NCBI GenBank assembly: GCA_041690175.1 | Contig: JAWLHV010000005.1 | Coordinates: 14,496 to 78,495 of the forward strand | Source of the DNA: Dehalococcoidia bacterium | GTDB lineage: Bacteria; Chloroflexota; Dehalococcoidia; UBA2979 | Length of the DNA stretch: 64,000 nt | Reading direction: 5' to 3' | Shown here: piece after piece, positions 1-64,000 of the stretch | How positions within the stretch are numbered: the stretch's first letter is position 1 | How the letters are laid out: every line of letters starts with the position of its first letter | Notes under the pieces: model-generated | Databases searched by the model: none | Told to the model about the DNA's origin: nothing | Seen by the model: only the letters and a program-made list of their open reading frames with translations | Made by a program: the position numbers and the translations under genes

Positions 1-452
1 GCCAGGTCCGACCCGGAACCGGGCTCCGAGTAGCCCTGCGCCCACGCCACCTCGCCGGAGAGGATCTTGGAGAGGTGCTGCTCCTTCTGCTCGTCCGTGC
101 CGTGCACGATGAGCGTGGGGCCGATCATGGAGACGCCGGAGCCGCCCACGCCGGGCGCGCCGGACTGCGCCATCTCCATGTTGTAGATGAACTGCTCCGT
201 GGGGCTCAGGCCCGCTCCGCCGTACTCCTTGGGCCAGTGCGGCGCGATCCAGCCCTGCTTCGCCAGCGCGCCCGCCCAGTCGTTGGCGGCCTGGCGTGCC
301 TCCTGGTCCTCGCTCACGCGGTCGGCCTGCCAGCCGAACTCCGTGGCGAAGCCCTGCGAGTCGATCTGGTAGCGCTTCGGCAGGTTGTTCTGAATGAACT
401 GCCGCACTTCCTTGCGGAAGGCGGCCTGTTCCGGGTTGTCGTTCCAGTCCAT
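1..452 (-). CDS. acyl-CoA dehydrogenase family protein (N-terminal part; gene runs off the window start)
   Basis: Reverse-strand translation from the ATG at complement 450-452 reads MDWNDNPEQAAFRKEVRQFIQNNLP...GYSEPGSGSDLA, a typical ACAD N-terminal domain; GGAGG lies ~8 nt upstream; absent from the ORF track because it is truncated. Confidence 0.6.
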   Translation of the reverse strand, partial: MDWNDNPEQAAFRKEVRQFIQNNLPKRYQIDSQGFATEFGWQADRVSEDQEARQAANDWAGALAKQGWIAPHWPKEYGGAGLSPTEQFIYNMEMAQSGAPGVGGSGVSMIGPTLIVHGTDEQKEQHLSKILSGEVAWAQGYSEPGSGSDL

Positions 453-605
453 CGAGGCCTCCGTCGCACCCGGCGCCGAGCCCCCTCGGACGCTGCCGGT
501 TCACGCGATTTCGTAGCGGTCACGGACCAGCCTTCGCCGGCCGCACGCATGATAACGCGCGCCGTCGACCGGGTGATCGAGCGGCTGGTGAGGGTCGGGC
601 GTGGC

Positions 606-1856
606 CTACGGCCGTACCGGCACCCCGGGTGCCGGGAAGCGGCCGGTCAGTTCCAGCACCTGCTTGCGGACGGCCTCGTGCTCCGCGGCGTCGTCCACGC
701 GCTGCAGGACGCGGGTCATGAACTCGCCCACCTGGCGCATCTCCGCCTCGCCCATCCCTCGCGAGGTGAGAGCGGGCGTACCGAAGCGGATGCCGCCGCC
801 CACGCGCGGGCCGTGGGTGTCGAAGGGGATGGAGTTGAAGTTCACCACGATGCCAGCGGCCTCCAGCGCGTCCGCTGCCTGCACGCCGGTCAGCCCGATC
901 TTGGTGACGTCCATCAGCACCAGGTGGTTGTCCGTGCCGCCTGACACGAGCGTGAAGCCGGCGTCCAGCAGCGTCTGGGCCAGCACCTTGGCGTTGGCCA
1001 CCACCTGCTGGGCGTACTGGCGGAACTCGTCCGTGGCCGCTTCCTTCAGCATGACAGCCTTGCCGGCGATGACATGCATCAACGGGCCACCCTGCGTCCC
1101 GGGGAAGACGCCGGAGTCGATTTTCCGGCGCAGGGGGCGGTCGCACAGGATCATGCCGCCACGCGGACCCCGCAGCGTCTTGTGCGTGGAGGTGGTGATC
1201 ACCTGCGCGTGTCCGGCCGGCGAGGGGTGAGCGCCACCGGCGATGAGGCCCGCCAAGTGGGCCATGTCCGCCAGCAGGATCGCGTCCACTTCGTCCGCGA
1301 TCTCGCGGGCGCGCTTGAAGTCCCAGAGCCGCGGGTAGGCGGTCGCCCCGGTGACGATGACCTTCGGCCGGTGCTCCTTCGCCAGGCGGAGCATCTCGTC
1401 GTAGTCCACCTGTTGCGTCTCGCGGTCCACCAGGTAGGGGACGAAGTTGTACTGCTTGCCGCTGGCGTTCACCGGCGACCCATGCGTCAGGTGTCCGCCC
1501 GCGTCCAGTTGCAGGCCCATCACCGTGTCGCCGTAGTTCAGCAGCGCCAGGTACACGGCCATGTTGGCCTGGGCGCCGGAGTGCGGCTGGACGTTCGCGT
1601 GGTCCATGCCGAACAGCGCCTTGGCGCGGTCACGCGCCAGGTCCTCCACGCGGTCCACCTGCGCGTTGCCGTGGTAGTAGCGCGCGCCGGGGTAGCCCTC
1701 CGCGTACTTGTTGGTCAGGACGGAGCCCACCGCTTCGATGACCGCGGCGCTCGCATAGTTCTCGCTGGGGATCATCTCCAGCACCTCGTGCTGGCGGCGC
1801 TCCTCGAAGCGGATGATCTCTGCGACCTGAGGGTCTACGGATTCCAGGGCGCTCAT
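606..1856 (-). CDS. glyA: serine hydroxymethyltransferase
   Basis: ORF 606..1931 trimmed to the internal Met ([34 protein letters not shown]...); full-length SHMT motifs including [12 protein letters not shown]. Confidence 0.95.
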
Positions 1857-1944
1857 GGCATGCTCCCACCGGACTACTGGCGAAGGCCGATGGTATCGCC
1901 GCCGCCGGTTAGCCGCGTCCCGATCCATCATCGAGGAGCCACCG

Positions 1945-2322
1945 ATGCCCGCGAGGCGAGAGCACCCGGACGCCGCCTACGTCGCGGACCTGGTGGAGCG
2001 GTTTGGCGCGTTCGCGGACGTCGTGCCTCGACGGATGTTCGGCGGCTGGGGCCTGTTCGCGGACGGCGTCATGTTCGCGCTCGTGGACGACGGGCAGGTC
2101 TACCTGAAGACCGATGAGGCCAACCGCCCGGACTTCGAGGCGCTAGGCCTCCAGCCGTGGGTGTACGAGGCCGCCAGCAAGCGCGCGACGATGTCCTACT
2201 ACCCACCCCCGGACGAGGCGATGGACGACGCCGCAGAACTCCGGCCCTGGTTCGAGGGTGCCCGGGCGGCAGCGCTCCGCGCCGCGTCGGCGCGCCGGCC
2301 TCGGTCGCGGCGGAAGTCCTAG
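1945..2322 (+). CDS. TfoX/Sxy N-terminal-domain protein
   Basis: ORF 1855..2322 trimmed to MPARREHP, with GAGGAG upstream; the core [28 protein letters not shown] matches the TfoX N-domain family; divergent from glyA. Confidence 0.65.
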
Positions 2323-3515
2323 CCGCCCAGCAGCCCATCGTGCTCGTCCCAGGCCCACTGGTTGAGCAACTCCAGGCAGCCCCCCACCAGCGAGTGCCCG
2401 CCGAGGACCACCGGCACCGGTGACGCCACCGCCGCCGCGACGATCTCCCGCAGCCGCGGATCCTCGATCTCCTCCACGTGCCCCAGGTCCGCCGCGAACC
2501 GGTCCGCCCTCGACGGCTGGATGCCCAGGTGCACCAGCGCGGGACGGACATCGATGAACGCCGCGCGGCAGAGTTCCGGGAGCAGCACCGCGAACGCGCG
2601 CTCGGCTCCCGCCTCCGCGATCAGCGCCCCCAGCATCGAGCGCGCCGTGCCCGAGGCGTCCGTGCCGGCAGCCTGCATCCCGCGCTCCTCCGCCAGGAGT
2701 CGCACGCGGCAGGCCGCCTCGCTCTCCAGGTACTGCCACGTCCGCGACGAGACCCGCCCGGCGACCAGCACCTCCGACGTGCGCTCCACGAAGTGCCGCG
2801 CCGCCGCCCGCACGCGCTCCACGGCCGGGTCGCCGCTCACCAGCGGCGCCAGCACCTCGCGCAGTCGAGGGCCCGCGCGGCCCGAGAGGGCCAGCGCGAC
2901 GAGGTCGTTCGGCGTGTCGAGGTTGAACTGCGTCGCCAGCGTGCGCGGCAGTTCCAGCACCTCCACGCCGTGCTCGTCCCGCAGGCGGCGCGGCACGGCG
3001 TTGTCCTTCTCCGGCGCGGGGTCCAGCAACCCCAGCAGCGAGGCGGGCCGCAGCGCAAAGAGGTCCGCGGAGAAGCGGTTGTTCGTGACGCAGCGCGGGG
3101 CATCCGCCGCCAGGGGCGCAGTCAACTCCAGGTAGTCCTTCGCCGCGAGCAGCGCCCCGCTCCCCGCGCCGAGGTAGGCGAGCGCGTCGGTGCCCCGCGC
3201 GCGCACCAGCGCCAGCAGCGCGTCGCCGTAGTGGAAGGGCGCCTCCGCGCCATCCACCACCAGCTCCAGGCCGGCCGGACCCGCCGAGGCCAGGGGGCGG
3301 TCCGCCAGCAGCACCACCGCGTCGAACGCGCCCGATGCCAGCGCAACCTCGGCAGCGTCCAACGAGGCCGCCTCCAGCGCGCGGCGCATCAGCGCCTCGG
3401 ATGGGGCGCCGTCCATCCCGCCCAGCAGGATCGCGAGCGTGGGCCGCTGGCCGGTGGCGTGGCTGTCCAGGTTCGCCTCGATCTCTAAGGGCAGGCGGAG
3501 GAGGTGAGGCCGCAT
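2319..3515 (-). CDS. conserved hypothetical protein (~399 aa) of unknown function
   Basis: ORF 2319..3800 trimmed to MRPHLLRLPLEIEANLD; the upstream part of the ORF is Arg/Pro-rich junk from a TTG start; no family recognised; GGHSLVGG motif near the C-terminus. Confidence 0.45.
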   Translation of the reverse strand: MRPHLLRLPLEIEANLDSHATGQRPTLAILLGGMDGAPSEALMRRALEAASLDAAEVALASGAFDAVVLLADRPLASAGPAGLELVVDGAEAPFHYGDALLALVRARGTDALAYLGAGSGALLAAKDYLELTAPLAADAPRCVTNNRFSADLFALRPASLLGLLDPAPEKDNAVPRRLRDEHGVEVLELPRTLATQFNLDTPNDLVALALSGRAGPRLREVLAPLVSGDPAVERVRAAARHFVERTSEVLVAGRVSSRTWQYLESEAACRVRLLAEERGMQAAGTDASGTARSMLGALIAEAGAERAFAVLLPELCRAAFIDVRPALVHLGIQPSRADRFAADLGHVEEIEDPRLREIVAAAVASPVPVVLGGHSLVGGCLELLNQWAWDEHDGLLGG

Positions 3516-3579
3516 TGTAGGCAGGCATGCGCTGACGGATACGCTGGGAGTGGGGTCGGGCCGAACACAGGGAGGCACC

Positions 3580-3846
3580 ATGCCCCGCATCCGCTTTTCC
3601 CCTACCCGAGCCCGGGAGACGCCGGAGTCGATCCCACGGGATGCCGAGGACCGCGCACCCGTCCTGGAGCAGGACTCGCCGGACCGACCAGAGGCGCCGG
3701 GCGACCAGGGCCGCGTGCGTCGCTGGGGCCGGGCGGGCGGCGCCGCGCTCACGCTGGCAGCGGCAGGTGGCGCGCTCGCGTGGGGCCTCCGCCGCCGCAA
3801 CCGCGACGCCCGACCGACAGAGCAGAAGCCCGCCGGCGAGCGCTAG
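3580..3846 (+). CDS. small hypothetical protein with one predicted transmembrane segment
   Basis: MPRIRFSP... preceded by GGAGG; hydrophobic stretch AALTLAAAGGALAWGL; weak support. Confidence 0.3.
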   Translation: MPRIRFSPTRARETPESIPRDAEDRAPVLEQDSPDRPEAPGDQGRVRRWGRAGGAALTLAAAGGALAWGLRRRNRDARPTEQKPAGER

Positions 3847-4553
3847 TCCTCGCGCGCCACGGCCAGCGCGTACACCCGCTGCGCACCCGCCGCCTTCAAG
3901 GTGCGGGCGACCTCGTCCAGCGTGGAGCCGGTGGTCGTCACGTCGTCCACCACCAGCACTGACGCTGGCGGCACGCCTCGTACGGCGAAGGCATCCCGCA
4001 GGTTGCGGTGGCGCTGGGCCGCCGCGAGCCCCGCCTGCGGAGGCGTGGGCCGCATGCGACGCACTAGGCGTGGGCGCGTCTCCGCGCCGATGACGTCCGC
4101 CACGTGACCGGCCAGCAGCGCCGCCTGGTTGAACCCGCGCTTGCGCTCACGCGCGCCGGCCAGCGGGACGCCCACCACCGCCTCCACCCGCCACTCCGGC
4201 GGGAGCGCGGCGGCGGCGGCCTGCGCCAGTGGCTCCAGGTGCGCGGTGATGCCACGGAACTTCGCCTCCAGGATCGCCCGTCGCGCGTCGCCCTCGAAGC
4301 GGAAGGGCGTACGCAGGCCATCGAACGCCGGCGCATCGGCGCCACCCGTGGCGCAGCGCTCACACCAGGTGCCGGGCCCGGGCCGCCAGCACCGTGTGCA
4401 GCGCGGCCCCTCGGCCAGGGGGAGGCCCGCAACGCAGGTCGTGTGCAGGGACGCGCCGCTGCCGCCGCAGACAAGGCAGTGCTGGGGCAGGAGAAAGTCG
4501 ATACATTCCCGGAGGAATCGGCGCCCGATCCCGTCACGCACCTCGAACGCCAT
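3843..4553 (-). CDS. comF: ComF family protein (double zinc ribbon plus phosphoribosyltransferase domain)
   Basis: ORF 3843..5168 trimmed to MAFEVRDG; CLVCGG...CTRC...CERC zinc ribbons followed by the PRTase motif VLVVDDVTTTGSTL. Confidence 0.8.
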   Translation of the reverse strand: MAFEVRDGIGRRFLRECIDFLLPQHCLVCGGSGASLHTTCVAGLPLAEGPRCTRCWRPGPGTWCERCATGGADAPAFDGLRTPFRFEGDARRAILEAKFRGITAHLEPLAQAAAAALPPEWRVEAVVGVPLAGARERKRGFNQAALLAGHVADVIGAETRPRLVRRMRPTPPQAGLAAAQRHRNLRDAFAVRGVPPASVLVVDDVTTTGSTLDEVARTLKAAGAQRVYALAVARED

Positions 4554-4637
4554 GCCGTCCTCCACCCGCGAGGGCCGGCCCGGCGCATCCACGAGCGGCG
4601 GACGGCCGGCCCCGATCCTGGGAAGCATGCCACGCGC

Positions 4638-5945
4638 ATGGCCGGAGCAGCCGGTTCGCCCGTCACGCCCACCCCGCCCATGATGGCCCCGCCGCCATCG
4701 CGCTTCGGCACGGCCGGAGACGCGCTCCGCATCCCAGCCTTTCGCATCCTGGCGCTCACCCAACTGGTGGTGGGCCTGACCCAGCCGATCCTCTTCTTCA
4801 CGCAGGGCTGGTGGGTCAACCAGGCCTCCCCGGCGGGGCAGGAGGTGGTCTACCTCGGCCTGCTGGGTGCCAGCCGCGGGGTGATCTTCCTGCTCTACGT
4901 GATGGTGGGTGGCGCGGTGGCGGACCGCTTCCCGCGCCGGCGTGTGCTCCGCATCTCCGCCTCGTCCGCCGTCATCCTCATCCTCTGTATCGACGCGCTG
5001 CTGTGGGTACCTGCGATCCGGGGCGGGGAGGGATTCGCGCTCCCGCTCATGATCGCGCTGTTCGCAACCTTCGGGCTGATGGTGGCGCAGGACATGCCCA
5101 CCCGCACCTCCATGGTGCGCGAGGCGCTGCCTGACCAACTGGTGGGTGGGGGCATCGCGTTCTTTCAACTCGCCCTCTCGGGCGCGCTGATCTTCGCCGC
5201 GCCGTTCGCCGGCTGGTCCATGGAGCGATTCGGCATCCCGGCGACCTACATCTTCGGCGTGGGCGGCCCGGCCGGCGTCCTGCTGCTCTCGCTCCTGCTC
5301 CCGCGCGATGTCGGCGCCGCCGACCCCGAGGCCTCACGCGTCTCGATCCTTGCGAACGTGCGGGACGGCGTGCACGTCCTGCGCGACGAGCCGGTGGTGC
5401 GCTGGGTGGTGCTGCTGACGTGGATCTCCACGGCCTCCGCGCTCAGCGTGATGGGCGTGCTGGTCGCCGCGTGGGTGGACCGCGTGCTGGGCATGGATGC
5501 CGCCGGCTGGGGGCGCATGGCGATCTTCTGGGGCGTGGGCTCGCTGGTGGCCGCGATGTTCCTGACCGCCCGCATCCTCACCCGCCGCCGGGGGATGTTC
5601 TTCCTCGGCGCCTCGTTCATGCTCGGGGCGGCGGTGCTGGGGTTCAGCCTGAGCCGCTCACTCCCCTTCGTGTATCTCTTCAACGGCCTGGCCGGCACCG
5701 CGCTCATGGCGTTCAACATCGCCGGCCTGTCGATCGTGCAGGCCATCGTGCCCAACCGCTACATGGGACGCGTCACGGGGCTGCTGCTGCTCGGCAACGG
5801 GCTGATGCAGGTGCTGGCGCTCGGCGTGGGACTGATGGCCGGACTCGTCGGCCTGGAGTCGGTCTACGTGGCGGCGGGCTCGGTGATCCTGGGCGCCACG
5901 GTGCTGGTCGCGCTGACCCAGCGGCCCCTCCGCACGCTGGACTGA
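4638..5945 (+). CDS. MFS transporter
   Basis: C-terminal ~420 aa of ORF 4104..5945 form about 12 hydrophobic helices (FRILALTQLVVG..., VADRFPRRRVL motif); start chosen at the in-frame ATG 4638, with 4680 as an alternative. Confidence 0.75.
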   Translation: MAGAAGSPVTPTPPMMAPPPSRFGTAGDALRIPAFRILALTQLVVGLTQPILFFTQGWWVNQASPAGQEVVYLGLLGASRGVIFLLYVMVGGAVADRFPRRRVLRISASSAVILILCIDALLWVPAIRGGEGFALPLMIALFATFGLMVAQDMPTRTSMVREALPDQLVGGGIAFFQLALSGALIFAAPFAGWSMERFGIPATYIFGVGGPAGVLLLSLLLPRDVGAADPEASRVSILANVRDGVHVLRDEPVVRWVVLLTWISTASALSVMGVLVAAWVDRVLGMDAAGWGRMAIFWGVGSLVAAMFLTARILTRRRGMFFLGASFMLGAAVLGFSLSRSLPFVYLFNGLAGTALMAFNIAGLSIVQAIVPNRYMGRVTGLLLLGNGLMQVLALGVGLMAGLVGLESVYVAAGSVILGATVLVALTQRPLRTLD

Positions 5946-6028
5946 CGCCACGGCGCCCATCGGCGCCCGGGTTCGCCCGCCGCCCGGCCTATACTGGAGG
6001 TCGGGTGCCCCCGAGATCGGAGCAGCGC

Positions 6029-6760
6029 GTGCAGGTCATCGTCCGCCTCTTTGCCGGACTGCGCGAGGTCGCCGGAAGCGACCGGCTCGTCGAGGAGTTC
6101 GACGCGCCCTCCGTCTCCGTGGAGACGCTGCGCTCGCGCCTGGACGAGGCCCACCCGAAGTTGCGCCCCTACCTCAGTGGGGTCGCCATCGCCGTGAACG
6201 AGGAATACATCCTGGAGCCCGGCACAGCCCTGAACGACGGCGACACCGTGGCACTGATCCCGCCCATCGCCGGCGGCGCGGAAGCGCCGGCGGACGTGGC
6301 CCCCCTATTCCTGGTGACCTCGGAGGTCCTGGACCCGCGCCCGCTGCGGGACGCCGTGATGACGCGCGCCAGCGGCGCGTGCGTGCTCTTCGAGGGCGTC
6401 GTGCGCGACCACCACGAGGGCCGCGCCGTGGACCGCCTGGAGTACGAGGCCTACGAGGAGATGGCGCAGCGCCAGTTGCGCGCCGTGGCCGAGGAGGTCA
6501 TGGCGGACTTCGCCGCCCGCGAGGTCCACGCCATTGGCATCCACCACCGCGTGGGCGCCCTGGGCGTGGGGGAGACCTCGCTGCTGGTCGCGGTCTCCGC
6601 GGCCCACCGCCAAGACGCCTTCGAGGCGGCACTGCGCGCGGTGGACCGCGTCAAGGAGACCGTGCCGGTGTGGAAGAAGGAGTGGGGGCCGGACGGCTCC
6701 CACTGGCAGGAAGGCGTCCAGCCGCAGCCGGGACGCCAGGCCTCCAACCAGCCGGGGTAG
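6029..6760 (+). CDS. moaDE: MoaD-MoaE fusion protein (molybdopterin synthase sulfur-carrier and catalytic subunits)
   Basis: GTG start at 6029 with GGAG upstream; N-terminal region VQVIVRLFAGLREVAG...ALIPPIAGG is a MoaD fold ending in GG; C-terminal region LFLVTSEVLD...ETVPVWKKEW is MoaE. Confidence 0.8.
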   Translation: MQVIVRLFAGLREVAGSDRLVEEFDAPSVSVETLRSRLDEAHPKLRPYLSGVAIAVNEEYILEPGTALNDGDTVALIPPIAGGAEAPADVAPLFLVTSEVLDPRPLRDAVMTRASGACVLFEGVVRDHHEGRAVDRLEYEAYEEMAQRQLRAVAEEVMADFAAREVHAIGIHHRVGALGVGETSLLVAVSAAHRQDAFEAALRAVDRVKETVPVWKKEWGPDGSHWQEGVQPQPGRQASNQPG

Positions 6761-6768
6761 GCGCATCC

Positions 6769-7797
6769 ATGGTCACCGCGCAGCGCTACTGCCCGTCCTG
6801 CGGGTCAGCCCGCGTCTCCCCGCGCCTGCTCCACCATTGGCGCTGCGAGGCCTGCGGCGTGACGGACTGGAAGAACGCCCAGCCCGTGGCCGGGACCTTC
6901 ATGGTGCGCGACGGCCGCGTGCTGCTGGTGCGCCGCGCGCCGGACATGGAGTACGGGCCCGGCGGCTGGGTGTTCCCCGGCGGCTTCGTGGAGCAGGGCG
7001 AGACGCCGTGGCAGGGCGCCCTCCGCGAGACGTGGGAGGAGGCGTGCGTGCGCCCCACCCTGCTCCGGGCGCTGCCCCCGCGCACCGTGCTGGAACCCCA
7101 CAACATCGTGATGCCGTTCCTGGCGGAACTGCCGCCCGGGCAGGAGCCCGCCCCCGGCCCCGAGTGCGCCGAGGCGCGCTGGTTCGCGTTCGACGAGGTG
7201 CCCTGGGAGGAGATCCCGTTCTCCAGCACGGCCGAGGCGCTGCGCGGCATCATCCAGGGCGAGGCGGGCACGGACCTCTTCGCCCGCGTGACGGAGCCGG
7301 GGCGGCCGCCCACCGCGCTCCGCTTCTGCGCGCGCTGCGGTGCGGCGCTCGGGCCCCGGGCCGCCGATGGCGCGCTCCGCTGCGGTCAGTGCGGCGCCGC
7401 GCGCTGGACGAACCCGCGCCCGAGCGCGGGCTTCCTGGCCATCCGGGACCGCCGGGTGCTGCTCGGGCTGCGTCGTGCGGGACGCGACGGCGCTGGCCGC
7501 TGGGCGTTGCCCTCCGGCCACATGGAGCCGGGCGAGACGCCGGCGGACACCGCCGCGCGCGAACTGCTGGAGGAGGCGGGGGTGCGCGCCTCGGCAGAGC
7601 GGTTCGTGGGCCTCTTCGCCAGCGGCGAGCACTGGGAGGCGGTCTACACCGGTCCGGTGGTCGACGACGCCGGCCCGCCTTCCGGCGAGTTCGAGGCCGT
7701 CGAGTGGTTCACCGGCCCTCGCGCGGCGCTCCTGCCGACCCATCACGGCACGCCTCGGCTGATCGAGTGGGCACGAGGTCAGGGGCTACTGGACTGA
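6769..7797 (+). CDS. tandem NUDIX hydrolase (two zinc-ribbon plus NUDIX modules)
   Basis: MVTAQRYCPSCG...; two Nudix boxes (GGFVEQGETPWQGALRETWEEACV and SGHMEPGETPADTAARELLEEAGV), each preceded by CxxC...CxxC. Confidence 0.8.
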   Translation: MVTAQRYCPSCGSARVSPRLLHHWRCEACGVTDWKNAQPVAGTFMVRDGRVLLVRRAPDMEYGPGGWVFPGGFVEQGETPWQGALRETWEEACVRPTLLRALPPRTVLEPHNIVMPFLAELPPGQEPAPGPECAEARWFAFDEVPWEEIPFSSTAEALRGIIQGEAGTDLFARVTEPGRPPTALRFCARCGAALGPRAADGALRCGQCGAARWTNPRPSAGFLAIRDRRVLLGLRRAGRDGAGRWALPSGHMEPGETPADTAARELLEEAGVRASAERFVGLFASGEHWEAVYTGPVVDDAGPPSGEFEAVEWFTGPRAALLPTHHGTPRLIEWARGQGLLD

Positions 7798-8429
7798 GCC
7801 GTCTCGGACGCGTCCCCGTCGTCACCGGGGGACGTCTCCGGCTCCGGGATCCAGTGCCAGAAGCCGGCGACGAAGCCCCGCGGATCCACCTGGTACTTCT
7901 GGTGCGTGGTCGCCGGCGTCTCCCCGCGGCAGACCCACGAGTAGATCGTCTGGTGGCCGGTCAGCGACCCGGGCAGGGGCGTCCCGGGAAAGTGCTCATT
8001 GCAGAACTGCACCATCTCCGGCGTGGCGTTGCTTCGCAGGTCCGCCTTGCCGCAGGGGAGGTTGGGCCCGTAGGTGCAGGCGTACACGAAACCGTCCATG
8101 CACCGCCAGGAGAACTCCGGCGTCTCCTCTCGCACATCGGCGTCCTGGGGGATCCCGGTAAGGTCCGCGAGCACGAGGAAGACATCCGCTGGGTGGGGCT
8201 CGCCCGCGTAGGGGGCGCCCGGCTCGTCCGCGTTCACCACCTGGCCGCAGTACGAGAACGGGCTCTCGTAGTCCACGTTCGCACTGGTGGCTGGAGCGGC
8301 ATGGGGCGTCCGAGGCGTCACGAGCGGCGTACTGCCCGTCTCCGCGTCTGGCTGCCGTCCGCCCTCGCAGGCAGCGGCCAGGAGGCTGAGCAGGATGGCC
8401 AAGACAACAAGCCCGCGAGGAGCACGCAT
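7779..8429 (-). CDS. secreted lipoprotein, function unknown
   Basis: Signal peptide plus lipobox MRAPRGLVVLAILLSLLAAAC; Cys-rich mature part; its end converges on and overlaps the NUDIX gene end. Confidence 0.55.
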   Translation of the reverse strand: MRAPRGLVVLAILLSLLAAACEGGRQPDAETGSTPLVTPRTPHAAPATSANVDYESPFSYCGQVVNADEPGAPYAGEPHPADVFLVLADLTGIPQDADVREETPEFSWRCMDGFVYACTYGPNLPCGKADLRSNATPEMVQFCNEHFPGTPLPGSLTGHQTIYSWVCRGETPATTHQKYQVDPRGFVAGFWHWIPEPETSPGDDGDASETAQSSSP

Positions 8430-8604
8430 GCACGGTCCACTTCAGAGCCCGCATGCGGTGGGAGTCCTTCCACCGTATCCCGGCCCCCCGGTGCGATCCG
8501 TAGCGATTCCGTGATAACCCGGCTGCCCTGCATCCCCGAGCGCTCACGCACCACCCGAGGGCATCACCGAACCATCGAGGCTCGCGCTCCCACGCCAAGA
8601 TCGG

Positions 8605-9130
8605 GTGCCGGGCCATCTGGCCCCTCCCCCTCGCGGGGGAGGGCTGGCGTGGGGGCAGTCACCGAGGGCCCTCGGACCTCCGAGTTCACGACGAACGGCC
8701 GGGCGAGCGGGCTCAGCACGGTGCGCCCCCAGGCAGAAGGGAGCGGCGCCCAACAGGCGCCGGGACCGTCGAGCACGAGGGAGGACTCAGGATTCTTGCG
8801 GCCGGGGGTCTTGCGACCAACTCCCGCTCGCAGGCGGCGAAGCCCTACCGCCCTCGTGGGTGAGGATTGGGGAGGGGGCAATCATCGAGGGGCCTCGGAG
8901 CTTCGAGTTCACGACGAACCACCGGGGGAGCGGGCGCAGCACGCTGCGCCCCTACAAGAGAAGGGGTTACGGCGACCGACATGCGCCGGGACCGCCGAGT
9001 AGGACAGGGGACCAGGAATCCTGCAGCCGGAAGTCTTGCGACGAACTCCCGCTCGCAGGCGGCGAGGCCCTTAGCCCCCTCCCCCCTTTGAGGGGGAGGT
9101 TGGGGAGAGGGGTCTCCGCCTCTCCTGCCT
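8605..9130. repeat. two tandem diverged copies (~245 bp each, ~75-80% identical) of a GC-rich palindromic intergenic repeat element
   Basis: Unit 1 ~8633-8872 and unit 2 ~8877-9120 share blocks cctcggagcttcgagttcacgacgaac, gggcgcagcacgctgcgcccc and actcccgctcgcaggcggcga; terminal hairpins are gcccctccccctcgcgggggagggc (8607-8632) and ccccctcccccctttgagggggagg (~9076-9100). Confidence 0.8.
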
Positions 9131-9135
9131 CTGGG

Positions 9136-10497
9136 CTACGGCTTCAGCGTCCGGTAGTCCGGCGCCGTGATGTCGCGCAGCACCGACACGTCCTTGTCCG
9201 CCAGGCGAGAGGCGATGCGCGGCTCCAGATCGCCGATGCGCTTATTGGTGGTCACCACCGTGTGCGCGCCAGACAGGTGGCGGTGGTTCAGCAACTGGTA
9301 CAACTTCTCCTCCGCCCACGGACTGGACTTCTGCGCCCCCAGGTCGTCCAGCACCAGCACCGGCGCCTCGACCAGCGCCCGGAACAACTGGTCGTAACGC
9401 CTCGGCGCATCGGGGGCGTAGGCGGCGCGGAGTTCGTCCAGCAGGTCCGGGACGTTGGCGAAGGCCACGCGGTCGCCGGCGTCCAGGCGCTCGTTGGCGA
9501 TGGCCGCGGCCAGGTGCGTCTTGCCGCAGCCGTTGCCACCCATCAGCACCAGCCACCCCTGCGGTTCTCGCGCCCAGCGCAGCGCCTCGCGGTAGGCCGC
9601 CTCCAGGCTCTTGCGCGGCTCGCCCTTCAGGCCGATGCCGTCCGGGATGAAGTCCGCGAACGTGAACTGCGAGAGCCGCTCCCGCGTCATCGCGCCGATG
9701 TGGAGATAGCGAGGGGCCGCGTCACCGTGGGCGAGTTCCACCACCTGCGAGAGCGTGGGATCCGATAGACGGCTCCCCAGCCGCTCGTCGATCTCCGCGG
9801 GATTGCGGACCGCCGTGAAGACCGTGGGCAGCGCCGCGTTGAAGCGGTAGGACACCACCTGGAAGAACTTCTCCCGCGCCCACGCCGTCTCCGAGTAGGC
9901 GTCCAGGTCGTCCAGCACCAGCAGCGGCGCGGTGCGCACCTGCTCCAGCAGGGCGTCGTAGCCCACCTCCGCGTCCTCGTCGTAGCCGGAGCGGAGGTGG
10001 TCCAGGAAGTCCGCCACGGCCATGAACAGCGCGGGGCCGCCGCGGTCGATGACCTCGTTCGCGATCGCCGCCGCCACGTGCGTCTTGCCTGCACCGTGTG
10101 GCCCGGTGAGGACCAGCCAGCCCTCGGGATCGCGCGCGAAGCGCTCCGCGATCGCCACGGCCTCGGCGTACTGCCCCTGCAGCCTCGGGTCGTTCGTGCG
10201 GCCGCTGCGCACCAGCGTCGCGAACGTGAGCCGCTGCATCGGTCCCAGGCGTGAGTACCGCAGCAGACGGCCCCGGCGCTCCTCTGGCGGCTCGTAGCGC
10301 GCGCACTCGCAGGGCACCGGGTGGCCGAAGCGCGGGTCCTGCGGGTCGCCGGTGACGCGCACGAAGCGCGCCCCCTGGCACAGGGGGCAGAGGTCCTCGC
10401 GCTCCTCGCGCGTCTCGACCGGCCGCGCGTCAGTCGCGGCGGTAGAGGTGCGCGTAGGGGTCTGCGGATCGCCCAGGATGTCCCGTAGTTGTTTCAT
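9136..10497 (-). CDS. DnaC/DnaI-like helicase loader with N-terminal zinc-binding motif and two tandem AAA+ modules
   Basis: CPLCQG...PCEC, then Walker A GPHGAGKTHVAAAIANE ... LLVLDDLD, then a second GGNGCGKTHLAAAIANE ... VLVLDDLG; lies directly downstream of dnaB and the DnaD-like gene. Confidence 0.75.
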   Translation of the reverse strand: MKQLRDILGDPQTPTRTSTAATDARPVETREEREDLCPLCQGARFVRVTGDPQDPRFGHPVPCECARYEPPEERRGRLLRYSRLGPMQRLTFATLVRSGRTNDPRLQGQYAEAVAIAERFARDPEGWLVLTGPHGAGKTHVAAAIANEVIDRGGPALFMAVADFLDHLRSGYDEDAEVGYDALLEQVRTAPLLVLDDLDAYSETAWAREKFFQVVSYRFNAALPTVFTAVRNPAEIDERLGSRLSDPTLSQVVELAHGDAAPRYLHIGAMTRERLSQFTFADFIPDGIGLKGEPRKSLEAAYREALRWAREPQGWLVLMGGNGCGKTHLAAAIANERLDAGDRVAFANVPDLLDELRAAYAPDAPRRYDQLFRALVEAPVLVLDDLGAQKSSPWAEEKLYQLLNHRHLSGAHTVVTTNKRIGDLEPRIASRLADKDVSVLRDITAPDYRTLKP

Positions 10498-11110
10498 CGC
10501 CCCGTCCCTCTGCCTGCCAGCGGCGCAGAATCGCCTCCGCGTAGGACCACGACCGCTTGTTCTGTCGGGCGGCCTCGCGCAGCGCGTCCACGATCCACGC
10601 CCCCGGGTAGGCCTGCTCCGCCTCCGCCAGCGCCGCCCCCACCGAGGGCGAGAGCAGCCCGATCTCCTGCTCGTACACCGCGGACGGCGTCCCTGTCGCC
10701 GCCGCGGTCACGCGCGGTGCCGGACGCACGCCCGGGATCGCCTCGGCGCCGGAGGCCACGCGCTCCCGCAACCGCCGCCCGCCCTCGTTGTTCACGAAGA
10801 CCAGCGCGTCACCGTCCTCCAGCGGCAGCGTGAGCAGCACGCCTCGCGCCACCGCCGCCTCCACCGCCACGGCCGTTGCCTCCGCGGCGCGGTCGCCCAG
10901 CGCTCGCGCCAGCGGCGGCTCGCCGGCCAGCGCGCTCACCCGCAGCGCCGCCTGCCGTCCGGGCCGGCCGAGCGCGTACAGCGCGTACAGCGTCACCCGC
11001 AGTTCGTCGGCGTCCTCGATCGCGGGCAGCACCTCCGTGAAGAACTGCACCGGCACCGCCTGCGCGCGCTGCCCGGCGCGAAACCCCTCGAATGGCGTGG
11101 GGGCGGCCAT
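10430..11110 (-). CDS. DnaD-domain replication initiation protein
   Basis: C-terminal KRSWSYAEAILRRWQAEG matches the DnaD/DnaB(loader) C-terminal domain; 6-nt gap to the dnaB stop; overlaps the downstream loader start as currently called. Confidence 0.65.
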   Translation of the reverse strand: MAAPTPFEGFRAGQRAQAVPVQFFTEVLPAIEDADELRVTLYALYALGRPGRQAALRVSALAGEPPLARALGDRAAEATAVAVEAAVARGVLLTLPLEDGDALVFVNNEGGRRLRERVASGAEAIPGVRPAPRVTAAATGTPSAVYEQEIGLLSPSVGAALAEAEQAYPGAWIVDALREAARQNKRSWSYAEAILRRWQAEGRGDETTTGHPGRSADPYAHLYRRD

Positions 11111-11115
11111 GCGCG

Positions 11116-12558
11116 TCAGAACCCGTCCCGGGGCGGTTCCTGGCGCAGGAGCAGGTCCTGGAAGGAGGCCGTCTTGGCCACCCAGCGCACCGTGACGGCG
11201 CCGGTGGGGCCGTTGCGGTGCTTCGCCAGGATCAGTTGGGCCAGGCCCGAAGGGTGCGCCCCGCCCGGCTCGTCCGGGTGCTGGTCCTGCCAGTCGTGCG
11301 CCTGCGTGTAGACGTCCTCGCGGTAGATGAACATCACGATGTCCGCGTCCTGCTCGATGGAGCCGGACTCGCGGAGGTCAGAGAGCATGGGGATGTGCGG
11401 CTGGCGCGTTTCCACGGCACGTGACAACTGGGCGCCGGCCACCACCGGGACGTTCAGTTCGCGCGCCATCTCCTTTAGCGCCCGGGAGATCTGGCTGATC
11501 TCGTTGGTACGGGTGTCCGAACGGCCGGCGCCGTGGAGCAACTGCAGGTAGTCCACCACCACCAGGTCCAGGCCGTGGTCCGCCTGCAGCCGGCGGCACT
11601 TCGCGCGGATCTCCGGCACGGACAGCACCGCCGAGTCGTCGATGAAGATCGGGGCGCCGCCCAGCAGGCCGTGCGCGTTCATCACGCGCGCCTCCTCCGC
11701 CTCCGTGTGGCGGCCCAGGCGCAGGCGGGACATCTCCACGCCTGCCTCGGCGGAGAGCATGCGCATCGCCAGGCTCTCGCCGCCCATCTCCAGGGAGAAC
11801 AGCGCCACGGTGCCGTGCTGCCCAATGGCGCAGTTGCGCGCCAGGTTGAGCATGAGCGAGGTCTTCCCCATGCCGGTGCGCGCGGCCAAGATCACCAGGT
11901 CGCCGCGCTTGTAGCCGCCGGCCAGCAACTGGTCCAGATCCATGAACCCAGTGCGGATGGACTGCGCGAGTTCGCCGTCCTCTTCTTCCGCGGGCGCCTC
12001 CAGGAACTCGTCCAGCAGGTCGCGCAGGCGCTTGAAGTCGCCAGCCGCCTCCGCGGTGCGCAGGCCCAGCAGCAGGCCCTCCGCCTCCGAGAGCACGGCC
12101 TTCACGTCCGGGCCGCCCTCGTAGGCGATGGAGGCGATCTGGCCGGCGGCCTGGATCAGGCGGCGGTAGAGGGCGTCTCGCGCCACGATGCGCGCGTGCG
12201 CCTCCACGCCCACGGCCGTGAAGTACTTCCCGGCCACCTCCACCAGGTAGGTCTCGCCACCGGCGGGGTCCAGGCGGCCCAGGCGATCCAGTTCGTGCGC
12301 GACGGTGGGAATGGTGATGGACTCGCCGCGCTCTCCCACGGAGAGGCAGGCCTCGTAGATCCAGCCGTTCTGCTCACGGAAGAAGTCTTCCGGGCGGACG
12401 ATGGGCAGGACGCGGGCGTAGGAGTCGTCGTCCAGCAGCAGGGCGGCGATGACCGCTTCCTCCGCGGAGACATCATGCGGGGGCAGGCCGGTCTGCGGGC
12501 GAGGGCGCTGGTCACGGCCGGGCGCGCGGAAGGGTGCGGGACGACCCTCGAGCACCAC
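11116..12558 (-). CDS. dnaB: replicative DNA helicase DnaB
   Basis: AALLLDDDSY..., Walker A ARTGMGKTSL, and LSDLRESGSIEQDADIVMFIYRE; conserved position after rplI. Confidence 0.95.
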   Translation of the reverse strand: MVLEGRPAPFRAPGRDQRPRPQTGLPPHDVSAEEAVIAALLLDDDSYARVLPIVRPEDFFREQNGWIYEACLSVGERGESITIPTVAHELDRLGRLDPAGGETYLVEVAGKYFTAVGVEAHARIVARDALYRRLIQAAGQIASIAYEGGPDVKAVLSEAEGLLLGLRTAEAAGDFKRLRDLLDEFLEAPAEEEDGELAQSIRTGFMDLDQLLAGGYKRGDLVILAARTGMGKTSLMLNLARNCAIGQHGTVALFSLEMGGESLAMRMLSAEAGVEMSRLRLGRHTEAEEARVMNAHGLLGGAPIFIDDSAVLSVPEIRAKCRRLQADHGLDLVVVDYLQLLHGAGRSDTRTNEISQISRALKEMARELNVPVVAGAQLSRAVETRQPHIPMLSDLRESGSIEQDADIVMFIYREDVYTQAHDWQDQHPDEPGGAHPSGLAQLILAKHRNGPTGAVTVRWVAKTASFQDLLLRQEPPRDGF

Positions 12559-12638
12559 GGCAGCCCCTCGATCCCCACCGGCCTCGCCGGCGCCACCTCA
12601 GGGGGATGGGGGCTGCGAGCCGGAAAGAGAGAGGAGGG

Positions 12639-13259
12639 CTAAGCGCCCTCCTCGTTGTCCTCGTCTGAGCCCGGCTCCGACGCGCCATCGGCGTCGTCGG
12701 CTTCCGCGGTGGGTTCCGAAGAACCCGCCGCCTCTGCTCGTGGGGCCTCGACCACCTCTTCCTCCACGGGTGGATTCAGAAGCGCCTCCGCGGCCGCCTC
12801 CACGCCTTCCGGCGCGTCAACGTCCACGACCACCACCTGCACCTCGGCCGTCACGTTACGTGACAGTCGGATGCCGATGGGGAAGACCCCAACTCGGCGG
12901 ATCGCCTCGGGCAGCAGTATGCGACGACGGTCCAGGTCCTCGCCGAGAATCTCCCCAGCCTTCTCGGCGATGTCAGCATTTGTGACAGACCCGTACAGTC
13001 GTCCCTGCTCTCCGACGCGGGCCGTGATAACGATCGGGCGCTCGAGCTTGCCGACAAGCCCTTGTGCCTTCTCGTCCTCAGCCCGTTGTCGCTCCGCCTC
13101 GATCTCCCGCAGCCTTTCGGCACGGGCGAGGACTTGCGATGTTGCCGGCGCGGCCAGGCCGCGTGGCAACAGGTAATTCCGGGCGTAGCCTCGGGCGACG
13201 TCTTTGACCTCACCCATGGTGCCGGATCCCTCAACGGTCTCCAGGAACACGACCTTCAC
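12639..13259 (-). CDS. rplI: 50S ribosomal protein L9 with acidic C-terminal extension
   Basis: GTG start (VKVVFLETVEGSGTMGEVKDVARGYARNYLLPRGLA) in the frame of ORF 12639..14165; the rest of that long ORF upstream is non-coding. Confidence 0.85.
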   Translation of the reverse strand: MKVVFLETVEGSGTMGEVKDVARGYARNYLLPRGLAAPATSQVLARAERLREIEAERQRAEDEKAQGLVGKLERPIVITARVGEQGRLYGSVTNADIAEKAGEILGEDLDRRRILLPEAIRRVGVFPIGIRLSRNVTAEVQVVVVDVDAPEGVEAAAEALLNPPVEEEVVEAPRAEAAGSSEPTAEADDADGASEPGSDEDNEEGA

Positions 13260-13529
13260 GTCAGATGACCCTTCGGCGTGCCGGAGCCGGGACTGACGCC
13301 ATCTTGTGCTAAGACGGCGACGCCGGCCCGGGACTTGTCCAAACGAAAGTTCACGGTTGAGCCACAATCCGGACAACTTGTCCGCAGTGACGGCTCCAAC
13401 GCGTTGATGGGTGGACCAGGGAAGCCTGAGAAACACCCGCCGCGACGTAAGAGCGTACCCGTGCCCTTGTCGTAGGGACAACCACCGGGCCGTCGTCGCC
13501 ACCCCGCGCACGGCGATGACGACCGGAGG

Positions 13530-13558
13530 AATGTAGAACGCCCGTTCTTGTTTGTCAA
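13530..13558 (-). promoter_or_regulatory. sigma-70-type promoter for rplI-dnaB (TTGACA-17-TACATT)
   Basis: The reverse strand reads ttgacaaacaagaacgggcgttctacatt; a perfect -35 with a 17-nt spacer; ~270 nt upstream of the rplI start. Confidence 0.5.
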
Positions 13559-13607
13559 ACATGTGTTCTGTTACGCTTGCCCGCCCCGGATCCGAAGGGA
13601 GCCCTCC

Positions 13608-14090
13608 ATGCCACGACAGCCCCGGCTCGTCCCCACCCGCATCGAAGCCTCCTACGGCATCACCGGCGACGCGGAGGGCGCCTCCTGGGCGGCCACCGAG
13701 GAGAAACTCGCCGCTTCCCGCAACTACTGGGTCTCCACCACCCGTGCTGACGGCGCGCCCCACTCCAAGCCGGTCTGGGGGTTCTGGGCCGATGGCGCGC
13801 TGTGGTTCGGTTCCGGCGGCGTGGCCGGTCGCAACCTGGTGCGCGACCCCCGCGTCTCCGTGCACCTGGAGAGCGGGGACGACACCGTGATCCTGGAGGG
13901 CGAGGTGCAGGTCCGGAGCGTGCCGGAGGCGGTCCTCCACGCGTACGCGGAGAAGTACGCGATGAAGCCGGAGGACATCGGCGGGGAAGGCGCCAGCGAC
14001 GACTGGTTCTACCTGGCGCCGCGCAAGGCCCTCACCTGGCTGGAGGCCAACTACCCGAAGTCCGCGGCACGCTGGGACTTCGAGGACTAG
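13608..14090 (+). CDS. pyridoxamine 5'-phosphate oxidase-family FMN-binding protein
   Basis: MPRQPRLV... with GAAGGGAG RBS; motifs YWVSTTRADGAPHSKPVWGFWADGALWFGS are typical of the PNPOx-like split-barrel family. Confidence 0.6.
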   Translation: MPRQPRLVPTRIEASYGITGDAEGASWAATEEKLAASRNYWVSTTRADGAPHSKPVWGFWADGALWFGSGGVAGRNLVRDPRVSVHLESGDDTVILEGEVQVRSVPEAVLHAYAEKYAMKPEDIGGEGASDDWFYLAPRKALTWLEANYPKSAARWDFED

Positions 14091-14167
14091 CGCCAGCCCC
14101 CGGACTCTCGGCGCCTGCGTAGAATCGTCGCCCGGCCACCCCGGCCGGACGAGCGACGGAGGCACCC

Positions 14168-14785
14168 GTGTACGTCCCCGACCGCTACCGCGTGACCGAA
14201 CCGGAGGCCATCCGCACCTTCGTGCGTGACCACCCCTTCGCCACGCTGGTCACCACCACCCCGGACGGCCCACGCGCCTCCCACATCCCGCTACTCCTCC
14301 GCACCGAGGGCGACCGCGACGTGGCCGTGGGGCACGTCGCGAGGGCGAACCCGCAATGGCGCGACTTCGACGGCGAGCGCCCGGCGCTCGCGATCTTCGA
14401 CTGGGGCCCACACGCCTACGTGTCGCCGCGCTGGTACGGCGACGGTGACTACGTCCCCACGTGGAACTACGCCGCTGTGCAACTGCGCGGCGTCCCTGCC
14501 GTCATCGAGGACCACGAGGAGCACCTCGCGGCGCTGCGGGAACTGACGGAGCGCTTCGAGGAGCCGGGCGAATATTCCATGGACGACCTGCCGGAGGCCT
14601 ACCGCAACGCCATGGCCGGCGCCACGGTGGCCTTCCGGATGCCGGTCACGGGCATGGACGCCTCGTGCAAACTGAGCCAGAACCGCACCCCGGAGATCCG
14701 GGCGCGTGTCGCCGAGCACCTCGCCGCTTCGCCGGACTCGGCCGCACGCGAGATCGCGGCGCTGATGCGCCAGCGAGGAGACTGA
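14168..14785 (+). CDS. PaiB-like FMN-binding negative transcriptional regulator family protein
   Basis: GTG start; VPDRYRVTEPEAIRTFVRDHPFATLVTTT...HIPLLL matches the PaiB/YjgF-like N-terminus. Confidence 0.65.
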   Translation: MYVPDRYRVTEPEAIRTFVRDHPFATLVTTTPDGPRASHIPLLLRTEGDRDVAVGHVARANPQWRDFDGERPALAIFDWGPHAYVSPRWYGDGDYVPTWNYAAVQLRGVPAVIEDHEEHLAALRELTERFEEPGEYSMDDLPEAYRNAMAGATVAFRMPVTGMDASCKLSQNRTPEIRARVAEHLAASPDSAAREIAALMRQRGD

Positions 14786-14786
14786 C

Positions 14787-15215
14787 ATGCCGGTACCTCG
14801 ACGCCCCGCCAGCCGCGCGGCCACCGCTAGCCTCGCCACCATCCGCAAGCGCCGCGCGCGCGTGGAAAAGATCTGCGGAGCGTTCCCTGAGACCGAGGCG
14901 GCCAACCGCTACGACAACGAGCACCGCTCGCTGGAGGTGGCCGGCAAGCGCTTCGGCTACTTCCTGGTGGACCACTTCGGCGACGACGGCCGCAGCGGCC
15001 TGGCGCTGAAGGTGGCGCCCGGTGTGCAGGACATGCTGGTGGAGGAGGACCCGGACACCTTCTGGGTACCGGCCTTCGTCGGTCGTCACGGCTGGCTCGG
15101 CGTCCGCTTGGACCTGGAAGAGCCGGACTGGGAGCAGGTGGCCGAGTTCATCCGCGACGCCTGGATGCTCACGGCCCCGAAGAAGGTCCGGCAGGCGTTC
15201 GAGGCGGCGGGCTGA
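14787..15215 (+). CDS. MmcQ/YjbR family DNA-binding protein
   Basis: KICGAFPETEAANRYDNEHRSLEVAGKRFGYF... is typical of the MmcQ/YjbR family. Confidence 0.6.
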   Translation: MPVPRRPASRAATASLATIRKRRARVEKICGAFPETEAANRYDNEHRSLEVAGKRFGYFLVDHFGDDGRSGLALKVAPGVQDMLVEEDPDTFWVPAFVGRHGWLGVRLDLEEPDWEQVAEFIRDAWMLTAPKKVRQAFEAAG

Positions 15216-15219
15216 CGGC

Positions 15220-17430
15220 CTAGATCTTCGCCAGCACCCGGTCGAGGCCCTCGCCCCACTCGTGGGCCGCGGCCGCCAGCGCGACGTCCACCGGCCCCAC
15301 GCGCAGGCGATCGCCCCCCACCACGCCGAGGGCCACCGCGGGGATGTTGTGGCCCGCCGCGAACTCCAGCACCGCCTGCGGGTTGGCCGTGGCTACGAGG
15401 AACCGCGAGGGCTCCTCTCCGAAGAGCGTCGCGTCCAGCCGGGCGCCCGCGGCAGTGTCGGAGGCGTCGATGCCCTCGCCGGCGGCGATGCACATCTCCG
15501 CCAGCGCCACGGCGAGGCCGCCGTCCGCCAGGTCGTGCGCGGCCGTCAGCAGCGCGCGCTCGTGCAGGTCCAGCACCAGCCGCTGGACGCGCGACTCCAG
15601 GCCCAGGTCGATGCGGGGCATCCCCGCGATGCGCTCGCGGGTCAGCCACTGGTACTCGGAACCGGCCAGCGTGGCCGCCTCCTGCGCGACCTCCGCGCCC
15701 AGGAGGATCACCGTGTCGCCCGGTTCCGGGGCGATGGTCAGCGCCGTGCGAGCGTCCTCGATGAGCCCCACCACGCCGATGCTCGGCGTGGGCAGGATGG
15801 AGCCGGTGGGGGCCTCGTTGTAGAGCGAGGCGTTCCCGGAGATGACGGGCGCCTCCAGTACGCGGGCGGCTTCCGAGAGGCCGAGGATGGCCTCCTCCAG
15901 TTGCCAGGCGACGTCCGGCTTCTCCGGGTTGCCGAAGTTCAGGCAGTCCGTGAGTGCCGCCGGCTTCGCCCCGGTGGCCACCACGTTGCGGCACGCCTCG
16001 GCGACCGCCATGGCCGCGCCGGTGCGCGGGTCCAGCGCGAGCATGCGGCCGTTGCAGTCGGTGGCAGCCGCCACGCCCTTGGTGGAGTGCTTGATGCGGA
16101 TCACGGCGGCGTCCCCGCCGGGCCGCACCACGGTGTTGTTCTGCACCTGGTGGTCGTACTGGCGATAGATCCACCGCCGGCTGGAGATGTTCTCGGAGGC
16201 CAGCAGCCGCAGCAGCATCGAGGACGCCTCGGAAGGTTCGAGGTCCGGCTGCGCGGCCAGGTCCTCGGCCTGCAGCGCGTCCAGCGAGGACGGGCGCACG
16301 CCCTCCGGCGGGTACTGCGGCGGGTCCACCAGCACGCGCACGGGGATGCGCGCCACCACCTGGTCGCCGTCCCGAATCGTCGCCATCTGGTCGTCGGTCA
16401 CGGTGCCGATGACGTCCGCGCGGATCTCCCAGCGGCGGAAGTGCGCCAGCACCTCGTCCAGGTGCTCACGCTTCGGGATCACGAGCATCCGCTCCTGCGA
16501 CTCCGAGAGCATGACCTGGTACGGCGTCATGTGCTGCGCGCGGCGCGGCACCAGCGCCACGTCGATCTCGATGCCCGTGCCGGCGCGGTTCGCCGCCTCC
16601 ACCGCGGAGGAGGTGAGGCCGGCGGCGCCCAGGTCCTGCAGGCCTTCGATCCAGTCCTTGTGCTGCTCGGCCAGTTCGCAGCACGCCTCCATCAGCAACT
16701 TCTCCAGGAAGGGGTTGCCCACCTGCACCGCGGGCCGGTGCGCGTCCGAACCCTCGGAGAGTTCGACGGAGGCGAAGGTGGCGCCGTGGATGCCGTCCAC
16801 CCCGGTGTCCGCGCCCACTAGCACCAGCGGATTGCCCACGCCGGAGGCGCTGGCGGAGAGCAGGTGCTCGCGTCGCCCCACGCCCACGCACATCGCGTTC
16901 ACCAGCGGGTTGCCGGAGTAGGCCGGGTGCATCTGCACCTCGCCCCCCACGGTCGGCACGCCGATGCAGTTCCCGTACCCGCCGATGCCCGCCACCACCC
17001 CTCGGAAGAGGCGGCGGTTGCGCTGGTCCGAGAGCGGCCCGAAGCGCAGCGAGTCCAGCAGCGCCACCGGGCGCATGCCCATGGCGAAGATGTCGCGCAG
17101 GATGCCGCCCACGCCCGTGGCAGCGCCCTCGTAGGGTTCCAGGGCGCTGGGGTGGTTGTGGGACTCCATCTTGAAGACGGCCACCCAGCCGTCGCCCAGG
17201 TCAATGGCGCCGGCGTTCTCCTCGCCCGTCTTGGTCAGGACGTAATCGCCCGTGCTGGGGAAGTGCTTGAACAGCGGCTTGGAGTGCTTGTAGCCGCAGT
17301 GCTCGGACCACAGTGCGCCCACCATCCCCAGTTCCACCTCGGTCGGTTCGCGGTCGAGCATGTCGAGCAGACGCTCGTACTCGGACCGCGACATCGCGAC
17401 CTGCTGGAGGACGAGATCGTCGACGGGCAT
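15220..17430 (-). CDS. purL: phosphoribosylformylglycinamidine synthase subunit PurL
   Basis: 736 aa; EVELGMVGALWSEHCGYKHSK...; both AIRS-like repeats are present. Confidence 0.95.
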   Translation of the reverse strand: MPVDDLVLQQVAMSRSEYERLLDMLDREPTEVELGMVGALWSEHCGYKHSKPLFKHFPSTGDYVLTKTGEENAGAIDLGDGWVAVFKMESHNHPSALEPYEGAATGVGGILRDIFAMGMRPVALLDSLRFGPLSDQRNRRLFRGVVAGIGGYGNCIGVPTVGGEVQMHPAYSGNPLVNAMCVGVGRREHLLSASASGVGNPLVLVGADTGVDGIHGATFASVELSEGSDAHRPAVQVGNPFLEKLLMEACCELAEQHKDWIEGLQDLGAAGLTSSAVEAANRAGTGIEIDVALVPRRAQHMTPYQVMLSESQERMLVIPKREHLDEVLAHFRRWEIRADVIGTVTDDQMATIRDGDQVVARIPVRVLVDPPQYPPEGVRPSSLDALQAEDLAAQPDLEPSEASSMLLRLLASENISSRRWIYRQYDHQVQNNTVVRPGGDAAVIRIKHSTKGVAAATDCNGRMLALDPRTGAAMAVAEACRNVVATGAKPAALTDCLNFGNPEKPDVAWQLEEAILGLSEAARVLEAPVISGNASLYNEAPTGSILPTPSIGVVGLIEDARTALTIAPEPGDTVILLGAEVAQEAATLAGSEYQWLTRERIAGMPRIDLGLESRVQRLVLDLHERALLTAAHDLADGGLAVALAEMCIAAGEGIDASDTAAGARLDATLFGEEPSRFLVATANPQAVLEFAAGHNIPAVALGVVGGDRLRVGPVDVALAAAAHEWGEGLDRVLAKI

Positions 17431-17627
17431 GTGCTGTCCTCGATGCGCCGGGGGCGTTCAGGGGGAGAGCGTCGAGCGTACCAGCGGGGCGGGTGAGGGG
17501 GGAGGGTGGCTAGCAGCGGACGGCCGCCGGCTTCGCCTGCCAGGAGTTGCCCCGCGCCTTCCACGGCTTGCACAGCAGGCAGCCGCTCCTCGCAGCCTTC
17601 GGGCGACCGCGCTTGTGGTGCAGCGCC

Positions 17628-18326
17628 CTACACCTTCGCGCCGACAGCCTCGAGGACTGAGAGCCAGATGGCGTTCCCGTCCTCGTTGCCCAGCAGCGGC
17701 TCACAGGCGCGCTCCGGGTGCGGCATCATCCCCAGCACATTGCCACGCTCGTTGAGGATCCCCGCGATGTTGTTCATGGAGCCGTTGGGATTCGCGTCCG
17801 CCGTGACCGTGCCGTCCGCCTCCGCGTAGCGGAACGCGACGCGGTCCGTGTCGTCCAGCATGGCGATGGTGCTCTCGTCCGCGACGTAGCGGCCCTCGCC
17901 GTGCGAGACGGGCATCAGGTAGCCGCGCCCCACCTCGAGGTGGGCCGTGAACGGGGACGCCTGGCTCACGGGCACGAGGTACGCATCCTGGCAGCGGAAC
18001 TGCAGCGACTCGTTGCGCATCAGGACACCCGGCAGCAGCCCGGACTCGCAGAGGATCTGGAAGCCGTTGCAGATGCCGATGACCAGCCCGCCCGCTTCCG
18101 CGTGGCGCGCGACCGCCTCCATCACGGGGCTGAAGCGGGCGATGGCGCCGGTCCGCAGGTAGTCACCGTAGGAGAAGCCGCCCGGCAGCACGACCAGTTC
18201 GTCCCGGTCGAACGTCACCTCGTCCGTATGCCAGACCTTGCGCGCCTCGATGCCGCACTGGCCCAGGGCCCAGACGCAGTCGTTGTCGCTCCACGTCCCC
18301 GGGAACACGACCACCGTGGCGCGCAT
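17628..18326 (-). CDS. purQ: phosphoribosylformylglycinamidine synthase I (glutaminase) PurQ
   Basis: MRATVVVFPGTWSDNDC...GICNGFQIL...HGEGRY...MMPHPER; catalytic Cys-His-Glu triad. Confidence 0.95.
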   Translation of the reverse strand: MRATVVVFPGTWSDNDCVWALGQCGIEARKVWHTDEVTFDRDELVVLPGGFSYGDYLRTGAIARFSPVMEAVARHAEAGGLVIGICNGFQILCESGLLPGVLMRNESLQFRCQDAYLVPVSQASPFTAHLEVGRGYLMPVSHGEGRYVADESTIAMLDDTDRVAFRYAEADGTVTADANPNGSMNNIAGILNERGNVLGMMPHPERACEPLLGNEDGNAIWLSVLEAVGAKV

Positions 18327-18433
18327 GTGCTGGCTCCTGTGCTGATCGAGGGGGAGGTGCGTCCAGTATAGGAGCGCACGCGGGAAGGCTCGAACGGCCG
18401 GGGCACTGCGACGACTGCGACGACTGCGACGAC

Positions 18434-20704
18434 CTAGGAGTCGTCCTCCGATAGGACGGAGCCGTCCACGGAGTCCTCCGTGTGCTCGGGCAGCGCCGGC
18501 GTGGCGGTAGTGGTGATCTCTCGTCGGCGAGCGGGCTCCTCCACGGCTGGGGATCGGCCGCGGGCCTCCAGTTCCCGGCGCGTGGGCTGGGGGTACTCCA
18601 CGCGGGGGTGGTACACGGCGGAGAGCGCCTGCACGAACGAGTCCGACACCACCCGCAGGTCACGCAGGGAGATGTCGCATTCGTCGAACTGCCCCTCCTC
18701 GACGCGCTCCGCGATGATGCCCTCCACGATCGAGCGGATGCGCTCGGCCGTCCGGTCCGTGGCCGCGCGGACGGAGGCCTCGCAGGAGTCCGCCAGCATC
18801 ACGAGGGCAGTCTCCCGAGACTGGGGCTTCGGTCCGGCGTACTGGAAGAGCGTGGGGTCCACGTCTGGCTTCACCTTGGCGGCCTCGCGGTAGAAGTACG
18901 CCACCAGGCGGTTGCCGTGGTGCTGGGGGATGAAGGCGACCACGGCCTCCGGCAGGTTGTGCTTCCGGGCGAGGTCCACGCCCGCCGAGACGTGCCGCAT
19001 GATCACCCGCGAGGACTGCAACGGGTCCAGGTTGTCGTGCGGGTTGGGGCCGTCCCCGAAGTTCTCCACGAAGAACCCCGGCGAATGCAGCTTGCCGATG
19101 TCGTGGTAGTACGCCCCCACGCGCACGAGCAGCGAGTCCGCTCCGATGCGGTCCGCGGCGCGGTCCGCGAGGGACCCCACCAGCATCGAGTGCTGGAAGG
19201 TGCCGGGCGCCTCGTCCTGCAGGCGGCGCAGCAGCGGGTGGTTCAACTGCACCAGTTCCATCAGTTCCACGCGGGTGATGATCCCGAAGGGGCGGCTCAG
19301 CAGGATGAAGGCCCCCACGGCCAGGATCGCGGTCATCAGCCCGCCCACGGCCGAGGCGCCGGCGATCCAGGCGAACTGTGTGACCGCGCGCTCCGTGTCC
19401 AGCATCAGGACCATCACTGCCACCAGCGCGGAGGCGATGGCCGCGGCCAGGCCGGCGCCCAGGTAGCCCTGGAGCCGCTCCGCGCGCGCGGCGACGTACA
19501 GCCCGGCCAGCGAGGAGGCCACGGTGGCCAGCGTGAGTCGCAACGCGCCCAGTTCCGCACCGGGAGCGCCGCCGCCGGCCTGCGGCACGGCCACGGACAG
19601 GAACCCCACCACGCCCGCCATCACCACGGCCACGATCACGCCGGTGGAGACGTCCAGCAGGACCGCCGCCACCACCGCGCCCGCCGCCAATGGCAGGGCC
19701 AGTGCCAGGTAGAGACTGTCGGTGTCCGGCAGGACCAGCGGGTAGGCGAACTTCGCGACGGTCACGGGCACCAGCAGCGTCAGGCCGAACAGCACCAGGC
19801 GGCGGACGCCACGCAGCGCGCGCGGCTTCGCCACCCACAGGTGCGCGCCAAAGGCGGCGCCGCCCAGGATCGAGGCGATGGCCGCCGCCAGCACTGCGCT
19901 CAGCGTCACGGAGCCCGTGCGGATGTCCAGCATCGTGATCGCCTCGAAGGCCGCGTCGTCAATGGTGCCGCCGGCGGGGACGATCACCTGGCCCTCGCGG
20001 TAGGTCACCACTTGGGTGGGGACGCGGGCGCGGGCATCGCGGCGGAGCGCCTCGGTACGCTCATCGGAGACCGTGAGCGTGGGCACCACCAGCGGGTCCA
20101 GGACCTCCGTCAGCGCCAGTGTCTCGTCGCTGCTGAGCAGCGGTGACAGCGAGGCGGCAGCCTGGCTGCGCGCTTCCTCCACCTCGTCGGGGGCGATCGC
20201 CGTCCCCGCGAGCGTGCCGGAGAGCACTCGACGCGCCTCCGACTGCATGGTGGACCAGCGGACGTCGGAGACGCTGATGAGCGTGGCTGCGGACCGCTGC
20301 GAAAGGTCCGTCCCGGCGATCTGCTGAATGGCCGTCTCCCGGGCGGACGCGGACCGCGTCTGGTCACGACGCTGGAAGTCGATGGCGGCCAGCACCCGGT
20401 CCAGTTCCGCCAGTTGGCGGTTGCGGATCTCGTCGTCCAGGATCTCCACGTCCGGGACCGCCTCCGCGGCAGCGTCGCGCTGCCGCTCCGTCATCACATC
20501 CGACTCGTAGGTGATCTCGCGTGGCGCCGTGACCTCGCGGTCCACGGTGGCGCCCTCCTCCAGGCGCTGGCTGCCCGGGAACCAGGGGAAGAGGACGGCG
20601 AAGAGCGCCAGGGCCGTGACCGCGGCCAGCGCGAACGCAATGGAGCCGTTGGGCGCCTGCTGCGCAGCCGCTCGGATGGTGCTCTGCGTGGAGCGGGTGA
20701 CCAT
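18434..20704 (-). CDS. membrane 7TM-HD phosphohydrolase (PgpH/YqfF-like HD-superfamily hydrolase)
   Basis: Multiple transmembrane helices followed by an HD domain (GAYYHDIGK ... QHHG); same operon context as yqeY-rpsU. Confidence 0.85.
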   Translation of the reverse strand: MVTRSTQSTIRAAAQQAPNGSIAFALAAVTALALFAVLFPWFPGSQRLEEGATVDREVTAPREITYESDVMTERQRDAAAEAVPDVEILDDEIRNRQLAELDRVLAAIDFQRRDQTRSASARETAIQQIAGTDLSQRSAATLISVSDVRWSTMQSEARRVLSGTLAGTAIAPDEVEEARSQAAASLSPLLSSDETLALTEVLDPLVVPTLTVSDERTEALRRDARARVPTQVVTYREGQVIVPAGGTIDDAAFEAITMLDIRTGSVTLSAVLAAAIASILGGAAFGAHLWVAKPRALRGVRRLVLFGLTLLVPVTVAKFAYPLVLPDTDSLYLALALPLAAGAVVAAVLLDVSTGVIVAVVMAGVVGFLSVAVPQAGGGAPGAELGALRLTLATVASSLAGLYVAARAERLQGYLGAGLAAAIASALVAVMVLMLDTERAVTQFAWIAGASAVGGLMTAILAVGAFILLSRPFGIITRVELMELVQLNHPLLRRLQDEAPGTFQHSMLVGSLADRAADRIGADSLLVRVGAYYHDIGKLHSPGFFVENFGDGPNPHDNLDPLQSSRVIMRHVSAGVDLARKHNLPEAVVAFIPQHHGNRLVAYFYREAAKVKPDVDPTLFQYAGPKPQSRETALVMLADSCEASVRAATDRTAERIRSIVEGIIAERVEEGQFDECDISLRDLRVVSDSFVQALSAVYHPRVEYPQPTRRELEARGRSPAVEEPARRREITTTATPALPEHTEDSVDGSVLSEDDS

Positions 20705-20729
20705 GCCCGTAGGCGCCCCGCGAGGGGCG

Positions 20730-21179
20730 CTAGCCCCCGAGGATTTCTCGCGCGACCTGGTTCACGCGGCTACCGTCCGCGCGCCCAGCCACGCGCGCCA
20801 GGAGCGGCCGCATGACCTTCCCTACCTCGGACGGCCCGGACGCCCCCACCTCCGCAATGACTTCCCGGGCCAGGCTTCGCAACTCGTCGTCGGACATCTG
20901 CTGCGGCAGGAACTCCTCGATGACGACGAGTTCCACCTGTTCCTTGTCGGCAAGATCCTGGCGGCTTGCCTTCTCGTACTCGGTGATGGAGTCGCGGCGC
21001 TGCTTCGCTTCCTTCTGCAGGATGCGGGTCGCCTCGGCGTCGTCCAGGGCGTGGCCCAGTTCGATCTCGGCGTTCTTGAAGGCGGCAAGGAGAAGCCTGA
21101 GGGCGTCGCGGCGCTGCGTGTCGCCGGCCTTCCAGGCGGTCGTCATCTGCTCGCGGATGGTCTCCGGGATGGTCGCCAC
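20730..21179 (-). CDS. GatB/YqeY domain protein
   Basis: ORF 20730..21206 trimmed to GTG (VATIPETIREQMTTAWKAGD...) with AAGGAG 6 nt upstream; YqeY family. Confidence 0.8.
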   Translation of the reverse strand: MATIPETIREQMTTAWKAGDTQRRDALRLLLAAFKNAEIELGHALDDAEATRILQKEAKQRRDSITEYEKASRQDLADKEQVELVVIEEFLPQQMSDDELRSLAREVIAEVGASGPSEVGKVMRPLLARVAGRADGSRVNQVAREILGG

Positions 21180-21293
21180 GTCGGCTCCTTCGCCTCGTAC
21201 AGCCACGCGCTCACCCGCACGCTACCGCTACACGCTATCGAAGGAGCCCCTCCGGGAGCCGGTTGGGCCGGACCGTCGGGGCGGGGAGTCGCG

Positions 21294-21503
21294 CTAGACG
21301 CGCTCGCGGGTGCGGGCGCGGGCGATCGCCTTCCGCAACTTGCGGCGGCGGGCGGCTTCCTTCTTCTTGCGACGCTCGGAGGGCTTCTCGTAGAACTCGT
21401 GGCGGCGGGCGTCCGTCAGGATGCCATCGGCCTGCACACGCTTGTTGAAGCGCCGCAGCGCGGCCTCCAGGGACTCCGAGTCGCCAACGTAGATTTCAGT
21501 CAC
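21294..21503 (-). CDS. rpsU: 30S ribosomal protein S21
   Basis: [55 protein letters not shown]. Confidence 0.9.
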
Positions 21504-21754
21504 TCGTTACCACCCCCGCCGGTCGCGTCAGCCTCGCGCGCCGGGTCACACTGCCTGGGTTGCCCGCGGCGCCCGGACGGGCTGCCGCTCCGGCATCCGC
21601 GCTCCTGCCCGCACGAGTGCGGTCGCGAGCGCGCATCTGGAATCGTCACACGCGAGGCGGGCCCGGTCAATCGGCCAGGACCTCCGCTTGCCTTCCTGGG
21701 CCGTAGACGCAGCGGCGCGGCCTGAGCCGCGCCAACATGCGTTTCGGTCCCGGT

Positions 21755-21898
21755 CTAGTCGGCGGAGGGCAGCACCTTCGGCTGCAGTTCCTCCATGCCC
21801 CGCCCGTTGACGTTCAGGTTGCAGTCGCCCGGCTTGATGCAGAGCAACTCAACACCGGTCGTCTCGTCCTTGTAGCGCTTGCCAAGTGCAACGGCCAT
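21755..21898 (-). CDS. small protein (47 aa), degenerate paralogue of the adjacent zinc-ribbon protein
   Basis: MAVALGKRYKDETTGVELLCIKPGDCNLNVNGRG...; shares MxxxxGKRYK with its neighbour but lacks the first CxxC; GGGGA RBS; not in the ORF track. Confidence 0.35.
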   Translation of the reverse strand: MAVALGKRYKDETTGVELLCIKPGDCNLNVNGRGMEELQPKVLPSAD

Positions 21899-21913
21899 CT
21901 GAGATCCCCGTCC

Positions 21914-22033
21914 TTACAGCTGCTCGAGCGGCTGGTCGTCGCAGCGCAGTTCAGCGTCCTCGGCACCCTTGGTGACGATGAACTCCGAGCCGCACTTCGT
22001 GCACTTGTACCGCTTCCCGGTCACTGCTGGCAT
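21914..22033 (-). CDS. small zinc-ribbon protein (39 aa)
   Basis: MPAVTGKRYKCTKCGSEFIVTKGAEDAELRCDDQPLEQL; CxxC...C; GGAGG RBS; not in the ORF track. Confidence 0.45.
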   Translation of the reverse strand: MPAVTGKRYKCTKCGSEFIVTKGAEDAELRCDDQPLEQL

Positions 22034-22154
22034 CGATTCGATTCCCCTCCGTCGGCGGCCCAACGGCCCCGATCTCATGCTTCTTCGAGTGTACGAGGGC
22101 GTCCAACCACGTACGTGCGCCGCTGGCGGCCCGGCGCCCTACGGACGTTGAAGC

Positions 22155-23051
22155 CTAGGGCTCCACCGTCTTAAGGAACTCAACCATCGTGCTGATTTCC
22201 TCGTCGGACAGCTGGCTGCCCCACGGCGGCATCGCCGTACCGGGGCGGCCGTTCTTGATCGTGTCGAAGTAGAAGTCGTCGGGCTGCGTGAGCGCACTGG
22301 GCGTCAGCGGCAGGCCCAGCCCCGAGATGCCCTCGCGGTTCGCGCCGTGACACGTCGAGCAGGAGACCGAGAAGAACTCGCCCGGCTCCATGCCGCGCAC
22401 CAGGCCCTCCTGCGGCTCGCCCGGTTCGCCATCACCACCATCGCCACCCATGCCCTCGACGTGGGCGTACGGGTCGCGGGTCTTGATGTCCAGCGCGGAG
22501 GCGCCGTACTGACCACAGTTGCCGATGGTCAGCTGGAGGTCAGAGGCGTCCGTGAACACCACTTCGTCCGGGTTGGTGTTGGTCTCGATGTCGTGGGTGT
22601 GGCCGATCTCCTCGACCTTCTCCCACTCACCCATCGTGATCATGTCCACGATGTAGTTGATCTGGGTGTCAGACAGGGGGCCGCCGTAACGCTCCGACCA
22701 CACTGGCATGGCGCTGTTGGTGCGGCCGCAAGCGATGGTATTGAACAGGAAGTTCCGCACCGTGCGCACGTCGCCCTCGGGCGTCTCCGGGATGCCCTCG
22801 GGGTCGTTGGGGCCGAAGAGGCGGTAGGCCTCCAGGTTGAGCGCCGGGCCGACGCCACCCTCGCCCACCAGCCCGTGGCAGGTGCGGCAGTTGTTCACGA
22901 AGAGGTCCGCGCCGCGGTGCGCCAGCAGGTCGTCCTGGCCCTCGCCGGCGGAGGCCTGGCGGTTGGGCTCGTTGACGATGTAGACCCCAAAAGCGAGGAA
23001 CGCCAGGAACAGGAGTCCGATCATCACGTTGACCTGTTTGCTGGTGTTCAT
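22155..23051 (-). CDS. di-haem cytochrome c subunit of the cytochrome bc complex
   Basis: N-terminal transmembrane anchor; two CxxCH motifs (CRTCHG, CSTCHG). Confidence 0.85.
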   Translation of the reverse strand: MNTSKQVNVMIGLLFLAFLAFGVYIVNEPNRQASAGEGQDDLLAHRGADLFVNNCRTCHGLVGEGGVGPALNLEAYRLFGPNDPEGIPETPEGDVRTVRNFLFNTIACGRTNSAMPVWSERYGGPLSDTQINYIVDMITMGEWEKVEEIGHTHDIETNTNPDEVVFTDASDLQLTIGNCGQYGASALDIKTRDPYAHVEGMGGDGGDGEPGEPQEGLVRGMEPGEFFSVSCSTCHGANREGISGLGLPLTPSALTQPDDFYFDTIKNGRPGTAMPPWGSQLSDEEISTMVEFLKTVEP

Positions 23052-23117
23052 ACGTCCGTCACTCTCCGCGCCGCATAGCGGTGGGTTGGTTCAGAGGGCC
23101 ACCCGGCCCGGGCCGCG

Positions 23118-23765
23118 CTAGATCTGCACCGCCCGCGAGGGGTTGTCCGGGCCACCCGGGGTGATCTGCCCCGTCTGCACCGTGATGTTCCCCGAGGCGT
23201 CGATCTCGATTGCCATGGTGTCCATCGAACGAGGTGCCGGCCCGAAGACCCGGATACCGGACTTGGTGTACGTGGAGCCGTGGCAGGGGCAGCGGTACCA
23301 GCCGCCGGCGTCGCCCTCGTAGGAGAAGGTCGCGCGCCACGGCACGGTGCAGCCCAGGTGGGGGCACTTGCGCCACAGCGCCAGCAGCCCGTCCGCGCCG
23401 CCGGTGCCACCGGCGCGCGTCTCGCCCGGGTCGAGGTTCGCGATCCAGAACTGGCCCTCGGAGTTCGGGGTGGGCTGGCCGCCCTTGGGGTAGTCCGCCA
23501 CGTTGCCGGCGGGCACTGGCCCACCGAAGCCGCGCACGTTCCGTGGGTACAGGAAGTCCAGGAGCAGACCCACGCTGCCCAGCAGCGTCACGCCCAGGCC
23601 CGCCCAGAAGGAGGCCCGGATGAAGTTCCGGCGCGAGACATCCCGGTCCAGCGGCGTCACCAGCGTCGCGGGCACGGCGTCCGAGTCCGCCACCTGCGTC
23701 CGGCGCGACGCGAGCGCCGAGCGCCAGGCGTCGGTCTGGGACTGCTGCGTCTGTTCGTTCGCCAC
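23118..23765 (-). CDS. qcrA: Rieske [2Fe-2S] iron-sulfur subunit
   Basis: Tat-like N-terminus (RRNFIRA); Rieske boxes CPHLGC and CPCHGS. Confidence 0.9.
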   Translation of the reverse strand: MANEQTQQSQTDAWRSALASRRTQVADSDAVPATLVTPLDRDVSRRNFIRASFWAGLGVTLLGSVGLLLDFLYPRNVRGFGGPVPAGNVADYPKGGQPTPNSEGQFWIANLDPGETRAGGTGGADGLLALWRKCPHLGCTVPWRATFSYEGDAGGWYRCPCHGSTYTKSGIRVFGPAPRSMDTMAIEIDASGNITVQTGQITPGGPDNPSRAVQI

Positions 23766-23787
23766 GCTTGCCTCCGACTGGCCGCTA

Positions 23788-24702
23788 CTAGTGCCCGTAC
23801 TTGTCCGCGAAGATCGTGAACGGCTCCAGCACCAGGCCCTCGGCCCGGAAGAACGTGCCCACGATGGTCAGCGTGACGTACACGGCGATGAATCCGGAGA
23901 ACTGCATGATCATGTGGTCCCGCTTGGTCTTCGCCCAGCCCATCTTGTGGGCGACGAACGAGAGCAGCAGCGGCAGCCCGATCATCGTGTTCACGGGGAT
24001 GAACTGCTCCACCAGGAACGCCGGGATGTTCCAGTCCAGTTCCACCCGCGGGAAGCCCAGCAGGTCCGTGCGCAGCACGTCGCCCAGGGGGACGTGGAGC
24101 GTCCAGTCCGGCCAGTTGATCTCGTTCTGTAGACCTCTCAGGCCCCGCAGGAAGTTCAGTGGTTCAGGCCAACTGACAAACCCCGGAGCCTGTGGATCGG
24201 CGTTTAACTTACCGTTCGCGATCCACTCGTAGATCTGCACGTGCTTCGACTCGTCGTAGAAGATCAGCAGCAGCGTGCCGATGGAACCGACCGCCGACCC
24301 GATCCACAGGAGCGGCCATGCGTTGGGGGTGGCAAGCCACTCGCCCTGGCCCTCGTGGGAGTTGTCGAAGTAGGGGATGGCGCCCAGCGCGATCAGCGCC
24401 ACGGTGGGCACCACCACGCCGGCAAGCGCCGGGTGCATGTGCAGTAGCAGTTCCTGCAGGTTCAGGAAGTACCAGGGCGCCTTGGACGGGTTCGGCGTGA
24501 CCGCCGGGTTGGCCCGGTCCAGCAGGATGGAGTCCACCATCACGGCCAGCACCACGATGAGGATCGTGAAGAGCACGGCGGAGATGAACTCGATGAAGAC
24601 CAGGTCCGGCCAGACGAGCAGTTCTTCCTCGCGGGCGCGCCGCTGCCGCCCGCGGACGGCCGCGGAAGACGGTTGAGCCTGTGCCTGTGGCGTAGCAGCC
24701 AT
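23788..24702 (-). CDS. cytochrome bc complex subunit IV / cytochrome b C-terminal-half protein
   Basis: PWYFLNLQELL... PetD/QcrC-like polytopic membrane protein immediately after cytochrome b6. Confidence 0.85.
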   Translation of the reverse strand: MAATPQAQAQPSSAAVRGRQRRAREEELLVWPDLVFIEFISAVLFTILIVVLAVMVDSILLDRANPAVTPNPSKAPWYFLNLQELLLHMHPALAGVVVPTVALIALGAIPYFDNSHEGQGEWLATPNAWPLLWIGSAVGSIGTLLLIFYDESKHVQIYEWIANGKLNADPQAPGFVSWPEPLNFLRGLRGLQNEINWPDWTLHVPLGDVLRTDLLGFPRVELDWNIPAFLVEQFIPVNTMIGLPLLLSFVAHKMGWAKTKRDHMIMQFSGFIAVYVTLTIVGTFFRAEGLVLEPFTIFADKYGH

Positions 24703-24727
24703 GGTGACTCCCTTCCCTTCCTACGAC

Positions 24728-25483
24728 CTACAGCGGGCGCGCCAAGCCGCCGTCGCGGCGGATGCGCCAGAAGTGGACGGTCATGAACACCGCCGCCAGC
24801 AGCGGCAGGCCAATGACGTGCAGGGTGTAGAAGCGGGTCAGGGCAGCCTGGCCCACCTGGTAGCCACCCACCAGCACGAAGCGGTTGGGCTCACCCAGGA
24901 TGGGGGCGGAGCCCACCATGTTCGTGCCCACCGTGATGGCCCACAGGGCCAACTGGTCCCAGGGCAGCAGGTAGCCGGTGAAGGACAGCAGCAGCGTCAG
25001 CACCAGGAGCACCACGCCCACCACCCAGTTGAACTCCCGCGGCGGCTTGTACGCGCCGGTGTAGAACACCCGCATCATGTGCATCAGCACGGTCAAGACC
25101 ATGCCATGCGCCATCCAGCGGTGCATGTTTCGCATCAACTGGCCGAAGCGGACGTCTGTCTCCAGCGCCAGGATGTCCTCGTACGCCCGCTCCACGGAGG
25201 GGACGTAATAGAACATCAGCAGCACGCCGGTGATGGTCAGGCCCAGGAACAGGAAGAACGAGAGCCCGCCTAGGCAGAAGGTGTGGGTGATCTTGACGTG
25301 CGTGCGGTGGATGCGAGTGGGGTGCAGGTGCAGGAAGACGTTGGTGGCCACGGCCAGCATCTGGTTCCGAGGGGTGTTGGGGTACCCGGACCGGAAGATG
25401 GAGCGCCATACGCGGTTGGAGAAGACGGCGTCGTACAGACGATCGCCCATCGTCCGTCGTTGCGGTCGTTCCGTTGCGGCCAT
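24728..25483 (-). CDS. cytochrome b6-type cytochrome b (N-terminal four-helix haem-binding part)
   Basis: haem-ligand histidines in [12 protein letters not shown]... and [29 protein letters not shown]. Confidence 0.9.
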
Positions 25484-25578
25484 CCGCTGCTCCTGTCAGT
25501 CGTGCCTGGCGCCCGGCGCCCAGGCCCTGCTGTGCGTACCTATGCGGTGCGCCCCGAACGGGGCGTGACGGCGCTGGC

Positions 25579-25680
25579 CTAGGCTTCCCACCACTTGCCC
25601 AGGAGCACCATGGCCCCGAGCCCGACGATGAACGTGAGAAACACGGCGATGAGTTCGATGCCTTCGCCTTCGCCGAGCAT
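25579..25680 (-). CDS. small membrane protein (33 aa), possible accessory subunit of the bc complex
   Basis: MLGEGEGIELIAVFLTFIVGLGAMVLLGKWWEA with GGAGG RBS; first gene of the bc operon; not in the ORF track. Confidence 0.4.
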   Translation of the reverse strand: MLGEGEGIELIAVFLTFIVGLGAMVLLGKWWEA

Positions 25681-25861
25681 GGCATTCCTCCACAGCACCG
25701 CGCGGCCCGGACAGCCGCACGCAATCCCCGCAGGTCACACTGCGGGGCCGCCGCGAATGTAGCGACGGCCCGTATCTACGGTCAACGCGTGTGACGCGTA
25801 TCACGAATGAGTGGACGCCAGATTGGGGACCATCGGGCCCGCCGGCTCCGGGCTAGGCGGC

Positions 25862-26650
25862 CTACCGCCGCCCTGCCACGCGAGGGATACCGCCCCGCTT
25901 CAGGCGCCAGATGCCCTGGATGTCCTCCCGAGCGGTCTTGATGATGCGCACCCGCGTGTCCGGGTCCTCGTCCCAGTGCACCGGCACCTCGCGCATGCGG
26001 TAGCCGTTGGCCTGTGCCACCCAGAGCAGTTCGGAGTCCCAGAACCACTGCGTGTCCTGCACCAGCGGCACCAGTGCGCGCGCGGCTTCCTGGGAGATCG
26101 CCTTGAAGCCGCACTGCGCGTCAGACACCTTCAGGCCCGCCAGCCGCAGCAGGAAGACGTACCCCCGCGAGGTGATCTCGCGCTTCAGGGATCGGCTGGT
26201 CTGGGAGCGCTTGTCCAGCCGCGTCCCGTATGCGACGTCCACGTCACCGCGCGCGATCGGGTCCACCAACTCCGGAATGTGCTTCAGGTCCGTGGAGAGG
26301 TCCACGTCCATGTACGCCATCACGTCCGCGTCCGAGGTCAGCCACGCCGTCCGCAGGGCGATCCCGCGGCCCTTCACGGGCACCTTCAGCGCCGCAACCC
26401 GTCCCGGGAACTCCTGCTCCAGCGCCCGGGCTACCTCCAGCGTGCGGTCCGTGGAGGCGTTGTCCGCCACCACCACCCGCCACTGGTGCTCCGGGTGCGA
26501 GTCGCACCACGCCAGCACCCTGCGGACGCTGGCGTCCAGCACGTGCTCCTCGTTGTAACAGGGGATCACCAGGTCAACGGTTGCCACGGGCGGCCTTCCA
26601 GCGCACCCCGGCACGCGGGCGTGCACGGGCGCTCCAACGGCGCGGTTCAC
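25862..26650 (-). CDS. family 2 glycosyltransferase (polyprenyl-phosphate sugar transferase-like)
   Basis: VDLVIPCYNEE...VADNASTD...DVD DxD-type motifs. Confidence 0.8.
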   Translation of the reverse strand: MNRAVGAPVHARVPGCAGRPPVATVDLVIPCYNEEHVLDASVRRVLAWCDSHPEHQWRVVVADNASTDRTLEVARALEQEFPGRVAALKVPVKGRGIALRTAWLTSDADVMAYMDVDLSTDLKHIPELVDPIARGDVDVAYGTRLDKRSQTSRSLKREITSRGYVFLLRLAGLKVSDAQCGFKAISQEAARALVPLVQDTQWFWDSELLWVAQANGYRMREVPVHWDEDPDTRVRIIKTAREDIQGIWRLKRGGIPRVAGRR

Positions 26651-26759
26651 GCCGGCGTTCAGCGCCTACAGGGTAGCGACCACGCTCCGCGGGGGCGTCA
26701 GGAGAACGTTCGAGGTGACCCGCGTCCAGTGGCAGAAGCCGAACGCCGTCGGTCAGGTG

Positions 26760-28361
26760 CTAGTGCCGGAAGTGGCGCACGCCGGTCACCACCAGCGCCA
26801 CGCCCAGGCGGTCTGCCGCCTCCACGGAGTCCTCGTCACGGATGGAGCCGCCGGTGTGCGCCACCACCGTGCAGCCGGCGGAGGCGGCGACCTCCACCGT
26901 GTCCGGGAACGGCAGGAAGGCGTCCGTGGCGCAGACCGCGCCCTGCGCGCGCGCGCCGGCCTGCTCCTTGCACAGCCGGGCCGAGCCCACGCGGTTCGGC
27001 TGGCCGGCGCCCATGCCGATGAGCACGCCGTCCTTCACGAAGACCACGCCGTTGGACTTCACGTGCTTGCAGACCGTCCACGCGATCTCCAGGTCCGCGA
27101 CCTCCGTCTCCGAGGGCTGTCGCTTGCCGGCCACCTGGAAGTCCTCGCGCGTGACCTCGCGCACGTCGGCGTCCTGCACCAGCACGCCGCCGCGCACCGC
27201 CCGGAACTCCTGGCGTACCCGCCGCGGCTCGCCCAGGGGCGCGCTCAGGATGCGCAGGTCCTTGGACTTCTTCCGCAGGTGCTCCAGCGCGTCCGGCTCA
27301 TACCCCGGGGCGATCACGATGTCGTAGCGCATGCGCGTCTCGCCGTCCGTGGGCGAGCGCACCTCCCGCAGGGCGGTGGCGAACTCCATGTCCACCACGC
27401 GGTTCACGGCCACGATGCCGCCATATGCGGAGACGAAGTCGCCCTCGCCCAGCGCGCGCTCGTAGAGCGAGGTCATCGAGGCGTCCCCACCGGCCGGCAC
27501 GGTCGCGAAGCAGGCGGGGTTCGTGTGCTTGATGATCGCGATCGCCGGCGTGGTGAAGTCCGCCACCACGTTGAAGGCGGCGTCCGCGTCCAGGATGTTC
27601 ACGTAGGACATCGCCAGGCCGTGGTGCTGCTCGTACGCGCCGATGCCCTCCACCGGCGTGCGCACGGAGTCGAAGGAATAGAACGCTCCCCGCTGGTGGG
27701 GGTTCTCGCCGTATCGCAACACCTCGCGGCGCGTCCCGCCGAAGGTGACCTGCGCCGGGAACGGCTCGTCCTCCTCGCGCAGGTACTCAGCGATCGCGGT
27801 GTCGTAGTGGGCGACGTACTGGAACGCCTTGGCCGCCAGCCGGCGCTTGAGGGCGGCGTCCACCGCGGAGGGGTCGCCGCCGGCGCCGCGCAGGGCCTCC
27901 AGCACGGGCGCGTAGTCCGCGCGGTCCACCAGCGGGATCACCCACTGGTGGTTCTTCGCCGCGGCCCGGATCATCGCCGGCCCACCGATGTCGATCTGCT
28001 CCACCGCCTCCTCGAGGGTGGGCGCACCGCCCTCGGAGCGGGTGACGGTGTCGATGAACGGGTAGAGGTTGGCCGCCAGCAGGTCGATGCGGGCGATGCC
28101 GTGCTCCGCGACCTCCGCCTCGTCCTGACCGTGGCCGCGGCGGTAGAGGATGCCGCCGTGGATCACCGGGTGCAGCGTGCGGACGCGGCCGCCGAGCATC
28201 TCCGGGCTGCCCGTGAGGTCAGCCACCTGGTCCACCTCGATGCCGGCCTCGCGCAGCCCCTTCACGGTGCCGCTCGTGCCCGCGAGGTCCCAGCCCAGGT
28301 CTTTCAGGCCGCGCGCGAAGTCCACGAACTCCGGCGTGAAGCCCACCAGCAGCGCCCTCAT
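26760..28361 (-). CDS. purH: bifunctional AICAR transformylase / IMP cyclohydrolase
   Basis: MRALLVGFTPEFVDFARGL...MLGGRVRTLHPVIHGGIL. Confidence 0.95.
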   Translation of the reverse strand: MRALLVGFTPEFVDFARGLKDLGWDLAGTSGTVKGLREAGIEVDQVADLTGSPEMLGGRVRTLHPVIHGGILYRRGHGQDEAEVAEHGIARIDLLAANLYPFIDTVTRSEGGAPTLEEAVEQIDIGGPAMIRAAAKNHQWVIPLVDRADYAPVLEALRGAGGDPSAVDAALKRRLAAKAFQYVAHYDTAIAEYLREEDEPFPAQVTFGGTRREVLRYGENPHQRGAFYSFDSVRTPVEGIGAYEQHHGLAMSYVNILDADAAFNVVADFTTPAIAIIKHTNPACFATVPAGGDASMTSLYERALGEGDFVSAYGGIVAVNRVVDMEFATALREVRSPTDGETRMRYDIVIAPGYEPDALEHLRKKSKDLRILSAPLGEPRRVRQEFRAVRGGVLVQDADVREVTREDFQVAGKRQPSETEVADLEIAWTVCKHVKSNGVVFVKDGVLIGMGAGQPNRVGSARLCKEQAGARAQGAVCATDAFLPFPDTVEVAASAGCTVVAHTGGSIRDEDSVEAADRLGVALVVTGVRHFRH

Positions 28362-28364
28362 GTC

Positions 28365-29456
28365 TCAGCCCTTCGTCTCGTCCGTCGCGGTCGGGATCCC
28401 GCGCACCGCCGGACCGCCCTCGCGCGCCACCACCTCGCCGATGCGCCACGGGGCGGTCGAGGCACGGAGCGCCTCCAGCGCGGCGTCCGCGTCCCCCGGC
28501 GCCACGGCCAGGATCATGCCGACGCCCATGTTGAACGCTCGATACATCTCGGCTGGTGCAACGCCGCCCTCGCGCTGGATGAGCGCGAACAGCGGCGGGG
28601 TCTCCCAGGACGACGCATCGAGGTCCGCCGCCACGCCTTCCCGCAGGATGCGCGGCAGGTTGCCGGGGATGCCGCCGCCGGTGATGTGCGCCGCGCCCTT
28701 CAGGTACGGCACCACGCCTCGCAGCGCGGCCGTGTAGGAGGGGTGCGGCGCAGTCAGCGCCTCGCCCAGCGAGGGGCCGCCCAGTTCCTCGTACCGCTGG
28801 TCCAGGATCGCGCGCTCGCGGTCCTCGCCCAGCCCCTTGCCCAGACCCCAGGCCTCGCGTGCCAGCGAGTAGCCGTTGGTCATCAAGCCGTTGGAGGGCA
28901 CGCCGATGAGCACGTCCCCCGGGGCGATCGCGGCGCCGTCGATCACGCTGTCGCGCTCCACCACTCCCACCACGAACCCGGCCAGGTCGAAGTCACCGGG
29001 GCGGTAGATGTCCGGCATGTCCGCGGTCTCACCGCCCAGGAGCGCGATGCCGTTCTCCCGGCAGGCCTCCGCGATGCCCTCCACCAGTTCCAGCCGCTGC
29101 TCGTGCGGCAGGCCGTTGGTGGCGATGTAGTCCAGGAAGAACAGGGGCGTGGCCCCGGTGGTGATCAGGTCGTTCACGTTGTTGTTCACGATGTCGTGGC
29201 CTGCCAGGCGGATGGTGCCCTGCACGGCGTGCAGCATCACCTTGGTCCCCACCCCGTCCGTGGATGCCACCAGCACCGGGTCACGGTGGGCGCCGCCCAG
29301 CGCGAACAGCCCGGCGAAGGCGCCCGGCACGTCGATGACCTGTGGGCCGTGGGTGCTGCGGGCAATGGGGCCAAAGCGCTTCGCCGTGGCCTCGCGCGCG
29401 TCCAGGTCCACGCCGGCGCCGGCGTAGGTAAGCGGGGGGCGGGCGGGATCGGTCAT
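28365..29456 (-). CDS. purM: phosphoribosylformylglycinamidine cyclo-ligase
   Basis: LTYAGAGVDLDAREA...STDGVGTKV. Confidence 0.95.
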   Translation of the reverse strand: MTDPARPPLTYAGAGVDLDAREATAKRFGPIARSTHGPQVIDVPGAFAGLFALGGAHRDPVLVASTDGVGTKVMLHAVQGTIRLAGHDIVNNNVNDLITTGATPLFFLDYIATNGLPHEQRLELVEGIAEACRENGIALLGGETADMPDIYRPGDFDLAGFVVGVVERDSVIDGAAIAPGDVLIGVPSNGLMTNGYSLAREAWGLGKGLGEDRERAILDQRYEELGGPSLGEALTAPHPSYTAALRGVVPYLKGAAHITGGGIPGNLPRILREGVAADLDASSWETPPLFALIQREGGVAPAEMYRAFNMGVGMILAVAPGDADAALEALRASTAPWRIGEVVAREGGPAVRGIPTATDETKG

Positions 29457-29532
29457 CGCTCGGCTCGCAGTGGGGGAGGAATGGAGGCTAGCGCCTCGCG
29501 GGCCTGAATTCGAACGGGAAGGGACGTGGGGA

Positions 29533-31080
29533 CTAGCGGACGGTCAGGGGGAGCGTGGCGGGCGCGGGCGGGGCCATGGGGATCTCATGGTCGGGCTGCT
29601 CATGGCCCTCCAGCGCGAACTTGTCGAACTGTAGGGGCACGTCGCTCGGGTACTCGCCAGAGAAGCAGGCGGTGCAGTGCTGCCCCTCGCCCAGGTTGGT
29701 GGCCCACACGGTGCCCTCCAGCGAGAGGTAGCCCAGGGAGTCCGCGCCCACGTGCTCGCGGATCTCCTCCACGCTCATGTTGGCGGCGATCAACTCGCCC
29801 CTGGTGGCCATGTCCACGCCGTAGAAGCAGGGGTGCGTGATGGGCGGCGCGGTGATGCGCAGGTGGACCTCGCTCGCGCCGGCGTCCCGGATCATCTTCA
29901 CCACGCGCGGGGTGGTGGTACCGCGGACGATCGAGTCGTCCACGACGATCACGCGCTTGCCCTCCAGCACCTCCCGCAGCGGGTTGAACTTCAACTGCAC
30001 GCCGCGGTCACGCAGGCGCTGGTCCGGCTGGATGAACGTCCTGCCCACGTAGCGGTTCTTGACCAGGCCCTCGGCGTACTGGATGCCGGCCGCCTGCGCG
30101 TAGCCAATGGCCGCCGCCGTGGCCGAGTCCGGCACGCCGATCACCAGGTCTGCCTCCACCGGGTGCTCTTCGGCCAGGCGCGCGCCCATCCGCGTGCGGA
30201 CGGGATGCAGCAGTTCACCCGACAGCCGGGAGTCCGGACGGGCGAAGTAGATGAACTCGAAGAGGCAGAGCGACTGGCGCGCTCGGCCGGACATGTCCGC
30301 CATCTCCAGCGGCTCGCCCACCGGGAAGGAGGAGGCCAGCCCCTCGCCGTCCGCGCGGACCACCTCGCCGGGACGGACGTCGCGGATGTAGGTCGCACCC
30401 AGGTGGTCCAGGGCGCAGGTCTCGGAGGCGAAGACGTAGCCGTGGCCGTTCAACTTGCCGATGACCAGCGGACGGATGCCCAGCGGGTCACGCACGGCGT
30501 AGACCGCGTCCTCCGTGAGGATCGTCAGCGAGTACGCGCCGTTGGCGCGGCGCATGACCTGCGCGAAACGCTCGTCCCACGTGCCGCCGTCGCCGTCCAC
30601 CAGCATCCGGCCCAGCACCTCGGTGTCGCTGGAGGTCTCGAAGTGGACGCCGCGCGAAGCGAGGTCCGCGCGCATGCCGTCGGCGTTGATGACGTTGCCG
30701 TTGTGGGCAATGGCCAGTTCGCCGTGGAGGCCCTTCATGCGGAAGGGCTGCGCGTTCCCGGCGACGCTGGATCCGGTGGTGGAGTAGCGGGTGTGGCCGA
30801 TGGCGGCGTGCCCGGGCAGCGTCTCCAGCGCCTCCTCCGTGAAGACCTGGGCCACTAGGCCCATGTCCGTGTAGAGGTGCAGGCGCCGGCCGTCCGTGCT
30901 GGCGATGCCGGCGGACTCTTGCCCGCGGTGCTGGAGTGCATGAAGGCCGAAGAATGTGAGCCGAGCCACGTCTTCGCCGGGAGCGAAGACTCCGAAGATG
31001 CCGCACTTCTCGTTGAGAGCGTCGTGCAAGGCGGTGGAGCCCCATCCCTCGGCTGGGCCGCTAGATACCAAGTGTAGCAC
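29533..31080 (-). CDS. purF: amidophosphoribosyltransferase
   Basis: propeptide then CGIFGVF...; PRTase motif VIVVDDSIVRGTT; [4Fe-4S] cysteines. Confidence 0.95.
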   Translation of the reverse strand: MLHLVSSGPAEGWGSTALHDALNEKCGIFGVFAPGEDVARLTFFGLHALQHRGQESAGIASTDGRRLHLYTDMGLVAQVFTEEALETLPGHAAIGHTRYSTTGSSVAGNAQPFRMKGLHGELAIAHNGNVINADGMRADLASRGVHFETSSDTEVLGRMLVDGDGGTWDERFAQVMRRANGAYSLTILTEDAVYAVRDPLGIRPLVIGKLNGHGYVFASETCALDHLGATYIRDVRPGEVVRADGEGLASSFPVGEPLEMADMSGRARQSLCLFEFIYFARPDSRLSGELLHPVRTRMGARLAEEHPVEADLVIGVPDSATAAAIGYAQAAGIQYAEGLVKNRYVGRTFIQPDQRLRDRGVQLKFNPLREVLEGKRVIVVDDSIVRGTTTPRVVKMIRDAGASEVHLRITAPPITHPCFYGVDMATRGELIAANMSVEEIREHVGADSLGYLSLEGTVWATNLGEGQHCTACFSGEYPSDVPLQFDKFALEGHEQPDHEIPMAPPAPATLPLTVR

Positions 31081-31115
31081 GCACTATCCGGGCACCCGCG
31101 AGCATCGAGATTTCG

Positions 31116-31511
31116 CTACAGACGCCCATGTTCCACCTTGGTGCAGCGGTCCATGACCACTTCCAGGCCGGCCTCCCGGGCGCGCTCCGCGGCCTCCTCG
31201 TTCACGATGCCGATCTGCATCCAGACGGCCTTCGCCCCCGCCGCGATCGCGTCCTCCACCACCGGCGGGACGAACTCCGGCCGCCGGAAGATGTCCACGA
31301 TGTCCACCGGCTCGGGGAGCGACTGCACGGACGGGTGGATGATCTGCCCCAGCATCTCCTGGCCCACCTCCGTGGGGTTCACCAGGTAGACCGTGAAGCC
31401 GCGATCGATGAGGTAGCGGGCGATGTCGTTCGCGGGGCGGTCGCGCTGCGTGGTCACGCCCACCACCGCGATGGTCTTCGCGTCCCGCATCAGTTCAGCC
31501 GCGCGGTCCAT
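31116..31511 (-). CDS. CoA-binding domain protein (YccU/YneT family)
   Basis: ORF trimmed to MDRAAELMRDAKTIAVVGVTTQRDRPANDIARYLIDRGFTVYLVNP. Confidence 0.7.
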   Translation of the reverse strand: MDRAAELMRDAKTIAVVGVTTQRDRPANDIARYLIDRGFTVYLVNPTEVGQEMLGQIIHPSVQSLPEPVDIVDIFRRPEFVPPVVEDAIAAGAKAVWMQIGIVNEEAAERAREAGLEVVMDRCTKVEHGRL

Positions 31512-32217
31512 GTCCGACTCCGTCGTCCGCTGGCGGGCTGCCACCGTCCACCTCGCCCATGATCTCATCATCGGCGTCCGAAGAGTCTTGGTAATCCTCC
31601 AGCGCCCACTCCGGAATCTCACCCAGGTTTGCGGGCGTGCCGCTCATCTCACCCAGCGCCCGCGCCAGGTCGTTCGCCCGCTCCAGCGCTTCGTCCGCCA
31701 GTGGGCGGGCCGTGGTGATGCTGGCGATCTCTAGGACGCGGCCGTTGTCCTTCACCAGCCGCACCTCCCAGCGCACCACGTCCTGCAGGTCGCCTGACCC
31801 CAGTTCGTCGTCGAAGTCGCTGCCCACCTCGATGCGGGCGATGCGGGGGAAGGGGACGAGTTCGCGGGTGCCGAGGCCCAGGCCGAGGAACCCCTGCTGC
31901 CACCGGCAGGTGCCCTTCTTGCGCTCCATCAGGAACGCACTGCCCAGGACGTTGTAGACCAGGCCCAGGATCGCGGTGGGGCCCGCAAGGATGATGAAGA
32001 GCAGCAGCACCATCAGCAGCCACAGCGGCAGCGCGTTGATCCAGCGGGCAATCACCACCGCCGCCAGCACCGTGAGCAGCGCCTGGATCGCCGGTCCCCA
32101 GAGGCTCCCGCGCGAGGGCTTGATGACGATCGAGTCCGGCTTGATGACGGCGTAGGCTCGCGAGAGCGCGATGCGCCCCGGCTCCACCGCTCCACTCGCC
32201 CCCGCCGCTTCGCTCAC
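31495..32217 (-). CDS. hypothetical membrane protein with acidic C-terminus
   Basis: two strong transmembrane helices (LLTVLAAVVIARWINALPLWLLMVLLLFIILAGPTAILGLVYNVLG); acidic tail. Confidence 0.45.
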   Translation of the reverse strand: MSEAAGASGAVEPGRIALSRAYAVIKPDSIVIKPSRGSLWGPAIQALLTVLAAVVIARWINALPLWLLMVLLLFIILAGPTAILGLVYNVLGSAFLMERKKGTCRWQQGFLGLGLGTRELVPFPRIARIEVGSDFDDELGSGDLQDVVRWEVRLVKDNGRVLEIASITTARPLADEALERANDLARALGEMSGTPANLGEIPEWALEDYQDSSDADDEIMGEVDGGSPPADDGVGHGPRG

Positions 32218-32296
32218 ACGCCGAGTCTAGGGTGCGCGCCCCGTAGCCGCGCACCCGGAATTGCCGCTGTCCGAGCGCTCCGCCTACGATGAGCCC

Positions 32297-32515
32297 ATGC
32301 AACGAGACCTGATGGACATCCTCGCCTGCCCGCTCTGCAAGCAGGAACTGCGCCTGGACGCCACGCGCGAAGAGGCGGGCGAGGTCATTGAGGGCACTCT
32401 CACCTGCACCGCCTGCGGTGAGGTCTACCCGATCAGCGAGGGCATCCCCAACCTGCTCCCGCCGGACCTCCGCCGCGAGATGGAGTCCGCCCAGGCCGGC
32501 CCCACCGGCCACTAG
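32297..32515 (+). CDS. Trm112 family protein
   Basis: MQRDLMDILACPLCKQELRLDATREE...LTCTACGEVYPISEGIPNLLP. Confidence 0.7.
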   Translation: MQRDLMDILACPLCKQELRLDATREEAGEVIEGTLTCTACGEVYPISEGIPNLLPPDLRREMESAQAGPTGH

Positions 32516-32557
32516 CACCCGGGCCGGCACACCGACGGCCACAGGCGGAGGCGCACG

Positions 32558-32836
32558 ATGACCAGCACACCACCCGGGCTGAGCCCCATGGCCATGACCA
32601 CGGAACGCTCTCGGCGCATGGGCCAGGCGCTCATGGCGCTGGCCGGCCTGCAGTTCCTCTTCTTCTTGGCCGGCGCCGTCCGGCGTTCCTACCTGGTACT
32701 CGCGATCCCGATCGGCATCGCGGTGGGAGTAGCCTCCGGCGTGATGTTCTGGGTGGGCTACACCATGGCCACCAAGGACTGGGACGACCCCGCGGACTGG
32801 CCGCCTGCGGAGGACGAGGCGTCCTCCGAGGCGTAG
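32558..32836 (+). CDS. small hypothetical membrane protein
   Basis: two predicted transmembrane helices; acidic C-terminus; weak. Confidence 0.35.
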   Translation: MTSTPPGLSPMAMTTERSRRMGQALMALAGLQFLFFLAGAVRRSYLVLAIPIGIAVGVASGVMFWVGYTMATKDWDDPADWPPAEDEASSEA

Positions 32837-32844
32837 CCCCCTGC

Positions 32845-33177
32845 TCAGACGCCCGGCGGCAGATACTCCAGCATCAGCGTGGTCATCGGCTCGCCCTCCG
32901 TCCAGAGACGGTGGGGCACTCCGGCCGGCCACACGATGCGCTGACCGGCCTCCAGCGGGTACGCCTCGCCAGCGACGGAGACAAAGCCGCGGCCTTCGAG
33001 GCAGGCCACGTCGATGTCCCACTCCGCCGCATGCTCGTCGATGGTTGCGTCCGCCGCGAAGCGGAGTTGGGCCAGGAGGACCTCCGGCTCGTGCTGGATG
33101 ACGCGCACCTCCACGCCGCGGCATCCCGGGCGAGGCACGGGCGTCCATTCGGGGCGAGCAAACGGCTCTGGCTTCAT
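32845..33177 (-). CDS. cupin domain protein
   Basis: small beta-barrel-type sequence with conserved His and Glu; generic cupin call. Confidence 0.5.
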   Translation of the reverse strand: MKPEPFARPEWTPVPRPGCRGVEVRVIQHEPEVLLAQLRFAADATIDEHAAEWDIDVACLEGRGFVSVAGEAYPLEAGQRIVWPAGVPHRLWTEGEPMTTLMLEYLPPGV

Positions 33178-33178
33178 C

Positions 33179-33715
33179 TCACGCTCCCTCTGCCCACTCC
33201 GGGCCCGCCACCCGTCGCATCGCCCGACGCTCCGCCACCGGCCGCAGGTCCCGCAGTGACGGGATGAGCAGCCCCGCCACCGGATGGCGCACCTCGGCGG
33301 CGATCTCCGCCAGCGGCACCAAGACGAACGCCCGTTGCGTCAGCAGCGCGTGCGGCACCGTCAGGTCCGCCTCGTCCACGCGCTCGCCCTCGATGAGCGC
33401 GATGTCCACGTCCAGCGGGCGCGCCGTCCATCGAGGCGCCTTGAAGTTGCGCCCGGCCTCGGCCTCCAGTTGCTTGGCAAGGGCGAGCAACTCACGCGGC
33501 GCGAGGTCGCTGGGCCCGCCGACGGCGGCGTTCAGGAACGGCGGCTGAACAGTCACCCCCCAGGGCGGCGTCTCGTACAGCGAGGAGACCGCGTCGACGG
33601 CCACGCCGGCCTCGCGCAGCCCTCGGACGGCGGCGCGCAAATGCGATTCCCGGTCGCCGAGGTTGGAGCCCAGCGCGAGGTAGACACGGCGGGCGTACCG
33701 GCGCGGCGCGCTCAC
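33179..33715 (-). CDS. folK: 2-amino-4-hydroxy-6-hydroxymethyldihydropteridine pyrophosphokinase
   Basis: VYLALGSNLGDRESHL...ETPPWG...LDVDI. Confidence 0.9.
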   Translation of the reverse strand: MSAPRRYARRVYLALGSNLGDRESHLRAAVRGLREAGVAVDAVSSLYETPPWGVTVQPPFLNAAVGGPSDLAPRELLALAKQLEAEAGRNFKAPRWTARPLDVDIALIEGERVDEADLTVPHALLTQRAFVLVPLAEIAAEVRHPVAGLLIPSLRDLRPVAERRAMRRVAGPEWAEGA

Positions 33716-33731
33716 CGGGCCGCGCCCGGCG

Positions 33732-34586
33732 TCACGGGACGGCGTTCCGCACGATGGCGTCCGTCACCCGCGCGACCTGCGCCATCTCCTCCACGTCATG
33801 CACGCGCACGATGTCCGCGCCGCGCTCTATGGCAATCGCGATGGTCGCGGCCGTGCCGTAGGTGCGCTCCTGCGCCGGCCGGTCGATGACGTAGCCGATG
33901 GACGACTTCCGAGACGTCCCCACCAGCAGCGGCCGCCCCAGCCCCTTGAGTTCGTCCAGCCGCCGCAGCATCTCAAAGTCCCGCACGGGCCCCCAGCCGA
34001 AGCCGTACCCGGGGTCCACGATCACCTGGGACTCGGGCAGGCCCGCCGCGACAGCGGCCGCGATCCCCGCGTCCAGCCCGGCGCGGATGTCGCCAATCAC
34101 GTCGCCACCGAAGGTGCGCCCGCGCTGGTTGTGCATCACCACCACCGGCACGCCCGCCTCCGCGACCACCCGCGCCATGGCGGGATCGCCTCGAAGCCCC
34201 GTGACGTCGTTCACGGCGTCCGCGCCATACTCCAGCGCGCGGCGGGCGACCTCTGCCTTCGACGTGTCCACGGAGATCGGCACGCTCACGGCGCGGCGGA
34301 CGGCGCCCAGCACCAGGTGCAGGCGCTTCCACTCGTCCTCCGCGTCCACGGGGGCGAACTCCGGCCGAGTGGACTCGGCGCCCACGTCCAGCAAGTGCGC
34401 GCCCGCGGCCACCATCGCCTCCGCCTGTCGGGCTGCCTCGGCCGGGTCGGGGACACCGTCTCCGGAGAAGGAGTCCGCAGAGGCGTTGATGATCCCCATG
34501 ACGTGGGTCTGACGCCCCCATTCGAAAACCTGACCGCCGATGGTGATCGGAGGCGGGACGGGCCAGTCGCGCGGCGGCGTCATCAC
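33732..34586 (-). CDS. folP: dihydropteroate synthase
   Basis: GIINASADSFSGDG...DVGAESTRP...VSVDT...DPGYGFG. Confidence 0.9.
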   Translation of the reverse strand: MMTPPRDWPVPPPITIGGQVFEWGRQTHVMGIINASADSFSGDGVPDPAEAARQAEAMVAAGAHLLDVGAESTRPEFAPVDAEDEWKRLHLVLGAVRRAVSVPISVDTSKAEVARRALEYGADAVNDVTGLRGDPAMARVVAEAGVPVVVMHNQRGRTFGGDVIGDIRAGLDAGIAAAVAAGLPESQVIVDPGYGFGWGPVRDFEMLRRLDELKGLGRPLLVGTSRKSSIGYVIDRPAQERTYGTAATIAIAIERGADIVRVHDVEEMAQVARVTDAIVRNAVP

Positions 34587-35014
34587 ACGACCTCGATGGG
34601 TTCTTCCGTGATGTCGCCGCCGCGGGTGATCAGGTAGGCACGTACGTCCGGCTCTTCATGCTCCAGCGAGACCAGGATGTAGTAGGTGCCGGGGAACATC
34701 GGTTCCTGGTCCATCTCTCCGGGCGGGAAGAACGCCATGCGCACGTCCGTGCGCGAGGGATACGCCCTCGAGGCGACATGCGAGTGGTAGATGGCGAACA
34801 GCGAGTCCCCACCGTCCTCGCGAGCGCGCTCCAGCCGCATCATCTGCAGCGGGTCCATCTCGTAGCGGTAGGGGCTGGCGGCGGCGTTCTTGACGCGATG
34901 CACCTCCACGGGCACGCCGTCCCGCCCGTGCACCATGCCGCACGCCTCGTTCGGCAGGTCCTCGCGCGCGTGCGCAACCATCTCGTCGACGACCGCCCGT
35001 GGGATCCGTGGCAT
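34583..35014 (-). CDS. mec: JAMM/MPN+ metalloprotease (Mec+-like)
   Basis: JAMM motif EACG...YHSHVASRAYPSRTD; 143 aa; its stop overlaps the folP start by 4 nt. Confidence 0.85.
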   Translation of the reverse strand: MPRIPRAVVDEMVAHAREDLPNEACGMVHGRDGVPVEVHRVKNAAASPYRYEMDPLQMMRLERAREDGGDSLFAIYHSHVASRAYPSRTDVRMAFFPPGEMDQEPMFPGTYYILVSLEHEEPDVRAYLITRGGDITEEPIEVV

Positions 35015-35076
35015 CTACCGCTCGTTTCTGCCTTCTGTCCCTCATCCAGATGGCGGAGGGCCGTTCTGCCTTCAGT

Positions 35077-35100
35077 CCCCTCCCCCTTTATGGGGGAGGG
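35077..35100. repeat. GC-rich palindromic hairpin (cccctcccc-loop-ggggagggg), downstream flank of the DUF559 gene
   Basis: cccctccccctttatgggggaggg; same motif family as 8607-8632, ~9076-9100 and 35471-35493. Confidence 0.75.
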
Positions 35101-35454
35101 CTAGGGAGGGGGTTCCGAGGTCAGTGCGTGCCAGACAGCCTGTTCCACCGATTCCAGGGCAGTGAGCACCTCTCGATTGCTGAAACGCAACACCCGCAGC
35201 CCCCGGCTCCTCATCCATGAGTCGCGCGCGTCATCGTAACTTCGCTGCTCGGCATGGTGGTTGCCATCCACCTCGATAACCAGTTGCCGCTCGATGCAGG
35301 TGAAGTCCGCGAAGTACGGGCCGAGAGGCTGCTGCCGGCGGAACTTGACCCTGCGAACCGGCGGCGGCGGAGCACCTGCCACAAGCGTCGTTCCGCCTCG
35401 GTGGGACTGCTGCGAAGGGATCGCGCACGTTCTCGACGATGGCGTCCCATGCAT
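35101..35454 (-). CDS. DUF559 endonuclease-domain protein (Vsr-like fold)
   Basis: VRRVKFRRQQPLGPYFADFTCIERQLVIEVDGNHH...LRFSNREV; ORF 35101..35517 trimmed to exclude the hairpin-derived N-terminus (SPFMGEGRGGG). Confidence 0.7.
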   Translation of the reverse strand: MHGTPSSRTCAIPSQQSHRGGTTLVAGAPPPPVRRVKFRRQQPLGPYFADFTCIERQLVIEVDGNHHAEQRSYDDARDSWMRSRGLRVLRFSNREVLTALESVEQAVWHALTSEPPP

Positions 35455-35470
35455 CGTCCCCCCACCCCGG

Positions 35471-35493
35471 CCCTCCCCCATGAAGGGGGAGGG
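35471..35493. repeat. GC-rich palindromic hairpin, upstream flank of the DUF559 gene
   Basis: ccctcccccatgaagggggaggg. Confidence 0.75.
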
Positions 35494-35507
35494 TGCCGGA
35501 AGCAGCG

Positions 35508-35909
35508 CTACGTCCATGCCTCCGGCTCGCCGTCATCGATGCAGGCGCCGACCGCCATCTTCATCTGCAGGAAGTTCACGCTGCCCGGCTGCGGGAGCAG
35601 GTGGGCGATCCAGTGGTCGCGCTCCTCCTCCGGCAGCCGGTCCAGCAGATCACCCAGCGTCGCGTGGAGGACGGCCGCGCCTGCTTCCCCCTCGGCCGCG
35701 GGCGCGATGCCCACGTCCACGGACCAGCGATTGGGGACGTTCACGCGGCCCACCGTGCGCGTCCGGACCAACTGAGCCCCGGGCATCGAGCGATACCGGT
35801 CCAGCACCGCCGAGTCGAAGCGCAGGTGCAGGCGGCGGCCGTCGCCGGATGCCAGCACCCGGCGCAGGAGCGCCTGCTCCAACGAGGCCGCGTCCCTTGA
35901 GGCTGCCAT
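35508..35909 (-). CDS. hypothetical protein
   Basis: 133-aa ORF with plausible codon usage between the rhodanese and DUF559 genes; no recognisable family. Confidence 0.35.
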   Translation of the reverse strand: MAASRDAASLEQALLRRVLASGDGRRLHLRFDSAVLDRYRSMPGAQLVRTRTVGRVNVPNRWSVDVGIAPAAEGEAGAAVLHATLGDLLDRLPEEERDHWIAHLLPQPGSVNFLQMKMAVGACIDDGEPEAWT

Positions 35910-35934
35910 GCCGCCCTCGATCCCGAGCCCGCCG

Positions 35935-36756
35935 CTACTTCTCGATCGGCACGCCCACCATGGAGCCGTACTCGGTCCATGAGCCGTCGTAGTTCTTCAC
36001 GTTGGGGTAGCCCAGAATGTGCTTCAGCACGAACCACGTGTGGCTGGAGCGCTCGCCGATGCGGCAGTAGGCGATGGTGTCTCCACCGGACTGCACGCCC
36101 GCGCCCTCGTACAGCGCCTTCAGTTCGTCAGGCGACTTGAAGGTGCCGTCCTCGTTCACTGCGCGTGCCCACGGGATGTTGCGTGCGCCGGGGATGTGCC
36201 CCCCGCGCTGCGCGGTCTCGCTCATGCCGGGAGGGGCAATGACCTCGCCGGTGAACTCCGCGGGGCTGCGCACGTCCACCAGGTTGATGCCGGAGCCCAG
36301 GGCCGCCAGCACGTCGTCCCGGCGGGCGCGGAGGCTCATGTCCGGCTCCTTCGCCTGGTAGGAGGCGGGCTGGATCTCCGGGTCCGCGGTAGTGCTGGGG
36401 CGGTTGTCCGCCAGCCACTTCACGCGGCCGCCGTCCATGAGCGAGACGTTCTGGTGGCCGTACAACTCCATGAGCCACAGCGCGTAGGCGGCGAACCAGT
36501 TGTTGTTGTCGCCGTAGAGCACCACGTGCGTGTCCGGGGTGATCCCAGAACGCTCCATGAGCGCCTCGAAGTCCTGCTTGGACAGGATGTCGCGGGTGGT
36601 CGCGTCCTGGAGTTGCGTGGTCCAGTTCCAGCCCACCGCGCCATCGATGTGGCCCTCGCGGTAGGCCTCGGTGTCTACGTCCACCTCGACCAGGCGGATG
36701 TTGGGGTCGTCCTTGTGCTCCTGCACCCAGTCGCAGGTCACGAGTCGCTCGGCCAT
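35935..36756 (-). CDS. sseA: thiosulfate / 3-mercaptopyruvate sulfurtransferase (tandem rhodanese)
   Basis: ORF trimmed to MAERLVTCDWV with GGAGG RBS; active-site loop CRIGERSS; two rhodanese domains. Confidence 0.85.
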   Translation of the reverse strand: MAERLVTCDWVQEHKDDPNIRLVEVDVDTEAYREGHIDGAVGWNWTTQLQDATTRDILSKQDFEALMERSGITPDTHVVLYGDNNNWFAAYALWLMELYGHQNVSLMDGGRVKWLADNRPSTTADPEIQPASYQAKEPDMSLRARRDDVLAALGSGINLVDVRSPAEFTGEVIAPPGMSETAQRGGHIPGARNIPWARAVNEDGTFKSPDELKALYEGAGVQSGGDTIAYCRIGERSSHTWFVLKHILGYPNVKNYDGSWTEYGSMVGVPIEK

Positions 36757-36860
36757 GTCAGTCCTCCGTGCTTGTCCGTCCATCGATGCGCGTGCCGCCC
36801 CCTGCGGAGGCGGTGTGTCTGCCCCTCGGTGCGGCGGTCAGCGCCCTCACGCGCGCGGCG

Positions 36861-37796
36861 CTACCACCACAACTTCTCCGCGACCGCCTCGCGGATGTCC
36901 TCGTACTCCTGGCTCCACAGGCCCGTGGACAGGTACTTCCAGCCGCCGTCCGCCAGCAGGCAGACGATCTTGCCGGACTCCATCCGTTCCGCCGTCCGCT
37001 GCGCGGTGCGCACCACGGACCCCGCGGAGATGCCCGCGAAGACGCCGGTCTTCTGCGTGAGTTCCTTGGTCAGGGCGAACGACGTGGCGGAGTCCACCAC
37101 GATGCGGCCGTCCAGGACCTGGTCGTCGAAGACCGGCGGGATGTAGCCGTCCTCCAGGGCGCGCAGGCCCTGCACCAGGTCGCCGGGGTGCGGCGCCGCG
37201 GCCACCACGCGTATGGCCGGGTTGTGCTCCTTCAGCCGCCGGCCGGTGCCGGTCAGCGTCCCACCGGTGCCCAGGCCCGCCACGAAGACGTCCAGGTCCG
37301 GCAAGTCCGCAATGATCTCCGGCGCGGTGGTCTCGTAGTGGGCGCGGGGGTTCATCTCGTTCTCGTACTGGAACAGCATCACCCACTTCGGGTTCTGATC
37401 CCGGATCTCCGTGGCCCGCCGCACGGCGCCGTTGGAGCCCAGGTCGCCCGGCGAGAAGATGATCTCCGCCCCGTACGCGCGCAGCAGGCCGGTGCGCTCC
37501 TCCGAGACCGCGTCCGGCATGACGATCTTCACACGGTACCCGCGCAGGCTGCCGATCATCGCCAGGGCGATGCCCGTGTTGCCGCTGCTGGGCTCCAGGA
37601 TGGTGTCGCCCGGCTTCAGCAGGCCAGTACGCTCCGCTTCCTGCACCATGAACCACGCGATCCGGTCCTTCACGGAGCCGGTGGGATTCTGGCCCTCCAA
37701 CTTCGCCCAGATCTCCACGCGCGGGTTCGGGGACATCGCGGAGATGTCCACCAGCGGCGTGTTGCCGATGAGGTCCAGCAGGCTCTTCACCTTCAC
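36861..37796 (-). CDS. cysM: cysteine synthase, CysM-like (PLP-dependent, predicted to use a CysO thiocarboxylate)
   Basis: LIGNTPLV...NPTGSVKDR...SSGNTGIALA; lies immediately downstream of a CysO-like gene. Confidence 0.85.
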   Translation of the reverse strand: MKVKSLLDLIGNTPLVDISAMSPNPRVEIWAKLEGQNPTGSVKDRIAWFMVQEAERTGLLKPGDTILEPSSGNTGIALAMIGSLRGYRVKIVMPDAVSEERTGLLRAYGAEIIFSPGDLGSNGAVRRATEIRDQNPKWVMLFQYENEMNPRAHYETTAPEIIADLPDLDVFVAGLGTGGTLTGTGRRLKEHNPAIRVVAAAPHPGDLVQGLRALEDGYIPPVFDDQVLDGRIVVDSATSFALTKELTQKTGVFAGISAGSVVRTAQRTAERMESGKIVCLLADGGWKYLSTGLWSQEYEDIREAVAEKLWW

Positions 37797-37819
37797 CGGA
37801 GCGCTCCGATCTCCCGCTG

Positions 37820-38098
37820 CTACAGCCCGCCGGCCAGCGCCGGCAGGAAGGAGACGGTGTCGCCGTCCTTCAGGGCCGTGTCCTTGCCCCCCAGGTACCG
37901 CACGTCCTCGTCGTTCAGGTAGATGTTCACGAAGCGACGGAGGTCGCCGTTCTCGTCCACCACGCGCGAGGCGAACCCCGGGTAGTTGTCCTCGATGCGG
38001 TCGATCAACTCGCCGACGGTGGAGCCGTCAGCCGTGAACTCACGCTGCCCGTTCACGACCTGCTGGATCACAGAGGTCACGTGTACGGTCACGGCCAT
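37820..38098 (-). CDS. cysO: CysO/ThiS/MoaD-like sulfur carrier protein (copy 1)
   Basis: 92 aa; beta-grasp signature RRFVNIYLNDEDVRYLGGKDTALKDGDTVSFLPALAGG followed by a single extra Leu before the stop. Confidence 0.8.
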   Translation of the reverse strand: MAVTVHVTSVIQQVVNGQREFTADGSTVGELIDRIEDNYPGFASRVVDENGDLRRFVNIYLNDEDVRYLGGKDTALKDGDTVSFLPALAGGL

Positions 38099-38198
38099 GC
38101 GTCCGTCCTTCCCTCGCGTGGGGCGGCCTCGCCTGCCCCCGCCTCTCGATGGTCCCCGGCCGCCCCGCGTCGGCGAGGCGGTCCGAGGCAGCCGCCAC

Positions 38199-39053
38199 CT
38201 ACGCGGTGGCGGCCGGCATCTCCAGCGGCGGCGAGCCGCAGAAGGCGTCGTAGTCGATCAGTTCGGTCACCGTCGGGTTGTCACCGCAGAGCGGGCAGGA
38301 CGGGTCGCGCCGCAACTTCATGGTGCGGAACTCCATGGTCAGCGCGTCCACCAGCAGCAGGCGGTTCACCAGCGGGTTACCGATGTCCAGGATCTGCTTG
38401 AAGACCTCGGTGGCCTGGATGGAGCCCACGATGCCCGTGATCGCGCCCAGCACGCCGGCCTCCGCGCAGGAGGGCACCAGTCCCGGGGGCGGGGGGTCCG
38501 GGTAGAGGCAGCGGTAGCAGCCGCTGCCCGGCTTGTAGACCGTGGCCTGCCCGTCGAAGAGCAGGATCGCGCCGTCCACCAGCGTCTTCCCGGCCAGGTA
38601 GCAGGCGTCGTTCACCAGGTAGCGGGTGGCGAAGTTGTCCGCCCCGTTCACCACGATGTCGTAGTCCCCGATGATCTCCATCGCGTTGTCGCTGGTGATC
38701 GGCGTGTGGTGCTTCACCACCTGCACGTGCGGGTTGTAGGCGTTGAGTTTCTCCTCAGCGGAGACGATCTTCGGCTTGCCCACGTCCGCCGTCTGGTGCA
38801 GCACCTGCCGCTGCAGGTTGGAGAGGTCCACCACGTCGAACTCGACGAGGCCGATCTTCCCCACGCCGGCCAGCGCCAGGTAGAGCGCCACCGGCCCGCC
38901 GAGGCCGCCCGCACCGATCACCAGCACCTTAGCGTTGCGCAGTTTGCGCTGACCCTGCGGGCCCACCTGCGGCATGATGATGTGCCGCGAGTAGCGCATC
39001 ACCTCGTCCGGCGTGAGCGCCTCGGAACGTGGTGTCGTGGCTGCATCAGACAT
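38199..39053 (-). CDS. moeB: MoeB/ThiF-family E1-like adenylyltransferase (MoeZ-like, no rhodanese domain)
   Basis: ORF trimmed to MSDAATTP; YSRHI...VLVIGAGGLGGPVALYLALAGVG; zinc ligands CYRC and CPLC. Confidence 0.9.
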   Translation of the reverse strand: MSDAATTPRSEALTPDEVMRYSRHIIMPQVGPQGQRKLRNAKVLVIGAGGLGGPVALYLALAGVGKIGLVEFDVVDLSNLQRQVLHQTADVGKPKIVSAEEKLNAYNPHVQVVKHHTPITSDNAMEIIGDYDIVVNGADNFATRYLVNDACYLAGKTLVDGAILLFDGQATVYKPGSGCYRCLYPDPPPPGLVPSCAEAGVLGAITGIVGSIQATEVFKQILDIGNPLVNRLLLVDALTMEFRTMKLRRDPSCPLCGDNPTVTELIDYDAFCGSPPLEMPAATA

Positions 39054-39339
39054 CGGATTCCCCCGATCCACCCGCCAGCGCGGGGATGACGGCAACCTGG
39101 TCGCCGTCCGAAACCTTGGTGTCGATCCCATCGAGATCATGGATCTCGGTGTTGTTCAGGTAGACGTTGATGTGCGTGGGGACGCGGTGGTCGGCGTCGT
39201 AGACCAGGTTCGCGAACCCGGGAAAGACCCGCTCCACGGCGTCCAGCACCTCCCCCACCGTATCGCCCTCCACCGTGACGTTCTCGCGGTTCGCCGTGAT
39301 CCGCCGGAACGGGGAGGGGATGTACACGCTGACCGGCAT
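39046..39339 (-). CDS. cysO: CysO/ThiS/MoaD-like sulfur carrier protein (copy 2) with C-terminal extension beyond GG
   Basis: MPVSVYIPSP...GFANLVYDADHRVPTHINVYLNNTEI...DGDQVAVIPALAGG-SGESDV; aligns along its whole length with copy 1. Confidence 0.8.
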   Translation of the reverse strand: MPVSVYIPSPFRRITANRENVTVEGDTVGEVLDAVERVFPGFANLVYDADHRVPTHINVYLNNTEIHDLDGIDTKVSDGDQVAVIPALAGGSGESDV

Positions 39340-39402
39340 GCCGATCCTGATCACTGTGCCCGCGGGCCCGCCGGGGAGCCGCGAGGCGTCCGTGTTGACT
39401 GC

Positions 39403-40344
39403 CTACATCGATACCGTCAGGTAGCGCTCACCGGTGTCGCAGAGCATCGTGACTACCCGCTTGCCGGGGCCCAGTGCCCGCGCCACCTTGAGCGCAGCCC
39501 AGACATTGGCGCCGGAGGAGATGCCGACCAGCAGCCCCTCCTCCCGCGTCAGCCGCTTCGTCATCTCCAGCGCGTCCTCGTCCCGGACGCCGATGATCTC
39601 GTCATAGACCTCGCGGTTCAGGACGGTCGGCACGAAGGACGCGCCGATTCCCTGGATGCCGTGGATGCCCGCGCGCCCGCCCTGCAGCACCGGCGCCCGC
39701 GAAGGCTCCACCGCCACGATGCGCGCGTCCACGCCCTCTGCCCGCAGCACCTCGCCCACGCCGGTCACCGTGCCGCCCGTGCCCACGCCGGCGACAAAGG
39801 CGTCCAGCGCGCCGCCGGTGGCGGCCAGGATCTCGCGTGCGGTCGTGGCGCGGTGGGCCTCCGGGTTGGCCGGGTTCTCGAACTGGCCCAGCATCACGTA
39901 GCCGTGCTTCTCCACCAGTTCCTGGGCGGCGTGCACCGCGCCCGTCATGCCCTCGATGGCCGGGGTCAGCACCAACTGCGCGCCGAAGCGCTCCAGCAGG
40001 CGGCGGCGCTCCACGCTCATGTCCTCCGGCATGGTCAGCACCAGCCGGTAGCCCTTGGTGGCGCAGACCATGGCCAGGCCAATGCCGGTGTTGCCGGACG
40101 TGGGCTCCACCAGCGTGTCGCCCGCCTTCAGGGTGCCGGCCGCCTCCGCCTGCTCCACCATGGAGCGGGCGATGCGGTCCTTCACGGAGCCGCCAGGATT
40201 GAAGACCTCGAACTTGCCCAGGACCTCCGCGCAGCGATCGTCGACCACGCGGTTCAGCCGCACGAGCGGCGTGTTGCCAATGAGGTCCAACACGGAAGCC
40301 GCAATGGCGGGCTGGCGCGTCGTCGACTGGTCCGGGGCAACCAC
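39403..40344 (-). CDS. cysM: cysteine synthase (CysK/CysM family), second copy
   Basis: GTG start with AGGAG 6 nt upstream (VVAPDQ...SVLDLIGNTPLV...GGSVKDR...TSGNTGIGLA). Confidence 0.85.
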   Translation of the reverse strand: MVAPDQSTTRQPAIAASVLDLIGNTPLVRLNRVVDDRCAEVLGKFEVFNPGGSVKDRIARSMVEQAEAAGTLKAGDTLVEPTSGNTGIGLAMVCATKGYRLVLTMPEDMSVERRRLLERFGAQLVLTPAIEGMTGAVHAAQELVEKHGYVMLGQFENPANPEAHRATTAREILAATGGALDAFVAGVGTGGTVTGVGEVLRAEGVDARIVAVEPSRAPVLQGGRAGIHGIQGIGASFVPTVLNREVYDEIIGVRDEDALEMTKRLTREEGLLVGISSGANVWAALKVARALGPGKRVVTMLCDTGERYLTVSM

Positions 40345-40376
40345 GATGGCTCCTGTGTCCGCGAGACTCGAGTCCG

Positions 40377-40817
40377 CTAGATGCTGTAGTTGATCACGGC
40401 CTGCTGCTCGTGTTCCCGCTCGTGTTCCACGAGCTGGGCAACCGAGACGGCGGCCAGCGTCTTGCGCATGTTGTCGTAGATCTCCTGCCAGACCCACTCC
40501 TGGCCGCAGATCGCCTCCTGGCCCGGGACGGTGTTGTCCAGGCAGGCGAGCGGGGCCAGCGAGCCCTCCAGCGCCTCCAGCACGTGCAGCAGGCAGATCT
40601 CCTCCGCCGGCTTCGCCAGCAGGTGCCCGCCGCCCGGACCGCGCACGCTCCGCACGAAGCCCGCGCGACGCAGTTGCGCCAGCAGGTGGTCCAGGTAGGA
40701 CTCCGGGATCTGCCGGCGACGCGCGATCTCCGCCCGCTGCACGGGGCCGGAGCCCTCGTGCTTCGCGAGGTCGATCATGGCGCGGACGCCGTAGTCACCC
40801 TTGGTGCTCAGGAGCAT
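40377..40817 (-). CDS. Rrf2 family transcriptional regulator (CymR/IscR-like)
   Basis: ORF trimmed to MLLSTKGDYGVRAMIDLA...; wHTH; first gene of the cysteine cluster. Confidence 0.85.
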   Translation of the reverse strand: MLLSTKGDYGVRAMIDLAKHEGSGPVQRAEIARRRQIPESYLDHLLAQLRRAGFVRSVRGPGGGHLLAKPAEEICLLHVLEALEGSLAPLACLDNTVPGQEAICGQEWVWQEIYDNMRKTLAAVSVAQLVEHEREHEQQAVINYSI

Positions 40818-40965
40818 GATGCGAGCCGGATACCCCCGCCGGAGGCACCGCTGGCGGGCTTCCGACAATTCACGACTAAATCAGTCGACATTGTACCAGA
40901 TACCTCCCCTCCGTATAGTTCGCGCCTCACCAGCCCAGCACCGCCTGCCCCCAGGAGTACCGCCC

Positions 40966-41460
40966 ATGCCGCCCGCCGACCCGCCCGTCCACGAGCGCGA
41001 CGTCTTTGCCACGCGCCTGCGCGCCGTCTTCGAGCGGCTGGCGGAGAACGTGGAGGCCATCCCCACCGCCGAGTTGGACACGAGGGTCCTGGCGGACGGG
41101 AACACCCCGGCAGTGCTGGTGGCGCATGTGCTGGGCTCCGCCCGCGCGTCCGTCCTGGGCATCGGCTGCGGCATCGAGGTCGAGCGGAACCGCGCAGACG
41201 AGTTCGCGGCAGAGGGCGGCACGCCGGCAGGCCTGGGGGCGGCACTGCGGGCGTTCCTGCAGGAGGCGGAACGCGCGCTGGCCGGCACGCCGGACGGCTA
41301 CCTGGACCAGGTGGTGACGCCGCCGCAGGCCTGGCTCGGACTGGTCCCGCAGCAACCGATGGCTCGCCGCGCGGCGATCCTCTCCTCCATCGCCCACGCC
41401 TCGGAGCACCTGGGCGAGTTGATGTTCATCAAGGACACCCTGGCGGCGCGTGACCGATAG
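40966..41460 (+). CDS. DinB-family (DinB_2 / mycothiol maleylpyruvate isomerase N-terminal-like) protein
   Basis: MPPADPPVHERDVFATRLRAVFERLAENVEAIP...; AGGAG RBS; conserved His in HASEHLGEL. Confidence 0.6.
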   Translation: MPPADPPVHERDVFATRLRAVFERLAENVEAIPTAELDTRVLADGNTPAVLVAHVLGSARASVLGIGCGIEVERNRADEFAAEGGTPAGLGAALRAFLQEAERALAGTPDGYLDQVVTPPQAWLGLVPQQPMARRAAILSSIAHASEHLGELMFIKDTLAARDR

Positions 41461-41514
41461 GCCGGTGCACCGGGTCGGTTGACGGACCCGCTCGCTCTCT
41501 ATAACCTCTCGGTT

Positions 41515-41892
41515 ATGGAACAAGCCGCCGCCGTGCACGGACCGGAACCGCTGGACGCGGTCTTCGCCGCGCTGGCGGATCCCACGCGGCGGGCGATCCT
41601 CGCGCGGCTCGCGCAGGGCGAGGCGTCGGTGGCCGAACTCGGCGAACCTTTCGAGATGAGCCAGCCTGCGATCTCCAAGCACCTGAAGGTACTGGAGCGG
41701 GCAGGGCTGATCTCGCGCCACCGCGACCGCCAGCGCCGTCCCTGCCGCCTGGAGGCCCAGCCCATGGCGGACGCCACCGCCTGGCTGGAGCGCTACCGCC
41801 AGCACTGGGAAGGCCAGTTCCAGCAACTCGATGCCCTTCTCGTGGAGATGAAGGGGCTCGCAGAGATGAAGTCGGGCACGGCCCGCCCGTAG
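41515..41892 (+). CDS. ArsR/SmtB family transcriptional regulator
   Basis: ALADPTRRAILARLAQGEASVAELGEPFEMSQPAISKHLKVLERAGLI. Confidence 0.8.
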   Translation: MEQAAAVHGPEPLDAVFAALADPTRRAILARLAQGEASVAELGEPFEMSQPAISKHLKVLERAGLISRHRDRQRRPCRLEAQPMADATAWLERYRQHWEGQFQQLDALLVEMKGLAEMKSGTARP

Positions 41893-41924
41893 CCCACTAC
41901 GAACCGGTACGAAGGAGTCTCCCC

Positions 41925-42410
41925 ATGCCCGCAGCCACCGAGGTCGTCGCGCAGGGCGACCGCGCCATCCGCGTCACACGCGACTTCGATGCCCCCGTCG
42001 CCCTGGTCTGGGACGCGTTCACCAGGCCGGAGTTGCTCCAGCGCTGGATGGGCGTCTTCGGCGACTGGGAGTGGGAGTCCTGCGAGAGCGACCTCCGCGA
42101 GGGCGGCTCGTGGCGCTACGCCTGGAAGCAGCGGGAGGGCACGGGCCGCCTCGTGCTGGCGGGCACCTACCGCGAGGTGGTGCGCCACCAGCGCATCGTG
42201 ATGACGCAGCGCTACGAGATGGAGGGCCTCCCGGATTTCGGGGAGATGCTGGTCACCACCACCTTTACCGAGTCGGACGGCCGCACCCTCCTGGACGAGG
42301 TGGTGGAGTACCAGACCGCCGAGGCCCGTGACATGGACCTCCAGAACATGCCGCAGGGCCTGGAGCCGGGCTTCGCCATGCTGGACGGCGTGCTGGCGTC
42401 GTTGCGCTGA
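41925..42410 (+). CDS. SRPBCC / AHSA1-like (activator of Hsp90 ATPase homologue) domain protein
   Basis: IRVTRDFDAPVALVWDAFTRPELLQRWMG...; a typical partner of ArsR regulators. Confidence 0.7.
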   Translation: MPAATEVVAQGDRAIRVTRDFDAPVALVWDAFTRPELLQRWMGVFGDWEWESCESDLREGGSWRYAWKQREGTGRLVLAGTYREVVRHQRIVMTQRYEMEGLPDFGEMLVTTTFTESDGRTLLDEVVEYQTAEARDMDLQNMPQGLEPGFAMLDGVLASLR

Positions 42411-42419
42411 TCGAGGGGT

Positions 42420-42640
42420 GCTCCCTCCGGCCCCCTCCCAGTGGGGTGCGGGAAGTCCCCTCGAGGTTCACCCGCAGCATCGAAGAGGGCGCAGCACGCT
42501 GCGCCCCTACGACGGACAGCCGGTCTGGCCACACCTCGAAGGGCGCCGGCCACCTCCGGCCCCCCTCTCCTTCCCACAGAGGGAAGGAGAGGGTTGGGAG
42601 GGGGGTCTCCGCCTCTGCCCGCTCGGCCTAGCCCGGGAGT
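42420..42640. repeat. partial copy of the GC-rich palindromic repeat element
   Basis: shares gggcgcagcacgctgcgcccctacgacgg and cccctctccttcccacagagggaaggagagggttgggaggggggtctccgcctc with 8605-9130 and 57960-58080. Confidence 0.75.
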
Positions 42641-42641
42641 C

Positions 42642-42920
42642 CTACGCGCCGCCCGCCACGGCCGGAACAATGGAGACCTCGTCGCCATCCTTCAGACCCG
42701 TGGTCAGGCCCTGCAGGAAGCGGACGTCCTCGCCGTTCACGTAGATGTTCACGAAGCGGCGGATCTCCCCGCCCTCGTCCAGCAGGCGCTCGCGCATGCC
42801 GGGGAACTGGCCCTCCAGCGTCGCCACCACGGACTGCAGGTCGCCGGGCTCCGTGTTCACGGTGTCCTGGTTCTGCGTCAGGTTGCGCAGGGGGGTGGGG
42901 ATCTTCACCTTCACGGCCAT
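42642..42920 (-). CDS. ThiS/MoaD/CysO-like sulfur carrier protein (copy 3; GG followed by a single Ala)
   Basis: ORF 42642..43127 trimmed to MAVKVKIPTPLRNL...RRFVNIYVNGEDVRFLQGLTTGLKDGDEVSIVPAVAGGA; last gene of the riboswitch-controlled operon. Confidence 0.75.
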   Translation of the reverse strand: MAVKVKIPTPLRNLTQNQDTVNTEPGDLQSVVATLEGQFPGMRERLLDEGGEIRRFVNIYVNGEDVRFLQGLTTGLKDGDEVSIVPAVAGGA

Positions 42921-43009
42921 CGTTCGGACTCCTCGTCCCGGTCGGTCCCGGGTCAGTGTTGTGTTGTGCTCGTTCTTCGATTCGGCCCGCGGTTCGGTCT
43001 GGGGGCTCG

Positions 43010-43252
43010 CTAACCCTCGACGACGTCGCCCAGGGTGGCCTCGTCCACGCGGACGCCCTTGCTGCGCACCCAGTCCAGGGCGCGGCCCACCTCGTCGTCG
43101 TCGCCTTCCAGGCCCAGGACCACCCACCCCACCTTGGCGTCCACGTCCGCCATGCGGATGTTGGTGATCACCCGGAACTCCTGCCCCAACTGGTAGATCA
43201 GCGGTTCCTTGATGAGTTCCGGGCTGAAGGTCAGTCGCACGTGCTTTTCCAT
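43010..43252 (-). CDS. NIL-domain protein (80 aa)
   Basis: EPLIYQLGQEFRVITNIRMADVD...GWVVLGLEGDDDEVGRALDWVRSKGVRVD resembles the MetN C-terminal NIL domain; lies between the ThrC-like and ThiS-like genes. Confidence 0.65.
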   Translation of the reverse strand: MEKHVRLTFSPELIKEPLIYQLGQEFRVITNIRMADVDAKVGWVVLGLEGDDDEVGRALDWVRSKGVRVDEATLGDVVEG

Positions 43253-43264
43253 GGTGAGGGCCTC

Positions 43265-44518
43265 CTAGGCCGTGACCGGCTCGCCGGAGCGCGCGCGCCG
43301 CGCTTCCACGAAGGACTCTACCGTTGGCTGGACGTGCAGGGGCGCCTCCACCTCGTCCATCACCGCCTCGATGGTCTTCAGGCCGCCGCCGGAGATGATC
43401 GCCACCGTCTCCTCGTCCCGGGGGATGAAGCCGGACTGCACCATCTTCCGCAGACAGGCGATGGTCACGCCGCCCGCAGTCTCCGCGAAGACGCCCTCCG
43501 TCTCCGCCAGCAACTTGATGCCCTCCACCACCTCGGCGTCGGTCACCATCTCCGCGCCGCCGCCGGTCTCCTGCATCTGCTTCAGCGCGTAGTAGCCGTC
43601 CGCCGGATTGCCGATGGCCAGCGACTTCGCGATGGTGTTCGGCTTCTGCGGGACAAAGTTCAGCGTGTCGTTCGCGTAGGCCGTGGCAATGGGCGAGCAG
43701 CCCTCCGCCTGGGCGCCGGACATACGCGTCTTCGGCTCATCGATGAGCCCCACCTTGTGGAACTCCTGCAGGCCCTTCCAGATCTTCGTGTACATGGAGC
43801 CGGACGCCATGGGCGCCACGATGTGCTGCGGCGCGCGCCAGCCCAGTTGCTCCGCGATCTCATAGCCCAGCGTGCGCGAGCCCTCCGCGTAGAAGGGACG
43901 CACGTTGATGTTCACGAAGGCCCAGTTGAACTGCATGGACAGTTCCGTGCACAGGCGGTTCACGTCGTCATAGGAGCCGCGCACGGTGACCAGCGTGGGG
44001 TCATAGATGGCGGAGCCCACCACCTTGCCCTTCTCCAGGTCGTCCGGGATGAAGACCAGGCACTCCATGCCCGCGCCGGCGGCGTGCGCCGCCACGGAGT
44101 TGGCCAGGTTGCCCGTGGACGCGCAGGCGATGGCGTCGAAGCCGAACTCCCTGGCCTTGGCGATCGCCACGGAGACCACGCGGTCCTTGAAGGACCAGGT
44201 GGGGTTCACGGTGTCGTTCTTGATCCAGAGCGTGTCCAAGCCAATGGCCTTCGCCAGGCGGTCGGCGCGGATCAGCGGCGTGTAGCCGTCGCCCAGGTCC
44301 ACCTTGTAGGCGGGGTCGCAGGGCAGCAGGTTGGCGTAGCGCCAGAGCGTGGTGGGGCCGGCGGCAATGGTGTCGCGCGTGGTGGCCTCGCGGATCGCGT
44401 CATAGTCGTACGCGACCTCCAGCGGGCCGAAGCAGAACTCGCACGAGAAGATCGGCGCAATCTCGTACTCGCGGCTGCACTCGCGACACTTCAGAGCGCG
44501 ATGGAACGATGCGGACAT
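43265..44518 (-). CDS. threonine synthase-like PLP enzyme with N-terminal zinc ribbon (predicted homocysteine synthase, MetM-like)
   Basis: LKCRECSREYEIAPIFSCEFCFGPLE then the PLP fold (SFKDR...) over 417 aa; AGGAAGG RBS; preceded by a SAM-I riboswitch. Confidence 0.85.
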   Translation of the reverse strand: MSASFHRALKCRECSREYEIAPIFSCEFCFGPLEVAYDYDAIREATTRDTIAAGPTTLWRYANLLPCDPAYKVDLGDGYTPLIRADRLAKAIGLDTLWIKNDTVNPTWSFKDRVVSVAIAKAREFGFDAIACASTGNLANSVAAHAAGAGMECLVFIPDDLEKGKVVGSAIYDPTLVTVRGSYDDVNRLCTELSMQFNWAFVNINVRPFYAEGSRTLGYEIAEQLGWRAPQHIVAPMASGSMYTKIWKGLQEFHKVGLIDEPKTRMSGAQAEGCSPIATAYANDTLNFVPQKPNTIAKSLAIGNPADGYYALKQMQETGGGAEMVTDAEVVEGIKLLAETEGVFAETAGGVTIACLRKMVQSGFIPRDEETVAIISGGGLKTIEAVMDEVEAPLHVQPTVESFVEARRARSGEPVTA

Positions 44519-44750
44519 ACGGAGGACCTTCCTCGATGGGTTGACCGACGGAGCCAGCGCTCCGGCTGTGTCGTGGATGAGGTGGGTGCGGGAGGCCCGG
44601 TCTGCGCGCCGCGGTCTCGTGGAGGGCGGACGCGCGCCGGGCTAGCGCATCGACATGCGCGACATGCGCACGAGCATCTCACCCACGAGGAGGGTGAAGG
44701 GACGATGCGAGCCGGATGAGGAGTCGGACGAGATCATCGTGTAGCGCCTT

Positions 44751-44880
44751 CCGTTCATCTTCCCCGGCGCCCGTCCGTGTATGGCGCTCGGGCCGGAATT
44801 AGCACCGTGTCCGCCCAGGCATAGGCGACCGGTTGCCGCGGCTTCACAGGGCCGGAACCCTCCACCGCTCTGGATGAACC
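44751..44880 (-). promoter_or_regulatory. SAM-I (S-box) riboswitch aptamer
   Basis: Minus-strand transcript GGUUCAUCCAGAGCGGUGGAGGGUUCCGGCCCUGUGAAGCCGCGGCAACC...GGUGCUAAUUCCGGCCC...GGGGAAGAUGAACGG matches the S-box consensus block by block (P1 GUUCAUC/GAUGAAC, AGAGnGGUGGAGGGA, GGCCC, GAAgCC, GGCAACC, GUGCyAAUUCC). Confidence 0.85.
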
Positions 44881-44977
44881 GCCGGAGCCCCGTCGAAGGG
44901 CCAGCCCGGCAAGTCACTGACAAGGCTAGGAATCGCGCGCTTCTTCTGTCAATCCGCGCGTGTCCGAGGGGAGCCCG

Positions 44978-45301
44978 CTACCCCTCGCCGGTGGCGGTGC
45001 GGCGGGCGGCGGCGATGCGGGCGTGGTTCACGGCCGTGCGTACGGCCTCCAGGTCCACCTGCCCGCCGCTGCTCACCACCTGGCCGTCCACCTCCACCAC
45101 CGGGATCTCCAGCAGGAAGCGGCGCTCCAGGCCCTCGTCGCCCTCGATGTCCCGAGGGGCCAGGTGGAAGGGGATGGTGCGCTGGAGCGAGAGCAGCAGG
45201 GCGCGGGCCACCTCGCAGAGGTGGCAGTCACGGCGGGTGTAGAGCACCACGCTGGGGGCCTCGCCGGGGACGCGCGGCACGCCGCGCAGGTTGGCCGTCA
45301 T
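44978..45301 (-). CDS. glutaredoxin-like protein (DUF836 / glutaredoxin 2 family)
   Basis: ORF trimmed to MTANLRGVP...VVLYTRRDCHLCEVARALL...IPVVEVDG; 4-nt overlap with the lgt stop. Confidence 0.7.
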   Translation of the reverse strand: MTANLRGVPRVPGEAPSVVLYTRRDCHLCEVARALLLSLQRTIPFHLAPRDIEGDEGLERRFLLEIPVVEVDGQVVSSGGQVDLEAVRTAVNHARIAAARRTATGEG

Positions 45302-46179
45302 CCGGACTGGCGCACCGGCACGCGACCGGCGGGCGGCGGCGGGGCAACGGGCTCCTCGTCCTCCGGGCCGTTGCGCCAGATCAGGTAGACCACCGGCAGC
45401 GCCAGCAGGATCACCACCACGGACACCAACTGCGGGACGGTGGCGAACGGCAGGAACGTCTCCGCGGAGTCCTGCCGCAGCATGGAGACGAAGTAGCGCA
45501 TCACCGCATACGACACGAGGTAGACGAAGAACGTGGCCCCCGGATAGCGCCCGAGCGGGCTGCGCCACAGCACGTAGAACAGCACGCCGAGGATCGCGAA
45601 GTCGCCCAGCATCTCGTAGGTGGTGGCGGGATGATGCGCCCCCACGGCAATGGAGTGACGGAATGCCGGCGACTCCGGGTGCGTGTAGATCACGCCCCAC
45701 GGCAGGTCCGTGGCCTTCGCCAGGTGCTCGCCGTTGATGAGGTCGCCGATGCGGCCGATGCCCATGCCCGTGATCAGGCCGAAGGACGCGGCGTCCAGCC
45801 CCCGCCACACCGGCCAGCCACGCCACAGCGCGAACGCCAGCGGCCCGGCGACACCGCCGAGGACGGCGCCCCAGATGGAGATGCCGCCCTCCGTGAGCGC
45901 GATGATCTCCGCCAGGTTGCTGCCGTAGTACTCCCAGTGTTCCGCCACGAAGAGCAGGCGCGCGCCGATGATGCCGCTGGGCACGCCGATCAGCGCCAGC
46001 GTGTAGGCGTCGTCCACGTCGTAGTTCACCTTGCCGGCGATCCACAACGAGAGGCGCACGCCAGCCAGGATGCCAATCGCGGTGAACAACCCGTGCCAGG
46101 TGAGCAGGAACCCACCGATCTCGGTGATGTTTGGGCTCCACGGGATCTCGATCGCCAGGGTCATACCGGCCAGTGCCAC
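45298..46179 (-). CDS. lgt: prolipoprotein diacylglyceryl transferase
   Basis: polytopic membrane protein with the Lgt signature GGISIWGAVLGG...GRIGDLINGEH. Confidence 0.9.
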   Translation of the reverse strand: MALAGMTLAIEIPWSPNITEIGGFLLTWHGLFTAIGILAGVRLSLWIAGKVNYDVDDAYTLALIGVPSGIIGARLLFVAEHWEYYGSNLAEIIALTEGGISIWGAVLGGVAGPLAFALWRGWPVWRGLDAASFGLITGMGIGRIGDLINGEHLAKATDLPWGVIYTHPESPAFRHSIAVGAHHPATTYEMLGDFAILGVLFYVLWRSPLGRYPGATFFVYLVSYAVMRYFVSMLRQDSAETFLPFATVPQLVSVVVILLALPVVYLIWRNGPEDEEPVAPPPPAGRVPVRQSG

Positions 46180-46259
46180 GGACGCCTCCCCGCCAAAGGT
46201 GGTGCACTTCCACGATACCCCGGCGCCTGCTCTGACGGGCGGCTGCGCGGCGCGCGGGC

Positions 46260-47075
46260 CTATGCGGGCTGCATCAGCCGCTGGTACACGGCGCGCACGT
46301 CCTCCGGTGCCAGGTCCTGCCCCAGGAAACCCTCGCCTACGCGCACCTCCCAGTGGAGGTGCAACTGCGTGCCGGGCGCGGTCACGGACTCCGGGGTGCC
46401 GGACTCGCCGACGCTGCCCAGGCGCTGCCCCGCCTCCACCCGGGAACCCTCGCCCAGGTCAGGCTCAACGCGGTGGAGGTGGCAGTAACGGGTGACCACG
46501 CCGTTGCCGTGGTCCACCCAGACCTGGCGGCCTCGGTAGGTGTCCAGCGTCTCAGGGTCGCTGAAGCCCTGCTCCTCCGTCTTCACCTCCAGCGTGCGCG
46601 CCTGGTCCAGGGTCAGGTCCACGTAGTGGTGGTCCGCCCGCACCACCACCCCGGCGTAGGACGCCACCACCGGCGTCCCACGCTCGATGAGGATGCAGGA
46701 GTCGCCCCAGTAGAAGTCCAGGCCCTCGTGCACGCCGCTGCGGTACTCGCGAGGGGCATTGGGCATGAGGTTGTCGTTCGCGGGGAAGCAGGCGCCCTCC
46801 AGCGGCATCACGAAGCCGTGGAGGTCGTCCGGGTCCAGGTCGGACGGCGGCGAGGTGGGGACGAACGGGATCGCCGCCGGCCCGGCGGTGGTGGCCACCA
46901 CTCGAGGTGTCCCGGTGGGGGCGGGCGTGCCGCCGTCCACGGTCACGCGTACCGGCGGGTCCTGCGACCCCAGGCACGCCGCGCCGAGGGCGGCGACCGG
47001 CGCGGACCCGAGGAGCGCCAGGAAGCGCCGGCGGCCGGGCCGCTGGAGTGCTGAGCGTGAAGTAACTGGCCGCAA
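46260..47075 (-). CDS. M23 family metallopeptidase (secreted; Tat-type signal)
   Basis: RRRFLALLGSAPVAALGA signal; HEGLDF...DHGNG...HLH LytM-type motifs. Confidence 0.8.
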   Translation of the reverse strand: MRPVTSRSALQRPGRRRFLALLGSAPVAALGAACLGSQDPPVRVTVDGGTPAPTGTPRVVATTAGPAAIPFVPTSPPSDLDPDDLHGFVMPLEGACFPANDNLMPNAPREYRSGVHEGLDFYWGDSCILIERGTPVVASYAGVVVRADHHYVDLTLDQARTLEVKTEEQGFSDPETLDTYRGRQVWVDHGNGVVTRYCHLHRVEPDLGEGSRVEAGQRLGSVGESGTPESVTAPGTQLHLHWEVRVGEGFLGQDLAPEDVRAVYQRLMQPA

Positions 47076-47128
47076 CGTGGGACCTCGCCCTGCCCCACCC
47101 CCGCGCGTCGAGGATACCCGTGGCCCCG

Positions 47129-47908
47129 TCAGCGGGCGACGCCCGCCGCGGCGGAGCCGCGGCCGTTCGGCCGTCCCTTGCGACGGGCCACGTCGCGGGC
47201 GGCGCGGTGAGCGCGCTCGGCCAGCTCGTCCACGGGCGCGAGTGGCGCCTCGATGCCGGCGTGCCGGCAGGCGGCGGCCAGCAGGTGCTGGAGCAGCCGG
47301 GGGTTCTTCGGCAGGACGGAGCCGTGGAGGTAGGTACCGACTGCCTCCCGGTAGACCGCGCCCTCCGTGCCGTCCGCGCCGTTGTTGCCGAAGCCGTGCC
47401 GCACGTGGGCGAAGGGTGCGGCATCCGGGCCCAGGTACGTCCGCCCGCCGTGGTTCTCGAAACCCACCACGTCGCCGACGCCCGGCAGCGTGGAGGCGGC
47501 CAGTACATCACCGATGCATCGAGCCTGACCGGGACCGGGGGCCACCGTGGTGACGTCGAAGACCGCCGCGCCGGGAAGGGTCTGCCCGCTGGTGTCGCGG
47601 TACCAGCGGCCGAACAACTGGAAGCCCCCGCACACCGCGAGCATCGGGACACCCTCGTCCGCCCACGCGCGCAGGCGCGGCCCGTGCGCGGCGAGTTCGT
47701 CCGCGATGCGCCGCTGCTCCCGGTCCTGCCCGCCGCCGATGAGCACCAGGTCCGCCGCCGGCGGCAGCCGGTCGCCCAGCGAGACCGGCCATGGGGCCAC
47801 CTCCAGCCCGCGGGCGGCGGCGCCGTACTGCACGGCCAGCAGGTTGCCCCGGTCGGCGTAGACGTTCATGACGTCGTCGTAGAGGGACACCACCCGGATC
47901 GCGCTCAC
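47129..47908 (-). CDS. gatD: lipid II isoglutaminyl synthase glutaminase subunit GatD (CobB/CobQ-like GATase)
   Basis: GTG start overlapping the murT stop (VSAIRVVSLYDDVMNVYADRGN...); catalytic Cys in LAVCGGFQLFG; HGS; the rest of ORF 47129..48313 is a shadow of murT. Confidence 0.8.
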   Translation of the reverse strand: MSAIRVVSLYDDVMNVYADRGNLLAVQYGAAARGLEVAPWPVSLGDRLPPAADLVLIGGGQDREQRRIADELAAHGPRLRAWADEGVPMLAVCGGFQLFGRWYRDTSGQTLPGAAVFDVTTVAPGPGQARCIGDVLAASTLPGVGDVVGFENHGGRTYLGPDAAPFAHVRHGFGNNGADGTEGAVYREAVGTYLHGSVLPKNPRLLQHLLAAACRHAGIEAPLAPVDELAERAHRAARDVARRKGRPNGRGSAAAGVAR

Positions 47909-49326
47909 GAGGCAGCCTCCCAGTACGCGCCCACGCCGGCCCGCCGCGCCACCAGGTCGCGCACCTCCAGCATCGCCGTGTACGTCGCCACGATGTCCAG
48001 CGTGCCACCCGCTGCCGTCCGCGCCAGCGCGGCATCGAGGGCTGCCTCGACGGCGGGGTGCACCTCGTCCGCGGCGCGCCGGGCGATCACGAAGCGCAGC
48101 GCCAGGTCGTCCGCGCGGTCGCCGCTGCACACCAGGCTGGCGACCCGCCCCGCCAGGCGCTCCAGATCGGCGTCGTAGATCCAGGAGACGTCCTGCCCGT
48201 CCTGGATGCCGTCGTTCAGCAGGGCGAGCAGCGAGAGGTCGCGCCCGCCCTCCGCTGAGGAGAGCAGCGCCCGCACGATCTCGTTCAGGCCGGCGGGGTT
48301 CTTCGCCAGCCACACGCGCACGTCCCGCCCGTCCACCGTGAAGCGCTCCTGCCGCCCGAATGCCGGCCCGGCCTTCTGCACCGCGCGCACCGCCGCCTCC
48401 GCCGGCACGTCCAGGGCAACCGCCGTTGCGATCGCGGCCAGGGCGTTGGTCACGGAGTAGAGCCCAGCCGTAGGCACCCGCAGGGCGGACGTGGTTGCGG
48501 CGGCGCCGTTCGAGGTGATCCGCACGTCCACGTCGCTGCCGTCCGCGTCCAGCCGAACGCGCGCTGCGGAGACGTCAGGCGCCCGCCGCTCACGTCCGCA
48601 GCCCGGGCAAAGCCAGTGGCCCACGTGTCCCATGAACACTCGGTCGTGGGCGAAGCGCGACCCACAGATGCAGAACCGCGCGTCGGAGGCATGCTCCTCC
48701 GCCGCCAGTGCGACGCGCGGATCGTCGATCCCGAACGTCACCACGCGCCCGCGCGCGCCCTCGGCCAGCAGTGCCACCGAGGGGTCGTCCGCGTTCAGCA
48801 CCAGCGTGGGGGCCCAGTCCGCGGCCGCGATCATCTGCGCCCAGCCCTCGGCGACGGAGTCGATCTCCCCGTAGCGGTCCAGTTGGTCACGAAAGAGGTT
48901 GAGGAACACCGCCACGCGCGGTCGAAGGCGAGGGAACAGCGGCGGCAGCGCGGCCTCGTCCACCTCGAACAGCCCGAGGCGGCCCGCGCCCGACCCGGCA
49001 CTGCCGTCGCGCCCGGCGGCATCGACGTAGGCAGTCACCAGGCCCCGCTCCAGGTTCGAGCCAGAGCGGTTGGTCAGCGGCTCCATGCCCGCCTCGCGTG
49101 CCACTGCCGCGACCAGGTGCGTGGTGGTGGTCTTGCCGTTGGTGCCCGTGACGGTCACGGCGCCGTGCTCAGGCAGCCGCCCCAGCGCCTCCACCAGGTC
49201 CCGCGCCAGCACCCCGGCCACCAGCCCCGGCAGCGCCGTCCCGCCCCCACGCCGGAGGCGTCGCGTGGCCTCCCCGGCCACCCGACCGGCAATCAGCGCA
49301 ACACGACGTTGGACGGAGGTGGACAC
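47905..49326 (-). CDS. murT: Mur ligase-family lipid II isoglutaminyl synthase MurT
   Basis: GTG start; VTVTGTNGKTTTTHLVAAV; DUF1727 C-terminal region; Cys-rich insert CICGSRF...CPGCGRE. Confidence 0.85.
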   Translation of the reverse strand: MSTSVQRRVALIAGRVAGEATRRLRRGGGTALPGLVAGVLARDLVEALGRLPEHGAVTVTGTNGKTTTTHLVAAVAREAGMEPLTNRSGSNLERGLVTAYVDAAGRDGSAGSGAGRLGLFEVDEAALPPLFPRLRPRVAVFLNLFRDQLDRYGEIDSVAEGWAQMIAAADWAPTLVLNADDPSVALLAEGARGRVVTFGIDDPRVALAAEEHASDARFCICGSRFAHDRVFMGHVGHWLCPGCGRERRAPDVSAARVRLDADGSDVDVRITSNGAAATTSALRVPTAGLYSVTNALAAIATAVALDVPAEAAVRAVQKAGPAFGRQERFTVDGRDVRVWLAKNPAGLNEIVRALLSSAEGGRDLSLLALLNDGIQDGQDVSWIYDADLERLAGRVASLVCSGDRADDLALRFVIARRAADEVHPAVEAALDAALARTAAGGTLDIVATYTAMLEVRDLVARRAGVGAYWEAAS

Positions 49327-49479
49327 CCCTCGATTGTCGCACCTGGCGACGGGACGGGGCGGACGGGCGACTCGCGCGCGTCCTCGACCCTCGAGCGGCG
49401 AGCCGGGGGGATGGGCGTCCTCGATGGGCGTGCCGCCCTCGGGACTCCGGGGGCTGCGCCGCACGAGCGGCGTGCCGCG

Positions 49480-50550
49480 CTACCTCCCGGCGCGCTCCCA
49501 GAGCGTGTGGCCGTCCGCCAGCACCGAGCGTGCGCGGCCAGCGTCCTCCAGGTAGCGGAGGTGCGCCAGCGTCTCGCCCAGGGCGGAACGCTTCATGAAG
49601 ATGTTGAAGTCGTCGAACGGGCCGGTGTTCCACTTCACGCGCTGGGAGATGTCCCGGGCGGAGGCGGGCGCATCGCCAATGGCGTCCCGCACCTCCTCCA
49701 GGCGCTCGTCGTGGTGGTGGAGCAGGATCTCGCAGCGGCCGCGCAGGTCCGCGATCGTGAACTCGTGGGCCGGCAGCGCGCACGCCACGTCGAAGGCAGC
49801 CACCTTCTTCAGGCTCTCGCGGAAGTCAGACAGCGGCGACGAGCCCTCCTGATCCGCGTGCATGGAGACGTTGGGGCTGATGTAGGGCAGCACGTGGTCG
49901 CCGGTGAACATCAAGCGGTGGTTGGTCTCGTACATGCACATGTGGCCAGGGGTGTGACCGGGCGTCCAGACCGCCTGCAGCCGCCAGCCATCGAACTCCA
50001 CCACGTCACCGTCCTGGAGCGTCACGTCAGGCTTCACGAGCGAGAACGGAGGCCGGCCCCCGCCACCGCCACCAGCCGGTCGCTGCTCGGCCGCAGGCGG
50101 TGTCTCGCCCGGCTTCACGGCGGGCGAGTTCGGGGCCAGCGCGCCGGCTGCGTTGGCCGCGTCCACCTCTCCCTGCGGGAGGCCGTGGCGCACCATCCAC
50201 TCATTGGACAGGCGGGTCCAGGCGTCGTTGTCCAGCCAGCGGTCCCGGAGCCACTGCGCCTCGCGCTCGAGCATGATCACCTGCGCGCCGGGCGACTGCT
50301 CCTTCACCCATCCCGCCATGCCGATGTGGTCAGGGTGCGCGTGGGAGATGAACAGGCGGCGGATGTCCTTCGGCTCGTAGCCCAGGCCCGCCAACTCGCT
50401 GGTCATCGCCTCGATGGCCGGAGGCGTGCCGAAGCCGGCGTCGAACAGGTTGACCCCGTCCGAGCCGCGCAGGGCGTACGGCATCACATACGGCAGTGCC
50501 GGCCCCATCATCGGGGTCTTCAACTGGAACAGTCCGGGCACGATCTCCAT
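49480..50550 (-). CDS. MBL-fold metallo-hydrolase
   Basis: ORF trimmed to MEIVPGLFQL; HxHxDH motif (ISHAHPDHIGM); downstream His and Asp ligands. Confidence 0.75.
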   Translation of the reverse strand: MEIVPGLFQLKTPMMGPALPYVMPYALRGSDGVNLFDAGFGTPPAIEAMTSELAGLGYEPKDIRRLFISHAHPDHIGMAGWVKEQSPGAQVIMLEREAQWLRDRWLDNDAWTRLSNEWMVRHGLPQGEVDAANAAGALAPNSPAVKPGETPPAAEQRPAGGGGGGRPPFSLVKPDVTLQDGDVVEFDGWRLQAVWTPGHTPGHMCMYETNHRLMFTGDHVLPYISPNVSMHADQEGSSPLSDFRESLKKVAAFDVACALPAHEFTIADLRGRCEILLHHHDERLEEVRDAIGDAPASARDISQRVKWNTGPFDDFNIFMKRSALGETLAHLRYLEDAGRARSVLADGHTLWERAGR

Positions 50551-50817
50551 GGGGGTCCTCTCTGCTTCGGGGCGCGCCGCGGCAATGCTGGGGCGGCGAG
50601 ATGCTCCCGGTACAGGTACTGCGCCCGCCCTGGCGAGGCTCGCGTGGTCGGCGAGCGCTCGAGGTCCCACGGGGGCGCTCAGGCGGCGGGAGCATAGCAG
50701 ACGGCCGGGTTCTGGCCCCGGCGCCCTGTCCCTCGACTGGGGTGGGGCTACGTCCCGCGGGCACGAAAACGGACGCCCCTGCGGGCGCCCGTCGTCACGT
50801 CTGTCGCAGGGTAGGCG

Positions 50818-51033
50818 TCAGGCCTTGGTTGAAGGCTCGTCGCTGTTCGCCGCCGTCGTCGTGGTGGTCTGATCCTTCTTGTCGTCGTCGCCGTCGCCAC
50901 GCGCTTCCGTGCGGAACTCGCGGATACCGCGGCCCAGGGCGCCACCCAGGCCCGCCACGCGAGATGCCCCGAAGAGCAGCGCGAGGATGACCAGGATGAT
51001 CAGCAGTTCCTGCCAGCCCAGGCTTCCGATCAT
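50818..51033 (-). CDS. tatA: twin-arginine translocase subunit TatA
   Basis: ORF trimmed to MIGSLGWQELLIILVILALLFGASRVAGLGGALGRGIREFR. Confidence 0.85.
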   Translation of the reverse strand: MIGSLGWQELLIILVILALLFGASRVAGLGGALGRGIREFRTEARGDGDDDKKDQTTTTTAANSDEPSTKA

Positions 51034-51198
51034 GGGATACCCCTTCCGGTTCGCCCCACCTCGGGGCGACCGCGTGGCCGATCGTAGCACCGCGCGGGGT
51101 GCTGGTCGCGTGCGGCCGTGAGATTCGCGCGCCCGCTCGTGGCGCCATAGACGGTACGTGCGCGTGCGCGGCGCGGATGGCCCGTGCGGAGGGCGCCC

Positions 51199-51531
51199 CT
51201 ACGTGGCGGGCGAGACTTGCTCCGTAATGCGCTCCACGAAGACGTGCATCACGCCCCCACAGATCTTGTCTTCGCCCTCCACGGGTTCGGTCAGGTCCAC
51301 CACGACCGTGCGCGGCGCTCCGTCGCGCATGGTCTCCATGGCCTCCTGCCACACCTCGGCCTCGCCGCAGCCGCCGCCGATGGTGCCGGAGAACGTCCCG
51401 TCCGGGCGCAGCAGCATGGCCGCACCCGCCTTGCGAGGGGTGGAGCCGCGCGTGGAGGCAACGGTGGCAAGCACGCGCGGCTCGCCCCGCTCCAGGGCCT
51501 CTCGAATCTCGCGGTAGACGTCCAGGGACAT
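51199..51531 (-). CDS. XdhC/CoxI-family protein, N-terminal domain only
   Basis: ORF trimmed to MSLDVYREIREALERGEPRVLATVASTRGSTPRKAGAAMLL...; lacks the Rossmann-like C-terminal domain. Confidence 0.55.
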   Translation of the reverse strand: MSLDVYREIREALERGEPRVLATVASTRGSTPRKAGAAMLLRPDGTFSGTIGGGCGEAEVWQEAMETMRDGAPRTVVVDLTEPVEGEDKICGGVMHVFVERITEQVSPAT

Positions 51532-51667
51532 GGGATCCGCCTCTCGCGACTCATGATAGCCGAGCGGGAATTTGTTGCGTGGCGGGAATCCGTGGCGGGA
51601 TGGCCTGCGTACCGTGTGCAGAACGCACCAATGCTGACCCGGGATCGGCCCGCAACGCCACCCGAAA

Positions 51668-51704
51668 CACAGCAGAAAAAGCACGAGGGCCGATTGCTCG
51701 GCCC
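51668..51704 (-). terminator. intrinsic terminator downstream of the full-length xdhC-like gene
   Basis: reverse strand gggccgagcaatcggccc (7-bp GC stem) followed by tcgtgctttttctgctgtgtttc. Confidence 0.5.
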
Positions 51705-51937
51705 CCGTGCCCCAGAGGGAACTTGGCTGCGGTCTGCCCCGATGACTCCTCGAACCCCGGTAGAATCGAGGAGTTATTGCGGCGCGTGCCGCTGCCAGCG
51801 CGAGCATAGCACAGCCGTTTTCCCCTCCGGAGAGCGGCTGTCGCGTTTTCTGACCCCGTAATCCGGCCTCGCGCGGCGACTTCGGTAGATTCCGGCCCCG
51901 GGCGGCACGACCTCAACGATCTCGCCTGGGCGCACCG

Positions 51938-52792
51938 TCAGCCCTCGGTGGCCGCTGCACCTCGGAGCACCTCGCGCATGCGCGTGCCGGTACCGCCACG
52001 GCGCACCAGGATCGCCTCCGCCACGATGGAGACGGCAATCTCCTCCGGGGTCTCCGCGCCGATGTCCAGGCCGATGGGGGTGGACACCGCCCCCAGCGCG
52101 TCTGCCGGGACGCCCTCCTCCGCCATGTGCCGCAGCACCGTGGCGGTCCGACGACGGCTGCCGATCATGCCCACGTACGCCGCGCCGCGCGCCACGGAGT
52201 GCCGCAGCGCCTCCTCGTCCTGGCGGTGGCCTCGGGAGACCAGCACCACGTAGGTGTTCGCGTCCAGCGCGAGGCCGTCCAGCGCGTCCCCCGCGTCGGC
52301 GACGATCACCTGGTCCGCCATGGGGAAGCGCTCGGGGGTGGCGAACTCCTCCCGGTCGTCGATCACCGTCACCGAGAACCCCGTGTGCTCCGCGACCGTG
52401 GCCAGAGCGAGGCCCACGTGCCCCGCGCCCACGATCACCATGCGCGCGGGCGCCTCGAACAACTGCACCATCACCTCTGCAGCGCCGTCCCCGGCCTGGG
52501 AGCGCCGATCAGAGACGCCGCCGGCGCCCGCGTAGAGCGTCTGCATCATGAGGCGGGGGACGGTGGCGAACATCTCCGCGGCGGCGCGCACCACGGCTCC
52601 GTCCGCCGCGGCGTCTCCCAGGGAGCCGTGGTGGCTGCCGTCGCGGTGCACCAGCACCTTTGCGCCCACCTCCAGCCGAGGCGGCTCGCCGGCTGAGACG
52701 GCGGTCGCCACCGCGACCGGCTCGTCACCGCCCAGGGCGCCCTCGATGGCCTGCACAATGCGCGCGCGGAGTGCTGGGTCCATGGCTGTCAT
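51938..52792 (-). CDS. XdhC family molybdoenzyme maturation factor (both domains)
   Basis: XdhC_CoxI N-domain plus Rossmann-like domain (MVIVGAGHVGLALA...). Confidence 0.8.
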   Translation of the reverse strand: MTAMDPALRARIVQAIEGALGGDEPVAVATAVSAGEPPRLEVGAKVLVHRDGSHHGSLGDAAADGAVVRAAAEMFATVPRLMMQTLYAGAGGVSDRRSQAGDGAAEVMVQLFEAPARMVIVGAGHVGLALATVAEHTGFSVTVIDDREEFATPERFPMADQVIVADAGDALDGLALDANTYVVLVSRGHRQDEEALRHSVARGAAYVGMIGSRRRTATVLRHMAEEGVPADALGAVSTPIGLDIGAETPEEIAVSIVAEAILVRRGGTGTRMREVLRGAAATEG

Positions 52793-52874
52793 CCCCGCCG
52801 TTCGTCTTGCCGCGCCAGATCATACGGTCGGGGCGGTCGGACGTGCCGGCTGGGATCGCAGGACGGTGGCTCGG

Positions 52875-53969
52875 TCAGACGTTGAAGAGGATGTTCAGGA
52901 CGTCGCCATCCTGCACCACGTACGTCTTGCCCTCGGTCCGGAGTTTGCCGGCCTTCTTCAGGTCCGCCATGGAGCCCTTCGCGGCGGCCATGTCCTGCCA
53001 GGACGTGACCTCCGCGCGGATGAAGCCGCGCTCCAGGTCGCTGTGGATCTTCCCGGCGGCCTCCGGCGCCGTGGCGCCCTTCGCAACCGTCCAGGCCCGC
53101 ACCTCGTCCTCGCCGGCGGTGAGGAAAGAGTGCACGCCCAGCAACTCGTACGCGGCGACGATCGCGCGGTCGCGCGGGGAGTCCGCGCTCAGCCCCAGGT
53201 CCGCGCGGAAGGACTCCGCGTCCGCGGGCTCCATCTGCGCCAGTTCGGCTTCAATCTTGGCGCACATCGCCGCCACCGCCACGCCCGTCGCGCCGTAACG
53301 CTCCCGGAACTCCTGCTCAATGGTCGCGGCGTCGCCCACGGCGTCCTCGCCGATGTTGACCACCAGCAGCACCGGCAACTTGGTGATGAACTGGTACGCG
53401 CGCAGTTCCTTGTCTTCGGACTCCGTCAGCACCATGGATCGCAGGCCCTGCCCGGACTCCAGGTGCGCCTGCACGCGGCCGAGCAGGTCACGGTGCGCCT
53501 CCATCGCGGAGCGCTCGCTGGCCTTCATCGAGCGCATCTCCGAGTCGATCCGGGTCAGGCGGCGCTCGATCAGCCCCAGGTCCACGAATGTCAGTTCCAG
53601 GTCCAGCGCCTCGATGTCGCGGTGCGGGTCAACGGAACTGTCGGGGTGGGGGACGGAGTCGTCCTGGAAGTGGCGGACCACGTGGACCAGCGCGTCCATG
53701 CGCGCCAGGTCAGCGAGAAACTGCCGCCCGGGCCCGTCCGCGCCGAACTCGCCAATGGGATAGTCCACCCAGCGGATCTCGGCGTAGGTGACCTTCTTGG
53801 GCTGGAAGGTCTCCGCCAGCGCGTCCACGCGCTCGTCCGGCACCTTCACCACGCCCACGTTGGGCTCGCTCCCGGAGGAGTACGCGCCCACCTGCGCCGT
53901 ACCGCGCGTGACCGCGTTGAAGAGCGACGTCTTGCCGCTCCGAGCCTTGCCGATGATTCCGAGTTCCAT
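52875..53969 (-). CDS. ychF: redox-regulated ATPase YchF
   Basis: MELGIIGKARSGKTSLFNAVT...; C-terminal TGS domain. Confidence 0.95.
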   Translation of the reverse strand: MELGIIGKARSGKTSLFNAVTRGTAQVGAYSSGSEPNVGVVKVPDERVDALAETFQPKKVTYAEIRWVDYPIGEFGADGPGRQFLADLARMDALVHVVRHFQDDSVPHPDSSVDPHRDIEALDLELTFVDLGLIERRLTRIDSEMRSMKASERSAMEAHRDLLGRVQAHLESGQGLRSMVLTESEDKELRAYQFITKLPVLLVVNIGEDAVGDAATIEQEFRERYGATGVAVAAMCAKIEAELAQMEPADAESFRADLGLSADSPRDRAIVAAYELLGVHSFLTAGEDEVRAWTVAKGATAPEAAGKIHSDLERGFIRAEVTSWQDMAAAKGSMADLKKAGKLRTEGKTYVVQDGDVLNILFNV

Positions 53970-54027
53970 GGCCGTTCAGTCTGTGGCCGCCCCTGCCGAG
54001 CGGCAACTGACCACACGCCCTAGCGGA

Positions 54028-54330
54028 TCAGCCGCGGCGGCCGGACTCGCGCTCTTCCTCGTCCTCGCGGGCCCAGCGCTCCAGGCGCGCGCGGCGCTTG
54101 GCCTCCCGGCGCTCCTCCTGCCCCTCCCGCCAGCCGAGGTAGACGTACGCGCCGATGCCCACCGCCAGGGCGACGCCAACGGCCAGCCACTCGTTGGTCG
54201 GGCGCAGGAGGTACCAGCCGAAGATCGCGAACACGAACGACCACAGCGAGCGGTTGCGTTGCTTCCTGCGCGCGTCCTGCGCCGCCTGCTGCTCGGGCGT
54301 GAGCGCGGGCTTCTTGCGGCGCTTAGGCAT
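54028..54330 (-). CDS. small hypothetical membrane protein
   Basis: Lys/Arg-rich N-terminus; one or two transmembrane helices; charged coiled tail. Confidence 0.4.
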   Translation of the reverse strand: MPKRRKKPALTPEQQAAQDARRKQRNRSLWSFVFAIFGWYLLRPTNEWLAVGVALAVGIGAYVYLGWREGQEERREAKRRARLERWAREDEEERESGRRG

Positions 54331-55165
54331 CGCGGTGGCCCTCGCGCCCCCGCAAGGCGGTCCCGTTGTGGACGGACGGACTCGCCTGGCCCCGGCCGAA
54401 GTCGCACCGACGCAGGAGCGGGCACTCCGCGCACCTCGGGCGTGACTTCAGGCACACCTGCTGCCCGTGGCGGACCAGCAGCGCGTGCCACTCGTTCAGC
54501 ATCGTCACGTCCGGGCCGATGCGACCCAACAGGAACGAGCGGTAGACGTCGTACTTGCGCGGCCCCGGAGGACAGCCGAGGCGCTCGAAGATCCGGTAGG
54601 CGTAGGCGTCCACCACGAACGTGGGCTTCCGCGCGGCGTACAGCGTCATGGCGTCCGCGGTCTCCGGGCCGATGCCCCAGATCTCCAGCAATCGCGCGCG
54701 TACCTCGTCCGGTTCGCCCTCCAGCAGCGCGTCCACGGAGCCGCCGCCGTCCATCACCACGGCCTCACAGAAAGACTGCACCTTGCGCGCCTTTACGTTG
54801 AAGTGGCCGGAGGGGCGCACCAGGTTCGCCAGCACGTCGTGCGGCAGGTCCAGCAGCGCCTCTGGCGCCAGCACGCCCGCCGCGCGCAGGTTGGCAAGCG
54901 CAGCGGCGGCGCCCTTCCAGGAGGTGTTCTGCGTGAGGATCGCGCCCAGGCAGATCTCGAAGCGCTCCGTCTCGGGATCCGCCGTGGCGGTGGGCCACCA
55001 CTGCTGGTGGCCGTACGTGCCCAGCAGCGCCCGATAGATCGCGTCCAGCGTGCGGCGGGAGGGAGGGCGGCGCGCCGGCCTTTCGAGGCGGCCCGAGGTC
55101 GCCTGGTCCTCCAGTCCGGTGCGCCCGGCCTGGAGCCGCCCACCCCGGGAGCGCTGCAGGTTCAT
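54323..55165 (-). CDS. endonuclease III-like HhH-GPD DNA glycosylase with [4Fe-4S] cysteine cluster
   Basis: ORF trimmed to MNLQRSRG; HhH motif LLEIWGIGPETADAMTLYA; CLKSRPRCAECPLLRRC. Confidence 0.8.
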   Translation of the reverse strand: MNLQRSRGGRLQAGRTGLEDQATSGRLERPARRPPSRRTLDAIYRALLGTYGHQQWWPTATADPETERFEICLGAILTQNTSWKGAAAALANLRAAGVLAPEALLDLPHDVLANLVRPSGHFNVKARKVQSFCEAVVMDGGGSVDALLEGEPDEVRARLLEIWGIGPETADAMTLYAARKPTFVVDAYAYRIFERLGCPPGPRKYDVYRSFLLGRIGPDVTMLNEWHALLVRHGQQVCLKSRPRCAECPLLRRCDFGRGQASPSVHNGTALRGREGHRDA

Positions 55166-55599
55166 CCCCCGGCCCACTTCGGGATCTTCGCCTTCGCCAC
55201 GGCGTCGTAGTAGGGGATGTACGGCTTCACGTCGATCACGGGCGTGCCGTCCACGAGGTCCAGCCCGCGCACCGCGATCGAGTCGCCCTCCACGCGGCGC
55301 ACCTCGCACACGGTGACACTCACGGGGTTCGGGCGTGCGCCCCGCAGCGCCAGCGCGCCCTGCAGCGGCAGCCGCTCGTCGCCAGAGGGGTACGCGGTGC
55401 GGCGGGCGAGGTACTCCGTGGGGTACCAGTCCAGCCATCCGATGACCATGACGTGCGTGTAGTCCTCCAGGCCTCGCAGCGCTTCCCCCAGCCCGGGATC
55501 GAGGTCGATTCGCGACTCCACCCGGCTCCAGTCCGCCCGGCTCACGTCGTGCTCGCCGTTGCGGACGGTGCCAATGGGGCGAAGCGTAATCTCGACCAT
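55162..55599 (-). CDS. trmO: tRNA (adenine37-N6)-methyltransferase TrmO/TsaA family
   Basis: MVEITLRPIGTVRN...PNPVSVT...GTPVIDVKPYIPY; ATGA overlap with the downstream glycosylase gene. Confidence 0.75.
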   Translation of the reverse strand: MVEITLRPIGTVRNGEHDVSRADWSRVESRIDLDPGLGEALRGLEDYTHVMVIGWLDWYPTEYLARRTAYPSGDERLPLQGALALRGARPNPVSVTVCEVRRVEGDSIAVRGLDLVDGTPVIDVKPYIPYYDAVAKAKIPKWAGG

Positions 55600-55613
55600 G
55601 GGCGGCATTGTAG

Positions 55614-57920
<2,307 letters not shown>

Positions 57921-57959
57921 CCCTCCCAGCGCGCGAGGGCGCCCCGTGATGCCGGCAGC

Positions 57960-58080
57960 AGATCACCGTCTGCCCATTCCTCCCTCAGGTGGGAGGCACC
58001 AACCCCTTCTGACCCCCTCCTCCTTCCCACAGAGGGAAGGAGAGGGCGGGGGAGGGGGGTCTCCGCGCTCCGCCCACCTC
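57960..58080. repeat. partial copy of the GC-rich palindromic repeat element
   Basis: ccttcccacagagggaaggagagggcgggggaggggggtctccgc is shared with 42550-42620 and ~9080-9130. Confidence 0.75.
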
Positions 58081-58091
58081 GAGGCCACCCG

Positions 58092-58589
58092 ATGACCGAC
58101 GCCCAACCCTGGTCCGAGCGCTTCTTCGTCGAGTTCTCCCCCGAACTCGATCCCCCCAGCCCCGTCCAGTTCACGGACGACCCGGTGATCGTCCTGTTCT
58201 TCATCTCCTGGGCGTACAGCGCGGAAATGGGCGGCACCCACGAACTCGCGCAGGCGGCCAGCCACCTCCGCCGCCAGCTCAAGGTCGACCTCAAGCCCGT
58301 CTACAGGTACGCGGACCGCAACATCGACACGCCCCAGGACCGCATGGAACTGGAGCGCTCATGGCAGCCCGCGGCGGACCTCGCCAGGTGCGCCAGCGAG
58401 GTGGCAGCCCACTGGGAGCGCCCGGACGCCACGCTGACCTCCCTGATCCGCGGCTACGAGCACCTGGCCCCGCGCCTGCGCGAACTCGCCTCCATGTGCG
58501 AGTGGGCCGTCCAGCAGCACGGCGCCGAAGCGAAGGTCCGGATGTCCTTCGACCTGGAGAACACCGAGCAGCGCGCTCCTCGGCCGTAA
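58092..58589 (+). CDS. hypothetical protein
   Basis: 165-aa ORF immediately after the repeat element; no recognisable family. Confidence 0.4.
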   Translation: MTDAQPWSERFFVEFSPELDPPSPVQFTDDPVIVLFFISWAYSAEMGGTHELAQAASHLRRQLKVDLKPVYRYADRNIDTPQDRMELERSWQPAADLARCASEVAAHWERPDATLTSLIRGYEHLAPRLRELASMCEWAVQQHGAEAKVRMSFDLENTEQRAPRP

Positions 58590-58604
58590 CCGAGGAGCGC
58601 TGAC

Positions 58605-59804
58605 TCAACCCTCCAGGGCGAACTCGACCTCGTCACCCGCGCCCTCCGACACGGAGTCGAGGGTGCCCTCGCAGCCGTACCACATCACCGCGACCTCGCC
58701 AGCCTCGGTGACGTGGACTCGCACGGCCTCCGGGTACGCATCCGGCGAGGTGAACTCGTACACCGCCCACCACTCGCCGTTGCGGTAAATGGGCGAGCTC
58801 GACTCGGCCGCGGGAGCCTCGTAGACCGCGTGCAGCACGGGCGCCATGCCCAGGAACGACTGCAGCGCGATACCCGGGTTGCGGGCGTAGGAGCCCTCGC
58901 AGTAGGCGCTGGGGAAGACCTGCACCGGCGTGCCTTCCGTCTCGCCCTTGGCGGTGTCGCACTCGATGCCGCCCGGGCCCTCCATCTGCGTCACGCAGGG
59001 GACGGCCGGCGTCTGCTGCATCGCACGCGAGGCGCCCTCGTACAGCGCGCCGAAGTCGTAGGTGGCCACTTGCTCCAGGAAGGCGTCCAGCGGGTCCCGG
59101 CCGGTCATGGGCACCTCCGGCGTGCGAGCCACCGCGTCCTCCCACGGCCCGGCCACCACCGAGAACGCGTCGCCGGTGCGGGGGTCCTGGTGGAACGCGA
59201 ACTCATCCGAGCAGCCCAGCGTCATCGAGGTAATGCGCCCGTCGGTCACGTTCAGACGGAAGCCGCGCTGCATGTTGTCCGCGTGGAAGACCAGGAACGT
59301 GTCCGTCTCCGGCGCGTCCTCGAAGATCGTCCAGCCGTCCGGCGCCTGCAGCGCCGCGTAGAGGCCCTGCGCCTGGTGGACGGCGCGACCAAGGAGCCAG
59401 CCGGGCGAGCGCGACCACTCCCCCTCGCAGGAGGTCAGCGGGAAGACGGTGCTCTGGTCGCCCTCGGCCTGGTGTGGCTCGCACTTCGGCGGCCCACCGA
59501 TGCCCTGGGCGTGAGTGCAGCCGACGGTCTGCATCTCCATCAGCCCCACCAGCGTGCCCACGTCCCGGTCCGCCACTGCATGGACGATCGCGTCCAGGGC
59601 GGGATCACCGGTGCGGCGGTCATCGCCGGACGGTGCGGTCGCGGTGGCGGTACCGGTGGGCGCCGGGGTGAGCGTGACGGTGGCGGTCGGCACGATCGGC
59701 TCGGTGGCCGTCGGGCCCGGCGTCCGGTCATCCGAGTCTGTGCATGCAGCCAGCACGATCGCGGCGGCAAGGAAGAGGGCAGGTGCGACGGTTCGCAAAC
59801 GCAT
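58605..59804 (-). CDS. lipoprotein with two internally repeated domains, function unknown
   Basis: ORF trimmed to MRLRTVAPALFLAAAIVLAAC (lipobox) with AGGAG RBS; two copies of a ~150-aa module, each with a GGPPKCE / GPGGIECD motif. Confidence 0.6.
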   Translation of the reverse strand: MRLRTVAPALFLAAAIVLAACTDSDDRTPGPTATEPIVPTATVTLTPAPTGTATATAPSGDDRRTGDPALDAIVHAVADRDVGTLVGLMEMQTVGCTHAQGIGGPPKCEPHQAEGDQSTVFPLTSCEGEWSRSPGWLLGRAVHQAQGLYAALQAPDGWTIFEDAPETDTFLVFHADNMQRGFRLNVTDGRITSMTLGCSDEFAFHQDPRTGDAFSVVAGPWEDAVARTPEVPMTGRDPLDAFLEQVATYDFGALYEGASRAMQQTPAVPCVTQMEGPGGIECDTAKGETEGTPVQVFPSAYCEGSYARNPGIALQSFLGMAPVLHAVYEAPAAESSSPIYRNGEWWAVYEFTSPDAYPEAVRVHVTEAGEVAVMWYGCEGTLDSVSEGAGDEVEFALEG

Positions 59805-59887
59805 GAGGCACTCCTGTTTGCCCCGGGGCGCTCCCCGGGGTGGTGTCCTCAGAACGCCTGCCGTGCCCCGTTGGTTCCCGGCGCCGT

Positions 59888-60595
59888 TCAGGCGGGCTCG
59901 AACGGCCCGGCGATCAACTCCAGGTCCTGCTCGTCGAACTGGACCAGGTCCTCCACGGTGGCCTGGCAGCCCTCCCAGTAGGCGACGATCCAGCCGTTGG
60001 CATCCACGTGCAGCCGCGCGCCCGCATCGCCGTCCACGTATTCGCGGTGGAAGACCAGGAACCACTCGGACTGGGGCCATTCTGCTGTCTCGAAGCCGGC
60101 CTCGGTCGCGGCATAGAGCCCGCGGGACTCGCGGATCAGGCGACTCCAGAGCCCCTCCGGGTCGTCCGTCCAGCCGCCCTCGCAGCCCACTACCGGGAAG
60201 ACGTCGTACGGCGTGCTCTGCTCGTCGCCCTCGTCGCACTTCGGCGGCCCGCCGGCTCCCTGCTCCGTGGTGCAGGGCACGGACTGGACCAGCGTCCGCT
60301 CCATCAGGGCGGCGACATCACCCTCCTCCACGGCGACCACGATCTCGTCCAGTTCGTCCACGCCGGTGCGGCCGTCCTCCGCCACGGCGGTGCCGGTGCC
60401 CTGGGCGGTGGGGCTCGGTGACGTGGTCACCGCGGGCGTACCGTCCGCCGGCTCCTCGGTCGGCGTGGCGGTAGCGCCCGGGACCTCGGGGTCTTCAGGC
60501 GTGTCCTCGTCGTCCGCACACGCGGCGCCGAGGGCGATCAGGGAGAGCGCTAGCGCGGCGAGTAAAAGTGCGCGCAGCGAGACGGTTCTGTGCAC
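59888..60595 (-). CDS. lipoprotein, single-module paralogue of the 58605..59804 gene
   Basis: GTG start; lipobox LIALGAAC; shares GGPPKCDEGDEQST...GCEGGWT...FLVFHREY with its neighbour. Confidence 0.6.
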   Translation of the reverse strand: MHRTVSLRALLLAALALSLIALGAACADDEDTPEDPEVPGATATPTEEPADGTPAVTTSPSPTAQGTGTAVAEDGRTGVDELDEIVVAVEEGDVAALMERTLVQSVPCTTEQGAGGPPKCDEGDEQSTPYDVFPVVGCEGGWTDDPEGLWSRLIRESRGLYAATEAGFETAEWPQSEWFLVFHREYVDGDAGARLHVDANGWIVAYWEGCQATVEDLVQFDEQDLELIAGPFEPA

Positions 60596-60780
60596 CGGGG
60601 AGCCACCTCAGTCTCGACCCCTGCCCCTCACGGTACCGAAACGTACTCCGTTTCACGTGGAACACTGGTTACGAGGCCCGCGCGCGCAGTGCCCGCCGCA
60701 TTGCACTCGCGATGCTGCAAGGAGTCGCGCCCCGCGCCCATCACACCGGCGCATTGAGCGAGGTGGGGCCCGGTGCGACC

Positions 60781-61518
60781 ATGCCGGACGTGACCACTTC
60801 CAGCCCGAGCGGCCCGCTGAGCACCCAGGCCCGCCGAGCCCTCGAGTACGAGCGCTGGCTGGAGGGCCGGTCGCTCTCCGCGGCGGCCTTCCGCTGGATG
60901 ATGGGCGGCGGCCAGTGGCTGGTGAACGCGCCGCTCTACCGCCTGCCCACGAACCTGAAGCTGGACGCCTCCACGCGCCTGCTGGACCTGGGGTGTGGGC
61001 GCGGCGCGATCCTGCGCAACCTGGACGACCAACTGCAGTGCGAGCAGCCGCCCGTGGGCCTCGATATCTCGCGCGCGATGCTCCGGCAAGCCCGTCGCGA
61101 CGAGGACAACCCGCGGCGGGGCGCCGGCCTGGTGCAGGGTTCCGCCACCGCCCTGCCGTTCCGGGACGGCGCGTTCAACCTGGTGCTCTGCGGCCACCTG
61201 GTGAAGCACCTGGACGACATCGACGTGCTGGGCCTCTTCGCGGAGATACACCGAGTGCTGGAGCCGGGCGGCCTGGCGCTGATCTGGGAGTTCGCCCCCA
61301 CGGGCAATCCACGGCTGGACGCCTGGAACGCGCGCGTGGTCTCCACCGGCGTGAAGCGACCGCGCCTGCGAGGCGAGCGCAGCCTGAAGCGCCTGGCCAC
61401 GGACGCCGGCTTCCAGTTCGTGCGCGAGGCGGACCTGCGGCCGTTCGTCCTGCCGCCCATCCCGCGCTCCTCGATCCTGGTGGGCCGCCCTCCGGAGGGC
61501 GCGCACTCGCCCCCCTAG
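60781..61518 (+). CDS. class I SAM-dependent methyltransferase
   Basis: LLDLGCGRGAIL motif I ... VLCGHL...; start at 60781, with 60712 as an alternative. Confidence 0.7.
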   Translation: MPDVTTSSPSGPLSTQARRALEYERWLEGRSLSAAAFRWMMGGGQWLVNAPLYRLPTNLKLDASTRLLDLGCGRGAILRNLDDQLQCEQPPVGLDISRAMLRQARRDEDNPRRGAGLVQGSATALPFRDGAFNLVLCGHLVKHLDDIDVLGLFAEIHRVLEPGGLALIWEFAPTGNPRLDAWNARVVSTGVKRPRLRGERSLKRLATDAGFQFVREADLRPFVLPPIPRSSILVGRPPEGAHSPP

Positions 61519-61537
61519 CCACGCCAGCCGCTGCCGG

Positions 61538-63435
<1,898 letters not shown>

Positions 63436-63439
63436 TCAG

Positions 63440-63760
63440 GACTCCTGTGGATGGGGATGGCTCAGTCCACAGCGGACCGTCCGGTGCCTATGGGATCAGA
63501 TAGTCGTCATCGTAGTGGTGTGGATCGTGTTCACGCCTCCCGGTGCTTCGCGCCGTTGCTGGCGATACGACCATTCCAGGGCTGGGACAGGCCGCGTTGC
63601 TTCGTTCACGCCTGGGTGACTTACCCACGGTGAGTCTGTGGAGAGCCGGCGAGACAGGTCATTGCAACTCGACAGAAATCGAAAGAGTCGACACATGTCC
63701 ACCGCACAGCCGCCACTTGTCCACAGTGGAGGCCACAGATCGGCGCATCCGATTGCGCAA
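63440..63760. other. candidate oriC: cluster of DnaA-box-like 9-mers plus an AT-richer segment, immediately downstream of dnaA
   Basis: ctGTGGATgg (63446-54), agTCCACAg (63464-72), gTGTGGATcg (63518-27), tcTGTGGAga (63635-44), TTGTCCACAgtgg (63718-30), gGCCACAGAtcgg (63731-43); relatively AT-rich 63661-63700 (cattgcaactcgacagaaatcgaaagagtcgacacatg). Confidence 0.45.
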
Positions 63761-63837
63761 TTGTTCGGATCGCAACCAGCAGGCGTGAGACCTGAAAATG
63801 GGGACAAGTGCCGGGGGCCGAGAGTAGCGAGGCGACC

Positions 63838-64000
63838 TCAGGCGATGCGGCGCGACTGTTCGATCATCTCGCGCAGGCTGGCAATGTCGCGGCGCGTCTC
63901 CGGATCCACGGCCAGCGACTTCTCCATCTTGCGCCAGCCGTGATGGACGGTGGAGTGGTCGCGACCACCCAGGGCGTGGCCGATCTCCACCAGTGACCGG
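63838..64000 (-). CDS. dnaA: chromosomal replication initiator DnaA (C-terminal domain IV only; gene continues beyond the window end)
   Basis: reverse-strand translation reads ...VEIGHALGGRDHSTVHHGWRKMEKSLAVDPETRRDIASLREMIEQSRRIA*; DnaA signature GGRDH(S/T)TV. Confidence 0.85.
   Translation of the reverse strand, partial: RSLVEIGHALGGRDHSTVHHGWRKMEKSLAVDPETRRDIASLREMIEQSRRIA

Follow-up and report, generated by a model that had tools for sequence, protein, structure and literature searches.

The window, that is, the whole 64-kb stretch of DNA analyzed here, has a G+C content of 70.5% and belongs to a Dehalococcoidia-like Chloroflexota genome. The repeat region at 8605-9130 occupies most of a 706-bp spacer that separates a 216-aa ORF (7779-8429, minus strand) from the gene of a 453-aa DnaC/IstB-like ATPase (9136-10497, minus strand; Pfam), the homologs of which are Dehalococcoidia/Chloroflexota MAG proteins. 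These homologs spoke against a Myxococcus origin, which the G+C content had at first suggested. The 216-aa ORF falls into no Pfam family, and its N-terminus, on direct reading, resembles a lipoprotein signal; the other flank is an operon of the order L9-DnaB-DnaD-like-DnaC-like, such that the placement of the repeats between a lipoprotein gene and the primosome operon, proposed in a preliminary description of this DNA, was borne out. ORFs running across the repeat region yielded no Pfam family, and every copy of the repeats sits between high-GC3 ORFs, in agreement with their earlier designation as intergenic. The segment at 8605-9130 is best read as non-coding intergenic repeat filler, neither gene nor RNA gene.

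Alignment of the region to itself by blastn paired 8628-8878 with 8851-9111 at 78.8% identity over 264 nt (E 1.9e-55), confirming that two copies lie head to tail. A direct-repeat search placed the start-to-start spacing of the array at 223-226 bp, and the unit length of ~245 bp given previously thus has to be lowered to a measured period of ~225 bp. The same search returned a 20-nt match between 8611-8630 and 9066-9085, which indicates that a third unit starts but ends after its first (hairpin) module, making the array one of ~2.2 units of ~226 bp; TRF, at its thresholds, did not call the ~225-bp array. Unit 1 (8611-8840, plus strand, ~226 bp; delineated by the direct-repeat families D1-D4 and blastn) consists of a triplex-motif module, a spacer, a decayed REP and a unit-specific 3' part. 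Unit 2 (8841-9065, plus strand; direct repeats, blastn and unit alignment) consists of a decayed triplex-motif module, a spacer, an intact REP and, again, a unit-specific 3' part. The order is motif, spacer, REP, spacer, with another motif closing the array, and the decayed module copies, in the middle of the array and in unit 1, no longer fold.

Comparison of the window with itself revealed that, outside the array, only two short blocks of the units recur. Whole units used as blastn queries found nothing but short modules outside the orthologous locus of relatives, and nhmmer searches with the units returned only the orthologous copy in the relatives L146 and L147 plus short modules. The ~100-nt part located 3' of the REP in each unit was found neither elsewhere in the window nor in the ~1.1 Mb of fetched loci, and a scan of metagenomes with a 22-mer identical in both units produced two chance coding matches and no true copy. 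What is dispersed is, therefore, not a family of ~245-bp elements as first thought, only its two short modules. The shared blocks had been placed correctly: one, GGGCGCAGCACGCTGCGCCCCTAC, occurs exactly at 8932-8955 and 42487-42510, and the other, a purine arm followed by a G-rich tail, at seven sites. The partial copies described at 42420-42640 and 57960-58080 share these short modules with the array and do not extend to the longer unit, the one at 57960-58080 being a triplex-type hairpin alone.

The second of these blocks, hereafter module H, is a perfect polypyrimidine/polypurine (Y/R) hairpin with, on its 3' side, a G-rich tail in mirror symmetry to the purine arm. On the plus strand, perfect Y/R hairpins of 8-13 bp were located at 8622, 9078, 35078, 42563 and 58020, and another lies at 35471 on the minus strand; the seven distinct occurrences of the purine-arm-plus-tail block in 64 kb compare with 0.15 expected. 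Three copies lie in the array, all on the plus strand. TM1 (8622-8655) reads CCCTCCCCC-tcgc-GGGGGAGGG followed by the G-rich tail GGCGTGGGGG, folds as a DNA hairpin of -14.5 kcal/mol and, on direct reading, mirrors its arm at 8/9 positions. TM2 (8848-8878) is decayed, with a weak hairpin that folds no better than shuffled sequences and a G-rich tail, GGGGAGGGGG, that has been kept. TM3 (9078-9112; CCTCCCCC-ctttga-GGGGGAGG-tt-GGGGAGAGGGG; mirror 7/8 on direct reading) closes the array, with the dnaC-like stop codon 24 nt away. It is followed at 9113-9132 (plus strand) by the C-rich extension TCTCCGCCTCTCC, a potential pairing partner of the G tail that recurs after the motifs at 42606 and 58060. 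Elsewhere in the window, a motif at 42563-42605 (plus strand) combines the 13-bp stem CCCTCTCCTTCCC / GGGAAGGAGAGGG with the tail GGGAGGGGGG (-22.2 kcal/mol, z -3.9), and a motif with the same type of stem lies downstream of a gyrB-like gene at 58013-58059 (plus strand). The remaining two motifs flank a pseudogene of the DUF559 family. At 35078-35112 (plus strand), on its 3' side and with the tail towards the gene, the motif carries the perfect mirror tail GGGGGAGGG cta GGGAGGGGG; at 35458-35493 (minus strand), on its 5' side, the motif is in the inverted orientation and reads GGGGGAGGG ccg GGGTGGGGG. Hairpins of the form cccctcccc-N-ggggagggg had been noted at 35077-35100 and 35471-35493 and are indeed present; they belong, however, to a different and already named class, the intrastrand triplex motifs (BoxC/PIT/TM), which had gone unrecognized there. 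By direct reading, the tails at 35078 and 35471 are the only perfect mirrors in the window, the tails of four of the seven motifs being imperfect (~8/13 positions at 42563 and 58013). The DNA hairpins predicted for the intact copies of either module reach -10 to -22 kcal/mol; decayed copies do not fold.

The tail repeats the purine arm in mirror order in many unrelated loci; the A that interrupts the G-run is either kept in it or replaced by T. The dependence of tail on arm was measured on an independent sample of hairpins fetched by stem-only patterns of opposite asymmetry. Hairpins with the arm GGGGGAGGG were followed by GGGWGGGGG in 46 cases and by GGGGGWGGG in four; those with the arm GGGAGGGGG were followed by the same two tails in three and 30 cases, respectively (46:4 vs 3:30, Fisher P = 6e-15). 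The asymmetry of the tail thus tracks that of the arm. The occurrence of either A or T at the interruption fits A.A-T and T.A-T triplets and not Watson-Crick pairing, and a mirror repeat with this choice of bases is what a purine-motif (reverse-Hoogsteen) third strand would need. A pyrimidine arm, a loop of 1-6 nt and a homopurine arm of at least 8 nt, as defined for class II intrastrand triplex motifs, were found at six window sites, the copy at 8848 being decayed, and the antiparallel mirror third block of G, A and T is present in forms ranging from perfect to partial across the window copies. The loops of the window motifs measure 4-6 nt. By this architecture, module H is a predicted intrastrand triplex former of the known class II (BoxC / PIT / TM). 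The pattern established for the E. coli motif, CCCTCNCCC N3-6 GGGNGAGGG N3 GGGNGAGGG, is matched by the window motifs in its arms and, on direct reading, missed in its third block (GGGAGGGGG / GGGTGGGGG), because the window stems are asymmetric and their tails correctly mirrored. Judged by sequence, the window motifs belong to the class of E. coli TM-ECO and represent another sequence family within it.

This class was named BoxC in E. coli first, then PIT elements and later TM-ECO (Holder 2015, PMC4666352). According to that paper, the isolated single strand of the E. coli motif forms a stable triplex by CD and NMR, and DMS footprinting gave no in vivo evidence of the E. coli triplex. The TM motif is described there as strictly intergenic, with inverted pairs in existence, its counts contrast sharply among close strains and the loci around it are unusually variable; neither an associated gene nor a mobile element was found (PMC4666352).

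The other recurrent block, module R (GGGCGCAGCACGCTGCGCCCCTAC), whose two exact occurrences compare with none expected in shuffled sequences, reads on the minus strand as GTAG followed by a GC stem of 8-9 bp with a loop of 2-4 nt. The copy in unit 2 of the array (8932-8955, minus strand) is intact, with the arrangement 5'-GTAG GGGCGCAG CGTG CTGCGCCC-3' and a DNA hairpin of -10.5 kcal/mol (z -2.7); a second intact copy (42487-42510, minus strand; -11.5 kcal/mol, z -4.3) lies between convergent genes. The tag is found at 8955-8952 and 42510-42507 on the minus strand and is unpaired, and the palindrome has the dimensions expected of a REP (20-40 bp, a GC-rich stem of 6-13 bp and a short loop). 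Unit alignment revealed a third copy at 8709-8732 (minus strand; GGGCTCAGCACGGTGCGCCCCCAG on the plus strand) that is decayed, having acquired stem mismatches and lost its tag, and that has no stable fold (z +0.4). The 64-kb window contains two intact copies and one decayed, all intergenic; several REPs per few kb were seen in a relative MAG, on contigs selected for REPs. Weak REP-like matches at 50759 and 51179 proved not to be hairpins. GTAG-tagged REPs have been divided into 24 families, one of them in Chloroflexi, and have been proposed as substrates of RAYT transposases (Di Nocera 2013, PMC3733652). The layout of module R matches that of the GTAG superfamily and assigns it to the GTAG-tagged REPs; the label 'REP-like', previously applied to the repeats as a whole, is appropriate for this one block, with its GTAG, 8-9-bp GC stem and short loop on the minus strand, and for no other.

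The exact 24-mer of module R was found in at least 117 reference-genome stretches, three complete chromosomes being among the matches listed. Hosts among the matches listed include Chloroflexota, Acidobacteriota, Gemmatimonadota, a Gloeobacterales cyanobacterium, Zixibacteria, Deltaproteobacteria, Deinococcales, Armatimonadota, Rhodothermales, Nitrospinota and Acetothermia, and the exact 24-mer is, among these matches, common to genomes of about ten phyla. Many REP variants in those loci carry compensatory changes on both arms that preserve pairing. In viral contigs, the hairpin with Y allowed at one position was retrieved from 27 stretches, in nearly all of which TAC comes next. A literature search for the 24-mer sequence of module R retrieved no mention of it. 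Neither tblastn with E. coli RayT against ~1.1 Mb of sequence including the window nor a scan of all fetched loci for the HUH...YxxNP signature, in which the E. coli control passed, detected a RAYT gene, and the ORFs enclosed by inverted REP pairs in the fetched loci were ordinary unrelated genes, with no transposase and no recurrent small gene among them. Inverted doublets of the REPIN type are absent from the window: the REPs at 8932 and 42487 are single, and both REPs of the array have the same orientation.

The spacer was next compared across relatives whose orthologous loci retain the gene order L9-DnaB-DnaD-like-DnaC-like-lipoprotein. In L145, the DnaC-like protein of which is 90% identical to that of the window, the spacer is 231 bp long and contains no module. 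L146 and L147 (89%) harbor one shorter unit flanked by two Y/R hairpins, the unit of L146 being homologous to unit 1 of the window, and the spacer of L148 (87%) holds a single H module. The filled spacers have diverged too far from the empty one for exact element ends or a target duplication to be recognized. Motif-like sequences number 7 per 64 kb in the window versus 0 per 30 kb in the organism of L145 and L427. From this distribution, the array appears as local, unstable and non-essential.

Taken together, it is probable that 8605-9130 is a mosaic, BIME-like in principle and locally duplicated, of two kinds of short structured repeat that are selfish or near-neutral and that both occur widely among bacteria. 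The first kind, the triplex motifs, stands in direct orientation at 8622, 8848 (decayed) and 9078; in single-stranded DNA, its Y and R arms would form a hairpin and, after a linker of 2-3 nt, the G-rich tail would lie in the major groove in reverse-Hoogsteen pairing. The second kind is the GTAG-REP hairpin, of which the copy at 8709 is decayed and that at 8932 intact. An ancestral unit with the order motif-spacer-REP-spacer-motif may have stood downstream of the dnaC-like gene, as suggested by the single unit that a relative (L146) retains. A motif-to-motif segment of ~226 bp would then have been duplicated in place, likely by replication slippage or unequal exchange between the directly repeated motifs; this view derives from the repeat period, which equals the motif-to-motif distance, as read from the repeat-border positions only. 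The duplicated copies would later have drifted to 79% identity. The modules themselves probably spread and turn over via single-stranded DNA intermediates, for which RAYT transposase is the established model in the case of REPs and no enzyme has been established in the case of triplex motifs, and if neighboring genes are affected at all, for instance through protected mRNA 3' ends, this would be a side effect. Such a duplication history also agrees with the instability reported around triplex motifs.

That the ~225-bp unit might instead be a MITE, moved as a single piece by a transposase from another locus and integrated here in two adjacent copies, was considered since the content of the spacer varies among relatives and since both 42420-42640 and the L146 unit display the order motif-REP-motif together with a short TCGAG(G)TTCAC stretch as in the units. 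The end modules are, however, direct and not inverted repeats, no target duplication is readable against the empty site, and the full unit is not dispersed: nhmmer recovered it from the orthologous L146/L147 locus only, and the 22-mer that is perfectly conserved in both units was without a true copy in the metagenome collection. A period equal to the motif-to-motif distance is, moreover, what duplication in place predicts. We consequently regard the MITE interpretation put forward earlier as very improbable. Somewhat less improbable, although still unlikely, is a retained role in RNA, with the hairpins acting as factor-independent terminators or as stabilizers of the operon mRNA 3' end. E. coli REPs can protect mRNA 3' ends. 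All modules of the window lie within ~100 nt of a stop codon and thus of gene 3' ends (24 nt from the dnaC-like gene in the case of TM3), which also fits a role in RNA, and their stems are strong (-10 to -22 kcal/mol). Against this, none of the hairpins has a T/U run behind it, the corresponding gene ends of close relatives are free of the modules, and the mirror tail would be useless in an RNA hairpin; purine-motif triplexes are stated not to form in RNA (PMC4666352). A search of both strands of 8300-9300 for intrinsic terminators (GC hairpin plus T/U run) gave 0 sites, and no sigma-70-like promoter was found at the array; E. coli PIT/BoxC was likewise reported to lack promoter and terminator activity (Hoyne and Maher, as cited in PMC4666352). 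For want of a T-run, the terminator suggested in the preliminary description is thus unsupported in the sequence.

Two further readings concern the fold itself. The purine arm and tail together contain four G-runs, as in GGGGGAGGG-cta-GGGAGGGGG with its four G-tracts of at least 3, and could form a G-quadruplex competing with the hairpin, in which case the elements would be G4 switches. Nothing in a quadruplex would require the tail to mirror the arm, but the A/T interruption is placed in accordance with the arm, and the conserved pyrimidine arm would be left unexplained; for the E. coli motif, the CD and NMR data pointed to a triplex (PMC4666352). This reading is held to be quite unlikely. 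Least probable of all, to the point of being nearly dismissed, is that the tandem units are two copies of a structured non-coding RNA. Unit 2 does fold slightly better than its shuffles (z = -2.2), and several local palindromes are kept in both units. In contrast, neither unit 1 nor the minus strand folds better than its shuffles, the element is missing from the spacer of L145 despite the 90% identity of the DnaC-like protein, no other copies were found, and Rfam returned no family in the region, either at the gathering threshold or at E up to 10. Folding of individual units, as had been called for, yielded z values of -0.3, -2.2 and -0.95, so that whole units are, overall, no better folded than shuffles. 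The locally duplicated mosaic of triplex motifs and REPs is accordingly retained as our preferred reading of 8605-9130.

The two motifs at 35.1-35.5 kb, which are inverted with their tails pointing inward, bracket a 310-bp remnant of a frameshifted DUF559 (Vsr-like nuclease) gene lying in two frames (35119-35426, minus strand). Upon repair of the frame, the remnant matched Pfam DUF559 over nearly the whole model (E 1e-35) and the solved structure of an 'endonuclease-like protein' (PDB 3HRL; E 5e-25). Three clear DUF559 genes present in loci fetched for other reasons were flanked likewise; a fourth, weak Vsr-like match in these loci was not. A directed search for DUF559 in viral-contig data yielded 32 loci, of which 31 were analyzed. 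A Y/R hairpin was present within 260 nt upstream of DUF559 in 29 of the 31, downstream in 24 and on both sides in 23, although this set amounts to few independent cases because most loci fall in one group with a shared context; the count of tail polarity in it was blurred by outer accessory hairpins. In named records, motifs adjoined DUF559 in all eight examined (Azospirillum brasilense, A. lipoferum, Sphingomonas parapaucimobilis, Qipengyuania citrea, Neisseria gonorrhoeae, Pseudanabaena and two Deinococcus). They mostly formed inverted pairs with one member on either flank of the gene; the polarity is reversed in Deinococcus, where the tails point outward. Within the 30-40-kb neighborhoods of four records, 3/7, 4/6, 2/2 and 3/3 of the Y/R hairpins lay within 200 nt of DUF559, corresponding to local enrichment P values of 2e-4, 4e-6, 6e-4 and 7e-6. 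In E. coli, a motif-like sequence lies at the stop codon of the DUF559 gene ycjD, and a BoxC follows 150 nt downstream of the gene.

At the site orthologous to the window pseudogene, the relative L430 carries DUF559 without motifs, L427 keeps a 5' remnant of the gene only and L429 has nothing, states which imply that the gene is old there and that gain or loss of the motifs was independent of it. E. coli ycjD had to be set aside as a clean test of presence against absence: the gene is missing from ~38% of complete genomes, but in the O157:H7 genome inspected the ycjD region has undergone a larger replacement and shows no clean cassette-sized gap. In E. coli genomes without ycjD at the locus, the BoxC query segment still matches other sites. 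The idea that the array units are themselves a decayed DUF559 gene was also rejected, as tblastn found a DUF559 pseudogene at 35.1-35.4 kb only and blastn showed the hairpin modules alone to be common to the array and the 35-kb region.

The association between triplex motifs and DUF559, seen in nearly all lineages sampled, looks solid and is apparently unreported, a literature search having retrieved no paper that mentions DUF559 together with triplex; DUF559 also goes unmentioned in Holder et al. By analogy with the relationship of REPs to RAYT, we tentatively suggest, as a possibility short of an even chance, that BoxC/PIT-type motifs could serve a selfish cassette, built around a DUF559 Vsr-like nuclease, as its cis-acting ends or as its preferred targets, in which case the solitary motifs of 8605-9130 would be orphan derivatives. 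Since the 1990s, neither a function nor an origin nor a partner protein has been assigned to BoxC/PIT, and the bracketing of DUF559 now provides a concrete candidate; a cassette link, if true, would give the large DUF559 family its first functional context. The main value of following up 8605-9130 lies above all in this association. It further lies in the tail-mirrors-arm result, in which natural sequences, compared with one another, provide evidence that the arm constrains the third block as the triplex fold requires, and in the identity of one exact 24-nt REP across about ten phyla, which conflicts with the usual lineage-specific picture of REPs. As a matter of annotation, the labels gene, sRNA and MITE should all be avoided for this spacer of a poorly studied Chloroflexota lineage.

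Among known systems, MITEs resemble the window units in size class (100-400 bp) and in being non-coding, intergenic and rich in secondary structure, and differ from them in having terminal inverted repeats, a target-site duplication and dispersed full-length copies. Enterobacterial BIMEs are, like the array, intergenic clusters of short palindromic units and other conserved short motifs, and the variation of their unit number between strains was counted as a further likeness. Whereas REPs alternate in orientation within BIMEs, those of the window have one orientation and a triplex motif as partner, and part of each window unit is locus-specific sequence; because its REPs do not alternate, the array falls outside the definition of a BIME and the resemblance is one of principle only. 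With GTAG-tagged REPs and the REP/REPIN-RAYT system (Nunvar 2010; Bertels and Rainey 2011; Di Nocera 2013), module R shares an unpaired GTAG beside a GC-rich stem of 8-9 bp with a short loop, an extragenic and often clustered location, and stem variants that still pair; a Chloroflexi case is known in family GTAG-23 of Thermomicrobium roseum, a likeness drawn from its description. Unlike REP-RAYT systems, no cognate RAYT was seen in the window or fetched loci; unlike REPINs, the window copies are single rather than inverted doublets; and unlike REP families, which are usually species- or genus-specific, the identical 24-mer spans about ten phyla. Finally, module H has in common with BoxC / PIT / TM-ECO (Bachellier 1990s; Hoyne et al. 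2000; Holder et al. 2015) a C-rich arm of ~9 nt, a loop of 3-6 nt, a complementary G-rich arm and, after a linker of 2-3 nt, a second G-rich block, as well as intergenic placement on either strand, at times as inverted pairs, and unstable loci with copy numbers that contrast sharply among close relatives. It departs from TM-ECO in its stems (CCCTCCCCC/GGGGGAGGG or CCCTCTCCTTCCC/GGGAAGGAGAGGG) and in a third block that is a true mirror (GGGAGGGGG / GGGTGGGGG), and from BoxC / PIT / TM-ECO at large, whose hosts are Proteobacteria or Cyanobacteria, in residing in Chloroflexota, in the C-rich 3' extension TCTCCGCCTCT that motifs of the Chloroflexota lineage add, and in being interleaved with REPs. 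The array of 8605-9130 is thus made of two known repeat classes in a new host lineage, and is ordinary in kind.

Two perfect triplex motifs (BoxC/PIT/TM-class hairpins with a G-rich tail mirroring the purine arm), mutually inverted and located at 35078-35112 on the plus strand and 35458-35493 on the minus strand, were found to enclose a frameshifted remnant of a gene encoding DUF559, a Vsr-like nuclease (35119-35426, minus strand; whole arrangement, 35078-35493). The orthologous spacer of the relative L430 (1040-1422) harbors a DUF559 reading frame devoid of frameshifts and internal stops, which had been missed by the gene caller, and no triplex motifs were present on the flanks of the gene in this spacer. 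The equivalent spacer of L427 (3869-4000) retains only ~45 nt of the 5′ end of the gene, and that of L429 (3938-4000) is empty. Since the frame is unbroken in L430, reduced to a 5′ stub in L427 and missing from L429, sequence comparison indicates that the DUF559 gene decayed stepwise within the lineage.

Triplex-type hairpins accompanied DUF559 genes in other genomes as well, lying within 260 nt upstream at 29 of 31 viral-contig loci (on both sides in 23) and adjoining the gene, usually on both sides, in all eight named bacterial records from five phyla or classes. No earlier report of such bracketing was found in the literature searched. In E. coli, the K-12 fabI-sapF spacer (L392, 5041-5828) was used as a query against 5,426 genomes; in 3,375 of them, matches covered 80% or more of the segment carrying ycjD (DUF559) and BoxC, and the remaining genomes lacked this segment. 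The one O157:H7 genome inspected harbored unrelated AT-rich sequence in its place.

Elsewhere in the window, a SAM riboswitch (RF00162; 44752-44880, minus strand; 70.4 bits versus a gathering score of 44.4) precedes the minus-strand gene at 43265-44518. Gene orientation, as read from a crude GC3-based gene map, turns from mostly minus to plus in the spacer upstream of a gyrB-like gene (~55440-55670), which may be a replication-origin region.

The triplex motifs of this lineage carry a conserved 3′ extension, GGGGTCTCCGCCTCT(C/G)CC (9109-9132, 42602-42620 and 58056-58075), the C-rich part of which can pair with the G tail, so that the tail could alternate between third strand and hairpin arm. 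In the relative L145, the dnaC-like gene passes at its 3′ terminus into five tandem copies of GGGCTTCA (11262-11310), a position exactly equivalent to that of the motif/REP mosaic of the window; the array thus adds another type of instability to this site. Finally, the exact 24-nt GTAG-REP GGGCGCAGCACGCTGCGCCCCTAC (8932-8955 and 42487-42510) occurs in genomes of some ten phyla among the matches listed (loci L028-L144), which include three complete chromosomes. Because REPs are normally lineage-specific, such a distribution of one exact element is unusual for this class of repeats.

Follow-up and report, generated by a model that had tools for sequence, protein, structure and literature searches.

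A candidate replicative-helicase loader of Dehalococcoidia with two AAA+ modules in one chain

Helicase loading is known from two single-module loaders, DnaC and DnaI, which act as six separate chains, and the contribution of each of the six identical ATP sites has been a long-standing problem. Mutation of K112, E170, N203, R220 or R237, each by itself, abolishes the ATPase activity of E. coli DnaC (PMC8213410). DnaI has been described on the helicase as 'three loader protein dimers' with threefold symmetry (PMC3791466), and its zinc ligands are of the Cys/His type (C67, C70 and H84; PMC1636449). For Chloroflexi, Brezellec et al. (PMC5109545) reported exactly one resident dna[CI] gene per genome and no DciA, and all bacterial dna[CI] genes were viewed there as domesticated phage genes. 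Here, we describe a loader-like gene in a 64-kb window (the whole stretch of DNA that was analysed) from a high-GC member of Dehalococcoidia. Judged from its sequence, the 453-aa product is an initiator-clade AAA+ ATPase of the DnaC/DnaI/IstB branch, with the AAA+ module duplicated within the chain; no description of tandem or duplicated DnaC/DnaI/IstB loaders was found in the searched literature. Two modules per chain are well known from type II AAA+ proteins (p97/VCP, NSF and ClpB), in which commonly one module serves assembly or nucleotide binding and the other hydrolysis, and which form stacked double rings. These proteins are of a different clade, and the tandem loader matches them only weakly (E~1e-4) and in a single stretch.

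An operon of rplI, dnaB, a DnaD-like gene and the loader gene

All features of the locus lie on the (-) strand, in the order rplI-dnaB-DnaD-like-loader. A promoter-like site (13558-13530) precedes the first gene, rplI (12639..13259), which has a GTG start at 13259 with AAGGG just 5' of it and encodes ribosomal protein L9 (106.8 bits on TIGR00158) with an acidic C-terminal tail. The dnaB gene (11116..12558) encodes a replicative helicase of 480 aa that matches PF00772 and PF03796 and passes the chromosomal DnaB equivalog TIGR00665 with 453 bits (cut-off 385). The next gene (10430..11110) encodes a protein of 226 aa with a DnaD C-terminal (DDBH2) domain, which is matched at residues 145-202 by both PF07261 (27.2 bits, cut-off 22, E=3e-6) and TIGR01446 (32.1 bits, cut-off 24.95, E=1e-7); the protein also matches PDB 2zc2, a 'DnaD-like replication protein' (E=1.4e-3), and phrog_186, 'DnaD-like helicase loader'. 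It is presumed to be a co-loader or an origin remodeller. The loader gene (9136..10497), an uninterrupted ORF with an ATG start, is the last gene of the operon, and its 5' end overlaps the 3' end of the DnaD-like gene out of frame by 68 nt (10430..10497). This overlap, together with the Shine-Dalgarno-like sequence GAGGGA that lies upstream of the loader ATG, suggests that the two genes are translationally coupled. Overlaps of the same type recur in nearly all related loci and in Anaerolineae, and the loader residues M1, L4 and L8 are conserved.

Wherever the flanks of the 80 species-level loci suffice (70+ loci), the complete gene order is kept, across loader identities down to 44% and GC contents of 39-72%, and dnaB-DnaD-loader is likewise kept in Anaerolineae and at a locus encoding a four-module chain. 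The family-model matches and the conserved loci bear out the single operon that the first-pass annotation had read from the window. The gene order is less unusual than it held: many bacteria have a helicase gene beside rplI, and in B. subtilis the dnaB-dnaI operon places a DnaD/DnaB-type gene next to dnaI. The distinctive point here is the union of both arrangements in a single, conserved and tightly overlapping operon. Unlike DnaC, the tandem loader shares its operon with dnaB and a DnaD-like gene; a DnaD-domain partner protein is shared with the DnaI system, in which, however, helicase, partner and loader are not all in a single operon as they are here. A non-coding repeat downstream of the loader gene contained no tRNA and no Rfam family, and its folding was no better than that of shuffled sequences on either strand.

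Two AAA+ modules with unequal active sites

The loader consists of a disordered start (residues 1-28), a Cys4 N-terminal domain (~35-70), a linker (~71-100), module 1 (~100-262), a second linker (~263-290) and module 2 (~290-453). Module 1 lies at 9709..10200 (residues ~100-263), and module 2, with the full motif set, at 9139..9630. The motifs quoted in the first-pass annotation were all located, namely CPLC at residue 37, CEC at 63, the Walker A motifs GPHGAGKT at 132 and GGNGCGKT at 320, and the Walker B motifs LLVLDD at 192 and VLVLDD at 380. For each of the Pfam families IstB_IS21, Bac_DnaA and AAA there are two matching stretches, and the NCBIfam models PRK08116, DnaI, DnaC and IstB each match twice; the best Pfam family is PF01695 (IstB_IS21; 115.8 bits vs a cut-off of 24.1), and PRK08116 is passed with 208.4 bits (cut-off 189). 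Residues ~80-260 align with residues ~263-447 at 41% identity over 189 positions (E=9e-42), an internal duplication far beyond chance. Together, the two-fold matches and the internal repeat confirm the earlier reading of tandem DnaC/IstB-type modules.

The best solved relatives are DnaI (4m4w/2w58), DnaC (6qel/3ec2) and IstB. An AF2 model of the loader has a mean pLDDT of 86.7 and a pTM of only 0.56, too low for a confident prediction of how the two modules are oriented to each other. Taken one at a time, the modules of this model superpose on DnaI, DnaC or IstB with TM scores of 0.57-0.75 (0.63-0.75 to DnaI and DnaC, 0.57 to IstB) and rmsd values of 2.6-4.5 A, and both carry the initiator-specific helix pair after beta2 (H161-170/H180-189 and H349-358/H368-377). 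When the whole model was searched against the PDB by Foldseek, no solved tandem was found; the matches were single-module DnaI, DnaC, IstB and DnaA structures and the poorly superposing p97 and NSF. The rmsd to these type II unfoldases was 12-17 A, which indicates that the inter-module arrangement differs, and the two modules of the loader would be expected side by side in one spiral rather than in stacked rings.

With residue roles transferred by alignment from E. coli DnaC (PMC8213410), the two modules show unequal motif sets. Module 1 has Walker A K138, Walker B D196/D197, the ssDNA-contact tetrad R169/Y172/T204/W206, the Arg coupler R239 and the Arg finger R243, and it lacks the sensor I Asn (V230 at this position) and the sensor II Arg. 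Module 2 has all of these elements: K326, D384/D385, R357/Y360/S392/W394, sensor I N418, coupler R427, finger R431 and sensor II R449, which lies in 'PDYR'. The same pattern was observed among 194 homologues. In module 1, Walker A (GxxGxGKT) is kept in 194, Walker B in 192-194, the tetrad in 193-194, the coupler in 179 and the finger in 192 sequences, but sensor I is found in 5/194 and sensor II in 3/194; the corresponding numbers for module 2 are 194, 194, 175-194, 188 and 194, with sensor I in 166/194 and sensor II in 186/194. Walker B and the Arg finger, which the first-pass annotation had marked for checking, are therefore intact and near-invariant in both modules. Its description of two 'complete' AAA+ cores is right for module 2 and too generous for module 1, and a second module degenerate in all homologues, considered there as a way to be wrong, was not found. 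The sensor I Asn of module 2 is nevertheless replaced in many of the deeper lineages, namely in 51/120 sequences of a Dehalococcoidales set and in 10/40 representatives at 50% identity, so the 'live' site may not hydrolyse ATP in every member. Module 1 also evolves faster than canonical modules, with a mean identity of 0.38 within its group (A) vs 0.47 within the canonical group D.

The N-terminal domain (C37, C40, C63 and C65; 10303..10389) is a putative zinc-binding domain. Relatives that have this region keep all four Cys without exception, which suggests zinc binding, and in the AF2 model residues 45-47 and 60-62 each form a short beta strand. Of the earlier description, a zinc-binding N-terminus as in DnaI, the Cys-rich N-terminus is borne out. 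The comparison with DnaI is not: Pfam DnaI_N (PF07319) was not among the loader matches at E<=0.01, a profile search of the PDB with the N-domain gave no DnaI-N chain at E<=10, and homology to DnaI-N was thus not detected in either search. The resemblance is, on these profile searches, an analogy of layout only. The Cys4 set also differs from the Cys/His ligands of DnaI mentioned above and from the helical hairpin of DnaC. The domain is presumed to bind the helicase.

Three known systems each share a part of the design. E. coli DnaC (PDB 6QEL/6QEM) is of the same AAA+ branch, and each loader module superposes on 6qem_G with an rmsd of 2.6 A; both proteins have Walker A/B, an Arg coupler at i-4 from the finger, sensor II, four ssDNA-contact positions and a non-ATPase N-terminal domain ahead of the AAA+ part. 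Unlike DnaC, the tandem loader has two AAA+ modules per chain, and it scores 106.3 bits on the DnaC equivalog NF005931, below the cut-off of 357. Firmicute DnaI (4M4W, 2W58 and 2K7R) provides its best solved sequence match (4m4w, E=3e-13) and also has a Cys-containing N-domain, but the tandem loader has one N-domain per two AAA+ modules and remains below the DnaI equivalog NF006505 (114.3 bits vs 228). IS21 IstB (5BQ5 and 8Q3W) represents its top Pfam family and is close to module 2 in fold and sequence.

Distribution of concatenated loaders in Chloroflexota

Matches to the tandem loader were found in 539 species-level genomes, mostly of Dehalococcoidia, and a second tandem class was found in Anaerolineae, in which the sensor loss is one-sided too but the module order is reversed. 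One ORF with two modules is present in 194/195 close homologues and at 80 species-level loci. The first-pass annotation had stated that single-chain tandem loaders are not the norm; this remains valid among studied loaders, for which the form is unusual, but within this Chloroflexota lineage the surveyed sequences indicate that the tandem form is the norm, and two large classes of the phylum have it as their standard design. The homologue searches gave MAG-derived names only, and Dehalococcoides mccartyi and Anaerolinea thermophila were not among them. Single-module relatives also occur in Chloroflexota, in a cluster from Dehalococcoidia MAGs (P0265) and in Thermogemmatispora (WP_112430793, 517 aa). 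They have the same CxxC...CxC N-domain and a canonical module scoring as 'type 2', as in the tandem loader, and differ in having one AAA+ module only; the Ktedonobacteria form carries an extra N-terminal extension of ~290 aa without a Pfam match.

Chains with three (P0122) and four (P0121) modules exist as well. An assignment of the last module of P0121 to 'type 1' was considered and found no support in HMM scores. A neighbour-joining tree of 158 modules was built to distinguish between one duplication and two behind the Dehalococcoidia and Anaerolineae tandems; it was star-like, with internal branches of 0.002-0.03 vs terminal branches of ~0.3, and every group was nearest to the slow-evolving canonical group D.

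Proposed role and alternative explanations

We favour, with some reserve, the reading that the 453-aa protein is the chromosomal replicative-helicase loader of this high-GC member of Dehalococcoidia, and that its chain is a covalent AAA+ dimer in which one site is competent for hydrolysis and the other binds ATP but hydrolyses it poorly. Its genomic context, an operon with overlapping genes that includes dnaB and is conserved in 70+ genomes, supports a loader function, and binding and loading of DnaB are predicted from it. The kept gene order, together with the one resident dna[CI] gene listed per Chloroflexi genome (PMC5109545), favours a chromosomal role. Such dimers would line up head-to-tail on DnaB, in the manner of the DnaC spiral or the DnaI 'trimer of dimers', and would thereby mimic covalently the three dimers of DnaI on the helicase. 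Three chains, which would bring six modules and three presumed helicase-binding N-domains to each DnaB hexamer, probably replace the six separate chains of DnaC or DnaI. ATP sites would then alternate: ATP bound in the module 1 pocket may serve as assembly glue, and ssDNA may trigger hydrolysis in module 2 and hence release, while the DnaD-like protein could act in recruitment or remodelling at the origin, as DnaD/DnaB do in Firmicutes. Two observations weigh against this reading: chains of three and four modules do not divide evenly into a ring of six, and one N-domain per two modules allows no more than three DnaC/DnaI-type contacts with the helicase.

Several other explanations were weighed against this reading. 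Both modules may be working ATPases, with module 1 using other residues for sensors I and II, and the protein would then be two equivalent fused loaders. The near-invariant Walker A, Walker B, coupler and finger of module 1 fit such a view, as do the polar residues that some sequences have close to the sensor I position (S, D, T), but this position is variable (V/A/S/D/R...) with no single conserved substitute, and the sensor II Arg is nearly absent. In DnaC, N203A or R237D alone suffices to abolish ATPase activity (PMC8213410), and the one-sided sensor loss recurs in Anaerolineae at the opposite position; we therefore regard equivalent ATPases as unlikely. The lost sensors and faster evolution of module 1 could instead mark a structural spacer or adaptor, a pseudo-ATPase that does not bind nucleotide and positions module 2 or contacts DnaA or DnaD. 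We consider this quite improbable, because the retention of the Walker, finger and ssDNA-contact residues in module 1, across hundreds of species and 39-72% GC, is not expected of a site that binds neither ATP nor DNA.

The remaining explanations concern the identity and integrity of the gene. With IstB_IS21 as the best Pfam family, matches to the PHROG 'DnaC-like helicase loader' and 'DnaD-like helicase loader' families, and the phage origin proposed for dna[CI] genes (Brezellec et al., PMC5109545), an IS21-type IstB helper or a prophage replication module could be supposed in place of the cell's own loader. However, the score on the IS21 IstB equivalog NF038214 is 134.4 bits vs a cut-off of 200, an IstA transposase is lacking, with rplI, dnaB and the DnaD gene as neighbours instead, the adjoining helicase passes the chromosomal DnaB equivalog, and 70+ species-level genomes, as well as the second class, keep the locus. 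An IstB identity was rejected on score, neighbours and synteny, and an assignment of the gene to a mobile element of this kind appears very remote. A still smaller, practically negligible chance is left for an artefact in which two loader genes were joined by a sequencing frameshift, as the first-pass annotation had feared, or by repeat misassembly. The lineage is known from metagenome-type assemblies, in which tandem paralogues can be misjoined, but the frame is continuous without a stop, the halves are only 41% identical and cannot be collapsed or expanded by an assembler, and the same architecture is present in separate NCBI, ENA, JGI and Logan assemblies, including multi-megabase contigs. 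The artefact was rejected on the continuous ORF and the conserved architecture.

Beyond the covalent-dimer reading for this locus, a wider proposal can be made more tentatively: Chloroflexota may use concatenated loaders, three chains of which, rather than six, would build a spiral with an obligatory alternation of 'glue' (binding only) and 'trigger' (hydrolysing) sites. This asymmetric design, with the modules in opposite order, would have originated once in Dehalococcoidia and once in Anaerolineae, and some lineages would have extended it to three and four modules. If so, loader-to-helicase stoichiometries outside the 6:6 paradigm would exist. A natural covalent dimer fixes the register, so that sites can be mutated singly without mixing subunits; here, one pocket lacks the hydrolysis sensors but keeps the ATP, DNA and Arg-finger residues, and the neighbouring pocket is complete. 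A ready comparative series is provided by the Anaerolineae version, which is a mirror image, and by the relatives with one, three and four modules. Chloroflexota include the environmentally important organohalide-respiring Dehalococcoidia as well as abundant marine and subsurface lineages. The analysis also corrects the annotation of such proteins. Their current labels are 'ATP-binding protein', 'DnaC' or even 'DnaA', and in many gene calls the start is set too late, so that the conserved CxxC is lost; the public call for the loader gene itself is one of these.

Probable tandem loader and its operon

The 453-aa ORF at window 9136-10497 (-) carries two tandem AAA+ modules of the DnaC/IstB type, as the first-pass annotation had proposed, and all motifs quoted there were found at their positions in the protein. 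The Pfam models IstB_IS21, Bac_DnaA and AAA and the NCBIfam models for DnaI, DnaC, IstB and PRK08116 each matched the protein twice, and its halves align with 41% identity over 189 positions (E=9e-42). Judged from sequence, a unit of ~185 residues is truly duplicated within the loader, and this unit includes a 'tF..f' linker ahead of the AAA+ core. PF01695 and PRK08116 scored above cut-off, which places the protein in the DnaC/DnaI/IstB AAA+ group, and it fell below cut-off for the DnaI, enterobacterial DnaC and IS21 IstB equivalogs. The closest solved relatives by sequence were DnaI (4m4w/2w58), E. coli DnaC (6qel), S. aureus DnaI (5he8), Aquifex DnaC (3ec2) and IstB (5bq5/8q3w). In the AlphaFold2 model (72 sequences; mean pLDDT 86.7, pTM 0.56), the single domains are confident and their mutual orientation is not, and residues 1-28 are disordered. 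Each module of this model was superposed on DnaI, DnaC or IstB by Foldseek with TM 0.57-0.75 and rmsd 2.6-4.5 Å.

The N-terminus had been described as zinc-binding and DnaI-like. C37, C40, C63 and C65 are invariant wherever the homologue sequence covers them, which fits a putative zinc site, and no relation to DnaI-N was found by Pfam or by an N-domain profile search of the PDB. In the public gene call (P0001, 408 aa), the protein starts only at residue 46 and thus loses C37 and C40. Since these two cysteines are invariant and M1, L4 and L8 are conserved across 74 species, the ATG at 10497 is the real start; the out-of-frame overlap with the upstream gene is therefore also real, and it is conserved among related loci. 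The part left out by the public call (residues 1-45) corresponds to window 10363-10497; many database homologues of ~406-420 aa are truncated at the start in like manner, and a homologue from Anaerolineae (P0342) carries the label 'Chromosomal replication initiator protein DnaA'.

The suggested operon was borne out by four tightly packed minus-strand genes in this window of ~70% G+C: rplI (12639-13259; TIGR00158, 106.8 bits; GTG start preceded by AAGGG), dnaB (11116-12558; TIGR00665, 453 bits against a cut-off of 385), the gene of a 226-aa DnaD-like protein (10430-11110; PF07261 and TIGR01446, both above cut-off at residues 145-202) and the loader. With these family models, the L9, DnaB and DnaD-domain assignments are firm; the DnaD-like protein also matched PDB 2zc2, a 'DnaD-like replication protein' (E=1.4e-3). 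Its gene starts 5 nt past the dnaB stop, and the loader ATG, preceded by GAGGGA, lies 68 nt within its 3' end. A sigma-70-like promoter match was located upstream of rplI (13558-13530, minus strand), and because the genes beyond it are on the opposite strand, the unit begins with rplI. The rplI stop and the dnaB start are 80 nt apart, and in this gap is a 9-bp G/C-rich hairpin (12631-12653, minus strand) with a weak T-containing tail; the hairpin may act as an attenuator or partial terminator and so set expression of the ribosomal protein apart from that of the helicase.

The non-coding stretch from the loader stop to the next gene (8611-9099) holds two tandem copies of a ~225-nt unit (8628-8846 and 8851-9071, 79-88% identical), flanked by G/C-rich hairpins (CCTCCCCC...GGGGGAGG). 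No tRNA or Rfam family was found in it, and shuffled sequence folds at least as well as either strand. Short pieces resembling the repeat occur at 42484-42510 and 42583-42616, and related loci gave only hairpin-sized matches of ~35-45 nt.

Distribution and module number

With one genome scanned for each GTDB species, loader relatives were detected in 539 genomes. The best 80 of the 539 are nearly all labelled Dehalococcoidia or Chloroflexota, with a loader identity of 44-89% and G+C from 39% to 72%, and at every locus among them with enough flank the L9-DnaB-DnaD-loader order is kept. When 1.84 billion cluster representatives were searched exhaustively with HMMER, 548 of them matched at E<=1e-30. 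Anaerolineae form a second large tandem class, in which the gene order is dnaB, DnaD-domain gene, loader and then recA.

The duplication is widespread among homologues. When modules were counted with our own module HMM in 383 collected proteins, 324 had two, 54 had one (some being fragments), four had three and one had four. The four-module protein (P0121, 827 aa; 7001-9484 of its locus L081) has four Walker A/B pairs, with TTN/PDYR motifs in its first three modules and not in the last, and because its modules are only 39-64% identical to one another, it is not an assembly artefact. It is encoded on a 64-kb contig (43.5% GC) directly after a DnaD-domain gene and an intein-containing dnaB (L081 4433-6259; 608 aa; PF14890 Intein_splicing). 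One three-module relative (P0122, 792 aa) is on a 5.7-kb contig. The CxxC...CxC N-domain of the tandem loader also occurs in single-module proteins, found in a number of Dehalococcoidia MAGs (P0265 cluster) and in the Ktedonobacteria genus Thermogemmatispora (P0264 cluster, 516-517 aa); in the latter, the domain is preceded by an N-terminal extension of ~290 aa that gave no Pfam match.

Unequal modules

Residue roles were transferred from E. coli DnaC through the structure-match alignment and the internal repeat. In that protein, the Walker A K112, Walker B E170, sensor I N203, Arg coupler R216, Arg finger R220, sensor II R237 and the ssDNA tetrad K143, F146, S177 and Y179 were assigned by Puri et al., and loss of any of the five canonical residues abolished ATPase activity (PMC8213410). 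Module 1 of the loader has K138, D196/D197, the tetrad R169/Y172/T204/W206, coupler R239 and finger R243, with V230 at sensor I and without a sensor II Arg. Module 2 has the corresponding K326, D384/D385, R357/Y360/S392/W394, R427 and R431, together with N418 at sensor I and R449 in 'PDYR'.

This asymmetry was followed by an HMM-anchored motif census, in which counts are sequences with the residue kept. In the query family of close relatives (n=194), module 1 retains Walker A in 194, Walker B in 192-194, the tetrad in 193-194, the coupler in 179 and the finger in 192, and sensor I is kept in 5 and sensor II in 3; for module 2 the values are 194, 194, 175-194, 188 and 194, with sensor I in 166 and sensor II in 186. 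Of the two complete cores claimed initially, module 2 thus has the full motif set and module 1 lacks both sensors, while Walker B and the Arg finger are kept in each. In the Dehalococcoidales set (n=120), all 120 sequences keep Walker A, Walker B, tetrad, coupler and finger in module 1 (sensor I 1, sensor II 0); module 2 keeps Walker A in 119, Walker B in 120, tetrad in 116-120, coupler in 71, finger in 120, sensor I in 51 and sensor II in 81. The sensor I Asn of the second module is also often replaced in deeper Dehalococcoidia lineages, and a fully equipped module 2 is a property of the window loader and its nearer relatives.

The Anaerolineae pattern (n=117) is mirrored. Their first module is canonical (Walker A, Walker B, tetrad, coupler and finger 117 each; sensor I 115, sensor II 117), and the second is without sensor I (5), with Walker A in 117, Walker B in 114-117, tetrad in 117, coupler in 76, finger in 110 and sensor II in 90. 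Because the census is mirrored, both classes pair a complete module with a hydrolysis-sensor-poor one in opposite order, and in both the sensor-poor module is predicted to keep all that is needed for ATP and ssDNA binding and for Arg-finger donation. Single-module relatives score as the canonical module type. The 158 modules placed in a neighbour-joining tree gave a star-like topology, which does not separate one duplication from two.

Proposed loading mechanism and known systems

For each Chloroflexi genome, Brezellec et al. (2016) reported a single resident dna[CI] gene, which they counted as a separate domestication of a phage gene (PMC5109545); their list includes the cultured-strain proteins Q3Z917_DEHE1, E8N2B4_ANATU, B8G345_CHLAD and A7NR25_ROSCS. 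Because the overlapping dnaB operon is conserved, such a gene is single in each Chloroflexi genome, and the DnaC-type residues for ATP binding, DNA binding and trans action are retained, we argue that the tandem protein is the probable helicase loader of the cell and that both modules would join a DnaC-like head-to-tail AAA+ assembly around ssDNA. Helicase-bound DnaI is a trimer of dimers (PMC3791466), and the tandem chain may be such a dimer made covalent, so that each DnaB hexamer would receive, from three chains, six modules and three N-domains of the Cys4 type. The ATP pockets would then alternate, those of module 1 only binding ATP and those of module 2 hydrolysing it, with half of the interfaces serving as a stable ATP-dependent glue and the other half as an ssDNA-triggered release switch. 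Since the module order is opposite in Anaerolineae, the comparison suggests that either a dead or a live site at the intramolecular interface works. What fits least with such a plain 3x2=6 scheme is that chains of three and four modules exist and that each pair has only one N-domain.

The recruiting or remodelling partner of the loader is probably the DnaD-like protein, as in Firmicutes: its gene appears to be coupled in translation with that of the loader, phage 'DnaD-like helicase loader' families match it, and in the metagenomic sequence P0535 (671 aa, 2.3-kb JGI contig) DnaD-like residues 6-203 continue in frame into an entire tandem loader (206-650). Either P0535 is fused in nature, or an indel has joined the two genes at their normally overlapping junction.

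By analogy, the loader probably works like DnaC and DnaI but is built otherwise, with two modules in one chain. The two-module p97 and NSF of the classic clade align with it in Foldseek only at rmsd 12-17 Å, and the arrangement is therefore without a solved counterpart. No description of tandem DnaC/DnaI/IstB loaders was found in a full-text literature search, and neither 'duplicat' nor 'two AAA' occurs in the text of Brezellec et al. (2016) (PMC5109545). The genes are already in public databases under generic names, and their architecture and asymmetry appear to be undescribed. The loader is not a new principle; it amounts to a 'linked-dimer' experiment that nature has run across a phylum, on a mechanism that is difficult to take apart by other means, and unexpected three- and four-module relatives come with it.

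Elsewhere in the window, the ORF at 6379-7797 (+) contains two consecutive units (~6790-7797), in each of which a Nudix-box-like sequence comes after a zinc-ribbon-like CxxC...CxxC motif (GGFVEQGETPWQGALRETWEEACV, SGHMEPGETPADTAARELLEEAGV), and as read from the ORF translation alone, its predicted product is another internally duplicated protein.

Follow-up and report, generated by a model that had tools for sequence, protein, structure and literature searches.

The question raised by positions 35,935 to 40,817 of this Dehalococcoidia DNA (the window being the whole 64,000-nt stretch analysed) is whether its cysteine operon holds a duplicated synthase and carrier pair, or an ordinary cysteine synthase beside a tuberculosis-type one with an activating enzyme in common. 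The seven co-directional genes of the initial annotation were all recovered as intact minus-strand open reading frames (35935-40817). Pfam and NCBIfam searches assigned them, from Rrf2 onwards, to Rrf2, PALP, ThiS, ThiF, ThiS, PALP and two-domain rhodanese families:

40377..40817, minus strand: Rrf2-family regulator, 146 aa (PF02082, 128.7 bits)
39403..40344, minus strand: CysK, O-acetylserine sulfhydrylase A, 313 aa (TIGR01139; GTG start behind AGGAG)
39046..39339, minus strand: ThiS1, CysO-family beta-grasp carrier, 97 aa (PF02597; C-terminus Gly-Gly plus SGESDV)
38199..39053, minus strand: MoeB/ThiF-type E1 adenylyltransferase, 284 aa (PF00899, 273 bits)
37820..38098, minus strand: ThiS2, CysO orthologue, 92 aa (C-terminus Gly-Gly plus Leu)
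36861..37796, minus strand: M. tuberculosis-type CysM, 311 aa (structure match to 3DWG/3DKI)
35935..36756, minus strand: SseA-type two-domain rhodanese (PF00581 in two stretches; active-site motif CRIGERS)

These assignments agree with the earlier reading of an M. tuberculosis CysO/CysM-type sulfur-carrier cysteine locus with a MoeB-like E1 in common and a rhodanese. Intergenic spacings from Rrf2 to SseA were 32, 63, -8, 100, 23 and 104 nt; the description "tightly spaced" applies to most junctions but not to the two gaps of about 100 nt. No cysE was found within the 64 kb window.

The upstream PLP enzyme had been called CysM. It scored 436 bits against TIGR01139 (cysK, cut-off 351), and its closest solved structures were 2EGU (366 bits) and M. 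tuberculosis CysK1 (2Q3B, 342 bits, gapless alignment). M. tuberculosis CysM was not within its best 60 solved relatives. By family assignment this enzyme is a canonical CysK of the O-acetylserine type. Compared with CysK enzymes that use sulfide, it has neither indels nor altered motifs, and it probably also consumes free sulfide. The best solved relative of the downstream enzyme was M. tuberculosis CysM (3DWG/3DKI, 303 bits; runner-up 244). Its R212 occupies the aligned position of M. tuberculosis R220, and its C-terminal ...EKLWW tail pairs with ...GQLW. Judged from these matches, it is an O-phosphoserine/CysO-thiocarboxylate-dependent cysteine synthase and the only M. tuberculosis-type enzyme of the two. 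Loss of the PLP lysine from one copy, a possibility considered in the initial annotation, was not seen: the SVKDR lysine motif is kept in both enzymes and neither is a pseudogene. CysK and CysM are 44% identical and ThiS1 and ThiS2 40%, so "clearly diverged" was a correct description of both sets of copies. The suggestion of different substrates also stands, the sequences looking O-acetylserine type and O-phosphoserine type (R212), respectively.

A third carrier lies upstream, in a MetM-like module:

44752..44880, minus strand: SAM riboswitch leader of the MetM-NIL-ThiS3 operon (RF00162, 70.4 bits; gathering score 44.4, E = 2e-14)
43265..44518, minus strand: MetM-like threonine-synthase homologue (domain and family profile matches)
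43010..43252, minus strand: small NIL-domain protein (domain and family profile matches)
42642..42920, minus strand: ThiS3, third CysO-family carrier, MetO-like (C-terminus Gly-Gly plus Ala; M. tuberculosis CysO, 80.5 bits)

ThiS3 adjoins NIL and ThrC-like genes in approximately 40 loci. Among solved relatives, all three carriers matched M. tuberculosis CysO best (ThiS1 at 51.5 bits, ThiS2 at 85.6 bits to 3DWG_C), and ThiS2 also matched A. orientalis CysO (4N6E_B, 82.7 bits). A neighbour-joining tree gave three clean carrier clades, with ThiS2 grouping with both characterised CysO proteins and ThiS1 and ThiS3 each separate. From this tree, ThiS1 and ThiS2 are old paralogues. The order of the operon is mirror-like around moeB, each pair comprising a PLP enzyme and a carrier. 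Taken literally, the initial annotation implies that a CysM-CysO pair was recently duplicated in tandem within the operon and then diverged. The PLP enzymes belong to long-separated subfamilies, each carrier clade extends across the class, and the nearer relative of ThiS2 is actinobacterial CysO, not ThiS1. Recent pair duplication was rejected as contradicted by both the PLP family assignments and the carrier tree, and is considered very improbable.

Conservation was assessed in 80 related Dehalococcoidia loci, retrieved from GTDB species genomes with MoeB as query. The order Rrf2-CysK-ThiS1-MoeB-ThiS2-CysM was present in approximately 69 of the 80, with cultured Tepidiforma flava among the species-level loci, and also on the long-read contigs L082 and L083. 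SseA follows CysM in approximately 30 loci. The arrangement recurs far beyond chance. The synteny is inherited within one clade, and adjacency there is no independent evidence. Mirror-tree partial correlations for ThiS1 were 0.37 with CysK against 0.11 with CysM, and for ThiS2 0.32 with CysM against 0.22 with CysK, a signal which between adjoining genes can stem from local history in common. Neighbour pairing was favoured in 0.93 and 0.87 of subsampling trials. This weak co-evolution signal and the conserved adjacency fit the earlier proposal of carrier-specific synthases.

The genes that follow SseA bear on how the carriers might be processed:

35508..35909, minus strand: conserved orphan gene, 133 aa, lying after the rhodanese gene and before the JAMM gene (invariant Cys123 in an ACIDDG motif)
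35066..35505, no strand assigned: small inserted element (DUF559 fragment between 47-nt imperfect inverted repeats)
34583..35014, minus strand: JAMM/Mec-type metalloprotease, 143 aa (PF14464, 76.7 bits; E23, HSHx7Sx2D)

The JAMM gene lies approximately 1 kb downstream of the operon, and its stop overlaps the folP start. Solved JAMM relatives were found for the protein and its metal motif is intact. JAMM followed by folP-folK is kept downstream of the operon in approximately 40 loci. The inserted element breaks the junction between the orphan and JAMM genes, which overlap directly in L082 and L083. The initial annotation was made without the JAMM gene, the orphan gene, the Rrf2 operator and the third carrier with its MetM module. 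A Mec-type JAMM protease would be needed because residues follow Gly-Gly in all three carriers. These residues differ among the carriers of relatives (none, A, R, L, I, V, M and others), as is expected of carriers trimmed by a JAMM protease.

MoeB has the GAGGLG motif, two CxxC pairs and the SCAEAG cysteine, and is without a rhodanese domain; its alignment with E. coli MoeB (1JW9, 201 bits) begins at residue 13, LTPDEV. In approximately 52 loci of relatives ThiS1 is joined in frame to the N-terminus of this E1. In the window the two are split, the TGA of ThiS1 and the ATG of moeB overlapping by 8 nt as ATGTCTGA. The 5-nt separation previously given for the CysO-2 stop and the moeB start is thus an overlap, and concerns the upstream carrier, ThiS1. 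Stand-alone ThiS1 occurs in many independent assemblies, and fused and free forms alternate among close relatives. We infer that ThiS1 was ancestrally an N-terminal domain of the E1, freed by a JAMM cut after Gly-Gly, and that in this lineage it became a separate gene translationally coupled to moeB.

Alternatively, ThiS1 would be no sulfur carrier at all, but a fixed part of the E1: an uncleaved beta-grasp domain with a docking or auto-regulatory function, occupying or gating the carrier site or recruiting partner enzymes. A different role was inferred for the fused domain of Ubl-ThiF proteins found alongside solo ThiS (Iyer, Burroughs and Aravind 2006, PMC1779556), some linkers are two residues long (GG-QV-LTPEQV) and give a protease little room, and Tepidiformales loci have the fusion with no JAMM gene near the operon. 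Against this, the PA[LI]AGG tail is near-invariant in fused and split ThiS1 alike, a constraint typical of E1 substrates, and some of the free forms stop exactly at Gly-Gly. Furthermore, in at least 40 soil-metagenome loci the sole carrier is fused to E1-rhodanese, directly after JAMM and cysteine-synthase homologue genes; the fused carrier there must therefore be the working one, and be released. An uncleaved domain is accordingly judged improbable, and ThiS1 is treated below as a carrier.

Upstream of Rrf2, a single regulatory element was identified:

40867..40898, minus strand: promoter and predicted operator, extended -10 TGGTACAAT directly joined to the palindromic Rrf2-type operator TGTCGACTGATTTAGTCGTGAATT (operator span 40867-40890)

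Over 50 related loci retain the element 5' of Rrf2. A weight matrix trained on 52 other loci gave it a score of 32.6, and the sole further match above 12 in a scan of the 64 kb was the identical palindrome read on the opposite strand. Terminator and promoter predictions gave none supporting or delimiting the transcription unit of the operon. The Rrf2 protein scored 106 bits against both the CymR (cut-off 195) and IscR (cut-off 207) equivalog models and has two cysteines, C92 and C104, against three in IscR; by these scores it is CymR/IscR-like, yet under both cut-offs. One promoter under the single operator would drive Rrf2-CysK-ThiS1-MoeB-ThiS2-CysM-SseA, with Rrf2 as repressor of its own operon in response to a presumed regulatory signal. 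The reach of this promoter probably extends through the orphan and JAMM genes to folP/folK. By analogy with the complex that CymR forms with CysK in Bacillus and Staphylococcus (PMC10594633), CysK may act as co-repressor.

The reading that we favour, at slightly better than an even chance, is a hub-and-spoke system, with this locus as its cysteine arm in a high-GC Dehalococcoidia (Chloroflexota) bacterium. A hub made of a single E1, rhodanese and JAMM protease would supply three old paralogous carriers of the CysO family, the gene of each adjoining that of a different PLP enzyme. MoeB would adenylate the C-terminal Gly-Gly of the carrier. SseA, presumed to be the persulfide donor to E1-bound carrier adenylates, would convert the adenylate to a thiocarboxylate; it scored 135 bits against the 3-mercaptopyruvate sulfurtransferase model, under the cut-off of 250. 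The JAMM protease would first cut the residues past Gly-Gly (SGESDV in ThiS1, L in ThiS2, A in ThiS3) and later cleave the carrier-amino acid adduct to free the amino acid. ThiS2 (CysO) and CysM would act on O-phosphoserine, and ThiS3 with the SAM-riboswitch-controlled MetM-like enzyme on O-phosphohomoserine, both links resting on homology. ThiS1 and CysK would act on O-acetylserine. This is the least certain step, and taken alone the ThiS1-CysK link is tentative, somewhat short of an even chance.

The main competing account separates ThiS1 from CysK. ThiS1 would be a general carrier of the E1 (MoaD-, TtuB- or ThiS-like, acting in tRNA thiolation or in making molybdenum cofactor or some other thio-cofactor) or else a second, redundant CysO acting with CysM, and CysK would use free sulfide beside Rrf2 as a CymR-type co-repressor, leaving Rrf2+CysK, ThiS1~MoeB and CysO+CysM as independent modules. 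In most relatives ThiS1 is the N-terminal domain of the E1, so gene structure makes MoeB, rather than a synthase, its primary partner. CysK is wholly canonical, and nothing in its sequence demands a protein sulfur donor. One locus (L026) keeps CysK having lost ThiS1, and another (L162) has ThiS1~MoeB and CysM without ThiS2, so the carriers may be interchangeable; both loci count against the hub-and-spoke reading. Molybdenum-cofactor enzymes, which depend on a MoaD-type carrier, are implied by XdhC, encoded within the window. In mycobacteria a single E1, MoeZR, is known to serve both MoaD and CysO (PMC3227635), an established multi-carrier precedent that also favours the hub-and-spoke reading, and the CymR-CysK complex is a precedent for the remaining pair. 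However, ThiS1 scores short of the threshold for MoaD_arch, and its closest resemblance is to CysO, not MoaD or ThiS; it is always under the Rrf2 promoter of the cysteine operon; and its residual co-variation is greater with CysK than with CysM or MoeB. ThiS1-type carriers were found only beside canonical CysK, including in one rearranged lineage (L084, SseA-[ThiS1~E1~Rhd]-CysK). Independent modules are on balance rather unlikely. Rather than a duplicated gene pair, the operon represents a conserved variation on known sulfur-carrier pathways. It places an ordinary cysteine synthase and a tuberculosis-type carrier-dependent synthase under one regulator with an activating enzyme common to both.

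To our knowledge, there is as yet no evidence of any canonical CysK using a protein thiocarboxylate. The HcyS/HcyD/HcyF/MetY system of Wolinella succinogenes, reportedly described by Krishnamoorthy and Begley in 2011, is said to have a carrier with one residue past Gly-Gly, removed by a JAMM protease, and an otherwise ordinary sulfide-type sulfhydrylase that reportedly uses the protein thiocarboxylate to make homocysteine from O-acetylhomoserine. HcyS/MetY would be a precedent for the proposed CysK-ThiS1 step, for which the substrate is O-acetylserine instead.

N-terminal Ubl-ThiF fusions occur in operons that also encode solo ThiS, and operon type 4c comprises ThiS/MoaD, E1, JAB and cysteine synthase and includes a Chloroflexus example (PMC1779556). 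The present loci likewise have a beta-grasp domain on the E1 N-terminus, a solo carrier in the operon, and adjoining cysteine synthase, JAB and E1 genes. They differ in that the fused domain is a CysO-family carrier with conserved Gly-Gly, whereas the Ubl of Campylobacter ThiF is "distinct from ThiS", in having two synthases and two carriers, and in the alternation of fused and split forms among close relatives. As in the CymR-CysK system (PMC10594633), CysK is paired with a regulator of cysteine genes from the Rrf2 family, here in adjoining genes predicted to be co-transcribed; the window regulator differs in its CymR score and in retaining two cysteines at IscR ligand positions, and the complex is putative only.

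The MetM/MetO thiocarboxylate route of Streptomyces albulus to homocysteine (Hasebe 2024, as described in a GapMind 2026 preprint) uses Mec and MoeZ, and the window system would likewise rely on Mec and a MoeZ-type E1. A threonine-synthase homologue beside a CysO-like carrier, with a SAM riboswitch ahead, is a further likeness. The window differs from the route as so described in the small NIL-domain protein between these genes and in an E1 and protease common to the neighbouring cysteine operon.

The closest parallel is the M. tuberculosis CysO-CysM-Mec(+)-MoeZR cysteine pathway (Burns 2005, Agren 2008 and O'Leary 2008, as cited in PMC11361707). It is matched by CysM, which scores 303 bits against its M. 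tuberculosis namesake and has both the R220 equivalent and the C-terminal tail, and by ThiS2 (86 bits to M. tuberculosis CysO). Mec-like JAMM protease, E1 and rhodanese chemistry are likewise present. Unlike that pathway, the window has an E1 without fused rhodanese and a separate two-domain SseA in the operon, a CysO with an extra C-terminal residue, an E1, rhodanese and regulator co-operonic with a canonical CysK and a second carrier, and a downstream JAMM gene coupled to folP-folK in place of the mec-cysO-cysM arrangement.

The seven co-directional genes listed in the initial annotation were recovered, all on the minus strand, and their families were confirmed by Pfam and NCBIfam. Start codons were set by ribosome-binding sites and by alignment to orthologues, which gave the following layout.

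40817..40377, minus strand: Rrf2-family regulator, 32 nt to the next gene
40344..39403, minus strand: CysK, GTG start behind AGGAG, 63 nt to the next gene
39339..39046, minus strand: ThiS1, sulfur carrier, overlapping the next gene by 8 nt
39053..38199, minus strand: MoeB, the E1 enzyme, 100 nt to the next gene
38098..37820, minus strand: ThiS2, sulfur carrier, 23 nt to the next gene
37796..36861, minus strand: CysM, 104 nt to the next gene
36756..35935, minus strand: SseA, rhodanese, last of the seven

The carrier stop and the moeB start, previously placed 5 nt apart, form a stop/start overlap (ATGTCTGA), and the carrier concerned is the upstream one, ThiS1. The order Rrf2-CysK-ThiS1-MoeB-ThiS2-CysM was kept in approximately 69 of 80 species-representative loci, with SseA, the JAMM metalloprotease gene and folP/folK coming next in the nearer half of the conserved loci. 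The same 20-kb layout was present in long-read contigs (L082, L083), and a few lineages carried just (Rrf2-)MoeB-CysM or MoeB-SseA. Neither the 100-nt nor the 104-nt intergenic gap was conserved outside its ribosome-binding site. G+C content was approximately 70% across the whole window, where neighbouring genes have housekeeping functions (purF/purM/purH, folP/folK, lgt, murT, ychF) and no cysE was found. The best relatives of MoeB (91-92% identity) came from Dehalococcoidia/Chloroflexota metagenome-assembled genomes; more distant relatives included cultured Tepidiforma flava and a Thermoflexus genome. The orphan gene (35508..35909, minus strand, 133 aa) and the JAMM gene directly overlap each other in L082 and L083; in the window they are separated by a DUF559 fragment (35066-35505) flanked by 47-nt imperfect inverted repeats (35066-35112, 35459-35505). 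This element looks like a small mobile insertion within the operon.

The two PLP enzymes are 44% identical and had been described as copies within a duplicated CysM-CysO pair. That description was not upheld: the upstream enzyme is a canonical CysK and the downstream one alone is of the M. tuberculosis CysM type. CysK scored 436.2 bits against TIGR01139 (equivalog cut-off 350.95) and fell below the cut-off of the cysM model TIGR01138 (300 vs 394). It aligned without gaps to Geobacillus CysK (2EGU, 366 bits) and M. tuberculosis CysK1 (342 bits), and M. tuberculosis CysM was absent from its best 60 solved relatives. The PLP lysine, the TSGNTG substrate loop, the GTGGT phosphate loop and GISSGA were all retained, as judged from the 2EGU alignment and the sequence itself. 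For the downstream enzyme, the top solved relative was M. tuberculosis CysM (3DWG/3DKI, 303 bits), followed by a CysK at 244 bits and E. coli CysM at 240 bits. The PLP lysine motif SVKDR is present. Both enzymes keep the catalytic lysine motif, so the loss named beforehand as a refutation of the original proposal was not seen. Arg220 of M. tuberculosis CysM, proposed earlier as the residue to check, is matched by R212 (...GLRALEDGYIPP... in the window, ...ALRNMDEGFVPE... in M. tuberculosis). The alignment reaches the last residues (...EKLWW vs ...GQLW), and the C-terminal extension of CysM reportedly shields the aminoacrylate intermediate and determines which sulfur donor is used. The downstream enzyme is accordingly classed as a M. 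tuberculosis-type CysM, a predicted user of O-phosphoserine and CysO thiocarboxylate. The M. tuberculosis enzymes are divided in this way, CysK1 taking O-acetylserine with sulfide and CysM taking O-phosphoserine with CysO thiocarboxylate (PMC11361707). The proposal of two synthases with different substrates holds in that the predicted substrates differ; it does not hold for two copies of CysM.

The two operon carriers were compared with a third, encoded upstream of the operon.

42920..42642, minus strand: ThiS3, third sulfur carrier

The best match for ThiS1, ThiS2 and ThiS3 was M. tuberculosis CysO in each case (51.5, 85.6 and 80.5 bits, respectively). Pairwise identity among the three was 35-43%, in line with the divergence noted originally for the two operon carriers. 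Carriers from 16 loci and two crystallised CysO proteins, placed in one neighbour-joining tree, resolved into three clean orthologous clades. ThiS2, a member of the ThiS/MoaD beta-grasp family (PF02597), grouped with M. tuberculosis and A. orientalis CysO as the sister clade of the characterised proteins. The likeness to the M. tuberculosis CysO/CysM pair was borne out for ThiS2 (85.6 bits) and CysM (303 bits). ThiS1 was the outlier, forming a separate clade outside CysO, ThiS2 and ThiS3, and on this placement is best described as a CysO-family paralogue, not as CysO. The carriers in the window continue after Gly-Gly with SGESDV (ThiS1), L (ThiS2) and A (ThiS3). Tails varied freely among relatives (none, A, R, L, I, V, M, C, S, AR and others), the pattern expected if a JAMM protease trims a carrier precursor. 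Some relatives carried tandem duplications of the carrier C-terminal tail, e.g. ...GGSAIPALAGGSAIPALAGGSGTPAAAGGWGA, GGSGIPALAGGSGA and GGSQPALAGGSQPALA (L029 2911-3276, L007 7267-7572, L073 4323-4640), which provide several candidate Gly-Gly cleavage sites per carrier.

The main new finding is that ThiS1 is usually part of the E1. At approximately 52 loci the ThiS1 frame continues through ...IPA[LI]AGG and a linker of 2-30 residues into LTPE.V.RYSRH..., yielding a fused carrier-E1 protein of 362-393 aa whose E1 part starts where E. coli MoeB starts (its residue 4). The ThiS1 Gly-Gly is nearly invariant and is followed by 0-30 residues or by an entire E1; the PA[LI]AGG tail motif is likewise nearly invariant in fused and split forms. 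In the window and the relatives closest to it, carrier and E1 are split, and the junctions differ. An assembly or frameshift artefact was considered as the source of the split and was ruled out by these varied junctions and by the many independent occurrences of stand-alone ThiS1 (92-104 aa), present in dozens of contigs, among them long-read assemblies in which the overlap is 4 nt. The split is real because stand-alone ThiS1 is abundant in independent assemblies.

Carrier-E1 fusions were common when 1.8 billion cluster representatives were searched with a profile; the search also returned carrier-E1-rhodanese triple fusions, an E1-TusA-carrier protein and a fusion of a carrier with a sulfite-reductase-like protein. 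A CysK-carrier fusion would have served as a Rosetta stone; P0366, the single C-terminal carrier fusion looked at, was an E1-TusA-carrier protein with no CysK. One of the triple fusions was used to fetch 80 metagenome loci, and at least 40 of these had the order (Rrf2-SseA-)cysteine-synthase homologue-JAMM-[CysO-like carrier fused to E1-rhodanese] (L096, L101, L104, L117, L125, L134 and approximately 35 other metagenome loci). The synthase of this soil lineage was nearest to enterobacterial CysM/OASS-B (206 bits). No second carrier was present beside the fused one in those loci; the fused carrier must therefore be the working carrier, being the only one at the locus. The adjacent JAMM protein would be the obvious releasing enzyme. 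The fused beta-grasp domains of Ubl-ThiF fusions have been suggested to be docking modules (Iyer et al. 2006, PMC1779556), and a working fused carrier in the soil lineage argues against that idea. No description of the soil-lineage carrier-MoeZ fusion turned up in the searchable literature, where Iyer et al. 2006 was the only source found that bears on CysO loci of Chloroflexota or on CysO-E1 fusions.

The E1 itself matched PF00899 (273 bits) and aligned to E. coli MoeB over residues 13-257, with GAGGLG, the zinc-binding motifs CYRC and CPLC, and the active-site SCAEAG all present. It is not MoeZ/MoeZR: the protein has 284 aa, gave no PF00581 match and scored 366 against the MoeZ model (cut-off 647). 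The JAMM gene (35014..34583, minus strand) encodes a Prok-JAB protein (PF14464, 76.7 bits) with an intact HSHx7Sx2D site and the metal-site motifs NEACG and HSHVASRAYPSRTD, features that mark it as a Mec(+)/JAMM-type carrier protease. Its place downstream of the operon is conserved in approximately 40 loci, with folP-folK next in every case; by a separate count JAMM-folP-folK was conserved in approximately 35 related loci. In the window the JAMM stop overlaps the folP start (33179-35014, minus strand).

A second module, to which ThiS3 belongs, lies upstream.

44752-44880, minus strand: SAM riboswitch (RF00162, 70.4 bits), preceding the ThrC-like gene
42642-44518, minus strand: ThrC-like protein, small NIL-domain protein and ThiS3 (ending Gly-Gly-Ala), behind the riboswitch

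The ThrC-like/NIL/ThiS3 genes were found upstream of the operon in approximately 40 loci. With a ThrC homologue, a CysO-like carrier and a SAM riboswitch together, the module is probably a MetM/MetO thiocarboxylate homocysteine operon. That route to homocysteine is described as also requiring Mec and MoeZ. The 64 kb yielded no further E1 or JAMM gene, so MoeB, SseA and JAMM of the cysteine operon likely serve as a shared hub for that operon and the MetM module. Mycobacterial MoeZR likewise serves several carriers (PMC3227635). Between the Rrf2 and MetM operons, 40801-42410 on the plus strand encodes a DinB/mycothiol-transferase-like protein, an ArsR-family regulator and an AHSA1/SRPBCC protein; in some relatives (e.g. 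L013, L019, L020) the two operons are just 100-500 nt apart.

The enzyme served by ThiS1 was assessed from synteny and from mirror-tree partial correlations computed over 63 operons, two signals that are confounded by shared descent and gene adjacency. CysK adjoined ThiS1 in every locus having ThiS1. ThiS1-type carriers (YIPTP[FY]R, H.N.Y.N) were found solely beside canonical CysK, and CysO-type fused carriers accompanied an OASS-B-like enzyme. A rearranged lineage (L084) had SseA-[ThiS1-like~E1~Rhd]-CysK. Mirror-tree correlations were 0.37 for ThiS1-CysK vs 0.11 for ThiS1-CysM (ordering kept in 93% of subsamples), and 0.32 for ThiS2-CysM vs 0.22 for ThiS2-CysK (87%). Against a CysK-ThiS1 link, and in favour of the main rival, a general or redundant carrier role for ThiS1, CysK is entirely canonical, one locus (L026) retains CysK-MoeB with ThiS1 lost, and another (L162) has CysM with ThiS1 as its sole carrier. 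That ThiS1 serves CysK is put at somewhat below even chances. At L160 (1108-4310), genes for CysK and the serine acetyltransferase CysE immediately precede those for a CysO-like carrier and an E1-rhodanese, another link of the O-acetylserine pathway to a carrier/E1 pair.

A more far-reaching joint reading is considered rather unlikely as a whole. Under it, canonical CysK would draw sulfur from a dedicated protein thiocarboxylate, and ThiS1, made as the E1's N-terminal domain, would be cut free by JAMM. Three parallel carrier-specific PLP reactions (O-acetylserine, O-phosphoserine, O-phosphohomoserine) would run off one E1/rhodanese/JAMM hub, and the cell would bypass free sulfide entirely. The carrier-E1 "polyprotein", which occurs widely in Chloroflexota and soil bacteria, would then be a bacterial analogue of ubiquitin-fusion precursors.

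Upstream of Rrf2, an extended -10 element (TGGTACAAT) is fused to the palindrome TGTCGACTGATTTAGTCGTGAATT (40890..40867), a combination kept at over 50 loci throughout the class. With a weight matrix built without the window the element scored 32.6, and it was the single site in the 64 kb; no further Rrf2 operators were found before ThiS2, SseA, JAMM or MetM. From this single conserved element, a predicted Rrf2 operator, the operon is most likely auto-repressed from one promoter. When 33000-45200 was scanned for sigma-70 promoters and intrinsic terminators, neither kind of site was returned. The regulator, with Cys at positions 92 and 104 only, fell below the equivalog cut-offs for CymR (106.2 vs 195 bits) and IscR (106.3 vs 207.55), and its profile scores place it as a generic Rrf2 member only.

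Synthesis of cysteine and methionine by way of protein thiocarboxylates is known from Wolinella and a few actinobacteria. Here, a large clade with few cultured members (Dehalococcoidia, Tepidiforma being one in culture) has arranged both of these routes, together with the classical CysK one, around a single E1. The locus offers natural fused and split variants of one carrier-E1 pair and a chance to test whether an ordinary CysK may accept sulfur from a protein; the conserved orphan protein and the predicted Rrf2 operator are experimental handles. For annotation, the ThrC-like gene is probably MetM, where automatic annotation would say threonine synthase, the genes labelled "MoaD/SAMP1" encode carriers of the CysO family, and neither "cysteine synthase" is a redundant copy of the other.

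The constant Rrf2-CysK adjacency recalls the CymR-CysK co-repressor complex (PMC10594633). Nothing at the locus is categorically new; its concrete and testable points, of moderate interest, are whether CysK works with ThiS1 and the carrier-E1 precursor. The operon is a sulfur-carrier cysteine locus, distinguished by three carrier paralogues round one E1, a carrier that is fused to the E1 in some relatives and free in others, a canonical CysK in a carrier operon and a conserved orphan protein; it is a conserved, clade-wide variant of the known thiocarboxylate pathways.
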